This document shows positions 1 through 55,242 of a DNA stretch of 55,242 nucleotides, piece after piece. The number at the start of each line of letters is the position of its first letter. Within the stretch, counting starts at the first letter, position 1. The position numbers and the translations under genes are program-made. Source of the DNA: Vampirovibrionaceae bacterium NZW_1234. GTDB lineage: Bacteria > Cyanobacteriota > Vampirovibrionia > Vampirovibrionales > JAGQHJ01. The stretch lies in the NCBI GenBank assembly GCA_041697335.1, contig JBGUGD010000022.1, positions 1 to 55,242 on the forward strand. Reading direction: 5' to 3'. The notes below the pieces were generated by a model. It was given only the letters and a program-made list of their open reading frames with translations. It searched no databases and was not told the DNA's origin.

Positions 1-162
1 ATGATGCCCCCGCCACCGCCTGGTATGGGACCGATGATGCCTCCACCCCCGCCAGGGTTTGGGCCAATGATGCCTCCGCCACCGCCCGGTATGGGCCCCA
101 TGATGCCTCCGCCCCCGCCAGGCATGGGCCCCATGATGCCGCCACCCGGATTTCGGCCCTAG
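1..162 (+). CDS. 3' end of a proline-rich repeat protein (probably partial, starting upstream of the window)
   Basis: Frame 1 reads MMPPPPPGMGP-MMPPPPPGFGP-MMPPPPPGMGP-MMPPPPPGMGP-MMPPPGFRP-stop (TAG 160-162). The 33-bp units vary mostly at synonymous positions, and a terminator follows. Confidence 0.8.
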   Translation: MMPPPPPGMGPMMPPPPPGFGPMMPPPPPGMGPMMPPPPPGMGPMMPPPGFRP

Positions 163-187
163 GCAATCTCACTAAGAAAAGCGTAAA

Positions 188-217
188 AAAAACACCAACC
201 TTCGGGTTGGTGTTTTT
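188..217. terminator. Bidirectional intrinsic terminator
   Basis: AAAAACACCAAC-C(TTCG)G-GTTGGTGTTTTT: UUCG tetraloop hairpin with A and T tails, between convergent ORFs. Confidence 0.85.
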
Positions 218-266
218 AATTGTGTTGTAATGTGTATTGTTAGGATTTTCGGAAAAAAACGGAGTC

Positions 267-806
267 TTACTTCCCGCGTTTCACCAGTGCTTTGGCAACG
301 GCGAACGGAGCAATCAGAATACTTTTAACGCTGTTTCGAACCACAATCCAGCTTTGTTCAATCAAGGCTTGGCGGTCCCGTTGTAATGCTTCGGGGCGAA
401 CAGCCGCATTGCGCATCAGGGGCACGAACATGATATTACCGACCAACAGACCGGATAAGCCAAGAACAAGCTCGATATAAGGCAGAATAATTGCCTTGTA
501 GAGCGCGTCCTTTACGGGCGTGCGCTTGATGACCGGAGCCACTGCCGGAGCCACCGTTTGTTGCGGCATCGGAGGCGCCTGAACGGCATGCGGATACGGT
601 GCCGGTTGAGGATAGTGCATCGGTTGTTGATGATACATGGGCACCTGTTGTCCCGCCATTTGCCAGGCGGTTGCCACCCGTTGCTGTTCAAAAATCTGAT
701 TTTGTAATTCGATGTGCTCGATCATTTCCCGTTCGTTGCCGCCATCGAATCGCCGCTGCTTGTATTCAAGTACGAGAGGTTGAGAAGAACCTGAAGACAT
801 AGCCAT
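267..806 (-). CDS. Hypothetical membrane protein with Gln/Pro-rich linker
   Basis: ATG at 806 preceded by GGAAAGG; Q/P-rich middle; hydrophobic segment IILPYIELVLGLSGLLVGNIMFVPL. Confidence 0.7.
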   Translation of the reverse strand: MAMSSGSSQPLVLEYKQRRFDGGNEREMIEHIELQNQIFEQQRVATAWQMAGQQVPMYHQQPMHYPQPAPYPHAVQAPPMPQQTVAPAVAPVIKRTPVKDALYKAIILPYIELVLGLSGLLVGNIMFVPLMRNAAVRPEALQRDRQALIEQSWIVVRNSVKSILIAPFAVAKALVKRGK

Positions 807-1181
807 ACATCCTTTCCTGAGCCACACTGAAAACCTTCTTACTATGGGTATAAAAACATGCCGATTTGACCTTTTTGATAGACCGAGGCCATGTTTAATC
901 TCTTTTTAAGGATTGCCAAAAAACCAGTTAGGCCAAAGGAAAGACAAGGGTTTGGCCTGATTTTTCAGTGATGCAGTCATTTTGGTTAGTATGGGCGGAG
1001 ATGCTTCTAAAAAGCGGGCTCAACAATTCGTGTAAGGGAAAAAGCTCCTAGCAAGATAATATTCTCGAAACGACCCCAGCTTTTTCAGGATAGTCGTAGC
1101 AATACCCAAAGCAATAAGGCAACCCCTTTCGTTTAGGTGGATTTGAGGTAAGATTGAAGAGGCGATTGCCTTGCCTTCCGG

Positions 1182-2552
1182 GTGTCTCTGTTCTACAATT
1201 ATCGCAAGAGGAATCGTCCCCCAAACTATTTCCCCACCGCCTTGGAGCCCCTGATGAGCGTGGTGCGACAATACCCAGCCCCCCAAAAAAAGCAATCGTC
1301 AAACGAGCCTTCCTGGTTTCTGGTAGTCATGTTGAGTGGCATAATCAGCGGTATCCTGCTGTTTACCATTGGATGGTATCTGTCGCTGTCTGAAGCCGAG
1401 CGCCACACGGTGATGAAAAAGCTGATGTCCTCCAGTGATATGCTCTCTCAATTGAATGTATTTCATCATTCCAAGGTCTTGTTGGTCATGGGGGTTGATA
1501 TGCCGCCCCTCGGATCAAAAGAAGCCTATCGCTCGGTCCGTACCGATACCATGATGCTGGTGAAGGTTGATACAACCCATAAAAAAGTGAATATTGTGTC
1601 TCTGCCCCGAGACAGCAAGGTGTTTATACCGGGGCATGGAATCGACAAATTGAATGCGGCATTTACCTTCGGAGGCCCCGAGCTGGCCGTGGCCACCGTG
1701 GAGCAGAGCATGGGCATTGATGTGGACAACTACCTGGTAGTGAATCTCAGTGGGGTCAAAGAGGTGGTGGATGCCCTGGGTGGGGTGGATGTGTATGTGG
1801 AGAAGCCCATGCACTACAAGGACTATACCGCCAAGCTGTTTATTAATTTGGAGCCCGGTTTGCACCATATGGATGGCACGCAGGCCGAGGGTTACCTTCG
1901 TTTTCGCCACGATGCGCTGGGGGATATCGGGCGCATTCGTCGTCAACAGCAGTTTATTTCTGCGGTCAGCAATAAACTGAAAGATCCCGCAACGATTTTA
2001 CGGATTAAGCCCTTGTTAGAGGCGGCAAACCGTTTTACCCTTACCGATTTGCCCCCACAGGATTTGATTGGCTTGGCGGTCTTCGGCAAGGACCTGACTC
2101 GCAAAGATTATCAGGTAGCCACATTGCCGGGCCACCCGTCCATGAGCAGCCAGGTGAGCTACTGGGTCATCGATCCTCAGGCGGCCGAGCAAGTATTGAA
2201 TCGTTTGATCGTGGGGATTGATGAGGGATCTCAGGTAGTTGACACCCCCACTGTCGGATTGTTGTATACCCCCAATTCCGATATCTCCATTGCCAAGTAT
2301 AAAGAGCGTTTGGAGGCGGCCGGGTTTCAAGTGCGTTGCCAAAGTCGTATTCGTCCTAGTGCCACACGCATTGTGATTCACCACACGGCTGGACATGAAA
2401 TTGAAACCCGCTTGCAACAAACTCACCCGGCGTTAAAAGATGCCCAGTTGATTTTCTCGCCCCATGGCGCTACATTTGAATCCAACTCATGCGGAAATAC
2501 AGACTTCACGATAATTTTAGGTGATGATACAAGGAGCGCAGCAAACGAATGA
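1182..2552 (+). CDS. LCP (LytR-CpsA-Psr) family protein with LytR_C-like C-terminus
   Basis: N-terminal TM helix; motifs RTDTMML, SLPRDS, KLNAAF, GYLRFRHD, GDIGRIRRQQ. Confidence 0.92.
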   Translation: MSLFYNYRKRNRPPNYFPTALEPLMSVVRQYPAPQKKQSSNEPSWFLVVMLSGIISGILLFTIGWYLSLSEAERHTVMKKLMSSSDMLSQLNVFHHSKVLLVMGVDMPPLGSKEAYRSVRTDTMMLVKVDTTHKKVNIVSLPRDSKVFIPGHGIDKLNAAFTFGGPELAVATVEQSMGIDVDNYLVVNLSGVKEVVDALGGVDVYVEKPMHYKDYTAKLFINLEPGLHHMDGTQAEGYLRFRHDALGDIGRIRRQQQFISAVSNKLKDPATILRIKPLLEAANRFTLTDLPPQDLIGLAVFGKDLTRKDYQVATLPGHPSMSSQVSYWVIDPQAAEQVLNRLIVGIDEGSQVVDTPTVGLLYTPNSDISIAKYKERLEAAGFQVRCQSRIRPSATRIVIHHTAGHEIETRLQQTHPALKDAQLIFSPHGATFESNSCGNTDFTIILGDDTRSAANE

Positions 2553-3361
2553 AGAAGTGGATCATACCGGTACTGGCCGTAACCCTAGTAGGCATGACTT
2601 TTTCGGCCCCGGCCCATGCATGGCCCTGGGGGAAGAAAGAGGCGGCTGAAGCCGAGCAGGCCGAACAAAAGCCTGAAAAGAAGCAAGGCCTTTTCCGTCG
2701 TAGCAATGAAGAATCTCAATCCCAGCAGGAAGCCCAAGCGGCTCCCAACGCTCCGGCAACAAAAAGTGCTTCCGTGGATACCCCAGCGCCTGCTGCTCCA
2801 GTTGAACAAGCGGCTCCTCGGGTTCAGGTGAAAAGTCCCTTAAGCGATGAGCTTAACGGCTTAAAAGTTGAAGAGCCGGTGGAAAGCAATGTATTGCCTC
2901 CTGAGAAAAGCTTTGTTGCGGTTGATGATCCCAAAAACCCCCTGGGTATCACCACGTCTGCTAAAAAGCTCAATGACAGTGCAGGCTTAATCAGCCAACG
3001 GAAATACAAGGAAGCCGAAAAAATGTTGGCTCCCCTGAAAGATTGGCTGGTCGATGCTACCGAAACCCATATCAATCTACATAAAACGCTGAAAGAGATC
3101 CCCAGTGCGCAAGTTCAGGCTGAGTTGGAAAAACAGCTGGCCTTGCAATTTGCCTTACTCCGGGATAAAGCCTTCTTCCAGCTTGGGATGCTGGGCGTGG
3201 GCATGGAAGACTACTCCATGGCCATTAAGAACCTGTCCAAAGTCATTCAGTCGCAACCTCGCAGCCCCATGGGCGCTCAAGCCTATGAAGTGCTTCAGAA
3301 AATTGGCTTTACTGAAAAAATGCAGCTGCGTGAAGAGAAGCGGGACGAAAACAAAAGCTAG
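2549..3361 (+). CDS. Secreted hypothetical protein with C-terminal TPR-like helices
   Basis: Sec signal MKKWIIPVLAVTLVGMTFSAPAHA; ATGA overlap with the LCP stop; TPR-like AFFQLGML...AIKNLSKVIQSQP. Confidence 0.8.
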   Translation: MKKWIIPVLAVTLVGMTFSAPAHAWPWGKKEAAEAEQAEQKPEKKQGLFRRSNEESQSQQEAQAAPNAPATKSASVDTPAPAAPVEQAAPRVQVKSPLSDELNGLKVEEPVESNVLPPEKSFVAVDDPKNPLGITTSAKKLNDSAGLISQRKYKEAEKMLAPLKDWLVDATETHINLHKTLKEIPSAQVQAELEKQLALQFALLRDKAFFQLGMLGVGMEDYSMAIKNLSKVIQSQPRSPMGAQAYEVLQKIGFTEKMQLREEKRDENKS

Positions 3362-3368
3362 TTCGGCA

Positions 3369-3614
3369 ATGACGACTCACTCACAGACGAAAGAGTTGAT
3401 GTGTAACACCTCGGCCAGCACCAAACAACTTGCCGAGGTGTTTGCCCAGCTTCGTAACCAGGGAATTAACATTCGCAAAATCGAGCTGACAGAGACCCTT
3501 GGAACTGCGCCCGAGTTTTTTCTTCGCCTCGAGATGAATTATCCGGAGTCAGTGTCTGATGTGGATGCGGTTGTCGATGCCCTCAAGGCTGAACTGGCCT
3601 CTTGCAAAGTCTGA
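3369..3614 (+). CDS. Small ACT-like domain protein (81 aa)
   Basis: ATG 7 nt after the upstream stop; LAEVFAQLRNQGINIRKIEL resembles the ACT pattern. The longer 3105 start overlaps the upstream gene. Confidence 0.6.
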   Translation: MTTHSQTKELMCNTSASTKQLAEVFAQLRNQGINIRKIELTETLGTAPEFFLRLEMNYPESVSDVDAVVDALKAELASCKV

Positions 3615-3635
3615 TTCAATACATCCGGTATATCT

Positions 3636-3680
3636 AAGGCACCTTCAGTGATGCAATATGGCATTGATGAAGGTGCTTTT
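3636..3680 (+). terminator. Intrinsic terminator-like hairpin
   Basis: GCACCTTCA...TGAAGGTGC followed by TTTT, after the LCP operon. Confidence 0.6.
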
Positions 3681-3850
3681 AAGATCATCTGAATTCCAAT
3701 GCTGAGGCAGATAATGTGAAACCTGGATTGCTGTATACAGGTGCTATTGCTTCGTTCATTGGATTACAAAAATTTATATATGATGCAAAATCAGAATCTT
3801 TTTTATAAAATGACACGTACATTAGCGCTTTTTACGTTTTCGAGGGTGAT

Positions 3851-6493
3851 GTGAACAGGGTTGACGCAATTCGGGTTATGGGTGCAGGGTTGGGAGCCAC
3901 AAGACGTCCAACAACAATCGTATCAAGTCCTACAAATCGGCCGCCGGGGCTACCACCATCCACTTTGATAGGCTCCTTAACGTCTGTTGAGTCGGGACGC
4001 ATGGTTATGGCCTTACAAGCGATGCAACGCTTTGCCGGAGCCCATGACGTCTCCACAGAGACGCCAAAGGTTTATCCGCCTCAGGTTCAGGCTTTTGAGG
4101 CGGCGTTTGCCAAGCGTATCGGTGTCCCTGGGGCAACTTTAGACCCCTTTCAGAAAGAGGCCATGACGCACCTGGTCAAGGGTGACAGTGTGATGGTTGC
4201 CGCACCCACCAGCAGCGGAAAAACCCTGGTGGCCAACTTTGCCATCGAAAGTGTCCTCCAGCGCCGCAATACCAATGCAAATGACAATTCCAGAATTTTC
4301 TATACCACGCCCCGTAAAGCCATTAGTGGGGAAAAGTTTCGGGATTTCTGCAAGGAATACGGACCCGAAAACGTGGGTTTGATGACGGGAGACATTACCC
4401 ATAACCCGGATGCGCCCATCATCTTGATGACGACAGAGGTCTTGCGCAACATCCTCTATGAAGAGCCTCAAAAGCTGAAGGATGTGAATCACGTGGTGTT
4501 TGACGAATGCCATTTCGTCAACGATCAGGAGCGTGGTCCGGTCTGGGAAGAGTGTATGATTCACATGCCCGATCGGGTCCAGCAGCTGCACTTAAGTGCA
4601 ACCGTAGGCAATGCAGACCAGTATGTGGCGTGGATGAATACCATTTCGGGCAAGAAAACCCATTTGGTTTACGAAGACAAGCGACCAGTGCCCTTGGAGT
4701 ACCTGTTTTACGATATTGGCCAGAACCGTATCGACAAAGTGTTTGATGAGCAGGGCCGACCGACCCGGGCCTTCTTCACGGCCTTTAAACATCCGTCCGA
4801 GTATGAGCCTAAAAAGCTGGTCAAAGCCCTGGAAAATTATGGTCTTCAGCAACAACAGCAGGCAGGGAAAGGGGCCACCGTTGATGCGCCTCCCAGTTTG
4901 CTTCCGGCAATTGTAACTTCCTTTAGCAAGAAGCACTGTGCTGACAAGTTTGAGCTGGCCACCTCCGGCAAGCATGTAAAACCCTTATTAAATCCGGACA
5001 AGGCTAATCCGGATCAGATTCGAATGCGGGACATCATTGCGCAGCACGAGCACTTGGTTGATCCTTATCTTGTGAAGCTCAATTACCCGCTCTACACTGG
5101 CTTGAAACAGGGCTATGCCACCCACCACGCGGGGATGACTTATGCCGAGCGCTCCGTGGTTGAGCAAGGGGTGAAGGCCGGATTATTAAAATGCGTATGG
5201 GCCACGGATACCCTGGGGGCCGGAATTAATGTTCCGGCACGCACGGCTGTCATTGCCCAGTTCAAGAAATACAACAAATTCAGTGACAGTATGGAATTTA
5301 TTACTCCCAGCGATTTCCACCAGATCGTGGGACGAGCGGGCCGACGAGGGATGTTTGATAAAGGCTATGCGGTTCTGGTACCGCAGCGTGGGTTGGACAT
5401 TGAAGATGCCAAGAGCATTGTTGGCCTGATGAAGAGTGGTCCTGAGCATATCCTCAGCAAATTCCAGGCCACCCCGACCATGGTGCTTAACCTCTTGAAG
5501 ACCCATACCCCGGCTCAGGCCCGAGACGTGATGTCCAAGAGCTTTGCAGCTTTTCAGGCGGCTCAGAACAAAAGCAAGGAACGAGTTACCGGAATGCTGA
5601 AGCAGTTTGACGCTACGTTGAGTTTCCTGAAAGAGCAGGGGCTCGTGGAAATCAGTGCCGATCAACGTCAGGCTAAGTTGACACCGTTTGGCTATGATCT
5701 CTCTCACGTCCCGGATCCGGCTTTCAAGGCTGCCTTTATTATGATGAAGGGTTTACGGCAATGGGAAGACCAGGTCGCAAAAGAACGCTCACTAGCCCTG
5801 AGTCAGTTGTTCCAGACCGATGCCGATACGGCTCAAGCTTTTGCCTACCAGTTCCATTATCAAGAGACCCAACCGGTTCGTGCGCAACAGGATCTGGCCA
5901 GTGATCCGAGCTTACGTCAAAAGCTCTTTGCCTTTAACAGTCAAGTTGCCCAGCGAGCTGCTTCGGCATTGCCCCAAGAAGCACGAGCGTTTGCAGAGCT
6001 GACCAGTCTCTCTGCCTCCGAACTGGCCGCCTTGTTTAGTGCAACGATTAATGAAAAAGGGAATCAGGAATACAACCCCAGAGCCTTTTCGCCGGCCATG
6101 GACAAAGTGGTGGGTGCGTATCAGGAGGCCAGTGATGCTTTAAGCTCAAAATTGAGTGCTGCCGAAATCGGTAACCAAAATCCACTCAACTTTAGCCTGA
6201 GCCATTTTGTGGCCGAATGGGCCAAAAACGGGGATTGGCCCTCGATACACGGCGAACTGAAGATGGCTCGTCAGATGGACACCAAGAGCCCGGATGTGGG
6301 CGAGTTTATGAATGTTGTTCGCCGAACTGCGAATCTTCTCACCAAACTTTCCGAGATGCAGACCTTGCCCCCGGCTTTTCGGAGCAAGTTAGCCGAGAGT
6401 TCAAACCGGCTTCTGCAACCTCCCATTCGCGAAAACATCCATGGGCTTCCTTTTGAAGCGCCCGCACCGGTTGCCGAGGCTAAGGCGGACTAG
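3851..6493 (+). CDS. Ski2/HelY-like DExH RNA helicase with N-terminal low-complexity extension
   Basis: LDPFQ, APTSSGKT, MTGD, MTTEVLRN, FDECH, LSAT, HHAGM, GINVPART, QIVGRAGRRG; DSHCT-like GEFMNVVRR near the C-terminus. Confidence 0.9.
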   Translation: MNRVDAIRVMGAGLGATRRPTTIVSSPTNRPPGLPPSTLIGSLTSVESGRMVMALQAMQRFAGAHDVSTETPKVYPPQVQAFEAAFAKRIGVPGATLDPFQKEAMTHLVKGDSVMVAAPTSSGKTLVANFAIESVLQRRNTNANDNSRIFYTTPRKAISGEKFRDFCKEYGPENVGLMTGDITHNPDAPIILMTTEVLRNILYEEPQKLKDVNHVVFDECHFVNDQERGPVWEECMIHMPDRVQQLHLSATVGNADQYVAWMNTISGKKTHLVYEDKRPVPLEYLFYDIGQNRIDKVFDEQGRPTRAFFTAFKHPSEYEPKKLVKALENYGLQQQQQAGKGATVDAPPSLLPAIVTSFSKKHCADKFELATSGKHVKPLLNPDKANPDQIRMRDIIAQHEHLVDPYLVKLNYPLYTGLKQGYATHHAGMTYAERSVVEQGVKAGLLKCVWATDTLGAGINVPARTAVIAQFKKYNKFSDSMEFITPSDFHQIVGRAGRRGMFDKGYAVLVPQRGLDIEDAKSIVGLMKSGPEHILSKFQATPTMVLNLLKTHTPAQARDVMSKSFAAFQAAQNKSKERVTGMLKQFDATLSFLKEQGLVEISADQRQAKLTPFGYDLSHVPDPAFKAAFIMMKGLRQWEDQVAKERSLALSQLFQTDADTAQAFAYQFHYQETQPVRAQQDLASDPSLRQKLFAFNSQVAQRAASALPQEARAFAELTSLSASELAALFSATINEKGNQEYNPRAFSPAMDKVVGAYQEASDALSSKLSAAEIGNQNPLNFSLSHFVAEWAKNGDWPSIHGELKMARQMDTKSPDVGEFMNVVRRTANLLTKLSEMQTLPPAFRSKLAESSNRLLQPPIRENIHGLPFEAPAPVAEAKAD

Positions 6494-6641
6494 TCAATCT
6501 TTGGCTGGGTGTCTATTCAGTATCAATTAAGAGCTACTGTTTTCAAGAAACAAGTGGTATAACTGATATCAAGAGACTCGGTCGAGTCTGCTGATATTCG
6601 TCACGGGTGTTGCCGTGATAGGTTGTGAAGGAGGAAGCCTG

Positions 6642-6965
6642 ATGAAACAACTGTTAACCTTGGCTTTACTTATGGGCTTGGTTCTGACGGGTATGGAGGC
6701 CTTGGCCAATACGGATAGTCCCCAAGTGGACCACCGGCAACAGCGCCAGGACCATCGGATTGAGCAGGGGGTGCAAAGCGGTGAGCTGACCCGGCGTGAA
6801 GCCAACCGCCTGGATCGTAACCAGAACCGCATTAATGCGATGGAAGCCAATTTTAAGTCTGATGGTCAGCTGACCCGACGTGAGCGGGCTCGGCTTCATC
6901 GGAACCAAAACGTACAAAACCGGAAAATTCATCGCCAAAAGCACGACCGCCAGGATCGCTACTAG
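6642..6965 (+). CDS. Small secreted Arg/Gln-rich helical protein
   Basis: RBS AAGGAGG; signal peptide; repeated GELTRRE/GQLTRRE motif (RIEQGVQSGELTRREANRL). Confidence 0.85.
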   Translation: MKQLLTLALLMGLVLTGMEALANTDSPQVDHRQQRQDHRIEQGVQSGELTRREANRLDRNQNRINAMEANFKSDGQLTRRERARLHRNQNVQNRKIHRQKHDRQDRY

Positions 6966-6992
6966 GCGAGAGTATTCATAAGGTATCTTTAA

Positions 6993-7024
6993 GAGGCACA
7001 TCTCAGGCAATGAGATGTGCCTCT
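6993..7024 (+). terminator. Hairpin after the small secreted protein gene
   Basis: GAGGCACATCTCA-GGCAA-TGAGATGTGCCTC, a perfect 13-bp stem with no U tail. Confidence 0.55.
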
Positions 7025-7103
7025 ACGTTGGGTGACCCCACGTTGGAGAACGTGAGTGTTCCTGGGGCAACCCTTCAAGCGGGCATGGGGTCTGAAGTTC
7101 CGG

Positions 7104-7146
7104 AAAAAAGCTCGCCCCCGAGCTTTAAGCAAACGAGGGCGAGCTT
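7104..7146 (-). terminator. Intrinsic terminator of ispH-rpsA
   Basis: AAAAAA-GCTCGCCC...GGGCGAGC; the A-run gives a U tail on the minus strand. Confidence 0.7.
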
Positions 7147-7171
7147 GAAGATTTTAGAGCGCTGAAGGCGT

Positions 7172-8239
7172 CTAGTTAAGCACCGGCTCCAAGGTAATCC
7201 GACGGTCCAGAGCCGCAATGGAGACGATCTTGAAGGGGCAATTTTCACCCATCACCAGGCGATCACGATCGATCTGGTGGTAGCTGCAAAAAGCTTCAAT
7301 CCCCGGTTCCAACTCGGCCAGAAAGCCGGAGTTGAGCATCTTGGAGATTTGACCACTGACGGCATCGCCTTCTTTGAAACGCTCCTGGACGGTTTCCCAC
7401 GGATCCGGCGTCAAACGCTTCATACTGAGGCTGATGCGTTCCATGCCCCGGTCAATGGTCAAGACTTGGACTTTAACAGACTGGCCCAAGTTCAAGACAT
7501 CGGTTGGGTGCTTCAGACGGCGCCAGCTGATTTCAGACAGCGGTAGCAGGCCATCAATACCGTTGATGTCGACGAAGGCACCGAAGTTGGTGATTTTAAC
7601 GACTTCGCCGTCCACTTCCATTCCTTCGGCCAAGGCACCCAAGGTGGAGGAGCGACGCTCGGCCTGGGCTTCAAAGACAGCCGCCCGATGGCTCAGAATG
7701 AGTTTGTTTTTGCTCTTGTCCACTTCCAGCAACTTGGCAGGAATGGTATCACCCACCAACTCTTCCAAGGTTTTGGCGATCCGGAGCTGGCTGGCAGGAA
7801 TAAAGCCTTTTAGGCTCAGCGCCTGGACCAGAATACCGCCGCGGGTAGTGCCGCATACGACGACGTCGAGCACTTCGTTGGCTTCAAACTTGCGACGCAG
7901 TTCATCCCAGTCCTTGCAGAGGTCGACACGACGCAGGGACAGCAGAAAGGGAGCATCTTCATCAAAGTCACGAATGACGTAGAATTCTTTGACCTGGCCA
8001 GGCTTGAAGAGTTCTTTCACCTCTTCGGGGGTGCGGCAGTTGGGAATTTCTTTCATGGGCACATGGCCTTCGCATTTGCCGCCAATATCCACCACCAGAA
8101 AATCTTTCTCCACGGCTAGGATTTCGCCAATCACCACATTGCCCGGGGTCAGACTGCGATGGAAACTTTCCTCCAGCAGCTGAGCAAAGGCACTTTGCTG
8201 TTCATTGCGTTCTTCTTGTTCTACAAATAACGTTGTCAC
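7172..8239 (-). CDS. rpsA: 30S ribosomal protein S1 (short, cyanobacterial/firmicute type)
   Basis: S1 repeats VDIGGKCEG, GFIPASQL, FGAFVDINGIDGLLPLSEISW, RISLSMKRL; 355 aa. Confidence 0.88.
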   Translation of the reverse strand: MTTLFVEQEERNEQQSAFAQLLEESFHRSLTPGNVVIGEILAVEKDFLVVDIGGKCEGHVPMKEIPNCRTPEEVKELFKPGQVKEFYVIRDFDEDAPFLLSLRRVDLCKDWDELRRKFEANEVLDVVVCGTTRGGILVQALSLKGFIPASQLRIAKTLEELVGDTIPAKLLEVDKSKNKLILSHRAAVFEAQAERRSSTLGALAEGMEVDGEVVKITNFGAFVDINGIDGLLPLSEISWRRLKHPTDVLNLGQSVKVQVLTIDRGMERISLSMKRLTPDPWETVQERFKEGDAVSGQISKMLNSGFLAELEPGIEAFCSYHQIDRDRLVMGENCPFKIVSIAALDRRITLEPVLN

Positions 8240-8270
8240 GTAGTTACGGCTCCTTTCTTCCTATCGAGCG

Positions 8271-9164
8271 TTAGTTTAAAGACTCCAAGTACTGGATTAC
8301 CTCATCAACCAACCAGTCCGGTGTCGAGGCTCCTGCCGTAACCCCAATGGTTTCGGCGGTTGCCAGGAGCGGATGATCGGTTATTTCTTCCACCGTTTCG
8401 ATGTGAATGGCCTGTGTCCCGATTTCTCGGCAAACATCGGCCAAATGGGTTGTATTGGAGCTGTTCTTGCCACCAATCACAACCATTAAATCCACATCGT
8501 GAGCGAGTTTTTCAGCAGCGGTCTGCCGTTTAAAGGTGGCCGGGCATATCGTATTGTACATCTTAATTTCCCGGGCAATCTTCGCGGCTTCGGCCACAAC
8601 CTTGAAAAACGTGTCTTCCATTTGGGTGGTTTGAGACACGATCCCAAGGCGGTTCTTGGGTAATCCTTCCAGCGCCTTCTCTAACTCGTCAGGAGAATTG
8701 ACCGCAACGATACGGGCTCCTTCAATGCGTCGGGAATGCGCCATAATTCCCACGATCTCAGGATGCTCCTCCTTACCAACCACGATTACAGTGTAACCGT
8801 CGTCCGCCAGTTCCATAGCCCGCTCCTGCACCCGGCGGACATCGGGGCAGGTGGCGTCAGATACTTCAATGTTGTTGTCCTGGGCGGTATCGATATGCTC
8901 AGGGTCAACCCCATGGGTACGAATCAAACAGTGACTTCCGGGGGGAATCTCACTCACGGATTTCACGGTTTTCACGTTTTGTCGTTTCAATTTTTCAATC
9001 ACTTGCGGGTTATGAATCAGTTCGCCTAAAACATACACAGGGCGAGAGCTGGTGGCGGCCAGGTCAAAAGCCTTATCCACAGCCATTTTTACGCCATAAC
9101 AAAAGCCGGAATGCTCGGCAATCAGAATCTTCTTTTTGGACGTGGTTTGGGTCGGTGAACTCAA
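8271..9164 (-). CDS. ispH: 4-hydroxy-3-methylbut-2-enyl diphosphate reductase
   Basis: GFCYGV, LIHNP, RTHGV, DATCP, HPE, TICPAT, SSNT, AGASTP. The TTG start at 9164 follows GGAAAGGA; an alternative start is 9185. Confidence 0.95.
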   Translation of the reverse strand: MSSPTQTTSKKKILIAEHSGFCYGVKMAVDKAFDLAATSSRPVYVLGELIHNPQVIEKLKRQNVKTVKSVSEIPPGSHCLIRTHGVDPEHIDTAQDNNIEVSDATCPDVRRVQERAMELADDGYTVIVVGKEEHPEIVGIMAHSRRIEGARIVAVNSPDELEKALEGLPKNRLGIVSQTTQMEDTFFKVVAEAAKIAREIKMYNTICPATFKRQTAAEKLAHDVDLMVVIGGKNSSNTTHLADVCREIGTQAIHIETVEEITDHPLLATAETIGVTAGASTPDWLVDEVIQYLESLN

Positions 9165-9338
9165 GCTGAATCCTTTCCATGGCACGACTGATTCACAACT
9201 TTTTTATACGATAAACAGAGGAAATCCACCAGTCCTGAAAATGGTATAATGGACCTCGAAGAGAGTCAGGGAGCATGGATCGACGATTTAAACAAAACAT
9301 TCCCCACCTGGGGTATTTGTAAATCTTTCAATCTCGCC

Positions 9339-9366
9339 GAAAGAAATGGTGATATCTGGCCGATAC
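9339..9366 (+). promoter_or_regulatory. Possible sigma-28-type promoter
   Basis: GAAA-N16-GCCGATAC upstream of the sigma factor gene; the -35 element is weak. Confidence 0.3.
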
Positions 9367-9467
9367 CCTAAGGGTAGAGTTTCCCAGATTGTTTCACTAC
9401 GATACCCCATTCGTACACGGCTGTAATGCCTTGATACACTGATGAAAGAGAATTAAAGAGGTTCCTC

Positions 9468-10274
9468 ATGCCACCACAGCATGACGATATTGTTTCCCAG
9501 GAATTTGAAGACCTGCTCAAGGACTATCTGGTCGAAACCGATCCGATGACCCGCGAGCAGATGCGCAATAAAATTGTGAGTCGCTGTGTGCCCTATGTTC
9601 AGCGCATTGCTCGGGGGCTTGCTCGTCGGAGCAGTGACCCGGTTGACGATCTGGTGCAAGTCGGATGTATGGGGTTGATGAAGGCCTTGGACAAATATAA
9701 CCCCCTGGCAGGGACCCGGTTTAAGACCTATGCCACGTACCTGATCACGGGTGAAATTCGCCACTATCTTCGCGATAAGTCCTGCATTATCAAGGCGCCG
9801 CGCCAGATGTATGAATTGTATTATCGGATGAATCAAATCGTTCATCGCCTCACCGAAGAGCTGGGTCGGACACCCACCGATCTGGAGATTGCCGAGGAAC
9901 TTCAGTGTTCTGTGGGCCAAATCAAGGATGTCGAGGATGTGGATCGGCGAAGAACCTTGGTGTCTTTGGATCAATTTGTGACCAACTCGGATGGCAGCAA
10001 CGGGGAGTCGGTTTATATTGAACGCCTGGTTGACAATAAATACAGTGACTTTTGTCAAAACCAGGAAGATAAACTCTTGTTGGAGAAGGCGTTGAATCAT
10101 TTGAAAGAGGAGTTACGCACCGTGGTGCGCATGACCTTCTACGAAGATATGAGCCAGAACGAGATTTCCCAGGTTCTGGGCATTTCGCAAATGCAAGTTA
10201 GCCGTCGGCTTCGCAAGGCGTTGGATATACTCCATGATGTGTTGCATGCGGAACACGTGGCGGATCGTGTGTAA
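9468..10274 (+). CDS. sigF: RNA polymerase sigma factor, SigB/SigF/SigG family (cyanobacterial SigF-like)
   Basis: DDLVQVGCMGLMKALDKY, FKTYATYLITGEIRHYLRD, LGRTPTDLEIAEEL, MSQNEISQVLGISQMQVSRRLRKAL. Confidence 0.85.
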   Translation: MPPQHDDIVSQEFEDLLKDYLVETDPMTREQMRNKIVSRCVPYVQRIARGLARRSSDPVDDLVQVGCMGLMKALDKYNPLAGTRFKTYATYLITGEIRHYLRDKSCIIKAPRQMYELYYRMNQIVHRLTEELGRTPTDLEIAEELQCSVGQIKDVEDVDRRRTLVSLDQFVTNSDGSNGESVYIERLVDNKYSDFCQNQEDKLLLEKALNHLKEELRTVVRMTFYEDMSQNEISQVLGISQMQVSRRLRKALDILHDVLHAEHVADRV

Positions 10275-10280
10275 CCCAAC

Positions 10281-11291
10281 GTGATGACCCTGCATTACTT
10301 CGTTGTATTCTGCATTGGTGCCATCATTGGCAGCTTTCTCAATGTAGTGGGGCTGCGCTTTTTGCGAGAAGAGTCCATTGTTTGGCCCGGCTCTCACTGT
10401 TATAGCTGTAACCAGCCCATTAAGCCGTATGACAACATACCTATATTGAGCTGGCTGTTGCTTCGGGGGCAATGCCGTGCTTGCAAAGCCAAAATCAGTA
10501 TTCAGTATCCCCTCATCGAGTTGTTTACGGCGCTGTTGTTTGTGGCCACCGTGGATAAATTCGGTTTTACCTGGCAATCGCTGTTGCTGCTGATTCTGGT
10601 CAGTAACTTTATGGTGATTTTGATTACGGACTTCCGTGAGCAGTACATTTTCGATCTGAATTCCTTGGGTTTAATTCCCTTTGGGTTGGTATACAGTGGC
10701 TTTAATATGGGCAATTGGCCCGGTGAGGTTCATGTGCCGATTGGAGCGCTTCAAATATCTATGTCCACAGCACTGGCTTCATCCTTCATCGCCATTGGAG
10801 GGGCGTTTACGATTTTCTTCCTGTTGAACTTTTTCAGTCGTCTGGTCATTGGGCGTGATGGGTTTGGTGAAGGGGACAATCGGTTATTGATGGGTATTGG
10901 AGCCTTTTTTGGCGTGAAATGGATGATTGTGGTGTTTATCTTGGCCTTTGTGATCCAGGCCGCCCTTGGGATACCTTTCCTGCTGTGGCAATGGCTTCGA
11001 CACAAGGCTTATAGCACTACGGCACTTTTGATAGGTGGTTTTAGTCTGGCTGTGGTTCCTTATTTCTTTCAGGCACAGTTGCAAAAAAGCCCATTGCTAC
11101 TTTTGGGGGTTGTTTCGGTTTCCGGTGGAGCAGCAATGACCTGTGCCTTCAAAGCACTCAAACAAGCCAAATCGTTGCCCACAGGCTTGATGGCCCTGCC
11201 CTTTGGCCCAGCCATTGTTGTGGCGTGTTTAGCAATGCTTTTCCTGGAGAATCCGGTTTTACCCTTGCTGACCACTATTTTGCATTTTTAG
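10281..11291 (+). CDS. pilD: Type IV prepilin peptidase/N-methyltransferase
   Basis: GSFLNVV, SHCYSC...GQCRAC zinc pairs, NIPILSWLLLRG, YPLIEL, catalytic ITD and GEGD, LPFGP. Confidence 0.93.
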   Translation: MMTLHYFVVFCIGAIIGSFLNVVGLRFLREESIVWPGSHCYSCNQPIKPYDNIPILSWLLLRGQCRACKAKISIQYPLIELFTALLFVATVDKFGFTWQSLLLLILVSNFMVILITDFREQYIFDLNSLGLIPFGLVYSGFNMGNWPGEVHVPIGALQISMSTALASSFIAIGGAFTIFFLLNFFSRLVIGRDGFGEGDNRLLMGIGAFFGVKWMIVVFILAFVIQAALGIPFLLWQWLRHKAYSTTALLIGGFSLAVVPYFFQAQLQKSPLLLLGVVSVSGGAAMTCAFKALKQAKSLPTGLMALPFGPAIVVACLAMLFLENPVLPLLTTILHF

Positions 11292-11419
11292 TGATATCAG
11301 CTTTGCAATCAAACTCAATTCCCGATGGCTATTACTGTAAACATTGTTTGGGCTGATTTTTTGCGGACACGTGAGAGGAACGGCAGATTCTGCCGTTCCT
11401 CTCGCAAGAATCAGTATTT

Positions 11420-11887
11420 TTAGACAGTGTTCTTGGAAAACCGGATTCGGGAAGCGGGAAGCAACTCGGCTAAAACAGCCGGTGCTTGGTGGGTTTGGGT
11501 CAGAAGCCATTTGGATTTTTGAATAAAAATGCCGACCGTCTCCTTGACGGCACCCAGTACGGCTGAAAAGAGGGTTTTGGCTTCTTCTCGTAGTTTTTGA
11601 GCCGTATATCCGTCTCGACCCGAAAGCGTTAGGGTTAGCCCGGCAACATTTTCTCTTGAAGGCCTTGCATCTCCTGCTGTGCTGGAATCCCTGGCTTCGG
11701 CATAAACATCCATGACGCCTTTCCAGATCTCCGGTACGTCTGAGAGTGAAAGCTTCTGCCCCCGACCCGAAGGATCCGCCGCATTCAGCGTAAATCGCCG
11801 GGTTTCTCCGATTGATGAAAGCGCCGCACCAAAGCGACATCCAACTGGCATCATAACCCTATTCCTCACATCGCTTCCAACCGCCAT
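11420..11887 (-). CDS. Hypothetical protein
   Basis: 155-aa ORF filling the gap between pilD and the repeat protein; N-terminal CRFG. Start uncertain. Confidence 0.5.
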   Translation of the reverse strand: MAVGSDVRNRVMMPVGCRFGAALSSIGETRRFTLNAADPSGRGQKLSLSDVPEIWKGVMDVYAEARDSSTAGDARPSRENVAGLTLTLSGRDGYTAQKLREEAKTLFSAVLGAVKETVGIFIQKSKWLLTQTHQAPAVLAELLPASRIRFSKNTV

Positions 11888-12075
11888 CCGTTTCCCCGAC
11901 GGATGATATCACTATTAAACATCCTCAAGGGACGATCTGACTAGAATGTATGCTTTTAAAAAGAAACAACTCTTAACAAATAGCGGTATGGAAACGCAAT
12001 TTTACGAAGTGTGTATATTTTATTTATATAAATAGTATTTTAGGGTTTTTGCTCTGTAGGGTGAAAGGTCCAGGT

Positions 12076-13371
12076 ATGGCCTATTTTCTGGATTATGCGA
12101 ATAACAACACGGGACAGCCGGTCTATGCAATTACCATGGCGTATCCCAGTGATCAGGATGCCGGAGCCACGGCTCCGTTGATGTACACCAAGGCCTACCC
12201 CAGCGATGATGGTGTTCAAGTCCCGCCGGATTATCAGTACTTCACTCAAAAAGCCCCGAGTGATAACGAAACCGGGACCCAGCCGCCTGCCAATCAGCAG
12301 CCGATTGCGGTGACAATGAAGTACCCCAGTGATCAGGAAGGCGGAGCGACAGCGCCTCAAGAGCCAATTTATTATGCAACGGACAAGTATCCCAGCGATC
12401 AGGAGACCGGTGTCACCCCTCCTCTCTACCAGACTCGGAAGTACCCCAGTGATCAGGAAGGCGGCGTCACTCCACCTCAGGAACCGCCCATTGCAACGAC
12501 GTTAAAATACCCCAGTGACCAGGAAACCGGAACACCTCCACCCGCGGGGCCTCCCATTGCGGTCGGTCTTCCTCCTTATCAGGAACCGCCACCCATTGCG
12601 GTTGGTATTGTTGTTCAACCTCCCTATCAGGAGCCACCGCCTATTGCCGTGGGTATCGTGGTTCAACCACCCATAGGTACTAAGAAATATCCCAGTGACC
12701 AAGAAACCGGGACGCCGCCTCCCCAGGAGCCACCGGTAAATACGACACGGAAATACCCCAGCGATCAGGAGACGGGAACGCCTCCCCCACAAGAACCGCC
12801 AATTTACGTGACACTTAAGTATCCCAGTGATCAGGAGACGGGAACACCCCCGCCTCCCCAGCCGCCCATTTCGGTTACTCGGAAATACCCGAGTGATCAG
12901 GAAACCGGGACGCCGCCTCCAAATCCATGCCCTATTTATGTCACGCTAAAATTCCCCAGTGATCAGGAGACCGGGATGCCGCCCCCAATGCCCGCTCCAA
13001 CACCGCCCTCACCTCCACCGTCTGGTACATGCCCACCCGGATCGGGTGGTTCTGGTACCGTGGTGAAAAAGAAAAGTGATATCAAGAAATTTCTGTTGTT
13101 TTTCTTATTGTCCAATGGCATCCGTGGCCCCGCAGGGCCCGGTCGAGGTCGTCCTACCGGAGGGTTTGCCACGGTATTAAACTTTTTGCTGTTTAAGAAG
13201 TTGTTTAAATCCAAGTCGAGTGACACGATAACGCAGGTCGTCAGTAACTGTTCGACTGCAGGAAGTGTACAAGATACCACTGCAACACAACACAACGTTG
13301 TTGTTGGTGGCGTTAATATTGGGAATAACTTTGGAACTGCAGGCAACTTTATCAACAATATTCATCTCTGA
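12076..13371 (+). CDS. Multi-core microviridin/marinostatin-like (graspetide-type) precursor-like protein with 12 TxxxPSD cores
   Basis: ATG at 12076 after GAAAGG. Twelve T-x-[KA]-[YFA]-P-S-D units separated by Pro-rich spacers; TxKYPSD is the microviridin core consensus. Confidence 0.8.
   Translation: MAYFLDYANNNTGQPVYAITMAYPSDQDAGATAPLMYTKAYPSDDGVQVPPDYQYFTQKAPSDNETGTQPPANQQPIAVTMKYPSDQEGGATAPQEPIYYATDKYPSDQETGVTPPLYQTRKYPSDQEGGVTPPQEPPIATTLKYPSDQETGTPPPAGPPIAVGLPPYQEPPPIAVGIVVQPPYQEPPPIAVGIVVQPPIGTKKYPSDQETGTPPPQEPPVNTTRKYPSDQETGTPPPQEPPIYVTLKYPSDQETGTPPPPQPPISVTRKYPSDQETGTPPPNPCPIYVTLKFPSDQETGMPPPMPAPTPPSPPPSGTCPPGSGGSGTVVKKKSDIKKFLLFFLLSNGIRGPAGPGRGRPTGGFATVLNFLLFKKLFKSKSSDTITQVVSNCSTAGSVQDTTATQHNVVVGGVNIGNNFGTAGNFINNIHL
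12133..12969 (+). repeat. Imperfect coding repeat array (TxKYPSDQETGTPPP)
   Basis: Recurrent TA(C/T)CCCAG(T/C)GA(T/C)CAGGA(A/G) with synonymous variation. Confidence 0.9.
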
Positions 13372-13529
13372 CGGCGAAGTGCTTGTCCGCGCTGAGTCTC
13401 TACCATCTTGAAGATCCGTTAAACGGTCGATCTGATGGGTGTCCTGGATACTTTAGAGTGGTATCAAGGTCCCGTAGGATTTAGAGATATACCTCCTAGA
13501 CCAGCCGGAAGGCTTTTTTAAGGAACCTC

Positions 13530-14255
13530 ATGAATCGCCCGTTTTATCTGATTTTTGCCGCCTCGGTGGCGTTAATGGTGTCCGGTGCCGTGACATTGCT
13601 GACGCATTTTTCGGTGTTGTTCTTCTTGACGTTGGGCGCCGCACTGTTCTGTCTGGTCATGGGGGTTAAGGTGATGCAGGATCATCTGTCTCTGCGAACT
13701 CCCACCCGCTCCCTGCTCTCCATTCTCCAGGACTTATTGAAGAGCCAGAAGCAGCAAATTGTTATGGTGCTCCCTGTCAGGGCCAGTGGGCACTTGAATG
13801 CGGCCACCCATATGGGAGGTTTGCTTAACCAGTTTGGGCGAGAGGCCATCGTAATTGATATTGACTTGTGTCACCGGTTGTTGAGCCGGAAAATTCCGGT
13901 GGAGCACCCCTATGGGGTTTACGAGCATCTCTTAAACGCCGGCATGAAAAAGCCCTATCTGGATCCCTTGTCCGGGGCCAAAGTGGTACCCTTGGAGACT
14001 TCCCTGGAAGCAGACAAGGTGGTCGAGTTTTCGCAAATCATGCAGCGCCTGCCCCGCCTATGGGAGCGTTGGCCCACCTCTATTATTGTGCTTGATCTGT
14101 CCCAATGGCATGAAACCTATCACCAGATTCTGTCCCATGTGTCTCAGGTGATATTTTATGTGCCGCCCGGCTATGATGCCGATACGCTGCTGCCCAAGAT
14201 ATTTCGTAAAAAGTACCGGGTTCCAGTCAGTCTGGTTGAAATTCAACCAGATTAA
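13530..14255 (+). CDS. Membrane-anchored CpsD/CapB (BY-kinase/MinD-like) fold protein with degenerate P-loop
   Basis: Two N-terminal TM helices; GREAIVIDIDL resembles GKKVLLIDADL; the Walker A position reads PVRASGHL with no GK[ST]; IIVLD resembles Walker B. Confidence 0.6.
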   Translation: MNRPFYLIFAASVALMVSGAVTLLTHFSVLFFLTLGAALFCLVMGVKVMQDHLSLRTPTRSLLSILQDLLKSQKQQIVMVLPVRASGHLNAATHMGGLLNQFGREAIVIDIDLCHRLLSRKIPVEHPYGVYEHLLNAGMKKPYLDPLSGAKVVPLETSLEADKVVEFSQIMQRLPRLWERWPTSIIVLDLSQWHETYHQILSHVSQVIFYVPPGYDADTLLPKIFRKKYRVPVSLVEIQPD

Positions 14256-14441
14256 CCACTTTGCCTCTGCCAGATTCTGTAAACACATGTTCGTGAGAAT
14301 CGCTGTAAAAAGGCCGTTTTACAGGATTGGGAATGTTATCGGACTCACTTTCCCAAGGGATTTTATGGATGAATTTGCGAATAAACCTTGCCCTCTGGTG
14401 AGAGCCATTTATAATAAAACTTAACATCCCCCCTCTTAATT

Positions 14442-14483
14442 TGCCAGTACCGATGATTGAATACAGGTACGGCATTTTTTTTT
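14442..14483 (+). terminator. Terminator-like hairpin with a long T run upstream of the radical SAM gene
   Basis: TGCCAGTACC...GGTACGGCA followed by about 9 T. Confidence 0.55.
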
Positions 14484-14623
14484 GTGCCGCTTCTGTTTTG
14501 TTTCCCAAGCGATCTGATAAAGAGCCCCGCGTCTGGACTTTTTGGGCTCAAGCTGCTCTTGGTAATCCCGACGGGAATGGGGTATGCTGTTGGGCAGTTG
14601 GACATCGCATGTGCAGGTGACCT

Positions 14624-15976
14624 ATGACAGCCCCCTCACAAACCTTTGAAAAATCTGAATCATCCTTAATCCGGCTTTCTCCAGGAGCCAGCGATGCGGA
14701 TCGCATGGCGGCGGTGGGTACAGATTTGTCTCGCTATGAGTGGGTTTATCAGCGACAACACTATGAACCCATCGTTTCAAGGACGAATCGGGAAATCCAT
14801 GTGGCTCTTATGAAGGCTTATGCCCGTGAGTTGATTGGGCAAATTCCAAACCCGTCGATGATGACCCATATCGTAACAACCCGATGCAATTACAGCTGTG
14901 GATTTTGTAGTTTTGCAGATACGTTAAATGCCAAATCAAACGAGTTGTCGCTGGAAGAGATTGAGAAAACCTATGCCACGTTGGGTGGCAATATGAATAC
15001 GATTGTCTATTCCGGTGGGGAAACAACGCTTCATAAGAATCTGCCGGAAATTATCGAGGCGGCTTACCGCTTAACGCCGGTCAAATCAGTCTATATCATT
15101 TCCAACGCATGGAAGCCGGATCGGCTGTTTCAGATTACCCATCAGATCATGCAGACGTGTCCCGATCTGCATTTAACCTGGAGCTTGAGCATTGAAGGTC
15201 CCAAGCCGGTGAACAATGCCGCTCGCTATACCCATAACAGCTCGTGGGATGCTTGGCAAAATACCATTGATACCATGTGGGGGCTGAAGAAGATGCGCGA
15301 GCGCTTCGGATACTCTCAGTTAGACGTACAGTTGTGCACGGTCTGTGGCCCCAATAACGTGGCTGTTCTGGACGAATGGTATGAAATGGTTCGCGACGTT
15401 CTGCAGCCGGACAAATGGAATCTGAATTTATTACGTCGCAGTGTTCAGATGACCCAGCACGAACTGGGCACATGGGAAAGCCGACGGGCCTCCAAAACCA
15501 TGGAACCCTTTGAACAAAAATATGTGGCCATTACCCAGCGTGTACGGGATGATGTCCTCTCGGGAAAACTGAAATTTCGCTATCATACGCAAAATGCCTT
15601 TGAAGGCAGTATGAAATCGGCCGTGGATCTCATCAGCCAAGCCGATAACCGCCGTATTCTCCATGGCCAGGAGCCGGCCATCTGTTGCAAAGCGGCCTTT
15701 CATGGGGCTTATATCGGAAGCGACGGGGAGGTCAGTGGGTGTGAAGAATTTGCCAATAACCCGCTTGAAGGCAAGTCCTTTGGTAACCTCAGAGAGGTGA
15801 ACTATGACTTTCAGGCTCTCTGGCGCTCGGATAAAGCTAAATCCTATCGGGCGCAAGTGGGTAACGCTCGCGAGTGTTATGGCTGCACGTTGGAAAGTCA
15901 GAAAAATTACCCTTCGATTTTAGTTTCCTTTAAGCACTTGTGGGATGCCCAAAAGCTGGCACGCCAAATCCATTAG
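14624..15976 (+). CDS. Radical SAM protein with C-terminal Twitch/partial SPASM domain
   Basis: CNYSCGFC (CxxxCxxC); SGGE; C-x12-G-x4-C (CKAAFHGAYIGSDGEVSGC), FGNL and CYGC in the C-terminus. Confidence 0.9.
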   Translation: MTAPSQTFEKSESSLIRLSPGASDADRMAAVGTDLSRYEWVYQRQHYEPIVSRTNREIHVALMKAYARELIGQIPNPSMMTHIVTTRCNYSCGFCSFADTLNAKSNELSLEEIEKTYATLGGNMNTIVYSGGETTLHKNLPEIIEAAYRLTPVKSVYIISNAWKPDRLFQITHQIMQTCPDLHLTWSLSIEGPKPVNNAARYTHNSSWDAWQNTIDTMWGLKKMRERFGYSQLDVQLCTVCGPNNVAVLDEWYEMVRDVLQPDKWNLNLLRRSVQMTQHELGTWESRRASKTMEPFEQKYVAITQRVRDDVLSGKLKFRYHTQNAFEGSMKSAVDLISQADNRRILHGQEPAICCKAAFHGAYIGSDGEVSGCEEFANNPLEGKSFGNLREVNYDFQALWRSDKAKSYRAQVGNARECYGCTLESQKNYPSILVSFKHLWDAQKLARQIH

Positions 15977-16110
15977 CCCCAATTTATTCGCATTGATAAT
16001 CCGGTGGGGACAATTAAAAAATCCCCTAACCCGACATAGTCTCAAAACGACCTTTTCTTTACGATCTCAGCATTGCTTCGTCCAATAAGAACCGCTTGGA
16101 GGCCAGTGCT

Positions 16111-17439
16111 GTGACAGGGGCAGAGAATTACACACGATTTTTGGTTGGTATTTTGGCAGGATTGCTTTTGTTGTGTTTGCCGGTGCAAGAGGCCTGGGCC
16201 CAAACACCTGCCATGTTGCCAGATACCCAGGTCCAGAGGCAGGTAGACATTGAAGGGCACCTTGATCTGGCCCATGAATTCATGCGTCAGGGCAAGTGGG
16301 ACTTTGCGGCCTACGAGTTTCGGTTTATCTTGAAAAAAGTACCTCAACATCCTGAAGCGCAATTGGGCCTAGCCCAGGCTTTAATTCAGGGCGAGCAGTT
16401 TGAGGATGCCATTGACCATTTGCTGGTATTGCGTCAGCAACCCAATGCCTCTTCGCAGGTGTTTATGGTCTTGGCCGGTGCCTACCAGAAGTCCGGGCGT
16501 TATCGGGATGCGGCTTTGCTGTATCGGGACCAGTTGGCCAAGGACGCCACCAATGTCGAGGCATTGAAAGGGTTGGTGGATATGCTTCCTAAAATGCCAA
16601 AAACGGAAAGTGCCCAGTGGGAAAGTTTTTTGGCTCAGGAATCTCAAAAAAATGCGGAGCAGGCTCGCAAAGCATTACTGGCGGCCGATTACGACAAAGC
16701 AACGGTATTTTACGAACTGGCGACTGTTTATAAGCCAACCATCGCAAAAATGAACGACCGCGCCGTTGCCCTCCTGCTTGCGGGTCGATATCGTCAAGCA
16801 GCCGATTTGTTTCAGAAATTGTACGCCTCTGGAAAAGGCAAATGTACGATACATCCCAACGCGGCAGTGTCGCTTTTAAGTATTGGCAAGTCAACAGCGG
16901 CCCGAAAACTGATGGAGAACACCTTAAATGAGTGCTCTTCACCTCAGAGTCGGGCCCAGATGCTAAATAATATGGGCTATATTTATGAACTGAACAAGGA
17001 TTGGCTCAACGCCAGAATGTCTTATGAAGAGGCCAATCGGTTGCAACCCAGTCTGACCAAGGCAGCGATGAATCTTGGGTTTGTGTACGAACATCTGTCC
17101 AAGCTGGATGAGGCCCTGGCCTTATACAATTACTTGATTACTCAGGACCCCTCCAATGCGAGGGCCTGGACACAGATTGGGTATGTCTATGAAAAGAAAA
17201 AACAGAATAAACAAGCTGTTCAGGCGTATCGAAAGGCCATTGAAGTTAATCCGCAATATCGAGATGCCTACTATAACCTCATTATGTTGTACCGTGGCGA
17301 AGGTAAGCTGGCTAAGGCCGATGAATTATTGCGTCAGATGCCCAATACCGATATCGTGACGGCTCAAAAAGACACAAAATTAACTGAATCCAAGCTGTTC
17401 CAATATATCGATGTGTTTTTAACAGAGCCTATCCTGTAG
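16111..17439 (+). CDS. Exported TPR repeat protein
   Basis: Signal-like hydrophobic N-terminus; many TPR units (AWTQIGYVYEKKKQNKQAVQAYRKAIEVNP); GTG after GGAGG. Confidence 0.88.
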   Translation: MTGAENYTRFLVGILAGLLLLCLPVQEAWAQTPAMLPDTQVQRQVDIEGHLDLAHEFMRQGKWDFAAYEFRFILKKVPQHPEAQLGLAQALIQGEQFEDAIDHLLVLRQQPNASSQVFMVLAGAYQKSGRYRDAALLYRDQLAKDATNVEALKGLVDMLPKMPKTESAQWESFLAQESQKNAEQARKALLAADYDKATVFYELATVYKPTIAKMNDRAVALLLAGRYRQAADLFQKLYASGKGKCTIHPNAAVSLLSIGKSTAARKLMENTLNECSSPQSRAQMLNNMGYIYELNKDWLNARMSYEEANRLQPSLTKAAMNLGFVYEHLSKLDEALALYNYLITQDPSNARAWTQIGYVYEKKKQNKQAVQAYRKAIEVNPQYRDAYYNLIMLYRGEGKLAKADELLRQMPNTDIVTAQKDTKLTESKLFQYIDVFLTEPIL

Positions 17440-17460
17440 GTTCCGTAAGGAGGTGCCCTG

Positions 17461-18732
17461 ATGGGACTCGAATCAAAGGCGTTACAAAAATTAGGGCTGA
17501 TAATGCTAATGGTGTTCAGTTTGTCACCGCCATTCATCGGTGTAGCGACAGCATCAGAGCCAATTACGCCACTGGAAATGGCAGTGTTTGGGAAAAAATT
17601 CGAGCAGGAACCTCTTTTAGTGAGGGTTCAACGTCTGGAACGCGCCTTGAATCAGAAGGCTGTCCCTACGAGCTCGCTGTCATATCGAATTTCCCGCCTG
17701 TATGCAGTCCAGAAACAGCAGGCTGCCAGTGCAAGCCAAGCCCAGGCCATTCAGTTCTACAATAAAGGTGTTGATGCCTATGAGCAGAAGCAGTATGAGC
17801 AGGCTGTTGCGTCATATGAAAAAGCCATTGCCCTGAATCCGGATCTGATCCCTGCCTATAATAACCTGGGAAGCTTGTTGGAACAGTTGGGCCAATATTC
17901 CAATGCACTTCAGGTCTATCAGAAGGCCATCCTGTCTGATCCGAAAAATCCGCTCCTGGTTCGAAACCTCGCCATTATGTATGAAAAAACCGGTAAAATC
18001 GAAAAGGCACTTGACTATTATCGTCACTACATTGCTTTGGAACCATCACCAGACCCGAATATTGCTCGGATTGTGAGTGAGTATGATACAGCACGCCGAA
18101 AATATCAGAATTTGGTGGATTACGCAGCAGTGGCATCGGAAGGTAGTGATGGGAAGACCCTGATTTGGCCGTCTGCAATGATGCCTATTCCTGTTTATGT
18201 TGCTATTGAGGCGGATCAGGGGCCTTTTTTGAAGCCAGTACAAGAGGCATTAGCGGCCTGGGAGTCGGCAACATCAGGTCGAATCAGGTTTAGAGAGGTG
18301 GCTCAACCAGAACTTGCCCGAATTCACATCATACTGCAGGATGGGCCATTATCACATCCCTATCTTGAAGTGGGACATGCCAGCTTCGCGTTTGATGCGA
18401 GCACCGGGAAACAGGACCGGAATCTTCACGTGAATGTCACTGTGAATACGGGTGAACGCGATGCCCCTATTTCCCTAACCGATAGGCTGTCACAAGTCAG
18501 GAGGCTTGCCTTGCATGAGATAGGTCATGCCATTGGCATTTGGGGACACAGCCCTGACCCGGCCGATGTGATGTATGCCCAACCCATTGCTGAAAAATTA
18601 TCATCAAGAGATGTCATTACCATTCAGCGTTTGTATGGCATCTATTCCGGTGATTCTGCGGTGACCCGGGCCAGGCGGCGTGTCTTACAATCGTTCGATC
18701 GTCCCGCCTTCGACCGATCCCGTAAACCGTGA
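17461..18732 (+). CDS. TPR-containing matrixin-like (metzincin) zinc metalloprotease
   Basis: Signal peptide, TPR units, HEIGHAIGIWGHS...DVMY zinc motif with Met-turn; RBS AAGGAGG. Confidence 0.9.
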   Translation: MGLESKALQKLGLIMLMVFSLSPPFIGVATASEPITPLEMAVFGKKFEQEPLLVRVQRLERALNQKAVPTSSLSYRISRLYAVQKQQAASASQAQAIQFYNKGVDAYEQKQYEQAVASYEKAIALNPDLIPAYNNLGSLLEQLGQYSNALQVYQKAILSDPKNPLLVRNLAIMYEKTGKIEKALDYYRHYIALEPSPDPNIARIVSEYDTARRKYQNLVDYAAVASEGSDGKTLIWPSAMMPIPVYVAIEADQGPFLKPVQEALAAWESATSGRIRFREVAQPELARIHIILQDGPLSHPYLEVGHASFAFDASTGKQDRNLHVNVTVNTGERDAPISLTDRLSQVRRLALHEIGHAIGIWGHSPDPADVMYAQPIAEKLSSRDVITIQRLYGIYSGDSAVTRARRRVLQSFDRPAFDRSRKP

Positions 18733-19710
18733 GCCTGGGTGAACGACGACTTTGCCACGGCCGCTTTCAAAATACAGCTTACCTTGGATAAGGCTGTTTT
18801 CAGTCAATTCTACAATTTGCTGTACCGTATCTTGAGTCTCTTGCAACATTGGGGTTTGGTTGCTGGAGGTCCAGCCCGGTCCTGAAACGCTGGGGGCGTT
18901 AGGATGGGTAGCTTTATAGTCTTCGTAGTGTTTTGGGCCATTGCCTGAGACATTGGTTCCATTCACATAAATTGTGTTTTCGGGGGTGATAATGGTGGTT
19001 TGATCCGGGCTGCCTTTAATGGTAAAGCCGTTGACGGAAGACACGGATTGTGGACCTACGTTGACAAATGATCCGTTGCTTGCGCCGATAACGTTGCCGC
19101 CAATGACAATTCCCTGGCCAGTCATGACGGTATTGGAAGCAATCAGGGGGCCCGCATTCGAGAAGGAATGACGTTGCGGTAAATACATCTTGATGTTGTT
19201 GACGTTACTCCCCGTGAGAACCAATCGATGGGATGCCAGTGACAGTGTATTGCCAATTACGGCTTTATTCAGGGTAACTTGCCCGCCAATATAGGCATTT
19301 CCCTGAATCGTGGCATCCTGTAGGGTTAAATCACGACCCGTACTCACGCTTTGAGTGACCGTCGTTTTCATCAACGTCACATTTCGGCCTGCAGATATGG
19401 CATCAACCGAGTCGCATCCGGATAAGTGGACATCGCTTCCGGCTGAAATACTCCCTTGAATTTGACAGTCCAACGCTCGGATTTCCCGCCCAGTGACCAC
19501 ATTACCATTTACCGTTGTGCCATTGAGGACCGTATCTCGTCCGACCATGACCGAGCCCGTATGCTCGGCCCCCAGGGCCAGATCCCGAGAGGCCATCGCC
19601 CGACTCATCCAAGAGGTATCTGCCTGAGCAGCATTCCCCGTAATAATGCTTCCCGAGATAACGAAAATGCCAAACAGGCCTGTGATGTATCGGAGATGAC
19701 GATTGTTCAT
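18685..19710 (-). CDS. Secreted beta-solenoid (bactofilin-like) repeat protein
   Basis: Signal ending AAQA; about 17-aa repeats such as GSVMVGRDTVLNGTTVN, GNVVTGREIRALDCQIQ, QSVSTGRDLTLQDATIQ. Confidence 0.75.
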   Translation of the reverse strand: MNNRHLRYITGLFGIFVISGSIITGNAAQADTSWMSRAMASRDLALGAEHTGSVMVGRDTVLNGTTVNGNVVTGREIRALDCQIQGSISAGSDVHLSGCDSVDAISAGRNVTLMKTTVTQSVSTGRDLTLQDATIQGNAYIGGQVTLNKAVIGNTLSLASHRLVLTGSNVNNIKMYLPQRHSFSNAGPLIASNTVMTGQGIVIGGNVIGASNGSFVNVGPQSVSSVNGFTIKGSPDQTTIITPENTIYVNGTNVSGNGPKHYEDYKATHPNAPSVSGPGWTSSNQTPMLQETQDTVQQIVELTENSLIQGKLYFESGRGKVVVHPGSRFTGSVEGGTIERL

Positions 19711-19817
19711 AAGGACAACCCCTCGTTACCTTTTATTTAGGAACAGCGTGTCCCGAAGGTACGAGGGGTGTCAATTCTACAGGTTGAGAATGGACGAAAA
19801 ATTAATCTTGCTAGTGT

Positions 19818-20951
19818 TTAGTCGTCATCGTCGTCATCGTCCAGATCGAGTTCATCGGCGTTTGCTCCGGTGAGCTTAAACGGCTGGCCTTCGGTCAGAA
19901 GATTCAAATTGGCATCTCGCTTGACGCCAAGCAAGTTACCCAAGGCCAAAAGACTATCAAAGTTCTTCTTATTTTGCGGATTGGTGAGATCTTCACGCCA
20001 TGTGGATTCCTGTTCAAGATACTTCCGGAATAAGGTTCGGCCAGCGTGTTGTAGAGCTGGATCAACCCCTTTACGTGTAGCGACTCTAAGTATAAAGCCT
20101 GTTAAATCGCTGTTGGGCGTTCCGTCAGGTTTCTCGAATCCCCAGTTTTTGGCGATTGCACCCATTAACGTACGCAGACGTTCACCGTCTTTATCTTTAG
20201 CCGCAAGCTGTTTGAGGAATGCAGGGTTGGTGAACTCATCCAAGTCAAAGAGGTCATCATCTTCTTTGGCGAGTCTGAAAGCAACTTCTGCCAGTTTGTC
20301 GAAATTACTTCTGGAGGTTGTCAGAGGAAGGTTGAGTAGGACGTTTTTGACGTCATTGGCACTGTAGTCATTGTCGTCGACATTATCGACAATTTTCTTA
20401 ATTGATGCCTCCGTTATGGGATCTTCACGAAGGATGGCCCGAATATCTTTGCGAGCTCGATCAAAACCCGTATTCGTTGGGTTGGTGCTACCGCTAGACG
20501 AGGTACCACCCGTGAGGAGATTACCTCTGTTCAATAAGGCCAATAGGGCTAAAGCACCAATTCCGCCTCCACCGGCACCGCCTGAACCAAGGAGGCCACC
20601 CAAACCGCCAAGACCACTGGCTAGGCCGCCCAGACCAGGACCACCAAAGTCATCGTAACCACCGATGGGATTATTAAATTGATTCAGGAAGATTTCTGAG
20701 CCAAAACCAGCGCCAAAGCCAGGCATGCCGAAGCCGCCAAAGCCACCGGGTCCACCAAAACCACCAAAACCACCGGGCCCACTAAAACCACTGCGTGGCA
20801 TTGTTCCACCGAGAGCTAGGCTTGGGGGCAGTCCGCCCATCCCGAAGGGACCGTTTGGTGCACCATTTAAGAGGCGATAGTTATCAGAAATCGTTCTTCC
20901 GACATTACGCATGAGCGCATTATTCAAATAGCTGTTATTGGAAAAAGTCAA
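19818..20951 (-). CDS. Gly-rich low-complexity hypothetical protein with helical C-domain and acidic tail
   Basis: TTG at 20951 after GAGGAGAGG; GPGGFGGFG repeats; C-terminal poly-Asp. Confidence 0.75.
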   Translation of the reverse strand: MTFSNNSYLNNALMRNVGRTISDNYRLLNGAPNGPFGMGGLPPSLALGGTMPRSGFSGPGGFGGFGGPGGFGGFGMPGFGAGFGSEIFLNQFNNPIGGYDDFGGPGLGGLASGLGGLGGLLGSGGAGGGGIGALALLALLNRGNLLTGGTSSSGSTNPTNTGFDRARKDIRAILREDPITEASIKKIVDNVDDNDYSANDVKNVLLNLPLTTSRSNFDKLAEVAFRLAKEDDDLFDLDEFTNPAFLKQLAAKDKDGERLRTLMGAIAKNWGFEKPDGTPNSDLTGFILRVATRKGVDPALQHAGRTLFRKYLEQESTWREDLTNPQNKKNFDSLLALGNLLGVKRDANLNLLTEGQPFKLTGANADELDLDDDDDDD

Positions 20952-20988
20952 GGCTCTGTCCTCTCCTCGATAACTGTGTTCTAGCGAG

Positions 20989-21015
20989 GTATCGACATCG
21001 GTGTTCAAAAGTTTA
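20989..21015 (-). promoter_or_regulatory. Sigma-28-type promoter candidate
   Basis: Minus strand TAAA-N15-GTCGATAC, about 40 nt upstream of the 20951 start. Confidence 0.55.
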
Positions 21016-21353
21016 AATCGTTTGTATATCAATAATGAAAAATGGTTGTGATTTTTTGAAAAAAAAGCACGCCCTGTGCGGAATTTCGGTATATGAAGTT
21101 ATATGAAGGTTCCGGGTGTAATGAAAACGATAGGCCTTCAAGCAGGTAGAATCAGTGGGTATAAATGGGCAGGGCTTGGAATGCTCTCATCCAGGTGTCG
21201 AGACAGAAGTGGGCGTGGCATTATGACTTTGAAGGATTTGACATATAATGTTGGAACGAGACCTGATGTGCTTCTTTTGCTCCCGACAAGAACGGAGTAA
21301 GCGGCCCGGTCCAATCCAGTAGGGTTGTTAAACAAGCAAAGCGAGATTCCGAG

Positions 21354-22253
21354 ATGAGCCAGAAAAAAGCCTTGACCTTTCAGGAAATGATTGCCAATTT
21401 AAACCAGTATTGGGCCGATCAAGGCTGTGTGGTGCAGTATCCTTATGATATTGAGAAAGGGGCCAGTACCATGAACCCGGCGACGTTCTTACGCGTCCTC
21501 GGGCCAGAGCCCTGGAATGTGGCGAATGTGGATCCTTGTCGGCGGCCGACGGATGGACGCTATGGCAACAACCCAAACCGTTTGCAACATTATTTCCAAT
21601 ACCAGGTTATTATGAAACCCTCTCCGGACAATATCCAGGATCTCTATCTCAAGAGCCTGTCGGTTTTGGGGATTGACGTCACCCGCCATGATATCCGCTT
21701 TGTAGAAGATAACTGGGAATCCCCGACCCTTGGCGCCTGGGGTGTGGGTTGGGAAGTCTGGTTGGATGGCATGGAAATTACGCAATTCACGTATTTTCAG
21801 CAGGCTGGTGGTTTGGATGTGCGCCCGGTGGCCGTCGAAATTACCTATGGCTGCGAGCGGATTGCCATGTATCTGCAAAATGTCGATAGCGTGTTTGATG
21901 TTCAGTGGAATGATACGGTCAAGTATGGCCAAATTTACCACCAGAATGAAGTGGAGCAATCCACGTATAACTTTGAAGTCGCTTCACCGGAACGGTTGAC
22001 GCAGCTGTTTGATCTTTACCGCGAGGAAGTTGAAAACTGCCTGAGCCATGAATTGGTATTACCGGCCTATGACTATGTCTTAAAGTGTTCACACACCTTT
22101 AACCTTTTGGATGCCCGTGGGGTGGTCAGCCGGGATGAGCGGATGAACTATATTCTTCGGATTCGTCGTTTGGCAGAGCGTGTCGCTAAACTTTACGTTG
22201 CTCAGCGGGAAGCCCAAAACTTTCCGCTACTGATAAAGGAAACCGTTCAGTAA
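21354..22253 (+). CDS. glyQ: Glycine-tRNA ligase alpha subunit
   Basis: [58 protein letters not shown]. Confidence 0.98.
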
Positions 22254-22323
22254 GGCCTACCAGCCTCGGCGTTTTGATAAGCATTTATTTGCGCCCGGGC
22301 TAAACCCTGGGTAAGATACCCAT

Positions 22324-24111
22324 ATGAGGCTCTCTTTTCGTCACATCTTAAAACGCTATTGGAAAGATTACGCTAGTGGTGTTGGATTTTTGCTCTTGAC
22401 CAATCTTCTGGCGGCGAGTATTCCCATGGTGGTCAAGCAGGTTATTGAGGCAATTTTTGCCGCAAAAACCATGGTAGCGCTCCAATGGGTGGCAGGCATT
22501 GCTGGTATAACGGCTGTGATGTTTTTGGTCAGGGTCCTGTCTCGCTATTTGCTCATTGGGGTGGGGCGAAAAGTTGAGTTTGACACCCGGATGGATCTAT
22601 TTCGTCATTTGTTGGCGATGCCCCGCAGTTATTTTGACGTTCAGCAGACGGGCGAACTGATGTCTCGCTTGACCAATGACTTGTCAGCTCTGCGTATGAT
22701 GGTTGGTGGCGGAGTTATGTTGTTGGCCAACGTTCTGTTTGCCTATCTGACCATTGTCCCGTTGATGGCTCGTTTGAGCTGGCGCTTGACCTTGATGGCC
22801 TTTCTCTTGTATCCCCTTGTTATTGGCTTGATGCGGGTGCTCAGTACCCGAGTCAAACGATTGTCCCATACTGTTCAGGACAAACTTGGAGAGTTGACGG
22901 CCATTGCTCAGGAAAATTTTTCCGGAATTAGTGTGATTCAAAGCTATGCGAAAGAGCCGGAGGAGTCGCATCGGTTTAAAGACGTGGCCGAGCAGTATTT
23001 TGTGGCCAATACGGATTTGGTCAGGACACGGGCCTTGCTTTATATTCTAATTGCCATGGTGAGCGGGCTCAGCATTCTGATTGCCTTGGGCGAAGGCGGA
23101 CGGGAAGTCATTACAAGAGAGCTGACGTTGAGCAGCTTTGCTGCCTATATGCTTTACCTCGAAAGACTTTCATGGCCGACTGTCTCGTTTGGTTGGATTT
23201 TGTCTACTATTCAACAAGGTATTGCTGCCAAGGAGCGTATTAATGCTGTCTTGGATGCCGAATCAACGGTTACCGATGAGAAGGCGGATCTGTCCATGAC
23301 CGCGTTACCCCTGCCACCCTTGGAAGTGTCGCACTTGACCTTTGCCTACCACAACCCTTACAGCCCAGAGTCGGTCGAGATTGCACCTCCTATTCTTCAG
23401 GATGTTTCTTTTGCCGTGCAGCCTGGTGAAATGGTTGCCTTGGTTGGGCCAATCGGTGCAGGAAAGTCCACGTTGCTCAATCTGATGGTCCGTCTCTACG
23501 ATCCCCCTACGGGAGCAATCACATTGAACGGAATTCCTATCGAGCGCATTCCGTTGACATTGCTCCGTCAGCAAGTGACCTTGATGCCCCAGAATAGTTT
23601 CCTATTTTCGGATACGCTGAAGGCGAACATTGCGTTACCGAAACCGGATGTTGCGCAGCAGGTCATCGAATCCGTAGCAGAAATGGCCAATCTACATGCC
23701 GATGTAGCCTTATTCCCAAAGGCTTATGAGACGCTGGTTGGCGAGAGAGGGGTGACCCTCTCTGGAGGGCAACGACAACGGACCGCCCTGGCTCGTACAT
23801 TGCTGGCGGCACCCGGCATTCTATTGTTGGACGATCCCTTTTCCAATGTGGATGTGGAAACAGAAGCCCAGATTATTCAAGCCCTTCAAGAACGTCGCTT
23901 TTTGAAGGATAGAACAACTATTTTTGCCTCACAGCGCTTTTCGCTGGTACAACATGCCGATCGGATCATTGTTTTAACAGCGGATGGACGGGTAGATGCT
24001 ATCGGAACCCACGAGGAGTTGCTGCAACGCTCGGCATTGTATCGGGCGCTCTGTCATCAGCCAGAAGGGGATGCTTCTAAAAACGCCTCAGAGGAGATTT
24101 CTCGCCGATGA
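22324..24111 (+). CDS. ABC exporter half-transporter (heterodimer subunit, degenerate Walker B/H-loop)
   Basis: TM domain plus GPIGAGKST, LSGGQRQR, LLLDD (D in place of the catalytic E) and SQR in place of the H-loop. Confidence 0.93.
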   Translation: MRLSFRHILKRYWKDYASGVGFLLLTNLLAASIPMVVKQVIEAIFAAKTMVALQWVAGIAGITAVMFLVRVLSRYLLIGVGRKVEFDTRMDLFRHLLAMPRSYFDVQQTGELMSRLTNDLSALRMMVGGGVMLLANVLFAYLTIVPLMARLSWRLTLMAFLLYPLVIGLMRVLSTRVKRLSHTVQDKLGELTAIAQENFSGISVIQSYAKEPEESHRFKDVAEQYFVANTDLVRTRALLYILIAMVSGLSILIALGEGGREVITRELTLSSFAAYMLYLERLSWPTVSFGWILSTIQQGIAAKERINAVLDAESTVTDEKADLSMTALPLPPLEVSHLTFAYHNPYSPESVEIAPPILQDVSFAVQPGEMVALVGPIGAGKSTLLNLMVRLYDPPTGAITLNGIPIERIPLTLLRQQVTLMPQNSFLFSDTLKANIALPKPDVAQQVIESVAEMANLHADVALFPKAYETLVGERGVTLSGGQRQRTALARTLLAAPGILLLDDPFSNVDVETEAQIIQALQERRFLKDRTTIFASQRFSLVQHADRIIVLTADGRVDAIGTHEELLQRSALYRALCHQPEGDASKNASEEISRR

Positions 24112-25934
24112 GTCCGTTTTTAAATGTTGCCGAGCATGATGAAAAAGAGCGTGATGTCACGCTGAAAGACGTGTGGTTATTCAAGGCATTATTGCCGTAC
24201 ATGAAGCCTCACTGGAAACTGTTGGCGTTATCAGGGCTTTTGTTACCCTTGGTTTCGGTGACTCAGGTATTGCAGCCTGTGATAATTCGCCAAGCCATTG
24301 ATGGCCCGGTGGCCCAAGGCGACTGGCCTGCATTAGGTATGAAGGTTCTGTTTTTTCTAGGGCTCTTGGCCAGTCACTATGCTCTTCGCTATGGGCAGAT
24401 GGTTTTGGCCCAGATGACAGGGCAGCGCATTATCCTGTCCCTGCGGACAGCACTGTATGATCATCTGCAGTCCCTACCCCTCAGCTTTTATCATAAAACG
24501 CCATTGGGTAAGCTTGTTACCCGGTTGAGTTCGGATGTGGAAAACATCAGTGAGGTGTTTGCCTCGGGTGGCGTAGCCATTTTTTCAGACATTGCCATTA
24601 TTTTAGGCATTCTTGTTGCTATGTCGGTGATGAGCTTACCGTTGGCCTTAGTAACGATGGCTATCATTCCGGTTGTTATTGTGACCATGGAATTCTTTCG
24701 GCGGCGTTCCCGGTTAATTTACAACGAAATGCGGGTTCAGCTGGCTCAGATGAATAGTCAACTCCAGGAAACGTTGACCGGGGTGGATGTTATCCAATTG
24801 CTTCGTCGGGAAAAGGCTGCTGTGGATGACTTTTCTCACATCAGCAAAGCCTATATGAATACCAACGTCCGTTCCGTGATCTATGATTCTTCTTTCACGG
24901 CCTCGGTGGAAGTATTGTCCTTAGTGACGTTGATGCTCATTTTAGGTCTTGTGGCCTTGATGCAAGGCGGTATTTGGGGGCAGGCCGTGGTGACCTTTGG
25001 GGTATTGATTGCCTTCTTGCAATACAATCAGATGTTGTTTGAGCCAATTGAGGAAATCAGCGACAAATTTACCATTATTCAGTCTGGCTTGGCCTCTTTG
25101 GAGAAGATTATGGAGTTGATGAGTATCCAGCCTGACATAGTGTCACCGGAAAATCCTCGGTCGATGGGTCGAAGCAAAGGACACATCCGATTTGTTGACG
25201 TTACTTTTGGGTATTCTAAACAAGTCGAGCCGGTTTTATCCAACTTGTCTCTTGAAATTGCTCCTGGAGAAAAAATTGCGATTATTGGTCCTTCCGGTGC
25301 GGGGAAATCCACAATCATTAAGCTTCTTAATCGCCAGTATATGACTCAGGCAGGTCGAATTGAGCTGGATGGCATAGATATTGCTTCTTTGTCCCTGAGT
25401 CAACTGCGCCAAAACATTGTAGTGATTCCGCAAGATGAATTTCTCTTCTCCCGAAGCATCCAGGAGAATATGACGTTGACCTACAAGAGTCCGATAGATC
25501 TGGCGCATCTGAAAAAGGTGGCCAAGACAGTCCATGCCGACACCGTAGTTGATCGCTTCCCGGAGACATATCACGCCATATTGCCTGAGCGGGGACGGAA
25601 CTTGTCCAATGGAGAGCGCCAGCTTTTGGTCTTTGCCCGGGCGTTATGGCATAATCCTGCGATTATTGTGTTGGATGAAGCGACGTCTTCGGTCGATCCC
25701 CAAACAGAAAGCCTCCTTCAGGATGCTCTGGAGAAAAGTCTTGAAGGGCGGACAGCAATTATCATTGCCCATCGGTTATCGACCATTCGGAAAGTCGATC
25801 GGGTCTATGTCATTCAGCAAGGGGCCATTGTGAAGTGCGGATCGCCAGAGGCGATTTTGGGGGATAAGGCGATTTATCAACAATATTTGCAACCTACTGA
25901 ACCTTCCGAAGATTACAATTTGTTACATCCGTAA
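24108..25934 (+). CDS. ABC exporter half-transporter (heterodimer partner)
   Basis: TM domain plus GPSGAGKST, LSNGERQ, VLDEATS, AHR; ATGA overlap with its partner. Confidence 0.93.
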   Translation: MSPFLNVAEHDEKERDVTLKDVWLFKALLPYMKPHWKLLALSGLLLPLVSVTQVLQPVIIRQAIDGPVAQGDWPALGMKVLFFLGLLASHYALRYGQMVLAQMTGQRIILSLRTALYDHLQSLPLSFYHKTPLGKLVTRLSSDVENISEVFASGGVAIFSDIAIILGILVAMSVMSLPLALVTMAIIPVVIVTMEFFRRRSRLIYNEMRVQLAQMNSQLQETLTGVDVIQLLRREKAAVDDFSHISKAYMNTNVRSVIYDSSFTASVEVLSLVTLMLILGLVALMQGGIWGQAVVTFGVLIAFLQYNQMLFEPIEEISDKFTIIQSGLASLEKIMELMSIQPDIVSPENPRSMGRSKGHIRFVDVTFGYSKQVEPVLSNLSLEIAPGEKIAIIGPSGAGKSTIIKLLNRQYMTQAGRIELDGIDIASLSLSQLRQNIVVIPQDEFLFSRSIQENMTLTYKSPIDLAHLKKVAKTVHADTVVDRFPETYHAILPERGRNLSNGERQLLVFARALWHNPAIIVLDEATSSVDPQTESLLQDALEKSLEGRTAIIIAHRLSTIRKVDRVYVIQQGAIVKCGSPEAILGDKAIYQQYLQPTEPSEDYNLLHP

Positions 25935-26102
25935 AGTCTTCTCTGACGGTATTCTCCAACTGTCTATTTCGAAAATACGTCGACTGGCTAGGTAAAAAGG
26001 CTTTTCAGTGAGAAGCGAACCTGATAATATATAATGACTTCAATTTTTTGCAGCTATGCAATAAATTCAAATGGGTTGGGTATTGAACAGGAGGTTGGTT
26101 AG

Positions 26103-26234
26103 ATGGTGCTGACAATTACGCAGTTTGTGGAAGCAATATTTATTGCGTTGATGCTTATTTTGCTTACCAATCCACATTTAATGTCGGCCTTTTCTAAATC
26201 CTCGGAAGTGTTAAGTTTCTTTCACTGGTTCTGA
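26103..26234 (+). CDS. Small hydrophobic peptide (43 aa), not in the ORF track
   Basis: RBS CAGGAGG then ATG; MVLTITQFVEAIFIALMLILLTNPHLMSAFSKSSEVLSFFHWF; TATAAT upstream. Confidence 0.6.
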   Translation: MVLTITQFVEAIFIALMLILLTNPHLMSAFSKSSEVLSFFHWF

Positions 26235-26343
26235 GCCAATTCTTTGGTAGGTATACGGGTGTGTGAGTGGTGAAATGAATATTAAACGATGTTTCTAGTT
26301 GATTTACGTCTTTTCCAGTGATTTGAGATGACAGACTCCTTTC

Positions 26344-26380
26344 AGAAAAAGCCGCTGCGATACTCACAGCGGCTTTTTCT
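26344..26380. terminator. Bidirectional intrinsic terminator
   Basis: AGAAAAAGCCGCTG...CAGCGGCTTTTTCT between two convergent small ORFs. Confidence 0.85.
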
Positions 26381-26443
26381 AGCTAAGCTTTTGAAATACA
26401 AGGACTGTCAATTGAGATAGGTAAGTGACATTTTAAATATGTT

Positions 26444-26641
26444 TTATCTGTAACTTATACCATCAATTGTAAACTTGCTTAGATTGTTGAAGTTAATGGT
26501 GGGTGGCTTGTCCTCGTAAGGACGTTGACCTAAGGGGCGGTCGTAAGTGTCATTCTTTGTATCAGCAATGATTTCGCTGGTGCTGCCCGTTGCAATGCTC
26601 CCTGTTGCCAAGCTTAAGCCTATTATCATATTGTAGGACAT
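26444..26641 (-). CDS. Small hypothetical protein (65 aa)
   Basis: GAGAGGGAG RBS before the ATG; ends upstream of the bidirectional terminator. Confidence 0.55.
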   Translation of the reverse strand: MSYNMIIGLSLATGSIATGSTSEIIADTKNDTYDRPLGQRPYEDKPPTINFNNLSKFTIDGISYR

Positions 26642-26832
26642 CTGGTATACTCCCTCTCTCTTGCTTTCAAAATAATTACATCTTTTGACTCAGCTAAATA
26701 AAGATGTAATTTAATAAAAACAAGAAATGAGGGTGAAATGCTTGGTCTTCGAGTTTGATTTAGAACAAATCAAAAATTGTTACATTTTTGCTCTCATGTC
26801 CAAACAATTGGGTAAATTATGAATAAAAAAAA

Positions 26833-26906
26833 TACCCCAGACAGGATTCGAACCTGTGACCCACCGCTTAGAAGGCGGTTGCTCTATCCAACTGAGCTAC
26901 TGAGGC
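26833..26906 (-). tRNA. tRNA-Arg (anticodon UCU), CCA not encoded
   Basis: Reverse complement GCCTCAGTAGCTCAGTTGGATAGAGCAACCGCCTTCTAAGCGGTGGGTCACAGGTTCGAATCCTGTCTGGGGTA folds as a cloverleaf with a CT-TCT-AA loop. Confidence 0.96.
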
Positions 26907-27107
26907 GAAAAAATATGAAATTAAATATCCAGCTGAAAATTCACCGCATGGCAAGTTTCAGCTGTATAGCTCAGCTTATCTCACTCCCCGGTCTTGGACA
27001 AGAGGGTCAGCGTAAGATAGAGAAGACAGCGTTTAGATAGGTAATAACCCTCGCTTGGGTATGGCAAACGTGGGTTAAATCCTGTCTTTTGTTTCAGTGT
27101 CATTGCC

Positions 27108-27416
27108 TTAGCTGGCGTATAGTAGATTTTTGACCCTGCGGTAAAAGTTTTCATGGGGGCCTATCAGAAGAATACAGACGACATCTTGGTCTTCTTCGTA
27201 TTGATAGGCAATCCGGAACTCCTTGCCCTGGTATTTAATATGGTGTGAATAGACGGTTGAAAGCGGTTGAGACAGCTTTTCCCCTTTGCGCGTGGGATTG
27301 GTCAAAATGTCCATCAGAGCTGCTTTGACTTTTTCCCGTAAGGGTTTATCCAGCTTTCGCTGGGACTTGTCGGCTGTTTTGGTGAGATACAATTGAGTCG
27401 CCATGATTTCTTTCAC
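27108..27416 (-). CDS. RelE/ParE family type II toxin
   Basis: About 100 aa, basic; NPTRKGEKL, EFRIAY, IGPHENFYR pattern. Confidence 0.85.
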   Translation of the reverse strand: MKEIMATQLYLTKTADKSQRKLDKPLREKVKAALMDILTNPTRKGEKLSQPLSTVYSHHIKYQGKEFRIAYQYEEDQDVVCILLIGPHENFYRRVKNLLYAS

Positions 27417-27510
27417 TCCGCCCTTAAACCTTTATCTGCTGTATGCGATGCTGCGCTCCAACGCTGACGGCAGCCTCTCTGGATAAACTCGATAAAATGG
27501 AATTCAATTT

Positions 27511-27705
27511 CTAAAGATCGGCAAATGCGGACTCGAATGCCACGACCTGGCCCGTCCGTGCTTCCAACAGGCTGGTCATCATCTGGATCATCTGGTCAGC
27601 ATCTGACAAGATCTCCAGGGTCTCGGCCTGAGCCTCGGAGATGTGATCGAATACGGAGGTCAAAATCCGGCTTTTGGTTTGACTAAAAATTGAACTCTGT
27701 CCCAT
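27511..27705 (-). CDS. Putative antitoxin (YefM/RelB-like C-terminal segment, 64 aa)
   Basis: RBS AAGGAG; acidic; ETLEILSD...SLLEARTGQVV motif; lies upstream of the RelE-type toxin. Confidence 0.7.
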   Translation of the reverse strand: MGQSSIFSQTKSRILTSVFDHISEAQAETLEILSDADQMIQMMTSLLEARTGQVVAFESAFADL

Positions 27706-27838
27706 GGATGACTCCTTCGTAACAGTCCCAACGTGCTTTACATGCCCGAAAATCAATGTGGGCTTCCTGATGCATAAAACCCTGTTTTCGGATTTTTGTG
27801 CGCGTTTCCTTTGAAAGGAGGAGGTTTGTTGCCCTTTG

Positions 27839-27866
27839 TAAAGCTTTTCCAGGGGCGTGCCGATAG
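27839..27866 (+). promoter_or_regulatory. Sigma-28 (FliA/SigD) promoter
   Basis: TAAA-N16-GCCGATAG directly upstream of fliS. Confidence 0.8.
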
Positions 27867-27896
27867 GAAGGGTATCAGTAATTGAAGGTCGAATTC

Positions 27897-28343
27897 ATGA
27901 CAATGAACCCCTACGCTGCTGCTAATTCTGCTGCCAACTATCGGGCACAACAGATCCAAACTGCCAGTAAGGAGCAGTTATTGATTATGTTGTTCGAAGG
28001 GGCCATTCGTTTTCTGAATTTGGCCAAGGCTGGGCATGAAGAGCAAAATGTGGAGAAATTTCACAACAACATTATTAAAACCCAGCGCATCTTGATGGAG
28101 TTTATGACCACGCTGGACTTTGATGTTGGCGGTGAGATGGCTCAAAATCTGTTCCAGGTCTATGAATACCTTCATTATCAATTGGTTCAGGCCAATATCA
28201 AGAAAGATGTTAAAATGATAGAAGAGGTTCAGAGCCACCTACGTGAGTTGAAAGAGACGTGGGAGAAGGCAATCCTGATTGCGAAACAGGAATTGAAACC
28301 TCAACCGTCAATGACGAGTACTGGGAATGTCTACAGCGTCTAA
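27897..28343 (+). CDS. fliS: Flagellar export chaperone FliS
   Basis: YRAQQIQTASKEQLLIMLFEGAIRFL, TLDFDVGGEMAQNLFQVYEY, LKETW. Confidence 0.95.
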   Translation: MTMNPYAAANSAANYRAQQIQTASKEQLLIMLFEGAIRFLNLAKAGHEEQNVEKFHNNIIKTQRILMEFMTTLDFDVGGEMAQNLFQVYEYLHYQLVQANIKKDVKMIEEVQSHLRELKETWEKAILIAKQELKPQPSMTSTGNVYSV

Positions 28344-28695
28344 CTGGCCTAATATTGAAGAAAGTCTTCGTAAACTCATTCAGCTGTCTCAAGCCATCCT
28401 GGCGTGTGGCGATCAGGAAATGGACAAAATGCAAAAGCTCATTAATGAGCGGGAACCTTGGATTGCGCGATTAACATCGTGTAAACCCGGAAGTTTGCTG
28501 CCGCAACATGAGGCTGCCCTGGACCGGATGGTTGCGGAACTTCAGGAAATTGATGCCAAAGTCCAGCAAAAGCTTGAAAGTCTGCATAAACAGCAGTCTG
28601 ATAACCTTGGGCAGGTCAATAAAGGCAAACAGGCCTTGAATAGCTATCGATTCCCTTATTCCTCCAGCAGTGAAGGCCTTGAAGGTAAAGGCTGA
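28327..28695 (+). CDS. FliT-like helical flagellar chaperone (putative)
   Basis: 122-aa helical ORF overlapping the fliS stop; KLINERE and ALNSY patterns; position typical of fliT. Confidence 0.55.
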   Translation: MSTASNWPNIEESLRKLIQLSQAILACGDQEMDKMQKLINEREPWIARLTSCKPGSLLPQHEAALDRMVAELQEIDAKVQQKLESLHKQQSDNLGQVNKGKQALNSYRFPYSSSSEGLEGKG

Positions 28696-28743
28696 TTGTG
28701 CGATAGTGAGCTTGACAAAAACAAGCTCAGACAGGCTGGCCTA

Positions 28744-29112
28744 ATGATTAACGTGGTTTTAGTGGAAGATGAGCCCATGTGGCAGCAAGGCATTGCGGCA
28801 TTGCTGAGCATGGATGCCGAGTTGGTCTTGGTTGGGACAGTGGATAATGCCGATGAAGCAGAGTCGATGGTGGAAAGACTGAAGCCGGATATTGTATTGT
28901 TGGACTGGAAGATTCTCGGCGGACGAGACGGCTTGGAATTGGCTAAGTCGCTTGAACGTATGGTGACTCCTCAGCAAATTATACTGGTAACAGGCTCGCC
29001 GGTGGATCAGATTCCGGAACATCCCTATGGCTATGTACCGAAACCTCGAATTGCCACCGAATTAATAGACCAGATCAAGTCTCGAGCCAAAGCGTCCTGT
29101 CAGTCCTGCTAG
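28744..29112 (+). CDS. Single-domain response regulator receiver
   Basis: VVLVEDE, PDIVLLDW, DGLEL, LVTG, YVPKP; no output domain. Confidence 0.88.
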   Translation: MINVVLVEDEPMWQQGIAALLSMDAELVLVGTVDNADEAESMVERLKPDIVLLDWKILGGRDGLELAKSLERMVTPQQIILVTGSPVDQIPEHPYGYVPKPRIATELIDQIKSRAKASCQSC

Positions 29113-29334
29113 AGATCATTGTAAAATCATCGTGGCTTGACGTAGCTCTTTGATAGGGCACAATAGATCGTTGAACCATCTGTTCAAACCGACAGCCAAG
29201 GGTTGGATCAACACCGAAGCGTTGTTTGTAAAGAAGTGTAAAGCATTAGGGTTTTACTTTTAATTGCTTTTTGACTATGATGCTAATCCCCCTTGATGTC
29301 CATAACATAGCGAATTGAAAGAAAGGGTGTCCTC

Positions 29335-29862
29335 GTGGCTCGGCTGGCTGATAAAGAGAAAAAACTTGCACAATATAATGAAGATTTGGCAAACGCCAAA
29401 GTTGCTGTTGTTGCAGAATACCGTGGCTTATCCGTAGAGCAGTTGACCAATCTGCGTCGGGATTTATTTAAGCAAAAAGCGAAGTTCAGCATTGTGAAAA
29501 ATACGCTGATGAAGCGTGCCATTAAAGGCAAAGAAATGGAGTCTTTGGACGATTTGTTTCAAGGCCCGATGGCGGTTTTGTTTGGGTTTGAAGATGAAGT
29601 TCCGCCCACCAAAACGCTGAAAGAATTTTTGCAAAAAGCTAAAATTGGCGAAATTAAAGGTGGCTATGTTGGCGGACAGAAGTTGTCTAAGGCAGAAGTC
29701 TTGCAATTGGCTGACTTGCCTTCCTTGGATGAGCTTCGTGCCAAATTGTTGGGTGCTATTAATAGCCCATTGGCTGGTTTGGTTGGTGCTATCTCTAGCC
29801 AACAACGTGGTCTGGTCAATGTTTTGGACCAATATGCCAAGCTCAAAGAACAGCAAGGCTAA
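29335..29862 (+). CDS. rplJ: 50S ribosomal protein L10
   Basis: YRGLSVEQLTNLRR, VKNTL, LADLPSLDELRAKLLG. Confidence 0.97.
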   Translation: MARLADKEKKLAQYNEDLANAKVAVVAEYRGLSVEQLTNLRRDLFKQKAKFSIVKNTLMKRAIKGKEMESLDDLFQGPMAVLFGFEDEVPPTKTLKEFLQKAKIGEIKGGYVGGQKLSKAEVLQLADLPSLDELRAKLLGAINSPLAGLVGAISSQQRGLVNVLDQYAKLKEQQG

Positions 29863-29938
29863 TTGCAACTCAAGTTTACGCACTCTATATGGTGAAAACC
29901 CTTAAGTATAGTACAAGTAGATAAATGAGGTTGACGTC

Positions 29939-30337
29939 ATGTCCGTAACCCTGGATGACAAAACACAAAAAATCTTTGATGAAATTAAAACCCTGAGCTT
30001 CTTGCAAACCGCCAATTTGGTGAAAGCATTCGAAGATGAATTCGGAATCACTGCTGCTGCTCCTGTGGCTGCCGTTGCTGTTGCTCCTGGTGGCGGTGCT
30101 GCTGCTGGCGGTGCTGATGAAGAAGAAAAAACCTTCACCGTTGTTCTGGCTGATGCCGGTGCGAACAAAATCAACGTGTTGAAAGAAGTTCGTGCTATTA
30201 CCGGTCTTGGTTTGAAAGAAGCAAAAGACCTCGTAGACTCCGCTCCGAAGCCGATCAAAGAAGATTTGAAAAAAGAAGAAGCCGAGAAAATCAAAGCTCA
30301 GCTTGAAGCTGCTGGTGCGAAAGTCGAACTCAAGTAA
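29939..30337 (+). CDS. rplL: 50S ribosomal protein L7/L12
   Basis: [43 protein letters not shown]. Confidence 0.98.
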
Positions 30338-30476
30338 TTGAATAGTATGGGAAATGGGAATCTAGGGCGTTGAGGTCATCTCAGCTTCTGGATTTCCCTT
30401 TTTCCCATGCGTGATGCATAATAATGAATGCATTTTTAAACATAAAAATTAAAAGATTGAAGACACGAGGGATAGC

Positions 30477-33400
30477 ATGCCTGTAGAGATTACGAAACGG
30501 TCCACACTTGAAGGAATTGGCTCTCTTCCTTTGGAGCATCTTCCGGACTTGGCAGAAATTCAAAAGAACTCGTTCAATTGGTTTTTAACCGAAGGCTTGA
30601 AAGAAGAATTACTCTCCTTCTCCCCGATTAAAGATTATACCGGACGCTTAGAACTCTATTTCCTCCCGGAATACAGTTTTGACAAGCCCAAATATACAGT
30701 TACCGAAGCCCGCTTGCATGAAGCAACCTACTCCAAGCAGCTTCGGATTATGCTGCGTTTGGTTAACCGGGACACCGGGGAGATCAAAGAACAAGAAGCC
30801 TACATTGGCGAAATCCCCATGATGACCGATCGGGGGACCTTCATCATTAATGGTGCTGAACGGGTTATCATCAGCCAAATTGTTCGTTCTCCCGGCATCT
30901 ACTACAAAAAAGAAGTCGCCTTGAACGGAAAGCGGATTTTTAATGCTACCCTCATCCCGAATCGTGGTGCTTGGTTGAAACTGGAAACCGACGCCAATGA
31001 TGTGGTTCACGTCAAAATTGATAAGAATCGCAAGATCTTGGCCACTACCTTGCTGCGTGCCCTTGGTCTGTCTGAAACTGATATGGAGAACCAGCTTCGT
31101 CACTTTGACTTCCTGAAACGAACCCTGGACAAAGATTCGACGGAAACCACCGATGAAGCCTTGGTTGAAGTGTACAAACGCTTGCGCCCTGGTGATCCGG
31201 CTAGTGCTGCCGGTGGACGCACCTTGCTTGAAAGCCGCTTCTTCGATGAGAAGCGCTATGACTTGGGCCGAGTTGGCCGCTATAAAATGAACCGGAAGCT
31301 GGGCTTGTCTATTCCTGACACTGTTCGGGTTTTGACGGTTCAAGACATTGTCGCTTCCATTGACTACCTGATTAACCTGCACTATGACGATGGGTTTGTG
31401 GATGATATCGATCACCTCGGGAACCGTCGTATTCGTTCCGTTGGGGAATTGATTCAGAATCAGTTCCGAGTTGGTTTGACCCGTTTGGAGCGGATTGTTA
31501 AAGAGCGTATGACCTTGCAGGATGTCGATACGTTGACACCCAGCAATTTGTTGAATCCCAAGCCCTTGTTGGCTGCGATTCGTGAGTTCTTTGGTTCCTC
31601 TCAGTTGTCTCAGTTTATGGATCAGACCAATCCGCTGGCAGAATTAACTCACAAACGTCGTTTATCTGCCTTGGGACCTGGTGGTTTGACTCGGGAAAGA
31701 GCCGGGTTTGCGGTTCGAGACATTCACCCCAGCCAATACGGTCGGATTTGCCCGGTAGAAACGCCGGAAGGACCCAACGCCGGTTTGATCGGCAGCTTGA
31801 GTACCTATGCTCGGGTGAACGATTACGGCTTCCTTGAAACACCCTACCGTGTTGTAAAAGACGGGGTGGTCACTGATGAAATCGAGTATCTCGCTGCTGA
31901 CGAAGAAGATAGATTCCGGGTGGCGCCTGGTGACTTGCGGATTGATGAAAGCGGCAAGATTGTTGGTAATCAGGTTCCTGTTCGTTATCAAAGTGAATTT
32001 ACCATTACGGAGCCCGAGTTTGTAGATTATATGGGTGTTTCGCCGATTCAGATTATTTCTGTTGCAACGGCGCTGATTCCCTTTATCGAGCACGATGATG
32101 CGAACCGAGCCTTGATGGGATCGAACATGCAACGTCAGGCCGTTCCGTTGATTAACGCTGAGCGTCCGATGGTTGGAACCGGTCTTGAGCGTCGTGTGGC
32201 GCTTGACTCGGGTATGGTTGTCACGGCCCAGTGTGATGGTGAAGTTATCAAAGTAACGGGTGACACCATCGTCATTAAGGACAAAGAAACCAATAAGCCG
32301 GTGACCCATGAGCTTATTAAATACCTTAGAAGCAACCAGGACACCTGTTTGAACCAGACCCCAAACGTTTCTGAAGGGGATGTTGTGAAAAAAGGCGATC
32401 CCATTGCCGATGGTGCCTCCACCGAGAAGGGTGAGCTGGCGCTGGGGCAGAATATTATGGTTGCCTTCATGCCTTGGGAAGGCTACAACTTCGAAGATGC
32501 TATCCTCATCAGTGAACGGATGCTTCACCAAGACATCTTTACCAGTATCCACATTGAAAAGCTGGAAATTGATGCTCGTACCACCAAGTTGGGTCCGGAA
32601 GAAATTACCCGTGAAATTCCCAACGTCGGTGAAGATGCGCTGAAACACTTGGATGAACGCGGTATCGTTCGAATTGGTGCTCGTGTCCGGGCTGATGATA
32701 TTCTGGTCGGAAAAATTACGCCGAAAGGTGAAAGTGAACACCCGCCGGAAGAAAAACTCTTACGAGCGATCTTTGCTGAAAAAGCCCGTGATGTTCGTGA
32801 CAACAGTTTGCGAGTGCCCCACGGCGAAGGCGGTCGGGTCGTTGATGTAAAAATCTTTGACCGGGAAAAAGGTGATGAGTTGCCTCCGGGTGCAAACACC
32901 GTTGTTCGGGTTTACATCGCTCAGCGCCGCAAGATCAGTGTCGGTGACAAAGTAGCGGGTCGCCACGGGAATAAAGGGATTGTCTCCAAGATTCTTCCGG
33001 TAGAAGATATGCCCTACTTGCCCGATGGCACACCGGTTGACATCGTCTTGAATCCGCTGGGTGTACCAAGCCGTATGAACGTGGGACAGACCTACGAAAC
33101 CTTGCTGGGCTTAGCCGCTTACTTAACCGGCCATCACTATGAGGTTCCGCCGTTTGACGAGCGTTATGGCGAGGAAGCGTCCAACCGGGCCGTTCATAAT
33201 GAACTGAAGAGAGCCATTGAATCCACAGGTAAAGATTGGATTCCTGGCAACGGCAAGGTGACCTTGTTCGATGGCCGTACGGGTGAAGCCTTCCATAACC
33301 CGGTCTCTATCGGCAAAATTTACATGATGAAGCTTGTCCACTTGGTGGACGACAAAATCCACGCTCGTTCGACAGGTCCCTACAGTTTGGTTACCCAGCA

Positions 33401-33785
33401 GCCGCTGGGTGGTAAAGCCCAATTTGGTGGCCAACGCTTCGGCGAGATGGAAGTTTGGGCCCTTGAAGCATATGGCGCAGCCTATACGCTTCAGGAAATG
33501 CTGACAATTAAGTCAGATGACGTTGTCGGCCGTAGCCGAGCCTACGAAGCCATTGTTAAAGGTGAGAACCTCCAGAGACCTGGTTTGCCAGAGTCCTTTA
33601 AGGTATTGGTTCGAGAACTTCAGAGTATCGGTCTGGACATCACGGTGCAAAAGCGCTTGAGAGATGGCCGAGCTGTTGAAGTTGACCTGATGGCGGATGA
33701 TTCGGCTTCCCGTGGTCCTGTACGTCGTCGTTTGGCGACCTCGGACAGCGAATTGCTGAACTTCTTCTCATCCAAAGCAGAATAG
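30477..33785 (+). CDS. rpoB: RNA polymerase beta subunit
   Basis: [46 protein letters not shown]. Confidence 0.99.
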
Positions 33786-33813
33786 TCGTCGAGATCGTTT
33801 AGATCCTCATTAA

Positions 33814-35547
<1,734 letters not shown>

Positions 35548-35613
35548 GGGACAAATCCTGTTTGCACTCTGTAGTGGTACAAAGATGTTTAGCGATGAGG
35601 AAATAACAAAATC

Positions 35614-38600
35614 ATGAGTATCCTCTCACCCAGTAATAAATCCAGCAAAAAGAACATTGATTTTCTCAACCACGTGATGAACAAGAAAGCTCTGAGTTCT
35701 TTGTTGTCTCGGGTGTACGATGAGTACGGCGGTGCTAAGACCGGTGCATTGGCTAACCTGCTTAAAGATTTAGGCTTTAAGTATGCGACTTTGGCTGGTG
35801 TAACCATCTCTATTAGTGATCTGACTGTACCGCAAGCCAAAAAAGATATTTTGGCCAATGCCGAGTCCGAGATCGACCGGGCGACTCACCGGTTTGCCAA
35901 GGGCGAAATCACGGAAGTTGAGCGTTACTCTAAGGTAATCGATACCTGGGCGCAAGCCACAGAAGTCCTCACTAACGAGGTTGTCGACAAATTTGACCGG
36001 ATGAACCCCGTATACATGATGGCCTTCTCTGGTGCTCGGGGGAACATTTCTCAGGTTCGTCAGCTTGTTGGTATGCGGGGCCTGATGGCTGATGCGCAAG
36101 GCCAAATTATCGACTTGCCGATTAAAACCAACTTCCGGGAAGGGTTAAGTGTAACCGAGTACATTATTTCCAGCTACGGTGCACGTAAAGGTCTGGTAGA
36201 TACGGCGTTAAAAACCGCTGACTCTGGGTACCTGACCCGTCGTCTGGTGGACGTTGCTCAGGACGTAATTATTGAGGAAGAAGATTGCGGTACAACCAAA
36301 GGGATTCCAATGGCTGGGATCTCTGACGGCGGTAACGAAATCGTTTCCCTAAAAGAGCGTTTGATTGGCCGTACCGCTGCCGTGCATATCACCGATGAAG
36401 AGGGTGAGATCCTGGTCGCTGCGGGTGAAATTATTACGCCCAAAGATGCCGAGGTCATCGTGAAAACCGGTACCAAGGAAGTTTCGGTTCGCTCCGGTTT
36501 AACCTGTGCCAGCCCCTATGGTGTTTGCCGTCGTTGTTACGGCTGGTCACTGACCAGTAACAAGCTGGTTGATATGGGTGAAGCTATTGGGATTATGGCT
36601 GCACAAAGTATCGGGGAGCCTGGTACACAGCTGACCATGCGTACCTTCCACACCGGCGGTGTATTTAGCGGTTCAACCAACATTGAACAGATTAAGGCAA
36701 CCTTGGCTGGAACCCTGGCCACCGATGTGCCGGTTCGTGAGTTCCGGACTCGTCACGGGGATGTGGTACAGGTAACCACCCGTGATTATGTCATGGAAAT
36801 CAAAACCGAAGACGGCAAATCAGTAAAATACAATATTCCTTACAACGCCACGGTCTTCAAAATAAATAAAGGCGATGCCATCAGCGCAGGCGAAGTAATT
36901 GCTGAATTTGAACCGGGTGCCGGTCGTGGTGATGCCCGTCGTTTGACCGAGAAGGCTACCAAGGATATTAAAGCTGATTTACCCGGTGAAATCGTGTTCG
37001 AAAGCTTCGAAGCCGATGAAAAGCGCGATCGCCAAGGAAACATTACCCGGACAGCAAACCGAGCCGGTACCATTTGGATTCTGGGTGGTGAAGTCTATAA
37101 CTTACCCGGTGGTTCCAAACACCAGGTTGAGACCGGTGATGTCGTCAAGACTGGCGATGTTCTGGCTGAAACGATGGTGGTCAGTGAGCATGGTGGGGAA
37201 GTCCGCATTCCGGCGGATTTAACCACGGAGACCGTTAAAGTGGGTGGTGATACCATCGAGAAAATTGTCGATGGTAAAGAATTAACGATTATCATTGCCT
37301 CTACTCGTCCCGACAATGCCACACTGGAAGCCACCAAGAAGGAACAGCTCTGGAAAGTCGAAGATGCTGAAGAGACCTATATTATTAAGTCCCCCGTGGG
37401 CACGATGGTCGAAAATAACAGCATCATTGCTGAGTTAATTGATGAAACCAGCACGGTTCCCTCGAGCGGTGAGATTCGTTATGAAGACATCGAAATTGAT
37501 GAGCAACGGGTGATCACCAAGCCGGGAACGGTATATTTCATCCCCGAAGAGATTCACCAGGTCAGCAAGGATGTGTCCTTGAAAATGGTTGAATCGGGAA
37601 TCTTCGTGGAAGCCGGTACCGAAGTGGTCAAGGATATTGTCACTCGGATCAGCGGGATCGTTGAAATCGTCGAAGACAATGACATTATTCAAGAAGTTGT
37701 TGTCCGCCCTGGCGAAATGCATCGGGTGAAAGATGTTGGCAGCTTGACCGTTGATGATGGCACTGTGGTAGATGCTGGTACTGAAGTGGCCCCCGGTATC
37801 GTTGCTCCTGTGAAATCCATGATCACCATCAACTTCCAGCTGGAAGAGCCGGACGAAGATGATGATGACGATCTGGACATGGAGGATACCTCCAACTACG
37901 AATACGCTGAAGTGCTGATTCGCCCGGTTCAGGAATTCCAAGTGGCGCCACACGACGTGTCGATTAATTTCGACTCTACCGAAGAAAATATCCGCATTGT
38001 TCCGGTGACGCAGTTGGCCTACAAAGATGGCGATAAGATCCGTCAAGTTGAAGGGGCGTCGCTGTTAAGAACCAGCCTGGTGCTTCAAATGGAAGGTTAT
38101 CTCTCTCGCCTGAGAGGGATTGTGGAAGAAGATGCCTCGACTGGTAACCTTAAGATTGCGGTGTTGGAGAACCTGACCATCCGTCGTGAAAGCTCGTCCG
38201 AAGCGACCAAGATGCAAACTGTTACCCAAACCCAGTTGCTGGTGAAAGATGGTGAAGTCATCGACAAGCGTACCCCTGTGGTTAAAACCCAGGTTCTGGC
38301 CCGTAGCAATGGTGTTGTCAGCTTGGGTAATGCCAGCTCCGAGAAAGAAGTTCGCCGGATCATGCTGGTGACCGAAGACCATCGTCACGCGGTGGACATT
38401 AAAGGTGCTGCCAAAGTCAAAGAAGGCGACTATGTCCGTATGGATGACGAAGTGGCCGCCGGTGAATTCGTCTCACTGTCCGGTCGTGTCGAATCCGTTG
38501 AGAAATCCAGCATCGTGATTCGCACCGGTCACCCCTACTTGATTGGGCAAGGGACTCAGCTGCAGGTTGAAGACCACAGCTTGGTTCAGCGAGGTGACTT

Positions 38601-39588
38601 GATCGCAACTCTCGTCTTTGAACGTCAGAAGTCCGGCGATATCGTCCAGGGTTTGCCTCGGGTTGAAGAATTGCTGGAAGGTCGTAAGTCCAAAGAAACG
38701 GCAATTATTGCCTCCTTTGACGCCACCGCACAGATTGAATGGGAAGAAGATGTTCCCAAGCTCTATGTGGTTAGCGAAGAATACGGTCGCCAGGAAGTGT
38801 CTGTTCCCTTGGGGGCAAACATCCTGGTTGAGGATGGCGAGAAAATTGTAAAAGGGCAGCCTCTCACGGATGGTGTGATCAACCCGCACGACATCCTGGA
38901 AATCCTGGGTGTTGAGTCGGTTCGTAAGTACCTGGTGGATGAAGTCCAACGGGTATACCGTTCTCAAGGCGTAGAAATTGCAGACAAGCACATTGAAATC
39001 ATTGTGCGTCAGATGTCCAAGAAGGTGAAAGTCGACGAATCCGGTGATACCCGTCTCTTGCCGGGCGAATTGCTGGATGAGAAAGTTGTTCTGGAAGAAG
39101 CCTCCCGGGCTGAAGAAGCCGGTGGCGCTCCGCCAGAATATCACCCGGTTCTGCTGGGGATTACCAAAGCCAGCTTGAATACGGACAGCTTTATCTCGGC
39201 CGCCAGCTTCCAAGAAACTACCCGGGTTCTCACCGAAGCGGCTGTTGAAGGCAAAGTGGACATCCTGCGTGGTCTGAAGGAAAACGTGATTATCGGTCGC
39301 TTGATTCCTGCCGGGACAGGCTTCCCGCACTTCAAAGACGAGCGGGCCGATATGCTTGATGATCAATCCGGGGCGGCTCGGTTCACAGCTCGTAAGCCTT
39401 CAGCCATTCTGGAAGAAATCGAAAGCATGTTCGGATCGCCTGAAATCTCCGAAGAAACTTTGGGTGAGTTGATGTTGGATGATGAAGATCTCATCACCGA
39501 CGACATTCGCTCCGGAGATGAGGAAGAATACGGCGATGGCGACGATGATGATTTTGGTGATGATGACTTTGGTGATGATGACGAGTAA
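35614..39588 (+). CDS. rpoC2: RNA polymerase beta-prime C-terminal subunit with large SI3 insertion
   Basis: TADSGYLTRRLVDV, GEPGTQLTMRTFHTGG, a long insertion, DIVQGLPRVEELLE, SFISAASFQETT. Confidence 0.98.
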   Translation: MSILSPSNKSSKKNIDFLNHVMNKKALSSLLSRVYDEYGGAKTGALANLLKDLGFKYATLAGVTISISDLTVPQAKKDILANAESEIDRATHRFAKGEITEVERYSKVIDTWAQATEVLTNEVVDKFDRMNPVYMMAFSGARGNISQVRQLVGMRGLMADAQGQIIDLPIKTNFREGLSVTEYIISSYGARKGLVDTALKTADSGYLTRRLVDVAQDVIIEEEDCGTTKGIPMAGISDGGNEIVSLKERLIGRTAAVHITDEEGEILVAAGEIITPKDAEVIVKTGTKEVSVRSGLTCASPYGVCRRCYGWSLTSNKLVDMGEAIGIMAAQSIGEPGTQLTMRTFHTGGVFSGSTNIEQIKATLAGTLATDVPVREFRTRHGDVVQVTTRDYVMEIKTEDGKSVKYNIPYNATVFKINKGDAISAGEVIAEFEPGAGRGDARRLTEKATKDIKADLPGEIVFESFEADEKRDRQGNITRTANRAGTIWILGGEVYNLPGGSKHQVETGDVVKTGDVLAETMVVSEHGGEVRIPADLTTETVKVGGDTIEKIVDGKELTIIIASTRPDNATLEATKKEQLWKVEDAEETYIIKSPVGTMVENNSIIAELIDETSTVPSSGEIRYEDIEIDEQRVITKPGTVYFIPEEIHQVSKDVSLKMVESGIFVEAGTEVVKDIVTRISGIVEIVEDNDIIQEVVVRPGEMHRVKDVGSLTVDDGTVVDAGTEVAPGIVAPVKSMITINFQLEEPDEDDDDDLDMEDTSNYEYAEVLIRPVQEFQVAPHDVSINFDSTEENIRIVPVTQLAYKDGDKIRQVEGASLLRTSLVLQMEGYLSRLRGIVEEDASTGNLKIAVLENLTIRRESSSEATKMQTVTQTQLLVKDGEVIDKRTPVVKTQVLARSNGVVSLGNASSEKEVRRIMLVTEDHRHAVDIKGAAKVKEGDYVRMDDEVAAGEFVSLSGRVESVEKSSIVIRTGHPYLIGQGTQLQVEDHSLVQRGDLIATLVFERQKSGDIVQGLPRVEELLEGRKSKETAIIASFDATAQIEWEEDVPKLYVVSEEYGRQEVSVPLGANILVEDGEKIVKGQPLTDGVINPHDILEILGVESVRKYLVDEVQRVYRSQGVEIADKHIEIIVRQMSKKVKVDESGDTRLLPGELLDEKVVLEEASRAEEAGGAPPEYHPVLLGITKASLNTDSFISAASFQETTRVLTEAAVEGKVDILRGLKENVIIGRLIPAGTGFPHFKDERADMLDDQSGAARFTARKPSAILEEIESMFGSPEISEETLGELMLDDEDLITDDIRSGDEEEYGDGDDDDFGDDDFGDDDE

Positions 39589-39628
39589 GTTCTGATTCAC
39601 TCACGTTCTCATCTTCTAATACCTCTTG

Positions 39629-39658
39629 AAAAGGCCGGTAATAATTTACCGGCCTTTT
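39629..39658. terminator. Intrinsic terminator after rpoC2 (possibly bidirectional)
   Basis: AAAAGGCCGGTAA-TAAT-TTACCGGCCTTTT. Confidence 0.85.
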
Positions 39659-39780
39659 GCTCTAGATTGCTTTGTTTTAAGACCTCTGCCTAAAGTTAGG
39701 CTCGGTCAAAAAATAGTTCTGCTTTATTCAATTTGGGTGCCGGGCTTATCATGTTACAGAGGACTGAAGAGAAAAATCCC

Positions 39781-42288
39781 TTATGAAACCAACACCATGC
39801 CATGATCTTCGGGTTTGAACCCGGGTGGAAACTTTGTTGAGAGGCTGTAGCGAGCGCCATTCAGATTCGCCCCTTCCAAAACAGCGCCGGATAAATTAGC
39901 CCCACGCAAGTCGGCACCAAACAGATTCGCATAGCTCAGGTCGGCGTTGTTGAGATTGGCGCTTTTCAGGCAGCTGCCAATAAGGTTTGCGGCTTTCAGT
40001 TCGGCGGCAGAGAGGTTAGCGTTGGCCAGATGACCACGCTCATAATCCTCTTTCTCAATCCCTTGGTCTTTTAAATACGCTTCAAATTTTCCCAAAATTT
40101 CGGACTGTGTTTCAGGCTTCAGGTTGTTTTGCTGGGCCAGGGATTTTGCAAACTCTGTAACTTTGGTATGGACGTTGACGGGTTCTTCCGAATGAATTGC
40201 TTTCACTTGAACCGAGTTACGTAAGTCAATGCCGTAGATATTGGCCCGCTGTGCATCGATCCATTTGAGATCCAGCAAGGTCAGGCCAAGTTCATCAAAG
40301 GAGGCGCGTGAGATTTGTGTGCCTCTCAAAGTTGCATGGGACAGGTCTGCGTTGCGTAAGGTCGTCGCTGTCATCAGGGCACCCGATAGGTCGGCATGCT
40401 CGAGTTGGGCATCATTCAAATTGGCGCCCACCAGAGAGACCTTAGAGAAGTCCACGTGCTCCAGATGCGTGCCGGACAAGTTTGCATGGGATAAATTGGC
40501 CCCTGTTAGCGTCGCTTCGCGCAGATTGGCACAGGCCAGATCCGCCCCGGCAAAGTTGGCATTTTGTAAGTCAGCATTCACCAGGTTGGCACGGTTCAAA
40601 TTGGCGTCAGCCAAAAAGGCACCTTTCAAGTTCGCGCCAGACAAATCGGCGCTGGCGAGACTGGCGTTAAAGAGATTTGCTTTTTGCAGGTTTGAATCTC
40701 GCAAGTCAGCCCCTTGTAAATTGGCGCCGATGAGCTTGGCTCCGTTCAAATTGGCTTTATTGAGGTTTGCCCCTTCTAAGTTGGCCAGAACCAAGTTGGC
40801 CTGGGTTAAATCCGAACGGCTCAGGTCTGCCGCAATCATCGCAGCACCGTTGAGGTTGGCACGTTTCAAATTACTGCCGCTCATGTCAGTACCGATCAGA
40901 CGGGCGCCCTTGAAATTGGCCTGTTGCAGGTTGGCTTTGCTCAGATCTGTTTGTACCAAGCTGGCCCCTTCCAGATCAGCGTTGCGTAAATCGGCCCCAC
41001 GTAAATTCGCACCGTCCAGGCGTCCGTATTTCAAGTTGGCTTTGCGCAGACTGGCATCCGATAAATTGGCGTTACGCAGATCAACACCGGTTAAATCTGT
41101 TTTCTCAAGATTAACGCCTTTTAGGATGGCCCCTTTGAGATTTGCGCCATCGAGCTTGGCCCCTTTCAGGTTGGCTCCTTCCAAATTCGCATCTTCGAGG
41201 TTTGCATTTCTCAAATCCGCTTTAGCCAGATTCGCGTTACAGAGCATGGCTCCTTTGAGGTTCGTCCTCTCCATGTTAGCCAGCATAAGGTTTGCGCCCT
41301 TCAGGTTGGCGTTTTCCATTTGGGCACTCTGTAGGTTTGCTTCTCGCAGATCAGCATGCTTTAGGGTCGCTTCTCTAAGGTTGGTATGGAAAAAGTCGGT
41401 TTTACGAAGCCATGCGCCGGTGAGGTTGGCACCCTGCAAGTTTGTTCGTTGCAGATTCATTTCTGAAAGATTTTGCTGATGCAAATTTGCTTCTTTTAAG
41501 CTGGCATCCTGTAAATTGGCTTCTCGCAAGTTGGTCTGGGTCAGGTTGGCTTTATCCAGCTTGGCGTCTCGTAAGTCTGCCAGGGTCAGGTCTGCGCCGC
41601 GTAAGACGGCTTGGCTTAAATCGGCATCGCGCAGGTTTGCGCCCATCAGGTTGGTTTCGTTTAAGTGAGCCCCTTTTAAATTGGCGCCTTGCATCTGGGC
41701 CATGCTTAAGTTGGAGTTGCTCAAGATGGCGTCTTGCATGTTGGCCCGGTTGAAATACCCAAATGCCAGGTTCTGAGATCGCATGACCGCACCCTGGAAA
41801 TTTTTTCCATCGGTCATATCTTTGCTGACCTGGTTATAGAAGCCCATTCGCTTTTCAAAAACGGTATTAAGCGTTTGAAGGCCTGTGTTGAACTCGGGCA
41901 GGGTATTTTTGCGCTGCAGGTTCATATACCGAGTGAGCGCCTGGGGCTGGGCTTGAGCCTGGGCCTGCCCTTCACTGCTGAGTTCAAAAGGTAAGGGCAA
42001 GGATAAGTTTCCACTGGAACTGAGCGCCCGATCAACGGTAAGTGGTTCACGGAGTGCTGAAGCATTTTGCTGAAACACGCCAGGGATAACCGTTGAGGCC
42101 GCATGTTCCGATGCGGCTTTCATATATTTCAAGTCCGGGGCTTCACTTAGAAGACCATCACTCTGCTCGCCTTCTTTCGGGATGAAGGCTTTGAGAAGTC
42201 CCCCATAATTTCTGGACAGTTTAACCCAGAGAGGGACATGATGAGGGCGGCCTAAGTCTGTACCGATAGACTCACGATCAGTCATCAC
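39781..42288 (-). CDS. Large pentapeptide repeat protein (835 aa)
   Basis: About 100 A-(N/D)-L-x-x units in a main block plus a second C-terminal block. Confidence 0.95.
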   Translation of the reverse strand: MMTDRESIGTDLGRPHHVPLWVKLSRNYGGLLKAFIPKEGEQSDGLLSEAPDLKYMKAASEHAASTVIPGVFQQNASALREPLTVDRALSSSGNLSLPLPFELSSEGQAQAQAQPQALTRYMNLQRKNTLPEFNTGLQTLNTVFEKRMGFYNQVSKDMTDGKNFQGAVMRSQNLAFGYFNRANMQDAILSNSNLSMAQMQGANLKGAHLNETNLMGANLRDADLSQAVLRGADLTLADLRDAKLDKANLTQTNLREANLQDASLKEANLHQQNLSEMNLQRTNLQGANLTGAWLRKTDFFHTNLREATLKHADLREANLQSAQMENANLKGANLMLANMERTNLKGAMLCNANLAKADLRNANLEDANLEGANLKGAKLDGANLKGAILKGVNLEKTDLTGVDLRNANLSDASLRKANLKYGRLDGANLRGADLRNADLEGASLVQTDLSKANLQQANFKGARLIGTDMSGSNLKRANLNGAAMIAADLSRSDLTQANLVLANLEGANLNKANLNGAKLIGANLQGADLRDSNLQKANLFNASLASADLSGANLKGAFLADANLNRANLVNADLQNANFAGADLACANLREATLTGANLSHANLSGTHLEHVDFSKVSLVGANLNDAQLEHADLSGALMTATTLRNADLSHATLRGTQISRASFDELGLTLLDLKWIDAQRANIYGIDLRNSVQVKAIHSEEPVNVHTKVTEFAKSLAQQNNLKPETQSEILGKFEAYLKDQGIEKEDYERGHLANANLSAAELKAANLIGSCLKSANLNNADLSYANLFGADLRGANLSGAVLEGANLNGARYSLSTKFPPGFKPEDHGMVLVS

Positions 42289-42480
42289 TTGTTTTCCCCA
42301 GCTGCTCTCGACCTGGAAAATGCGTTACAAAACACCACGACATAATCGCATTCCCACATGAGCATGAAACCGTTTGCGAAGGCTTTTGTGCTATTAAGCT
42401 CCCCAGAACGTATCTGAACATTACAGAGTTTGTTTTTTAAAAGGCAGACTTCTGACATGTAAGAGAGCGGTTTGGCTCTA

Positions 42481-42518
42481 AAAAACACCCCCAACGCCAT
42501 TTGTGCGTTGGGGGTGTT
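42481..42518 (-). terminator. Intrinsic terminator after fusA
   Basis: AAAAACACCCCCAACGC...GCGTTGGGGGTGTT. Confidence 0.85.
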
Positions 42519-42540
42519 AATCGTTTGAGGGATAAAGTGC

Positions 42541-44634
42541 CTATACGGCAGCTTCCTGGCCTCGGAACTTGCTGATGAGGGTCTCGGCAATGTTGCTCGG
42601 AATAGGCTCGTACTGAGCAAATTCCATCGAGAACGTACCCCGACCCTGGGTTTTACTGCGGATGTCTGTTGCGTAACCGAACATATCGGCCAGAGGCACC
42701 ATCGCACGAACCCGCTGGGTTTGCGTGCCTTCGATAGGCTCCATCCCTTCCACCCGTCCACGACGGCTGGAGAGGTCACCGATAACGTCCCCGATAAATT
42801 CTTCGGGAACTTCGATTTCCACTTTCATAACCGGTTCCAGGAGCTGAGGGCCAGCGCGTTTTACACCGTCCTTCAGAGCCATACTACCGGCGATCTTGAA
42901 CGCCATCTCGCTCGAGTCAACGTCGTGGTAGCTACCGTCAAAGAGCTGGACTTTGAAGTCAATCAACTCGTAGCCGGCCATAATGCCACCTTGGGCTGCT
43001 TCTTGAATCCCTTTATCAACAGGGGCGATGTATTCCTTAGGAATAGCGCCACCGACGATTTTGTTTTCGAAGCTGTACCCAGCGCCACGTTCTTGGGGAA
43101 TCAGGCGCAGCCATACGTGACCGTATTGACCTTTACCACCGGATTGACGGATGTATTTTCCTTCAATCTCGATTTCCTTGGTAATGGTTTCACGGTAAGC
43201 AACCTGGGGTTTGCCGACGTTCGCTTGAACTTTGAATTCACGCAACAGACGGTCGACAATGATTTCCAAGTGCAATTCGCCCATCCCGGAAATGATGGTT
43301 TGACCGGTTTCTTCGTCTTGACGAACCTGGAAGGTCGGATCTTCTTCGGCCAGCTTCGCCAGGGACAAGGACAGTTTTTCCTGGTCGGCTTTGGTCTTAG
43401 GTTCGATAGCAATCGAGATAACCGGGGTCGGGATGTGAATGGATTCCAGAACGATGGGGGCGTTTTCCACACACAGGGTATCCCCAGTGGTGGTATCTTT
43501 CAGACCAACCACAGCGCAGATGTCTCCGGCGTGAACTTCCTGGATTTCCTGGCGTTGATCGGCGTGCATCTGAACCAGACGGCTGATCCGTTCTTTTTTG
43601 CCCTTGGTGGTGTTCTGAACGTAGCTGCCGGCTTGCAGTGTACCGCTGTAAACCCGGATAAAGGTCAGACGGCCTACGTAGGGGTCGGTCATAATTTTAA
43701 ATGCCAATGCAGCAAAGGGTTCGTTGTCACCACTCTTGCGGGTGTCTTCGTTTCCATTGGGCAAGATACCCTGGATTGCAGGAACGTCAATGGGGGCAGG
43801 CAGATAATCCACGACGCAATCCAGGAGCAACTGAACACCCTTGTTCTTGAAGGCGGTACCGCAGGTCACGGGAACGATTTTTACTTCGCAGACAGCTTTA
43901 CGCAAAGCTTTTTTCAGCTCGTCTACAGAAATTTCGCTACCTTCCAGATATTTTTCCATCAAGGCATCATCGGTTTCGACGATAGCTTCAATGAGGCTGG
44001 CATGAGCGGCATCAGCCTCATCTTTCAACTCGGCGGGGATCTCCGTGACTTGAATGTCGGTGCCGATGTCGTTTTTGTAGATGTAGGCTTTCATTTCAAC
44101 CAGATCAACGATACCGGAGAATTGATCTTCGCTGCCAATGGGCAATTGGATGGGGTGGGCATTGGCGCCGAGGCGGTTGCGAACTTGATCCAACACCCGG
44201 GCAAAGTTGGCCCCGATACGGTCCATTTTATTCACGAATACCAGTCGGGGAACGTTGTAACGGTTGGCTTGGCGCCACACGGTTTCAGACTGGGACTGAA
44301 CACCACCAACCGCACAGAAGACAGCCACAACACCATCCAATACCCGCAGAGAACGCTCAACCTCAATGGTGAAGTCAACGTGGCCAGGGGTGTCGATGAT
44401 GTTAATTTGGTGATCTTTCCAGAAGGTGGTAATGGCGGCGGAGGTAATGGTAATTCCGCGTTCGCGTTCTTGTTCCATCCAGTCGGTTACAGCGGTTCCT
44501 TCGTGAACCTCACCGATTTTATGGACTTTCCCGGTGTAGTACAAAATCCGTTCCGTTGTGGTGGTCTTACCGGCATCAATGTGGGCGGCAATCCCGATAT
44601 TTCTGACTCGTTCAAGGGGTGCTTGTCTAGCCAC
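42541..44634 (-). CDS. fusA: Elongation factor G
   Basis: [54 protein letters not shown]. Confidence 0.99.
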
Positions 44635-44821
44635 AGTCCTCAGGTCCTCTTTGATGGTTGATTAACATACACGATACTGTTATTCGAAATGATAGAACAG
44701 AGATGCCCGGACTTCAACACGTTTGGGCAAAGCTTTTGAAGGCGGATTTATGGAAACAGTCTGAACATTTCCAAGGAGAAAATCAGGATGGGCAAACAGG
44801 GAGGGCAATATGATAAAAGCT

Positions 44822-45745
44822 TTAGCTTTTTCGGAGGGCATTTAAGATGGTTGAACCGCCTTCTTTCAAAAGGGTTTTTGCCAGCTCGCAACCTGCCTGT
44901 TCGGCGCCATCGGCAGTAAAGACCTGCTGAGCCCTAAGGAGGGGCGTGCCTGTGGGATCGGCAATCATACCATCGATTTGAAATTGCCGCTCATTGATAG
45001 GGCGGGCATAGGCCCCCATTGGGACCTGGCAGCCACCTTCCAGCGTTCGCATAAAGGCTCGCTCCGCCTGAGTGGCAATGGCGGTTTCTCGATCAGCCAA
45101 GGGAGCAAAGAGCTCTTTTAAACCGGGATCCGCAAATTCAATAGCCAATGTGCCTTGGCAGCATGCCGGAATCATCAGTGGGGGTGCCAGCAATTCGGTA
45201 ATTCGGCTGTCCAGGCCAAGGCGATGTAAGCCTGCCGCCGCCAGAATAATGGCATCAAATGGCCCTTCGTCGAGCTTTTTTAATCGGGTTTGAACATTGC
45301 CCCGAACGACGTCTACGTTCAAGTCCGGCCGATGATGCAAGAGCAAGGCTTGGCGCCGAAGCGAGGAGGTCCCAATGGTACTGCCGGAAGGTAAGGCTTC
45401 AAATGTCTTGCCTGACTTGCTCACTAGCGCATCAAGTGGGGTTTCCCGATGCCCAAAGGGCATCAGATAGAGCCCTTCGGGTTGCTCTGAGGGCATGTCT
45501 TTCATGCTGTGAACGGCGAAATCAATCTCGCCTTTTAACAAAGCAACTTCCAATTCTTTGACAAAAAGGCCTTTGTCCCCGATTGAGGACAGAGAGGACT
45601 CCAGGTTCAGGTCCCCTTGGGTCTTAAAGGTCTTCAGGCTCAGCTCTAATTCAGGTTTTTGTTCCCGCAAGCGAGCCATGACAAATTCGGTTTGCGTTAA
45701 TGCCAACAGGCTGTCTCGACTGCCAGCAATCAAAGAGCGACTCAT
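44822..45745 (-). CDS. hemC: Hydroxymethylbilane synthase
   Basis: SRDSLLALTQ, KGLFVKELE, AVHSMKD, GTSSLRR, RGNVQTRL, LEGGCQVP. Confidence 0.97.
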   Translation of the reverse strand: MSRSLIAGSRDSLLALTQTEFVMARLREQKPELELSLKTFKTQGDLNLESSLSSIGDKGLFVKELEVALLKGEIDFAVHSMKDMPSEQPEGLYLMPFGHRETPLDALVSKSGKTFEALPSGSTIGTSSLRRQALLLHHRPDLNVDVVRGNVQTRLKKLDEGPFDAIILAAAGLHRLGLDSRITELLAPPLMIPACCQGTLAIEFADPGLKELFAPLADRETAIATQAERAFMRTLEGGCQVPMGAYARPINERQFQIDGMIADPTGTPLLRAQQVFTADGAEQAGCELAKTLLKEGGSTILNALRKS

Positions 45746-45752
45746 AAAGGCC

Positions 45753-47159
45753 TTACTTTCGGTTTAATGGCAGTGAAACCACTTTAGCGGTAGCTGTATT
45801 AGACTCAGCTTGTTTGCTGCTGATAAGAGGCCTGGTTCGAGATTCGCAACCGGCTTCCAAGGGTGGAATATTAAACAGGCGGCTCAAAAACTCAGCCTGA
45901 CGATAAATTTCGTCCAAATGCGGGGTTGAGCGAAGCTGTACAGTGGGGTCATGCAAAATTTTATTCACCAATGTCCTGGAAAGATCGTCAATAATGGTGC
46001 AGCTTTTTTGGACATGAGGGCAATGAGCTTCGATCCCAGCAACTTCAGTGCGGCGTATATCATCCACACGGGCCCGAAGTTGGGTAATAACGGGGACTGC
46101 CGTACGGCTTACCTGCCATTGTTGATATTTTTGAAATTCTTTTTCAATGACCTGGTGTGCCTGAGAAATCAAGCGCATCCGGTTCTCGCCAGTATAGCCT
46201 GAGTACCCTGCCAGGTCATCGGTGTTGTAAAGGTGAACGCCCCCAAACTCAGCCACCATTGGATCCACGTTGCGGGGAACGGCAATGTCAATGATGAGCT
46301 TGGGACGGTTGATGCTTTGAAACAGCTCGGGGTGCAATACAAAGTGAGGCGAGCTGGTTGTTACAAAGAGCGTATCATAGTGATTGATCACACGCTCCAA
46401 ATCATCCCATCCATAGCCCGGGAATCCGTATTTGTTGGATAGGGCTTTAACTCGCTCCGGGGTTCGATTCACGATAACAATCTGCTCCGCTGCCCGTTGG
46501 TCTTCCGGCAGCGCTGTCTTTAAGGAGGCCATGAGGATTTCTGCCATTTTCCCGGCGCCAATCAAGGCGATATTGCCTTGGAGGAATTCCGGATATTGGG
46601 TTGAGGCAAAGTCAAAAGCCGCTCGGGCAACACTGATGTCTCGGTTGGCGATACCGGTTTGACTGCGGACTGCTTTACCCACCGACAAGGCTGTCTTGAA
46701 AAGCTTATCAATGATTTCGCCAGAAGAGCCTACCATCATGGCCGCTTTTAAGGTTTCTTTGACTTGTGCCATAATCTGCCCTTCCCCAAGGACAAGGCTA
46801 TCAAGCCCCGAGGCAACTCGGAACAGGTGCATAACAGCATCTTCATGCATCAGGATGAAGGCATGTTTCATATGGCGATTGTAATCAAACTGCTTATAGT
46901 CGCTCAAAAAGGTCTTGAGAGACCGAATCCCGAGAACGGTGTCGGTGACGGTCGCGTACACCTCGGTACGATTACAGGTGTTTAAGATGGCGCCTTCCAC
47001 AATACCGGGCAGGGTCAGCATTTCTCGAAGTGCGTCAGGCACTTCTTCCGGCGAAAAGGCAAGCTTTTCTCGTATTTCAATAGGGGCCGTTTTGTGGCGA
47101 ACTCCGATGACGAGGGTGTGCATGGGGTCTATGACACGTGTCTCATTATGGGCTTCCAT
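45753..47159 (-). CDS. hemA: Glutamyl-tRNA reductase
   Basis: TCNRTE, HLFRVASGLDSLVLGEGQI, GAGKM, DIAVPRNVD, KILHDPT. Start uncertain (47159 or 47123). Confidence 0.96.
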   Translation of the reverse strand: MEAHNETRVIDPMHTLVIGVRHKTAPIEIREKLAFSPEEVPDALREMLTLPGIVEGAILNTCNRTEVYATVTDTVLGIRSLKTFLSDYKQFDYNRHMKHAFILMHEDAVMHLFRVASGLDSLVLGEGQIMAQVKETLKAAMMVGSSGEIIDKLFKTALSVGKAVRSQTGIANRDISVARAAFDFASTQYPEFLQGNIALIGAGKMAEILMASLKTALPEDQRAAEQIVIVNRTPERVKALSNKYGFPGYGWDDLERVINHYDTLFVTTSSPHFVLHPELFQSINRPKLIIDIAVPRNVDPMVAEFGGVHLYNTDDLAGYSGYTGENRMRLISQAHQVIEKEFQKYQQWQVSRTAVPVITQLRARVDDIRRTEVAGIEAHCPHVQKSCTIIDDLSRTLVNKILHDPTVQLRSTPHLDEIYRQAEFLSRLFNIPPLEAGCESRTRPLISSKQAESNTATAKVVSLPLNRK

Positions 47160-47310
47160 GTATTGTGCCCGCAAAGAATTCGTCAAGTCTATGATAAAGC
47201 TTAACTTTTTCCTTGGGGACCTCAAGGGGAGATCAACATTATCATACTCAAATCATGCTGACATGAACACTGATCAGGGTCGTCTGTTGACGTGTTATGC
47301 AAACGGAAGT

Positions 47311-47775
47311 TTAGGCCATCCATTCCCCATCAGAGCCTACATCTCCCTTGTCTCGGGCCGCTTCTTCAAGCTCTTGGATGGCTTGCTTAGTGGACTCCAT
47401 TAGTTTTTCCTTACGAATGGCAAATTGCCGGGAAAACTGTCGCCAGCTCTTGACCTGTTTGGTGCGACGGGTTTCCGGATCAAATTTTTCTTTCCAGCGT
47501 TGGACAACGAGGTTAAAATAGTCATCCGTTGTAGGAGGAGCGTAGTTCACAGCACGTGAGCCTCTTCGGTTGGTTGAAGAAGAAGGGGATGTTTGCTGAG
47601 GAGACAAATAGGCGCTGAATTGCTGAAGTGCCGTATTTTGAGGCGCGTTAAAGGTATTGTTTTGCCATTGGTTGATACGGCGTCCGGTATCAAAATTATA
47701 CGGATTCACACTGGGCACACCCCCGTAATAGAGGTTTGCTGCAGCGTAGGCTAAATAATCCGATCTCAGGGCCAA
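47311..47775 (-). CDS. Hypothetical protein (Asn/Tyr/Ser-rich N-terminus, helical C-terminus)
   Basis: 154-aa ORF filling the intergenic space, with a sigma-28-like promoter upstream. Confidence 0.65.
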   Translation of the reverse strand: MALRSDYLAYAAANLYYGGVPSVNPYNFDTGRRINQWQNNTFNAPQNTALQQFSAYLSPQQTSPSSSTNRRGSRAVNYAPPTTDDYFNLVVQRWKEKFDPETRRTKQVKSWRQFSRQFAIRKEKLMESTKQAIQELEEAARDKGDVGSDGEWMA

Positions 47776-47820
47776 AACAACACCGTCCAGAACAATCTCT
47801 CTCTAATGTAACTTATGGAA

Positions 47821-47848
47821 ATATCGGCTGGAGACCCTGAAAACTGGA
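47821..47848 (-). promoter_or_regulatory. Sigma-28-type promoter candidate
   Basis: Minus strand TCCA-N16-GCCGATAT; consensus -10 element, imperfect -35. Confidence 0.5.
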
Positions 47849-48255
47849 GAACGGTTAACAAATGTTTAATTTTGTGAGCAATCCGTTATTCATACTCCGG
47901 GGACATTCAGAATGAAAGAGGAGGCGCGTTCTGTAGTGTGTTTACAGAAAGTATATGTGGGTTTCTGAAAAATGCAACTTGAGGGACGCTTTCTGAATTC
48001 ATCCCGTTACCTTGAGTCGAAGGGGGTAGAGCCTGCCTCACAGATATCTCTAAAACATAGAGTTGCGTCAGCTCTGTTTTCGTCACCGTTGGTGGATGCA
48101 TTCAAAAGATTGCCTTCACAGTTACGGAGAAATCATAAAGAGCTTGGTGGTTTGAAATTTGTAACATTTATAGGGCGTAGCTATCATTCTTTGGGGTTGA
48201 GAGGGTTTTACGCAACATCAATCGGTTAGGTTTATGGGAGTCATAAGGAGTAAAC

Positions 48256-48756
48256 GTGATGATGACAGCGTTTGGAACACCTCAAGCAGCAACAGTTCGA
48301 TTTGCAAGTTTGCCCTTAGCAGAGCGCTTGAAGCAGCATGCGTCAGCCGTGGGAACACAAGAACAGCGGGCACAAAAAGAAGCCCAAAAAAAGTCCGCTG
48401 AAGCCCTTCGGCAGAAATTTAATACACAAAAAGTAAGATTGACAGAAGAATTGGCTAAGCCAGCATTTCCTAATTCTGCTGGAGGACACTTTTCACATCG
48501 TGATGTATTGGAAGTGGTAAGCCTTAGAACCCGCCAGCAATTGCATCGCCATTATGAGATTGGTGAAGTCCACATTGCCAGTGCTTTTAACCTGTCTTTT
48601 CGTCCAGAGCGGGCCCAACTCAAAACAGCACTTCTCAATCTAAAGAATATGGGGCTAATAAATTGGACCGATGATCGGGATCGGAGCAACATGGACGGCA
48701 TGCGGGTTCAGGCCTTAGGCGACTTGGCATTGAAAGAGATAAACGTATCCGAGTAA
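48256..48756 (+). CDS. Hypothetical protein
   Basis: RBS TAAGGAG; 166 aa; N-terminal VRFA; C-terminal half possibly winged-helix-like (uncertain). Confidence 0.7.
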   Translation: MMMTAFGTPQAATVRFASLPLAERLKQHASAVGTQEQRAQKEAQKKSAEALRQKFNTQKVRLTEELAKPAFPNSAGGHFSHRDVLEVVSLRTRQQLHRHYEIGEVHIASAFNLSFRPERAQLKTALLNLKNMGLINWTDDRDRSNMDGMRVQALGDLALKEINVSE

Positions 48757-48887
48757 TATTGAGCCAGTCGAATCATGATTCCCTCCTGCACTTACCCCAT
48801 GTGTAAACGCATGGCGAGGATTGACATATCCTGACAGGCAACGATAGGATCGGTTCTATTGGACGCTATGATGGAAGAGGGCCTCGG

Positions 48888-49571
48888 ATGAGCTTGATGG
48901 TGCTAAATGCCCCTAATTCTCAAGGACATTTTTCTGCGGCCCCTCGCTTTGGTCACGGACAATCAAGGACAGTCTCTCCTAGTAATTCACCGGCAGTTGT
49001 GTCATTAACGGCACCAGAGCGTTTGATTCAGCGGGTGCTTATAAAGCTGGTTCCGGGATGGATGGTGAAACCGACATTACAACTCAATGATGTTTGGGAT
49101 TTATCCCCTGCATGGCTAGAAAAACAGCGCATTAAAGGCCTTTTGCTCGATTTGGATGATACTCTGGTACCAATGGCAGATACCCAAGTGTCTCCTAAGG
49201 TGGTGTTTGCTATAAAGCGTTTTAAACAGGCTGGAAAGCAATGTTGGGTTGTCAGTAACAATATTTTTAATTATTTTTGCCTCAGTGCACAGCAAAAATT
49301 AGGTATCCCCGTTACTGGAAATGCACGAAAGCCTGATATTCGAGTCTTCCAGACCGTTTTGGCACGGATGGGCTTGAACCCTCAAGAGGTGGCTGTTGTT
49401 GGGGATCGTGTCCTCACAGACATGCGAGGTGGTCAGCGTTTAGGGGCCAAAACAGTCTTGGTGAAATCGCTAAACCGACATCGGGAAAATAGGTTCATGA
49501 AACTCTTTCGTCGGATGGAGCGCTGGCTGGTGATTCATGATACCGGCGTATCGAATCCCTTGAAGGCTTAA
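48888..49571 (+). CDS. YqeG-family HAD IIIA phosphatase with N-terminal extension
   Basis: GLLLDLDDTL, VVSNN, ARKP, VGDRVLTDMRGG. Confidence 0.9.
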   Translation: MSLMVLNAPNSQGHFSAAPRFGHGQSRTVSPSNSPAVVSLTAPERLIQRVLIKLVPGWMVKPTLQLNDVWDLSPAWLEKQRIKGLLLDLDDTLVPMADTQVSPKVVFAIKRFKQAGKQCWVVSNNIFNYFCLSAQQKLGIPVTGNARKPDIRVFQTVLARMGLNPQEVAVVGDRVLTDMRGGQRLGAKTVLVKSLNRHRENRFMKLFRRMERWLVIHDTGVSNPLKA

Positions 49572-49704
49572 AGTGTGTTTGCGAATAAGTGCAGCGATTT
49601 CCCCGATGATGGGTTAAATCTTCTGCAATCGTGTCATAAATAGCATCCGCGTAATTGGAACCGTATTGCTCTACAAATCACACTCGTTTTCGGGCGGCAA
49701 TGGA

Positions 49705-50967
49705 TTAGAGATATTTTGACGGCCCCACTGCAGTAATAATCGAGGGTTTACCCATATAGCGCTGGGCCACCTCCTGAACTTCCAACGCCGTTACGGCTTG
49801 GATACGTTCGGGGAGTTGTTCCATTTGCTCCAGAGTTAACCCTAGGGCCACTTGGTTACCAATATAGGTGCATTGTTGCGGGGCGGTTTCGAGATACACC
49901 ACACGGCGGCCGAGGATGTTTTCTTTGGCTTCATCCAGTTCCTGATGCCCAACCGGGTGTTCCATTAATTTTCCACACTCGACTTCGAAGCCTTTGAGAG
50001 CTTTATCCCGATTACTGGGTTCAGTGCCGATATAAAGCATAAAAATCCCCGCATATCGGGAGGATTCGTATTGGCTGCGGACGGTATAGGCTAACCCTTG
50101 CTTATCACGCAATTCAATAAAGAGACGCGATGTTAGACCCGCCCCCCCTAAAATGGTATTGAGCACCACCATGGCCGGGTAATCCGGATGCTCCAGCGGC
50201 GGGGCAAACCAACCTTTATAGATATGGAGTTGGTTTGTATCATCCTTGGCATAGGTGAGGTACCTATCCTCGGGAATTTTCAATTCCTGAGGTGGGTTTT
50301 CGGATTGACGATTCTCGCCCGACGAGGCTTGAAAATATTTTTCAATTTTATCTTTAACCCGATCGACATCGATATCTCCAGCCACGGAAATGAGCATATT
50401 GTTCGGGGTATAGATTGATTTATAGAACGCTTGAAGTGGGGCAACGGAGGTAATTTGAGGAATGGTTTCCAGGATGTTGCTGTGTGATGCTCTGTAGGGA
50501 GAGTCTTTGAACAGCTCGGTCATAAAGATGTCGTGCGAGCGGTTTCTTGGCGAGTCCAACTCCATTACCAATTCGCCATGGAGTCGCACTTTTTCTTTTT
50601 CATAGGAGTCCAAGGTCGAATTGAACAGCATATCGGCCATAAATTCCAATGATGCGTCCAGGTCTTCTTCCAGAAACGTGGCCGACATAATGCTGTAATC
50701 CCGGCGGGTATCATTTTCCAAATCCAGCGACAGGCTGTCCATGTCAATCGCAATTTGCTCGGCAGTTCTCTTCGTGGTGCCTTCTGTCAGTAGATCATCC
50801 ACCATGTCAGCAATCCCAGCTTTGCTCTCCAGTCGATTGCCTCCATGGACATAGATATTCATCGCCACACGCGGGGCACCCTCAAAGGGATGAAAATACA
50901 ATGTACTGCCATTGCTCAGGGAAATTTCCTGGGTGGCTAACATATGACGGGACGTGGAGGTTGTCAT
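49705..50967 (-). CDS. M16 peptidase, non-catalytic subunit
   Basis: M16 fold motifs (EGTTKRT, SRLFIELRDKQGLAY) but no HxxEH. Confidence 0.9.
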   Translation of the reverse strand: MTTSTSRHMLATQEISLSNGSTLYFHPFEGAPRVAMNIYVHGGNRLESKAGIADMVDDLLTEGTTKRTAEQIAIDMDSLSLDLENDTRRDYSIMSATFLEEDLDASLEFMADMLFNSTLDSYEKEKVRLHGELVMELDSPRNRSHDIFMTELFKDSPYRASHSNILETIPQITSVAPLQAFYKSIYTPNNMLISVAGDIDVDRVKDKIEKYFQASSGENRQSENPPQELKIPEDRYLTYAKDDTNQLHIYKGWFAPPLEHPDYPAMVVLNTILGGAGLTSRLFIELRDKQGLAYTVRSQYESSRYAGIFMLYIGTEPSNRDKALKGFEVECGKLMEHPVGHQELDEAKENILGRRVVYLETAPQQCTYIGNQVALGLTLEQMEQLPERIQAVTALEVQEVAQRYMGKPSIITAVGPSKYL

Positions 50968-52331
50968 GCCCCTTCTCCTTTCGGGATCAACACAGCGGTA
51001 TAACAGTTATCCAGGTTAAACCATTTCTTTGCCGCCTCTTGGACATCACTGAGGGTAATTTCCTGAATGACTTTGAGGTAGCGAACATAGCTGTCCAAAG
51101 ACCCACTAACAGTAATGCTTTCACCGACAAATTCTGCAATACCACTTGCGGTTTCAGAAGTTTCGGCAAAATCAACTTTCATTTTCTTGACAGTTCGTAA
51201 AAATTCCTCTTGGGTAATCGGTTTTTCGGACAAGTAGGTCTGAACCTCGTGACACACCTCATCCAGACGAGCCTGGGTGTCAGGGTCACCGAAATTGCCC
51301 TGGATGAAGAATACGTTGCCCAGCTTAAACGTGGATTGTCCTGTGGAAATTGTATTGAATACCGGTTCGCTCGGACGTTCGATGAGGGCTTGGTAAAGTC
51401 GGGAACTCCGACCCTCACCCAGAACCCGGCTGGCAATATCGACGGCAATGGTTTCTTTCAGATCGGAGGGCTTTGGCCCATGAAACCCCATAAGGAAGAA
51501 CGAGGTCTGAAAATCACCACTCAATTCGGCGTAACGATCCCCATTGGCAACCATGTCCGTCGGATAGTCGGGCTGGCCTGTTACATTGGTTACTGTGCGG
51601 TTCTGCTTGGAAAAATCAAAGTGCTCCAGAACTTTGGCTTCCAACCAAACCGGGTCAAAATCGCCCACCACAATGGTGGTTAAGTTTTCAGCCCCATACC
51701 ATTGATGGTAATAGTGCAGAATGTCTTCTCGAGGGATAGAGCCGATAATCTGGCGGGTACCAATGACATCACGCTGGTAGGGGTGGCCTACAGGGTACAT
51801 CATATGGGTCAGCGCATTGTAGATTTTGGTCCAGGGCTGATCCTCACGCATGCCGATTTCTTCAATCACGACGCCTCGTTCACGCTTGTTGGCTGTTGAA
51901 TCGGGATCGGATGGGTCATGTTGCTCTCCGATTTCTTCTTCCGGCAAGGTGGAATACAGCAGCATATCGGCATGCATGTCGAGTGCTTTTACAAAATTCT
52001 TGCCATCCGTACCCTTGGGACCGGTGACATAGTAAAACGTGAAATCTTTCCAAGTGGCAGCGTTAATGACCGCCCCCATACTTTCCATGGCCTTGTCAAA
52101 TTCACCAGGCTGGAAGCGTTCCGTTCCCTTGAACATCAGGTGCTCTAAGAAGTGGGAAACTCCGCTGTTATGGTCGTCTTCATGGATGGAGCCTGTCTTA
52201 ACCCAAGTGCTGATGTTAAAAACTTCCCCTTTTTTGGGCACATAGATAAACTGGTAGCCATTGTCGTAGGTTTTGTGAATTGCTTTTTCCTTGAGATATG
52301 GAATTTCAACGAGCGCTTCCGAGACTGCCAT
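50964..52331 (-). CDS. M16 zinc peptidase, catalytic subunit
   Basis: GVSHFLEHLMFKGT, INAAT, ERGVVIEE; ATG at 52331 after AGAGGG. Confidence 0.93.
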   Translation of the reverse strand: MAVSEALVEIPYLKEKAIHKTYDNGYQFIYVPKKGEVFNISTWVKTGSIHEDDHNSGVSHFLEHLMFKGTERFQPGEFDKAMESMGAVINAATWKDFTFYYVTGPKGTDGKNFVKALDMHADMLLYSTLPEEEIGEQHDPSDPDSTANKRERGVVIEEIGMREDQPWTKIYNALTHMMYPVGHPYQRDVIGTRQIIGSIPREDILHYYHQWYGAENLTTIVVGDFDPVWLEAKVLEHFDFSKQNRTVTNVTGQPDYPTDMVANGDRYAELSGDFQTSFFLMGFHGPKPSDLKETIAVDIASRVLGEGRSSRLYQALIERPSEPVFNTISTGQSTFKLGNVFFIQGNFGDPDTQARLDEVCHEVQTYLSEKPITQEEFLRTVKKMKVDFAETSETASGIAEFVGESITVSGSLDSYVRYLKVIQEITLSDVQEAAKKWFNLDNCYTAVLIPKGEGA

Positions 52332-52771
52332 CCCTCTGTCCAATCTGTCAAGCTAACGAAACGGTTACCATTATAACGCGAAATTGCTTCAGCGCATGTT
52401 CTCTGGTCTAAAATCGGCGAGGCGAGGGAGCTTGGCGGCAGTTTAATTCACTAATTAAGTTAAAAAAACAGTTTAATATGTTTTTCTTTAACAATTAACA
52501 AAAAATTTAGATTTGATTCGTTTATATATTTGGAAGGGGTCATTAAGAGACCCGATGAAGGGGTAAAGACAGATATAATGGGGGGTATATAGAGCTTAAC
52601 GCAACAATTGGCAATGCGATAAAAGATTTTTAAAATTTAAACGAATCACACCACTGGTGTTTACGGTGTGAACTTCGTCTGTAACTCAGGCTTATAAAGC
52701 GAAGAGTAAAACAGAGAGCGATTTATTCTGTCCAATTGTCCACAGTACACATTGTACCATAACCCATAGCC

Positions 52772-52804
52772 AAGGAGCGCCTTAAAAACGCTCCTTTTCT
52801 TTTT
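52772..52804 (+). terminator. Intrinsic terminator with T tail on the plus strand
   Basis: AAGGAGCG-CCTTAAAAA-CGCTCCTT followed by TTCTTTTT. Confidence 0.7.
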
Positions 52805-52849
52805 ATTAATGGTTATAGAATGTCATTGGCTGAGTTCGTATCCCTTGAG

Positions 52850-55242
52850 TTATGGGGAATTTGCTGCCATGTTGGCCCAATATTGAGCCATGTTTGCCCA
52901 ATACTGAGCATTCATCTCTGAGCTACTGGCTTGAGTAGCTGATGTGCTTGCCATAGTGGCAGATGTTTGCGCTGTACTAGCAGAATCTTGTGCTGTTGTT
53001 GCAGCAGACTGTGCTTGAGTAGCTGACATGCTGGCCATAGTCGCAGATGTTTGTGCGCTTTGCAGAAGCTGGTTCATTTGGGATAATGTCATATTTGTTT
53101 GCATTTGGAATTGCATCATTAGCTGGTTAATTGCGTTTAGAAGAGCTTGGTTTGAATTTAAGACCGCTTGGTTCGAACTTAAGACCGCTTGATTCGAATT
53201 CATTAAAGTTTGAGAACTTGAGCTTACCTGATTTGCTGCACTAGTGGCCGCATTCGCCGCATTGGTTGCTTGTGTTGCCGCATTGGTCACGGTATTTGCT
53301 ATGTTGGTCAGGTTGGCACTATTCATATTGTAACTGGACATAAAGCTGTTAATTGTTTGTTGGAAGCCATCCATTTGCGTACTTAATGAGTTGATTTGAC
53401 CAGACATGTTGAATACATTCATGCTTAGGTTGCTGACATTGTTATTAAGATTCGTCAGATTGCTGTTAATTTGTCCTAGCTGTGAGAGAATTTGCTGCCC
53501 AAGACTGCTGAGTTGCCCCGAAAGTGAGGATTCAAAGCTAGTTAATTGTTGCGATATTCCGCTAATTTGAGTAGTAAGTGATGAAGTGGCATTATTTATT
53601 GTGCTATCAAGGTTTGTTGATAGCTGAGATGCGTAGTTTTGCAGGTACTGGGACATGCTTGACGTAATATTAGTGGTAATATCAGAGACTGCTTGAGAGA
53701 CGGTGGCTTGCGTAAATGGATTGATTCCATTAACCGTTTGTCCCATGTAATAGTTGAGAGCTGCATCAATGAAACTTTGCAAGCTTGATGTATAAGAACT
53801 GATAATGTTGTTAATATCTGTGGTTGATGCACTATTTTGAGCCAAATTATTGATTTGAGTCAGAATTTGGTTGGTCGAATTCTGTATGCTTGCTGTGAGG
53901 TTGGAGCTAAATTGATTGAAGGTTGCGTCAATACTCGTATTAATCTGAAAACCTAAGTTATTGATCACCATGGTGAGGTTGTTTATGACATCCGAATTGC
54001 CACTCTGCATGATATTAGTCAGGGCCGCAGTTATGCTGCTTGTGAGCACCGTGTTGTTACTGCTGATAAGGCCTGTAACTATACTGCTGAAATTGTTAAG
54101 AACTGTCGAATTGTTTTGGCTAAGGATATTGGTAATAAAGGCTGTAAGATTATTGGTGACTGTGTTACTGATATTTATCTCAGACTGTCCGAATAAGCTT
54201 GCAATGACAGTGGTAATATTATTGGTAATGGTTGTGTTGTTCTGGCTGAGTAAGTTCGCAACAAGTGTACTGATATTGTTTGTAATATTGATTTCAGTGT
54301 TGTTAAACAAACCAGCCATGATGTTTGTTAGATTATTTGTGATGTTGATTTCAGTGCTATTAAATAGCCCTGCAATCGCGTTAATCACATTATTCACCAC
54401 AGTTACATTGTTTTGACTTAATAAACTTGCAAATACATTAGTGAGGTTGTTGGTGATATTAATTTCAGTATTATTGAATAGTCCAGCAAGTATAGTTGTA
54501 ATATTATTCGTAATATTGATTTCAGTCGAATTAAATAAACCTGTGATAGCTGTAATTATATTGTTAATAACCACACTGTTATTCTGCTGGAAAAGATTAA
54601 GCATTAGAGCATTGATATTATTGTTTATTTCAACGTTGTTCTGTTGAAGGAGGATGCCGAAGGCATTGGTAATATTATTAATGACGACACTGTTATTCTG
54701 CTGGAAAAGATTAACCATCAGGGCATTGATATTTGTATTAATTTCAACGTTGTTTTGTTGAAGGAGGATGCCGAGGGCATTAACAACATTATTGACAACC
54801 ACACTGTTATTTTGCTGGAAGAGGTTGACCATCAGGGCATTAATATTTGTATTAATTTCAATGTTGTTTTGTTGAAGGAGGATGCCGAGGGCGTTGGTAA
54901 TATTATTGATGACGACACTGTTATTCTGCTGGAAAAGATTAACCATTAGAGCATTGATATTATTGTTTATTTCAACGTTGTTCTGTTGAAATAAAACGCC
55001 AATGGCATTGATCATGTTGTTAACTACGATATTGTTATTTTGCTGGAAGAGATTGACCATCAGAGCATTGATATTGTTATTGATCTGTAGATTGTTTTGT
55101 TGAATAAGAATGCCTAGGGCATTAACAACATTATTGACAACAACATTATTGTTTTGTTGAAACAGATTATTGAAAACATTGGTTAAAGCATTTATAACAA
55201 CAGTGTTATTTTGTTGGAACAGGACATTTAACGCATTATTGA
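52850..55242 (-). CDS. Very large Asn/Gln/Ser/Thr-rich repeat protein (5'-partial)
   Basis: The frame stays open from 55060 to the window edge; 19/38-aa repeats NNVEINNNINALMVNLFQQ / NNSVVINNITNALGILLQQ; heptad-like C-terminus. Confidence 0.88.
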   Translation of the reverse strand, partial: NNALNVLFQQNNTVVINALTNVFNNLFQQNNNVVVNNVVNALGILIQQNNLQINNNINALMVNLFQQNNNIVVNNMINAIGVLFQQNNVEINNNINALMVNLFQQNNSVVINNITNALGILLQQNNIEINTNINALMVNLFQQNNSVVVNNVVNALGILLQQNNVEINTNINALMVNLFQQNNSVVINNITNAFGILLQQNNVEINNNINALMLNLFQQNNSVVINNIITAITGLFNSTEINITNNITTILAGLFNNTEINITNNLTNVFASLLSQNNVTVVNNVINAIAGLFNSTEINITNNLTNIMAGLFNNTEINITNNISTLVANLLSQNNTTITNNITTVIASLFGQSEINISNTVTNNLTAFITNILSQNNSTVLNNFSSIVTGLISSNNTVLTSSITAALTNIMQSGNSDVINNLTMVINNLGFQINTSIDATFNQFSSNLTASIQNSTNQILTQINNLAQNSASTTDINNIISSYTSSLQSFIDAALNYYMGQTVNGINPFTQATVSQAVSDITTNITSSMSQYLQNYASQLSTNLDSTINNATSSLTTQISGISQQLTSFESSLSGQLSSLGQQILSQLGQINSNLTNLNNNVSNLSMNVFNMSGQINSLSTQMDGFQQTINSFMSSYNMNSANLTNIANTVTNAATQATNAANAATSAANQVSSSSQTLMNSNQAVLSSNQAVLNSNQALLNAINQLMMQFQMQTNMTLSQMNQLLQSAQTSATMASMSATQAQSAATTAQDSASTAQTSATMASTSATQASSSEMNAQYWANMAQYWANMAANSP

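Follow-up and report, generated by a model that had tools for sequence, protein, structure and literature searches.

The gene at positions 12076–13371 (forward strand) of the window, by which we mean the entire 55,242-nt stretch of DNA analyzed here, lies among housekeeping genes (L10/L12, rpoB, a split rpoC, EF-G, glyQ, hemA/hemC and fliS/fliT) and translates as an open frame of 431 codons plus stop. We favor the ATG at 12076 over an in-frame TTG at 12049 as the start codon, because in all family members no more than a few residues separate the leader motif (see below) from the start; AAAGG is present 7–11 nt 5' of this ATG, with an AT-rich stretch before it. With Rfam models, the window yielded only one tRNA, and the 785 nt upstream of the gene gave no match. 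The product matched NF033738 in 10 stretches (113.6 bits, cut-off 26; E = 5.1e-33) and PF12559 (73.6 bits, cut-off 21; E = 1.4e-20). TxKxPSD is the core motif of microviridins and marinostatin (PMC7823629), and its ring-forming Thr, Ser and Asp are present in 12/12 cores of the product. Judged by its sequence, the gene encodes a multi-core microviridin/marinostatin-type precursor (graspetide group 1). In whole-genome searches, NF033738 flagged 3/41 genomes and, within the genome that harbors the window, only the present gene; it missed precursors that were found by regular expression and by protein queries, and was not used for claims of absence.

All 12 cores listed in a first-pass annotation of the window were recovered exactly in the 431-residue translation. 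Cores 1–7 (TMAYPSDQD, TKAYPSDDG, TQKAPSDNE, TMKYPSDQE, TDKYPSDQE, TRKYPSDQE and TLKYPSDQE; 12133–12525, forward strand) are irregularly spaced by 18–23 residues, while cores 8–12 (TKKYPSDQE, TRKYPSDQE, TLKYPSDQE, TRKYPSDQE and TLKFPSDQE; 12679–12969, forward strand) follow a regular period of 22 residues (66 nt), the 12 cores starting at residues 20, 38, 57, 80, 102, 120, 142, 202, 224, 246, 268 and 290. Cores 7 and 8 are separated by a Pro-rich spacer (12571–12672, forward strand) with 2.1 copies of a 48-nt tandem repeat, PPYQEPPPIAVGIVVQ. The 12-core consensus is T-x-[KA]-[YFA]-P-S-D-x-[ED], in which Thr1, Pro5, Ser6 and Asp7 are invariant; Lys3 is present in 10/12 cores, and 11/12 have an aromatic residue at position 4, 11/12 an acid at position 9 and 11/12 Gly at position 11. 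Eight cores run into E-T-G and two are followed by Gly-Gly. Cores 1–3 are degenerate, with Ala at position 3 in two of them and at position 4 in one, and core 2 lacks the acid at position 9.

The first-pass annotation had described Thr, Pro, Ser and Asp as invariant despite synonymous divergence, and the codons bear this out in every core. Thr is encoded by all four ACN codons (ACC 2, ACT 4, ACA 3, ACG 3), and Ser, Asp, Pro, Lys, Tyr and Glu of the cores by two codons each. Pairwise codon differences between cores amounted to 202 synonymous versus 83 non-synonymous (variable position 2 excluded). The DNA repeats have diverged (69–73% matches for the 66-nt period, 81% for the 48-nt spacer repeat) and are thus old, indicating that the motif has been kept by selection rather than by recent duplication. 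The most variable core position is position 2, which reads M, K, Q, M, D, R, L, K, R, L, R, L in core order (R and L three times each, K and M twice each, Q and D once).

Two published classes offer a comparison. Tricyclic microviridins are described by the motif TxKxPSDx(D/E)(D/E) (PMC12848669), with two acids after PSDx; in the window gene position 10 is acidic in 0/12 cores, so that only the position-9 acid is kept. Class II precursors, with several cores, usually carry Gly-Gly sites and are accompanied by a C39 peptidase-transporter (PMC13039773). The present precursor has several cores (12), yet Gly-Gly follows only 2/12 of them, and C39 peptidase matches (seven) all lie elsewhere in the genome, unlinked; neither the window ORFs nor the surroundings of the ligase cluster described below contain a C39 peptidase or peptidase-transporter.

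Behind the cores, the precursor ends in a 131-residue tail (12976–13368, forward strand) that is Pro-rich at first, then has two short hydrophobic segments rich in Leu and Phe (about 13081–13119 and 13156–13194) and finishes in Gly/Asn-rich sequence. Membrane anchoring by this tail was considered and rejected, as the best 19-residue hydropathy window has a mean of 0.87, below that of a classical transmembrane helix. Searches for relatives of the tail in 40 related genomes returned only marginal low-complexity matches and nothing conserved; the tail is peculiar to this paralog. The precursor lacks a signal peptide, contains only 3 Cys and is rich in Pro (71 in its first 310 residues).

As the first-pass annotation had stated, no ATP-grasp gene accompanies the precursor: none was found by Pfam in 36 window ORFs. 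A same-strand radical SAM/SPASM gene is situated 1.25 kb downstream (14624–15976). Orthologues of this gene (64–74% identity) exist in 4/5 relatives searched; in three of them, with at least 7 kb of flank, no core-bearing ORF lies beside it, and in the fourth only about 0.9 kb of sequence remains before the end of the contig. Conversely, no window neighbor recurs at the precursor loci of relatives. A role for the neighbors (radical SAM/SPASM, TPR proteins, TPR-matrixin, prepilin peptidase) was rejected on this ground.

A genome-wide HMM search for ATP-grasp ligases (TIGR04184, TIGR04185), which the first-pass annotation had proposed, yielded two full-length, MvdC/MvdD-like matches, both on another contig, C30 (E 1e-31 to 1e-35), and none elsewhere. 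Both ligases have an MvdD pre-ATP-grasp domain and a RimK domain, and the two share 44% identity. Of the NCBIfam models, TIGR04187 ('ATP-grasp ribosomal peptide maturase') fits them best, with scores of 152 and 133 bits that fall below the cut-off. Against the curated MvdC/MvdD models they reach about 110–120 bits where the cut-offs are 425–475. In comparisons with solved structures, PsnB from the plesiocin system (7drm) ranked first for both ligases (E 1.8e-37 and 9.8e-29), ahead of MdnC, MdnB, AMdnB and CdnC; by small margins, ligase #1 is nearer to MdnC than to MdnB and ligase #2 nearer to MdnB than to MdnC. By homology, a group-1 type core is here paired with ligases from outside the MdnB/MdnC branch, and as these ligases are closest to PsnB and fall below the MvdC/MvdD cut-offs, their choice of substrate cannot be read from homology. 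A single-protein scan of genome contigs with ligase #1 found no relative.

Two sister precursors are encoded 200 nt and 950 nt downstream of ligase #1 on the same strand. One contains six TMKAPSDDESG cores behind the leader QYFFDYAQ, the other five T.KFPSDQEGG cores behind MSGYFLDYAS; the latter resembles the window gene most closely, with identity of up to 60% across 97 residues. A fourth precursor, alone on contig C14, has four T[NQ]AWPSD cores and the leader MSNLYFLRYT. Thus, a ligase is encoded with a precursor at the genome level only, on C30, where one ligase stands beside the two sister precursors. The window gene had been called an orphan and a candidate new graspetide-type system; neither description is supported, given the two ligases and the sister precursors with the same short tag elsewhere in the genome. 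Throughout the four precursors, an acid at position 10 is found in 0/27 cores. That two ligases are encoded although no core has this lactam-enabling acid counts against the scheme proposed below, which leaves the second ligase without a clear task.

The first-pass annotation had also noted that about 19 residues precede core 1 and that PFFARFL is absent. Exactly 19 residues were counted, and no literal PFFARFL occurs in the window precursor. It does not follow that the precursor is leaderless, as had been suggested. Residues 3–8 read YFLDYA (12082–12099, forward strand), a hexamer identical to that of the ligase-linked MSGYFLDYAS precursor. A six-frame translation of the genome, 7.4 million residues in all, contains the pattern YF[LF]DYA only three times, 3/3 just upstream of cores, and members of this N-terminal motif family were found in 13/13 precursors from eight genomes of the lineage. 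YFLDYA or YFLDYV is present in the window's genome and at a Candidatus Gastranaerophilales locus, and the variants comprise YFLNYA (G004), YFLNFA and YMLQFA (G023), YLLNFA (G001), YFIQYA (G008), YMLGFP (G034), PFISYA (G033) and YFLRYT on C14. In addition, three public proteins (P0024, P0025 and P0027) start with M-K-[VI]-Q-PFF[AS]RYL, placing the motif at residues 5–11. In microviridin systems, the PFFARFL helix binds and activates the ligases (PMC7823629, PMC8939145). YFLDYA keeps the aromatic-aromatic-x-x-aromatic pattern, with PFISYA, YFIQYA, YFLNYA, YFLRYT and PFFARYL as intermediates. Based on the graded variants in relatives and on PFFARYL at the same N-terminal position in public proteins, we suggest that YFLDYA is a divergent, N-terminally placed leader of the PFFARFL type and a putative ligase docking site. 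A predicted complex of ligase #1 with precursor residues 1–45 (9-row alignment) gave a score of 0.01 (mark 0.32) and speaks neither for nor against binding.

We then consider how precursors and ligases are distributed in the lineage, for which the first-pass annotation had proposed a core search with neighborhood analysis. For seven of the 13 precursors, an ATP-grasp gene is located no more than about 1 kb away (the two on C30, G004:C91, G008:C5, G023:C7, G034:C18 and L024), the G023:C7 precursor adjoining three tandem ligases. The other six are on contigs without a ligase match, although two of them are too close to a contig end for this to be decided. With ligase #2 as the query, 27/41 genomes of the order matched at E ≤ 1e-25 (the window's genome included), and with a C30 precursor as the query 7/41 did. 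All 7 precursor-positive genomes were also ligase-positive, and a precursor match was seen in 0/14 ligase-negative genomes, a descriptive count, as the genomes are kin. Conversely, 20/27 ligase-positive genomes gave no match to the C30 precursor query, and at 14/16 further ligase loci no core-bearing ORF was found within about 4 kb; either the queries are insensitive or the ligases of such genomes have other substrates. An acid at position 10 is present in nearly all cores of public multi-core proteins and in most cores of G001 and G023. The subfamily belongs to non-photosynthetic relatives of cyanobacteria (Melainabacteria/Vampirovibrionia-type genomes). The matching sequencing runs listed comprised 11 of DNA, labelled as hot springs or microbial mat metagenome, and none of RNA; contig pieces from four of these runs (at most two samples) showed 0 differences, and as none of them spans the core array they provide no separate check on its copy number, nor do they bear on expression.

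Taken together, the window gene is probably a satellite, class-II-like precursor with a short YFLDYA leader that is cyclized in trans by one or both C30 ligases into bicyclic units. Modification in trans, which the first-pass annotation had listed among its options, is the natural reading for a multi-core precursor with no ligase gene nearby. A separation of this kind has a counterpart in the protease for a microviridin leader, whose gene is 0.8 Mb distant from the cluster it serves (PMC13039773). We infer the following course of events. The N-terminal M-A-YFLDYA would recruit one or both C30 ATP-grasp ligases, which would then proceed from core to core and form two side-chain esters in each, Thr1-Asp7 and Ser6-Glu/Asp9, adding up to at most 23 dehydrations. 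For comparison, AMdnC processes the three cores of one precursor distributively (PMC5934393). The rings of microviridins comprise Thr-Asp and Ser-Glu esters and a Lys-Glu lactam (PMC7823629). Since the position-10 acid, the lactam partner of Lys3 in microviridins, is missing, the units would be bicyclic at most, as in marinostatin, and not tricyclic. Lys3 is nonetheless kept in 10/12 cores.

The likely products would be serine-protease inhibitors. In the complex of microviridin J with trypsin, the residue between Thr and Lys fills the S1 pocket, and swapping it retargets the inhibitor; this specificity-setting residue is position 5 in the numbering of that source (PMC7823629). As the equivalent position 2 is the most variable one in the window gene, a single gene may supply a mixed set of inhibitor warheads. 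Gly-Gly after only 2/12 cores counts against the scheme, since it leaves no obvious sign of the route by which class II units are usually released. We nevertheless lean toward the release of single units over a polyvalent chain, because Gly11 is present in 11/12 cores and known members act as small peptides.

Alternatively, the chain would be cyclized and never cut, with as many as 12 inhibitor units displayed on rigid, Pro-rich spacers and the whole possibly anchored at a surface through the hydrophobic tail. The high Pro content of the spacers, the near absence of Gly-Gly sites, the lack of a C39 peptidase or peptidase-transporter in the window and the two-segment hydrophobic tail of this paralog all fit such an arrangement. 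Yet the precursor offers neither a signal peptide nor a hydropathy window of membrane-helix length, Gly11 is retained as in relatives with Gly-Gly core ends, the seven C39 peptidase matches are available elsewhere in the genome, and the family members described in PMC7823629 are small released peptides; we consider an uncut chain unlikely on balance. A related, decidedly unlikely variant also keeps the 12-core chain whole and supposes that precursors of this lineage are docked at two sites. Besides the YFLDYA-type leader at the N-terminus, a Leu/Gln-rich helix ending in x-Gly, in or behind the cores, would allow the same chain to be engaged by different ATP-grasp paralogs, by a peptidase or by an exporter. 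Nature would then have produced a graspetide with both leader and follower, and in the 12-core protein a polyvalent inhibitor with six different specificity residues, a new use of microviridin-type units.

The setting of the gene invites two further explanations. A paralog that has drifted away from its ligases and is decaying, unprocessed or simply a Pro-rich repeat protein might well sit among housekeeping genes, far from any ligase, with degenerate cores 1–3 and an unusual tail. Decay is, however, very unlikely in a gene whose frame is intact over 431 codons, whose Thr, Pro, Ser and Asp are invariant in 12/12 cores with 202 synonymous versus 83 non-synonymous differences outside position 2, whose leader hexamer equals that of the ligase-linked paralog and whose variation is concentrated at the specificity position, unlike a random spread. 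Modification by neighboring enzymes, also entertained in the first-pass annotation, for example by the radical SAM/SPASM protein, would imply a new class of RiPP with a microviridin-like scaffold. Proximity on the same strand and the lack of an ATP-grasp gene in the window would suit this idea, but the radical SAM/SPASM gene is conserved in 4/5 relatives with no core-bearing ORF adjoining it where flank exists, precursor loci in relatives have no neighbor in common with the window, and the precursor has only 3 Cys, which together leave new enzymology hardly credible. We therefore retain cyclization in trans by the C30 ligases into bicyclic units as the preferred reading.

Among established systems, the class II microviridin system AMdnA with AMdnC/AMdnB (Anabaena sp. 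PCC 7120) resembles the window gene in having one leader, tandem TxKxPSD cores and matches to the same Pfam and NCBIfam models. AMdnA, with three cores, exemplifies the established multi-core microviridin precursors (PMC5934393), and by analogy serial processing of the cores by an ATP-grasp ligase may be expected for the window gene as well. The published definition of class II speaks of 'up to five' cores (PMC7823629, PMC13039773), compared to 12 here, while six public proteins have 15 cores after a PFFARFL leader. The window gene further differs from class II in its 19-residue leader, in YFLDYA replacing PFFARFL, in the missing position-10 acid, in the few Gly-Gly sites, in ligases that are encoded on another contig and are nearer to PsnB/TIGR04187 than to MdnC/MdnB, and in the extra 131-residue tail. 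Marinostatin is a bicyclic serine-protease inhibitor with two esters, a T..YPSD core and no lactam. The T..YPSD cores of the window gene, with two possible esters and no predicted lactam, would be similar, but marinostatin is made from a single core behind a PFFARFL leader (PMC7823629), whereas the window gene has 12 cores, a YFLDYA leader and Lys3 in most cores.

With respect to plesiocin, a group 2 graspetide, PsnA2 is likewise multi-core, and PsnB is the closest solved relative of the C30 ligases. PsnA2 depends on the essential leader stretch LFIEDL, of which Phe15 and Asp18 contact PsnB (bioRxiv 10.1101/2021.03.09.434688). YFLD follows the same hydrophobic-Phe-aliphatic-acid pattern, a match of only four residues and hence a lead; the cores are different, PsnA2 having TTxxxxEE hairpins instead of TxKxPSD cages. 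Nearer counterparts are found among public proteins from metagenomes and genomes that are annotated only as 'hypothetical protein' (P0035, P0028, P0024, P0025 and P0027), with 3–6 cores and no long tail. P0035 is like the window gene in its leader (RYFVNYAQ, residues 7–14), T.K[FY]PSDNETG cores, Pro-rich spacers and lack of a position-10 acid, and has a C-terminal Leu/Gln-rich helix; P0024, P0025 and P0027 share the short leader, with PFFARYL or PFFSRYL at residues 5–11. The Melainabacteria-type G023:C7 precursor belongs to the same subfamily and is linked to the same ligase clade (leader MTDRYFLNFA, 7 cores), but it lies beside its three tandem ligases and keeps the position-10 acid, in contrast to the solitary, 12-core window gene, in which this acid is absent. 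In the full-text literature searched, whose coverage leaves out key mining surveys, we found no pairing of Melainabacteria with graspetide or of Vampirovibrionia with microviridin. Melainabacteria and microviridin are mentioned together, the terms being unrelated in the case examined.

The window gene is real and well preserved. It opens no new class of system, and as multi-core precursors are already known its novelty is modest. Its 19-residue leader followed by 12 cores with varied specificity residues could serve as a compact natural template for inhibitor libraries. Genome mining by cluster would overlook satellite precursors, 6/13 of which are on contigs without a ligase match. More broadly, the microviridin-type genes of this non-photosynthetic sister lineage of cyanobacteria constitute a distinct subfamily, in which the leader is divergent and very short, the ligases belong to another branch of their enzyme family, the cores would support bicyclic units only and precursors are scattered away from the ligases.

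The graspetide locus of the genome to which the window belongs lies on another contig, C30 (locus L005, 5165-15515), and encodes two MvdC/MvdD-like ATP-grasp ligases on the minus strand. Ligase #1 (L005:14607-15515), which has a gene for an FtsH-like AAA/M41 protease directly upstream, is followed by two multi-core precursors (L005:13874-14407 and 13197-13658) and then by a 355-aa protein without a family (L005:11817-12884). Ligase #2 (L005:5165-6094) lies 9 kb from ligase #1, on the far side of a cluster of genes for PAS histidine kinases and response regulators. A second precursor standing alone in this genome, on the minus strand of contig C14 (about 88800-89400), carries four T[NQ]AWPSD cores, in which Lys3 is missing and position 4 is occupied by Trp, preceded by the leader MSNLYFLRYT.

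In the window, the 12-core precursor (12076-13371, plus strand) is flanked by two ORFs, neither of which matched any Pfam or NCBIfam family. One (13530-14255, plus strand) encodes a protein of 241 aa whose N-terminus is hydrophobic; the other (11420-11887, minus strand) is 155 aa long and runs in the opposite direction within the 785-nt gap that precedes the precursor. The radical SAM/SPASM protein encoded nearby (14624-15976, plus strand) is conserved across relatives (64-74% identity) and has no close curated family, its best match, NF033640, scoring 48.7 bits versus a cut-off of 170. Nothing was found that connects the precursor with two peptidase loci of the window: one encodes a TPR protein whose C-terminal part is a matrixin (M10) metalloprotease domain (17461-18732, plus strand), and the other is an M16 peptidase gene pair (49705-52343, minus strand). 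An 835-aa protein (39781-42288, minus strand) consists of pentapeptide repeats over nearly its whole length (PF00805, 465 bits).

The β' subunit of RNA polymerase is split between two plus-strand genes of the window (33829-35547 and 35614-39588), and in cyanobacteria this subunit is likewise divided between two genes. Together with the flagellar fliS/fliT genes (27882-28695, plus strand), this split is consistent with a non-photosynthetic sister lineage of cyanobacteria.

A second element recurs in the precursors, a helix-like, Leu/Gln- or Leu/Phe-rich stretch of 12-20 residues that mostly ends in x-Gly and is located between cores or at the C-terminus (for example, QILQRLQVLLNLLKG and SLMSLLNRMQDLLTQFQARWG). 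It was clear in six of the eight precursors first examined, and several precursors found later contain it as well. The element is present in the window (13081-13194), on C30 (L005:13197-13260), at loci L009, L010, L024, L080 and L094, and in the public short-leader multi-core precursor proteins P0024, P0027, P0028 and P0035. This Leu-rich stretch could represent a second docking site in the precursors, or alternatively a signal for export or cleavage.
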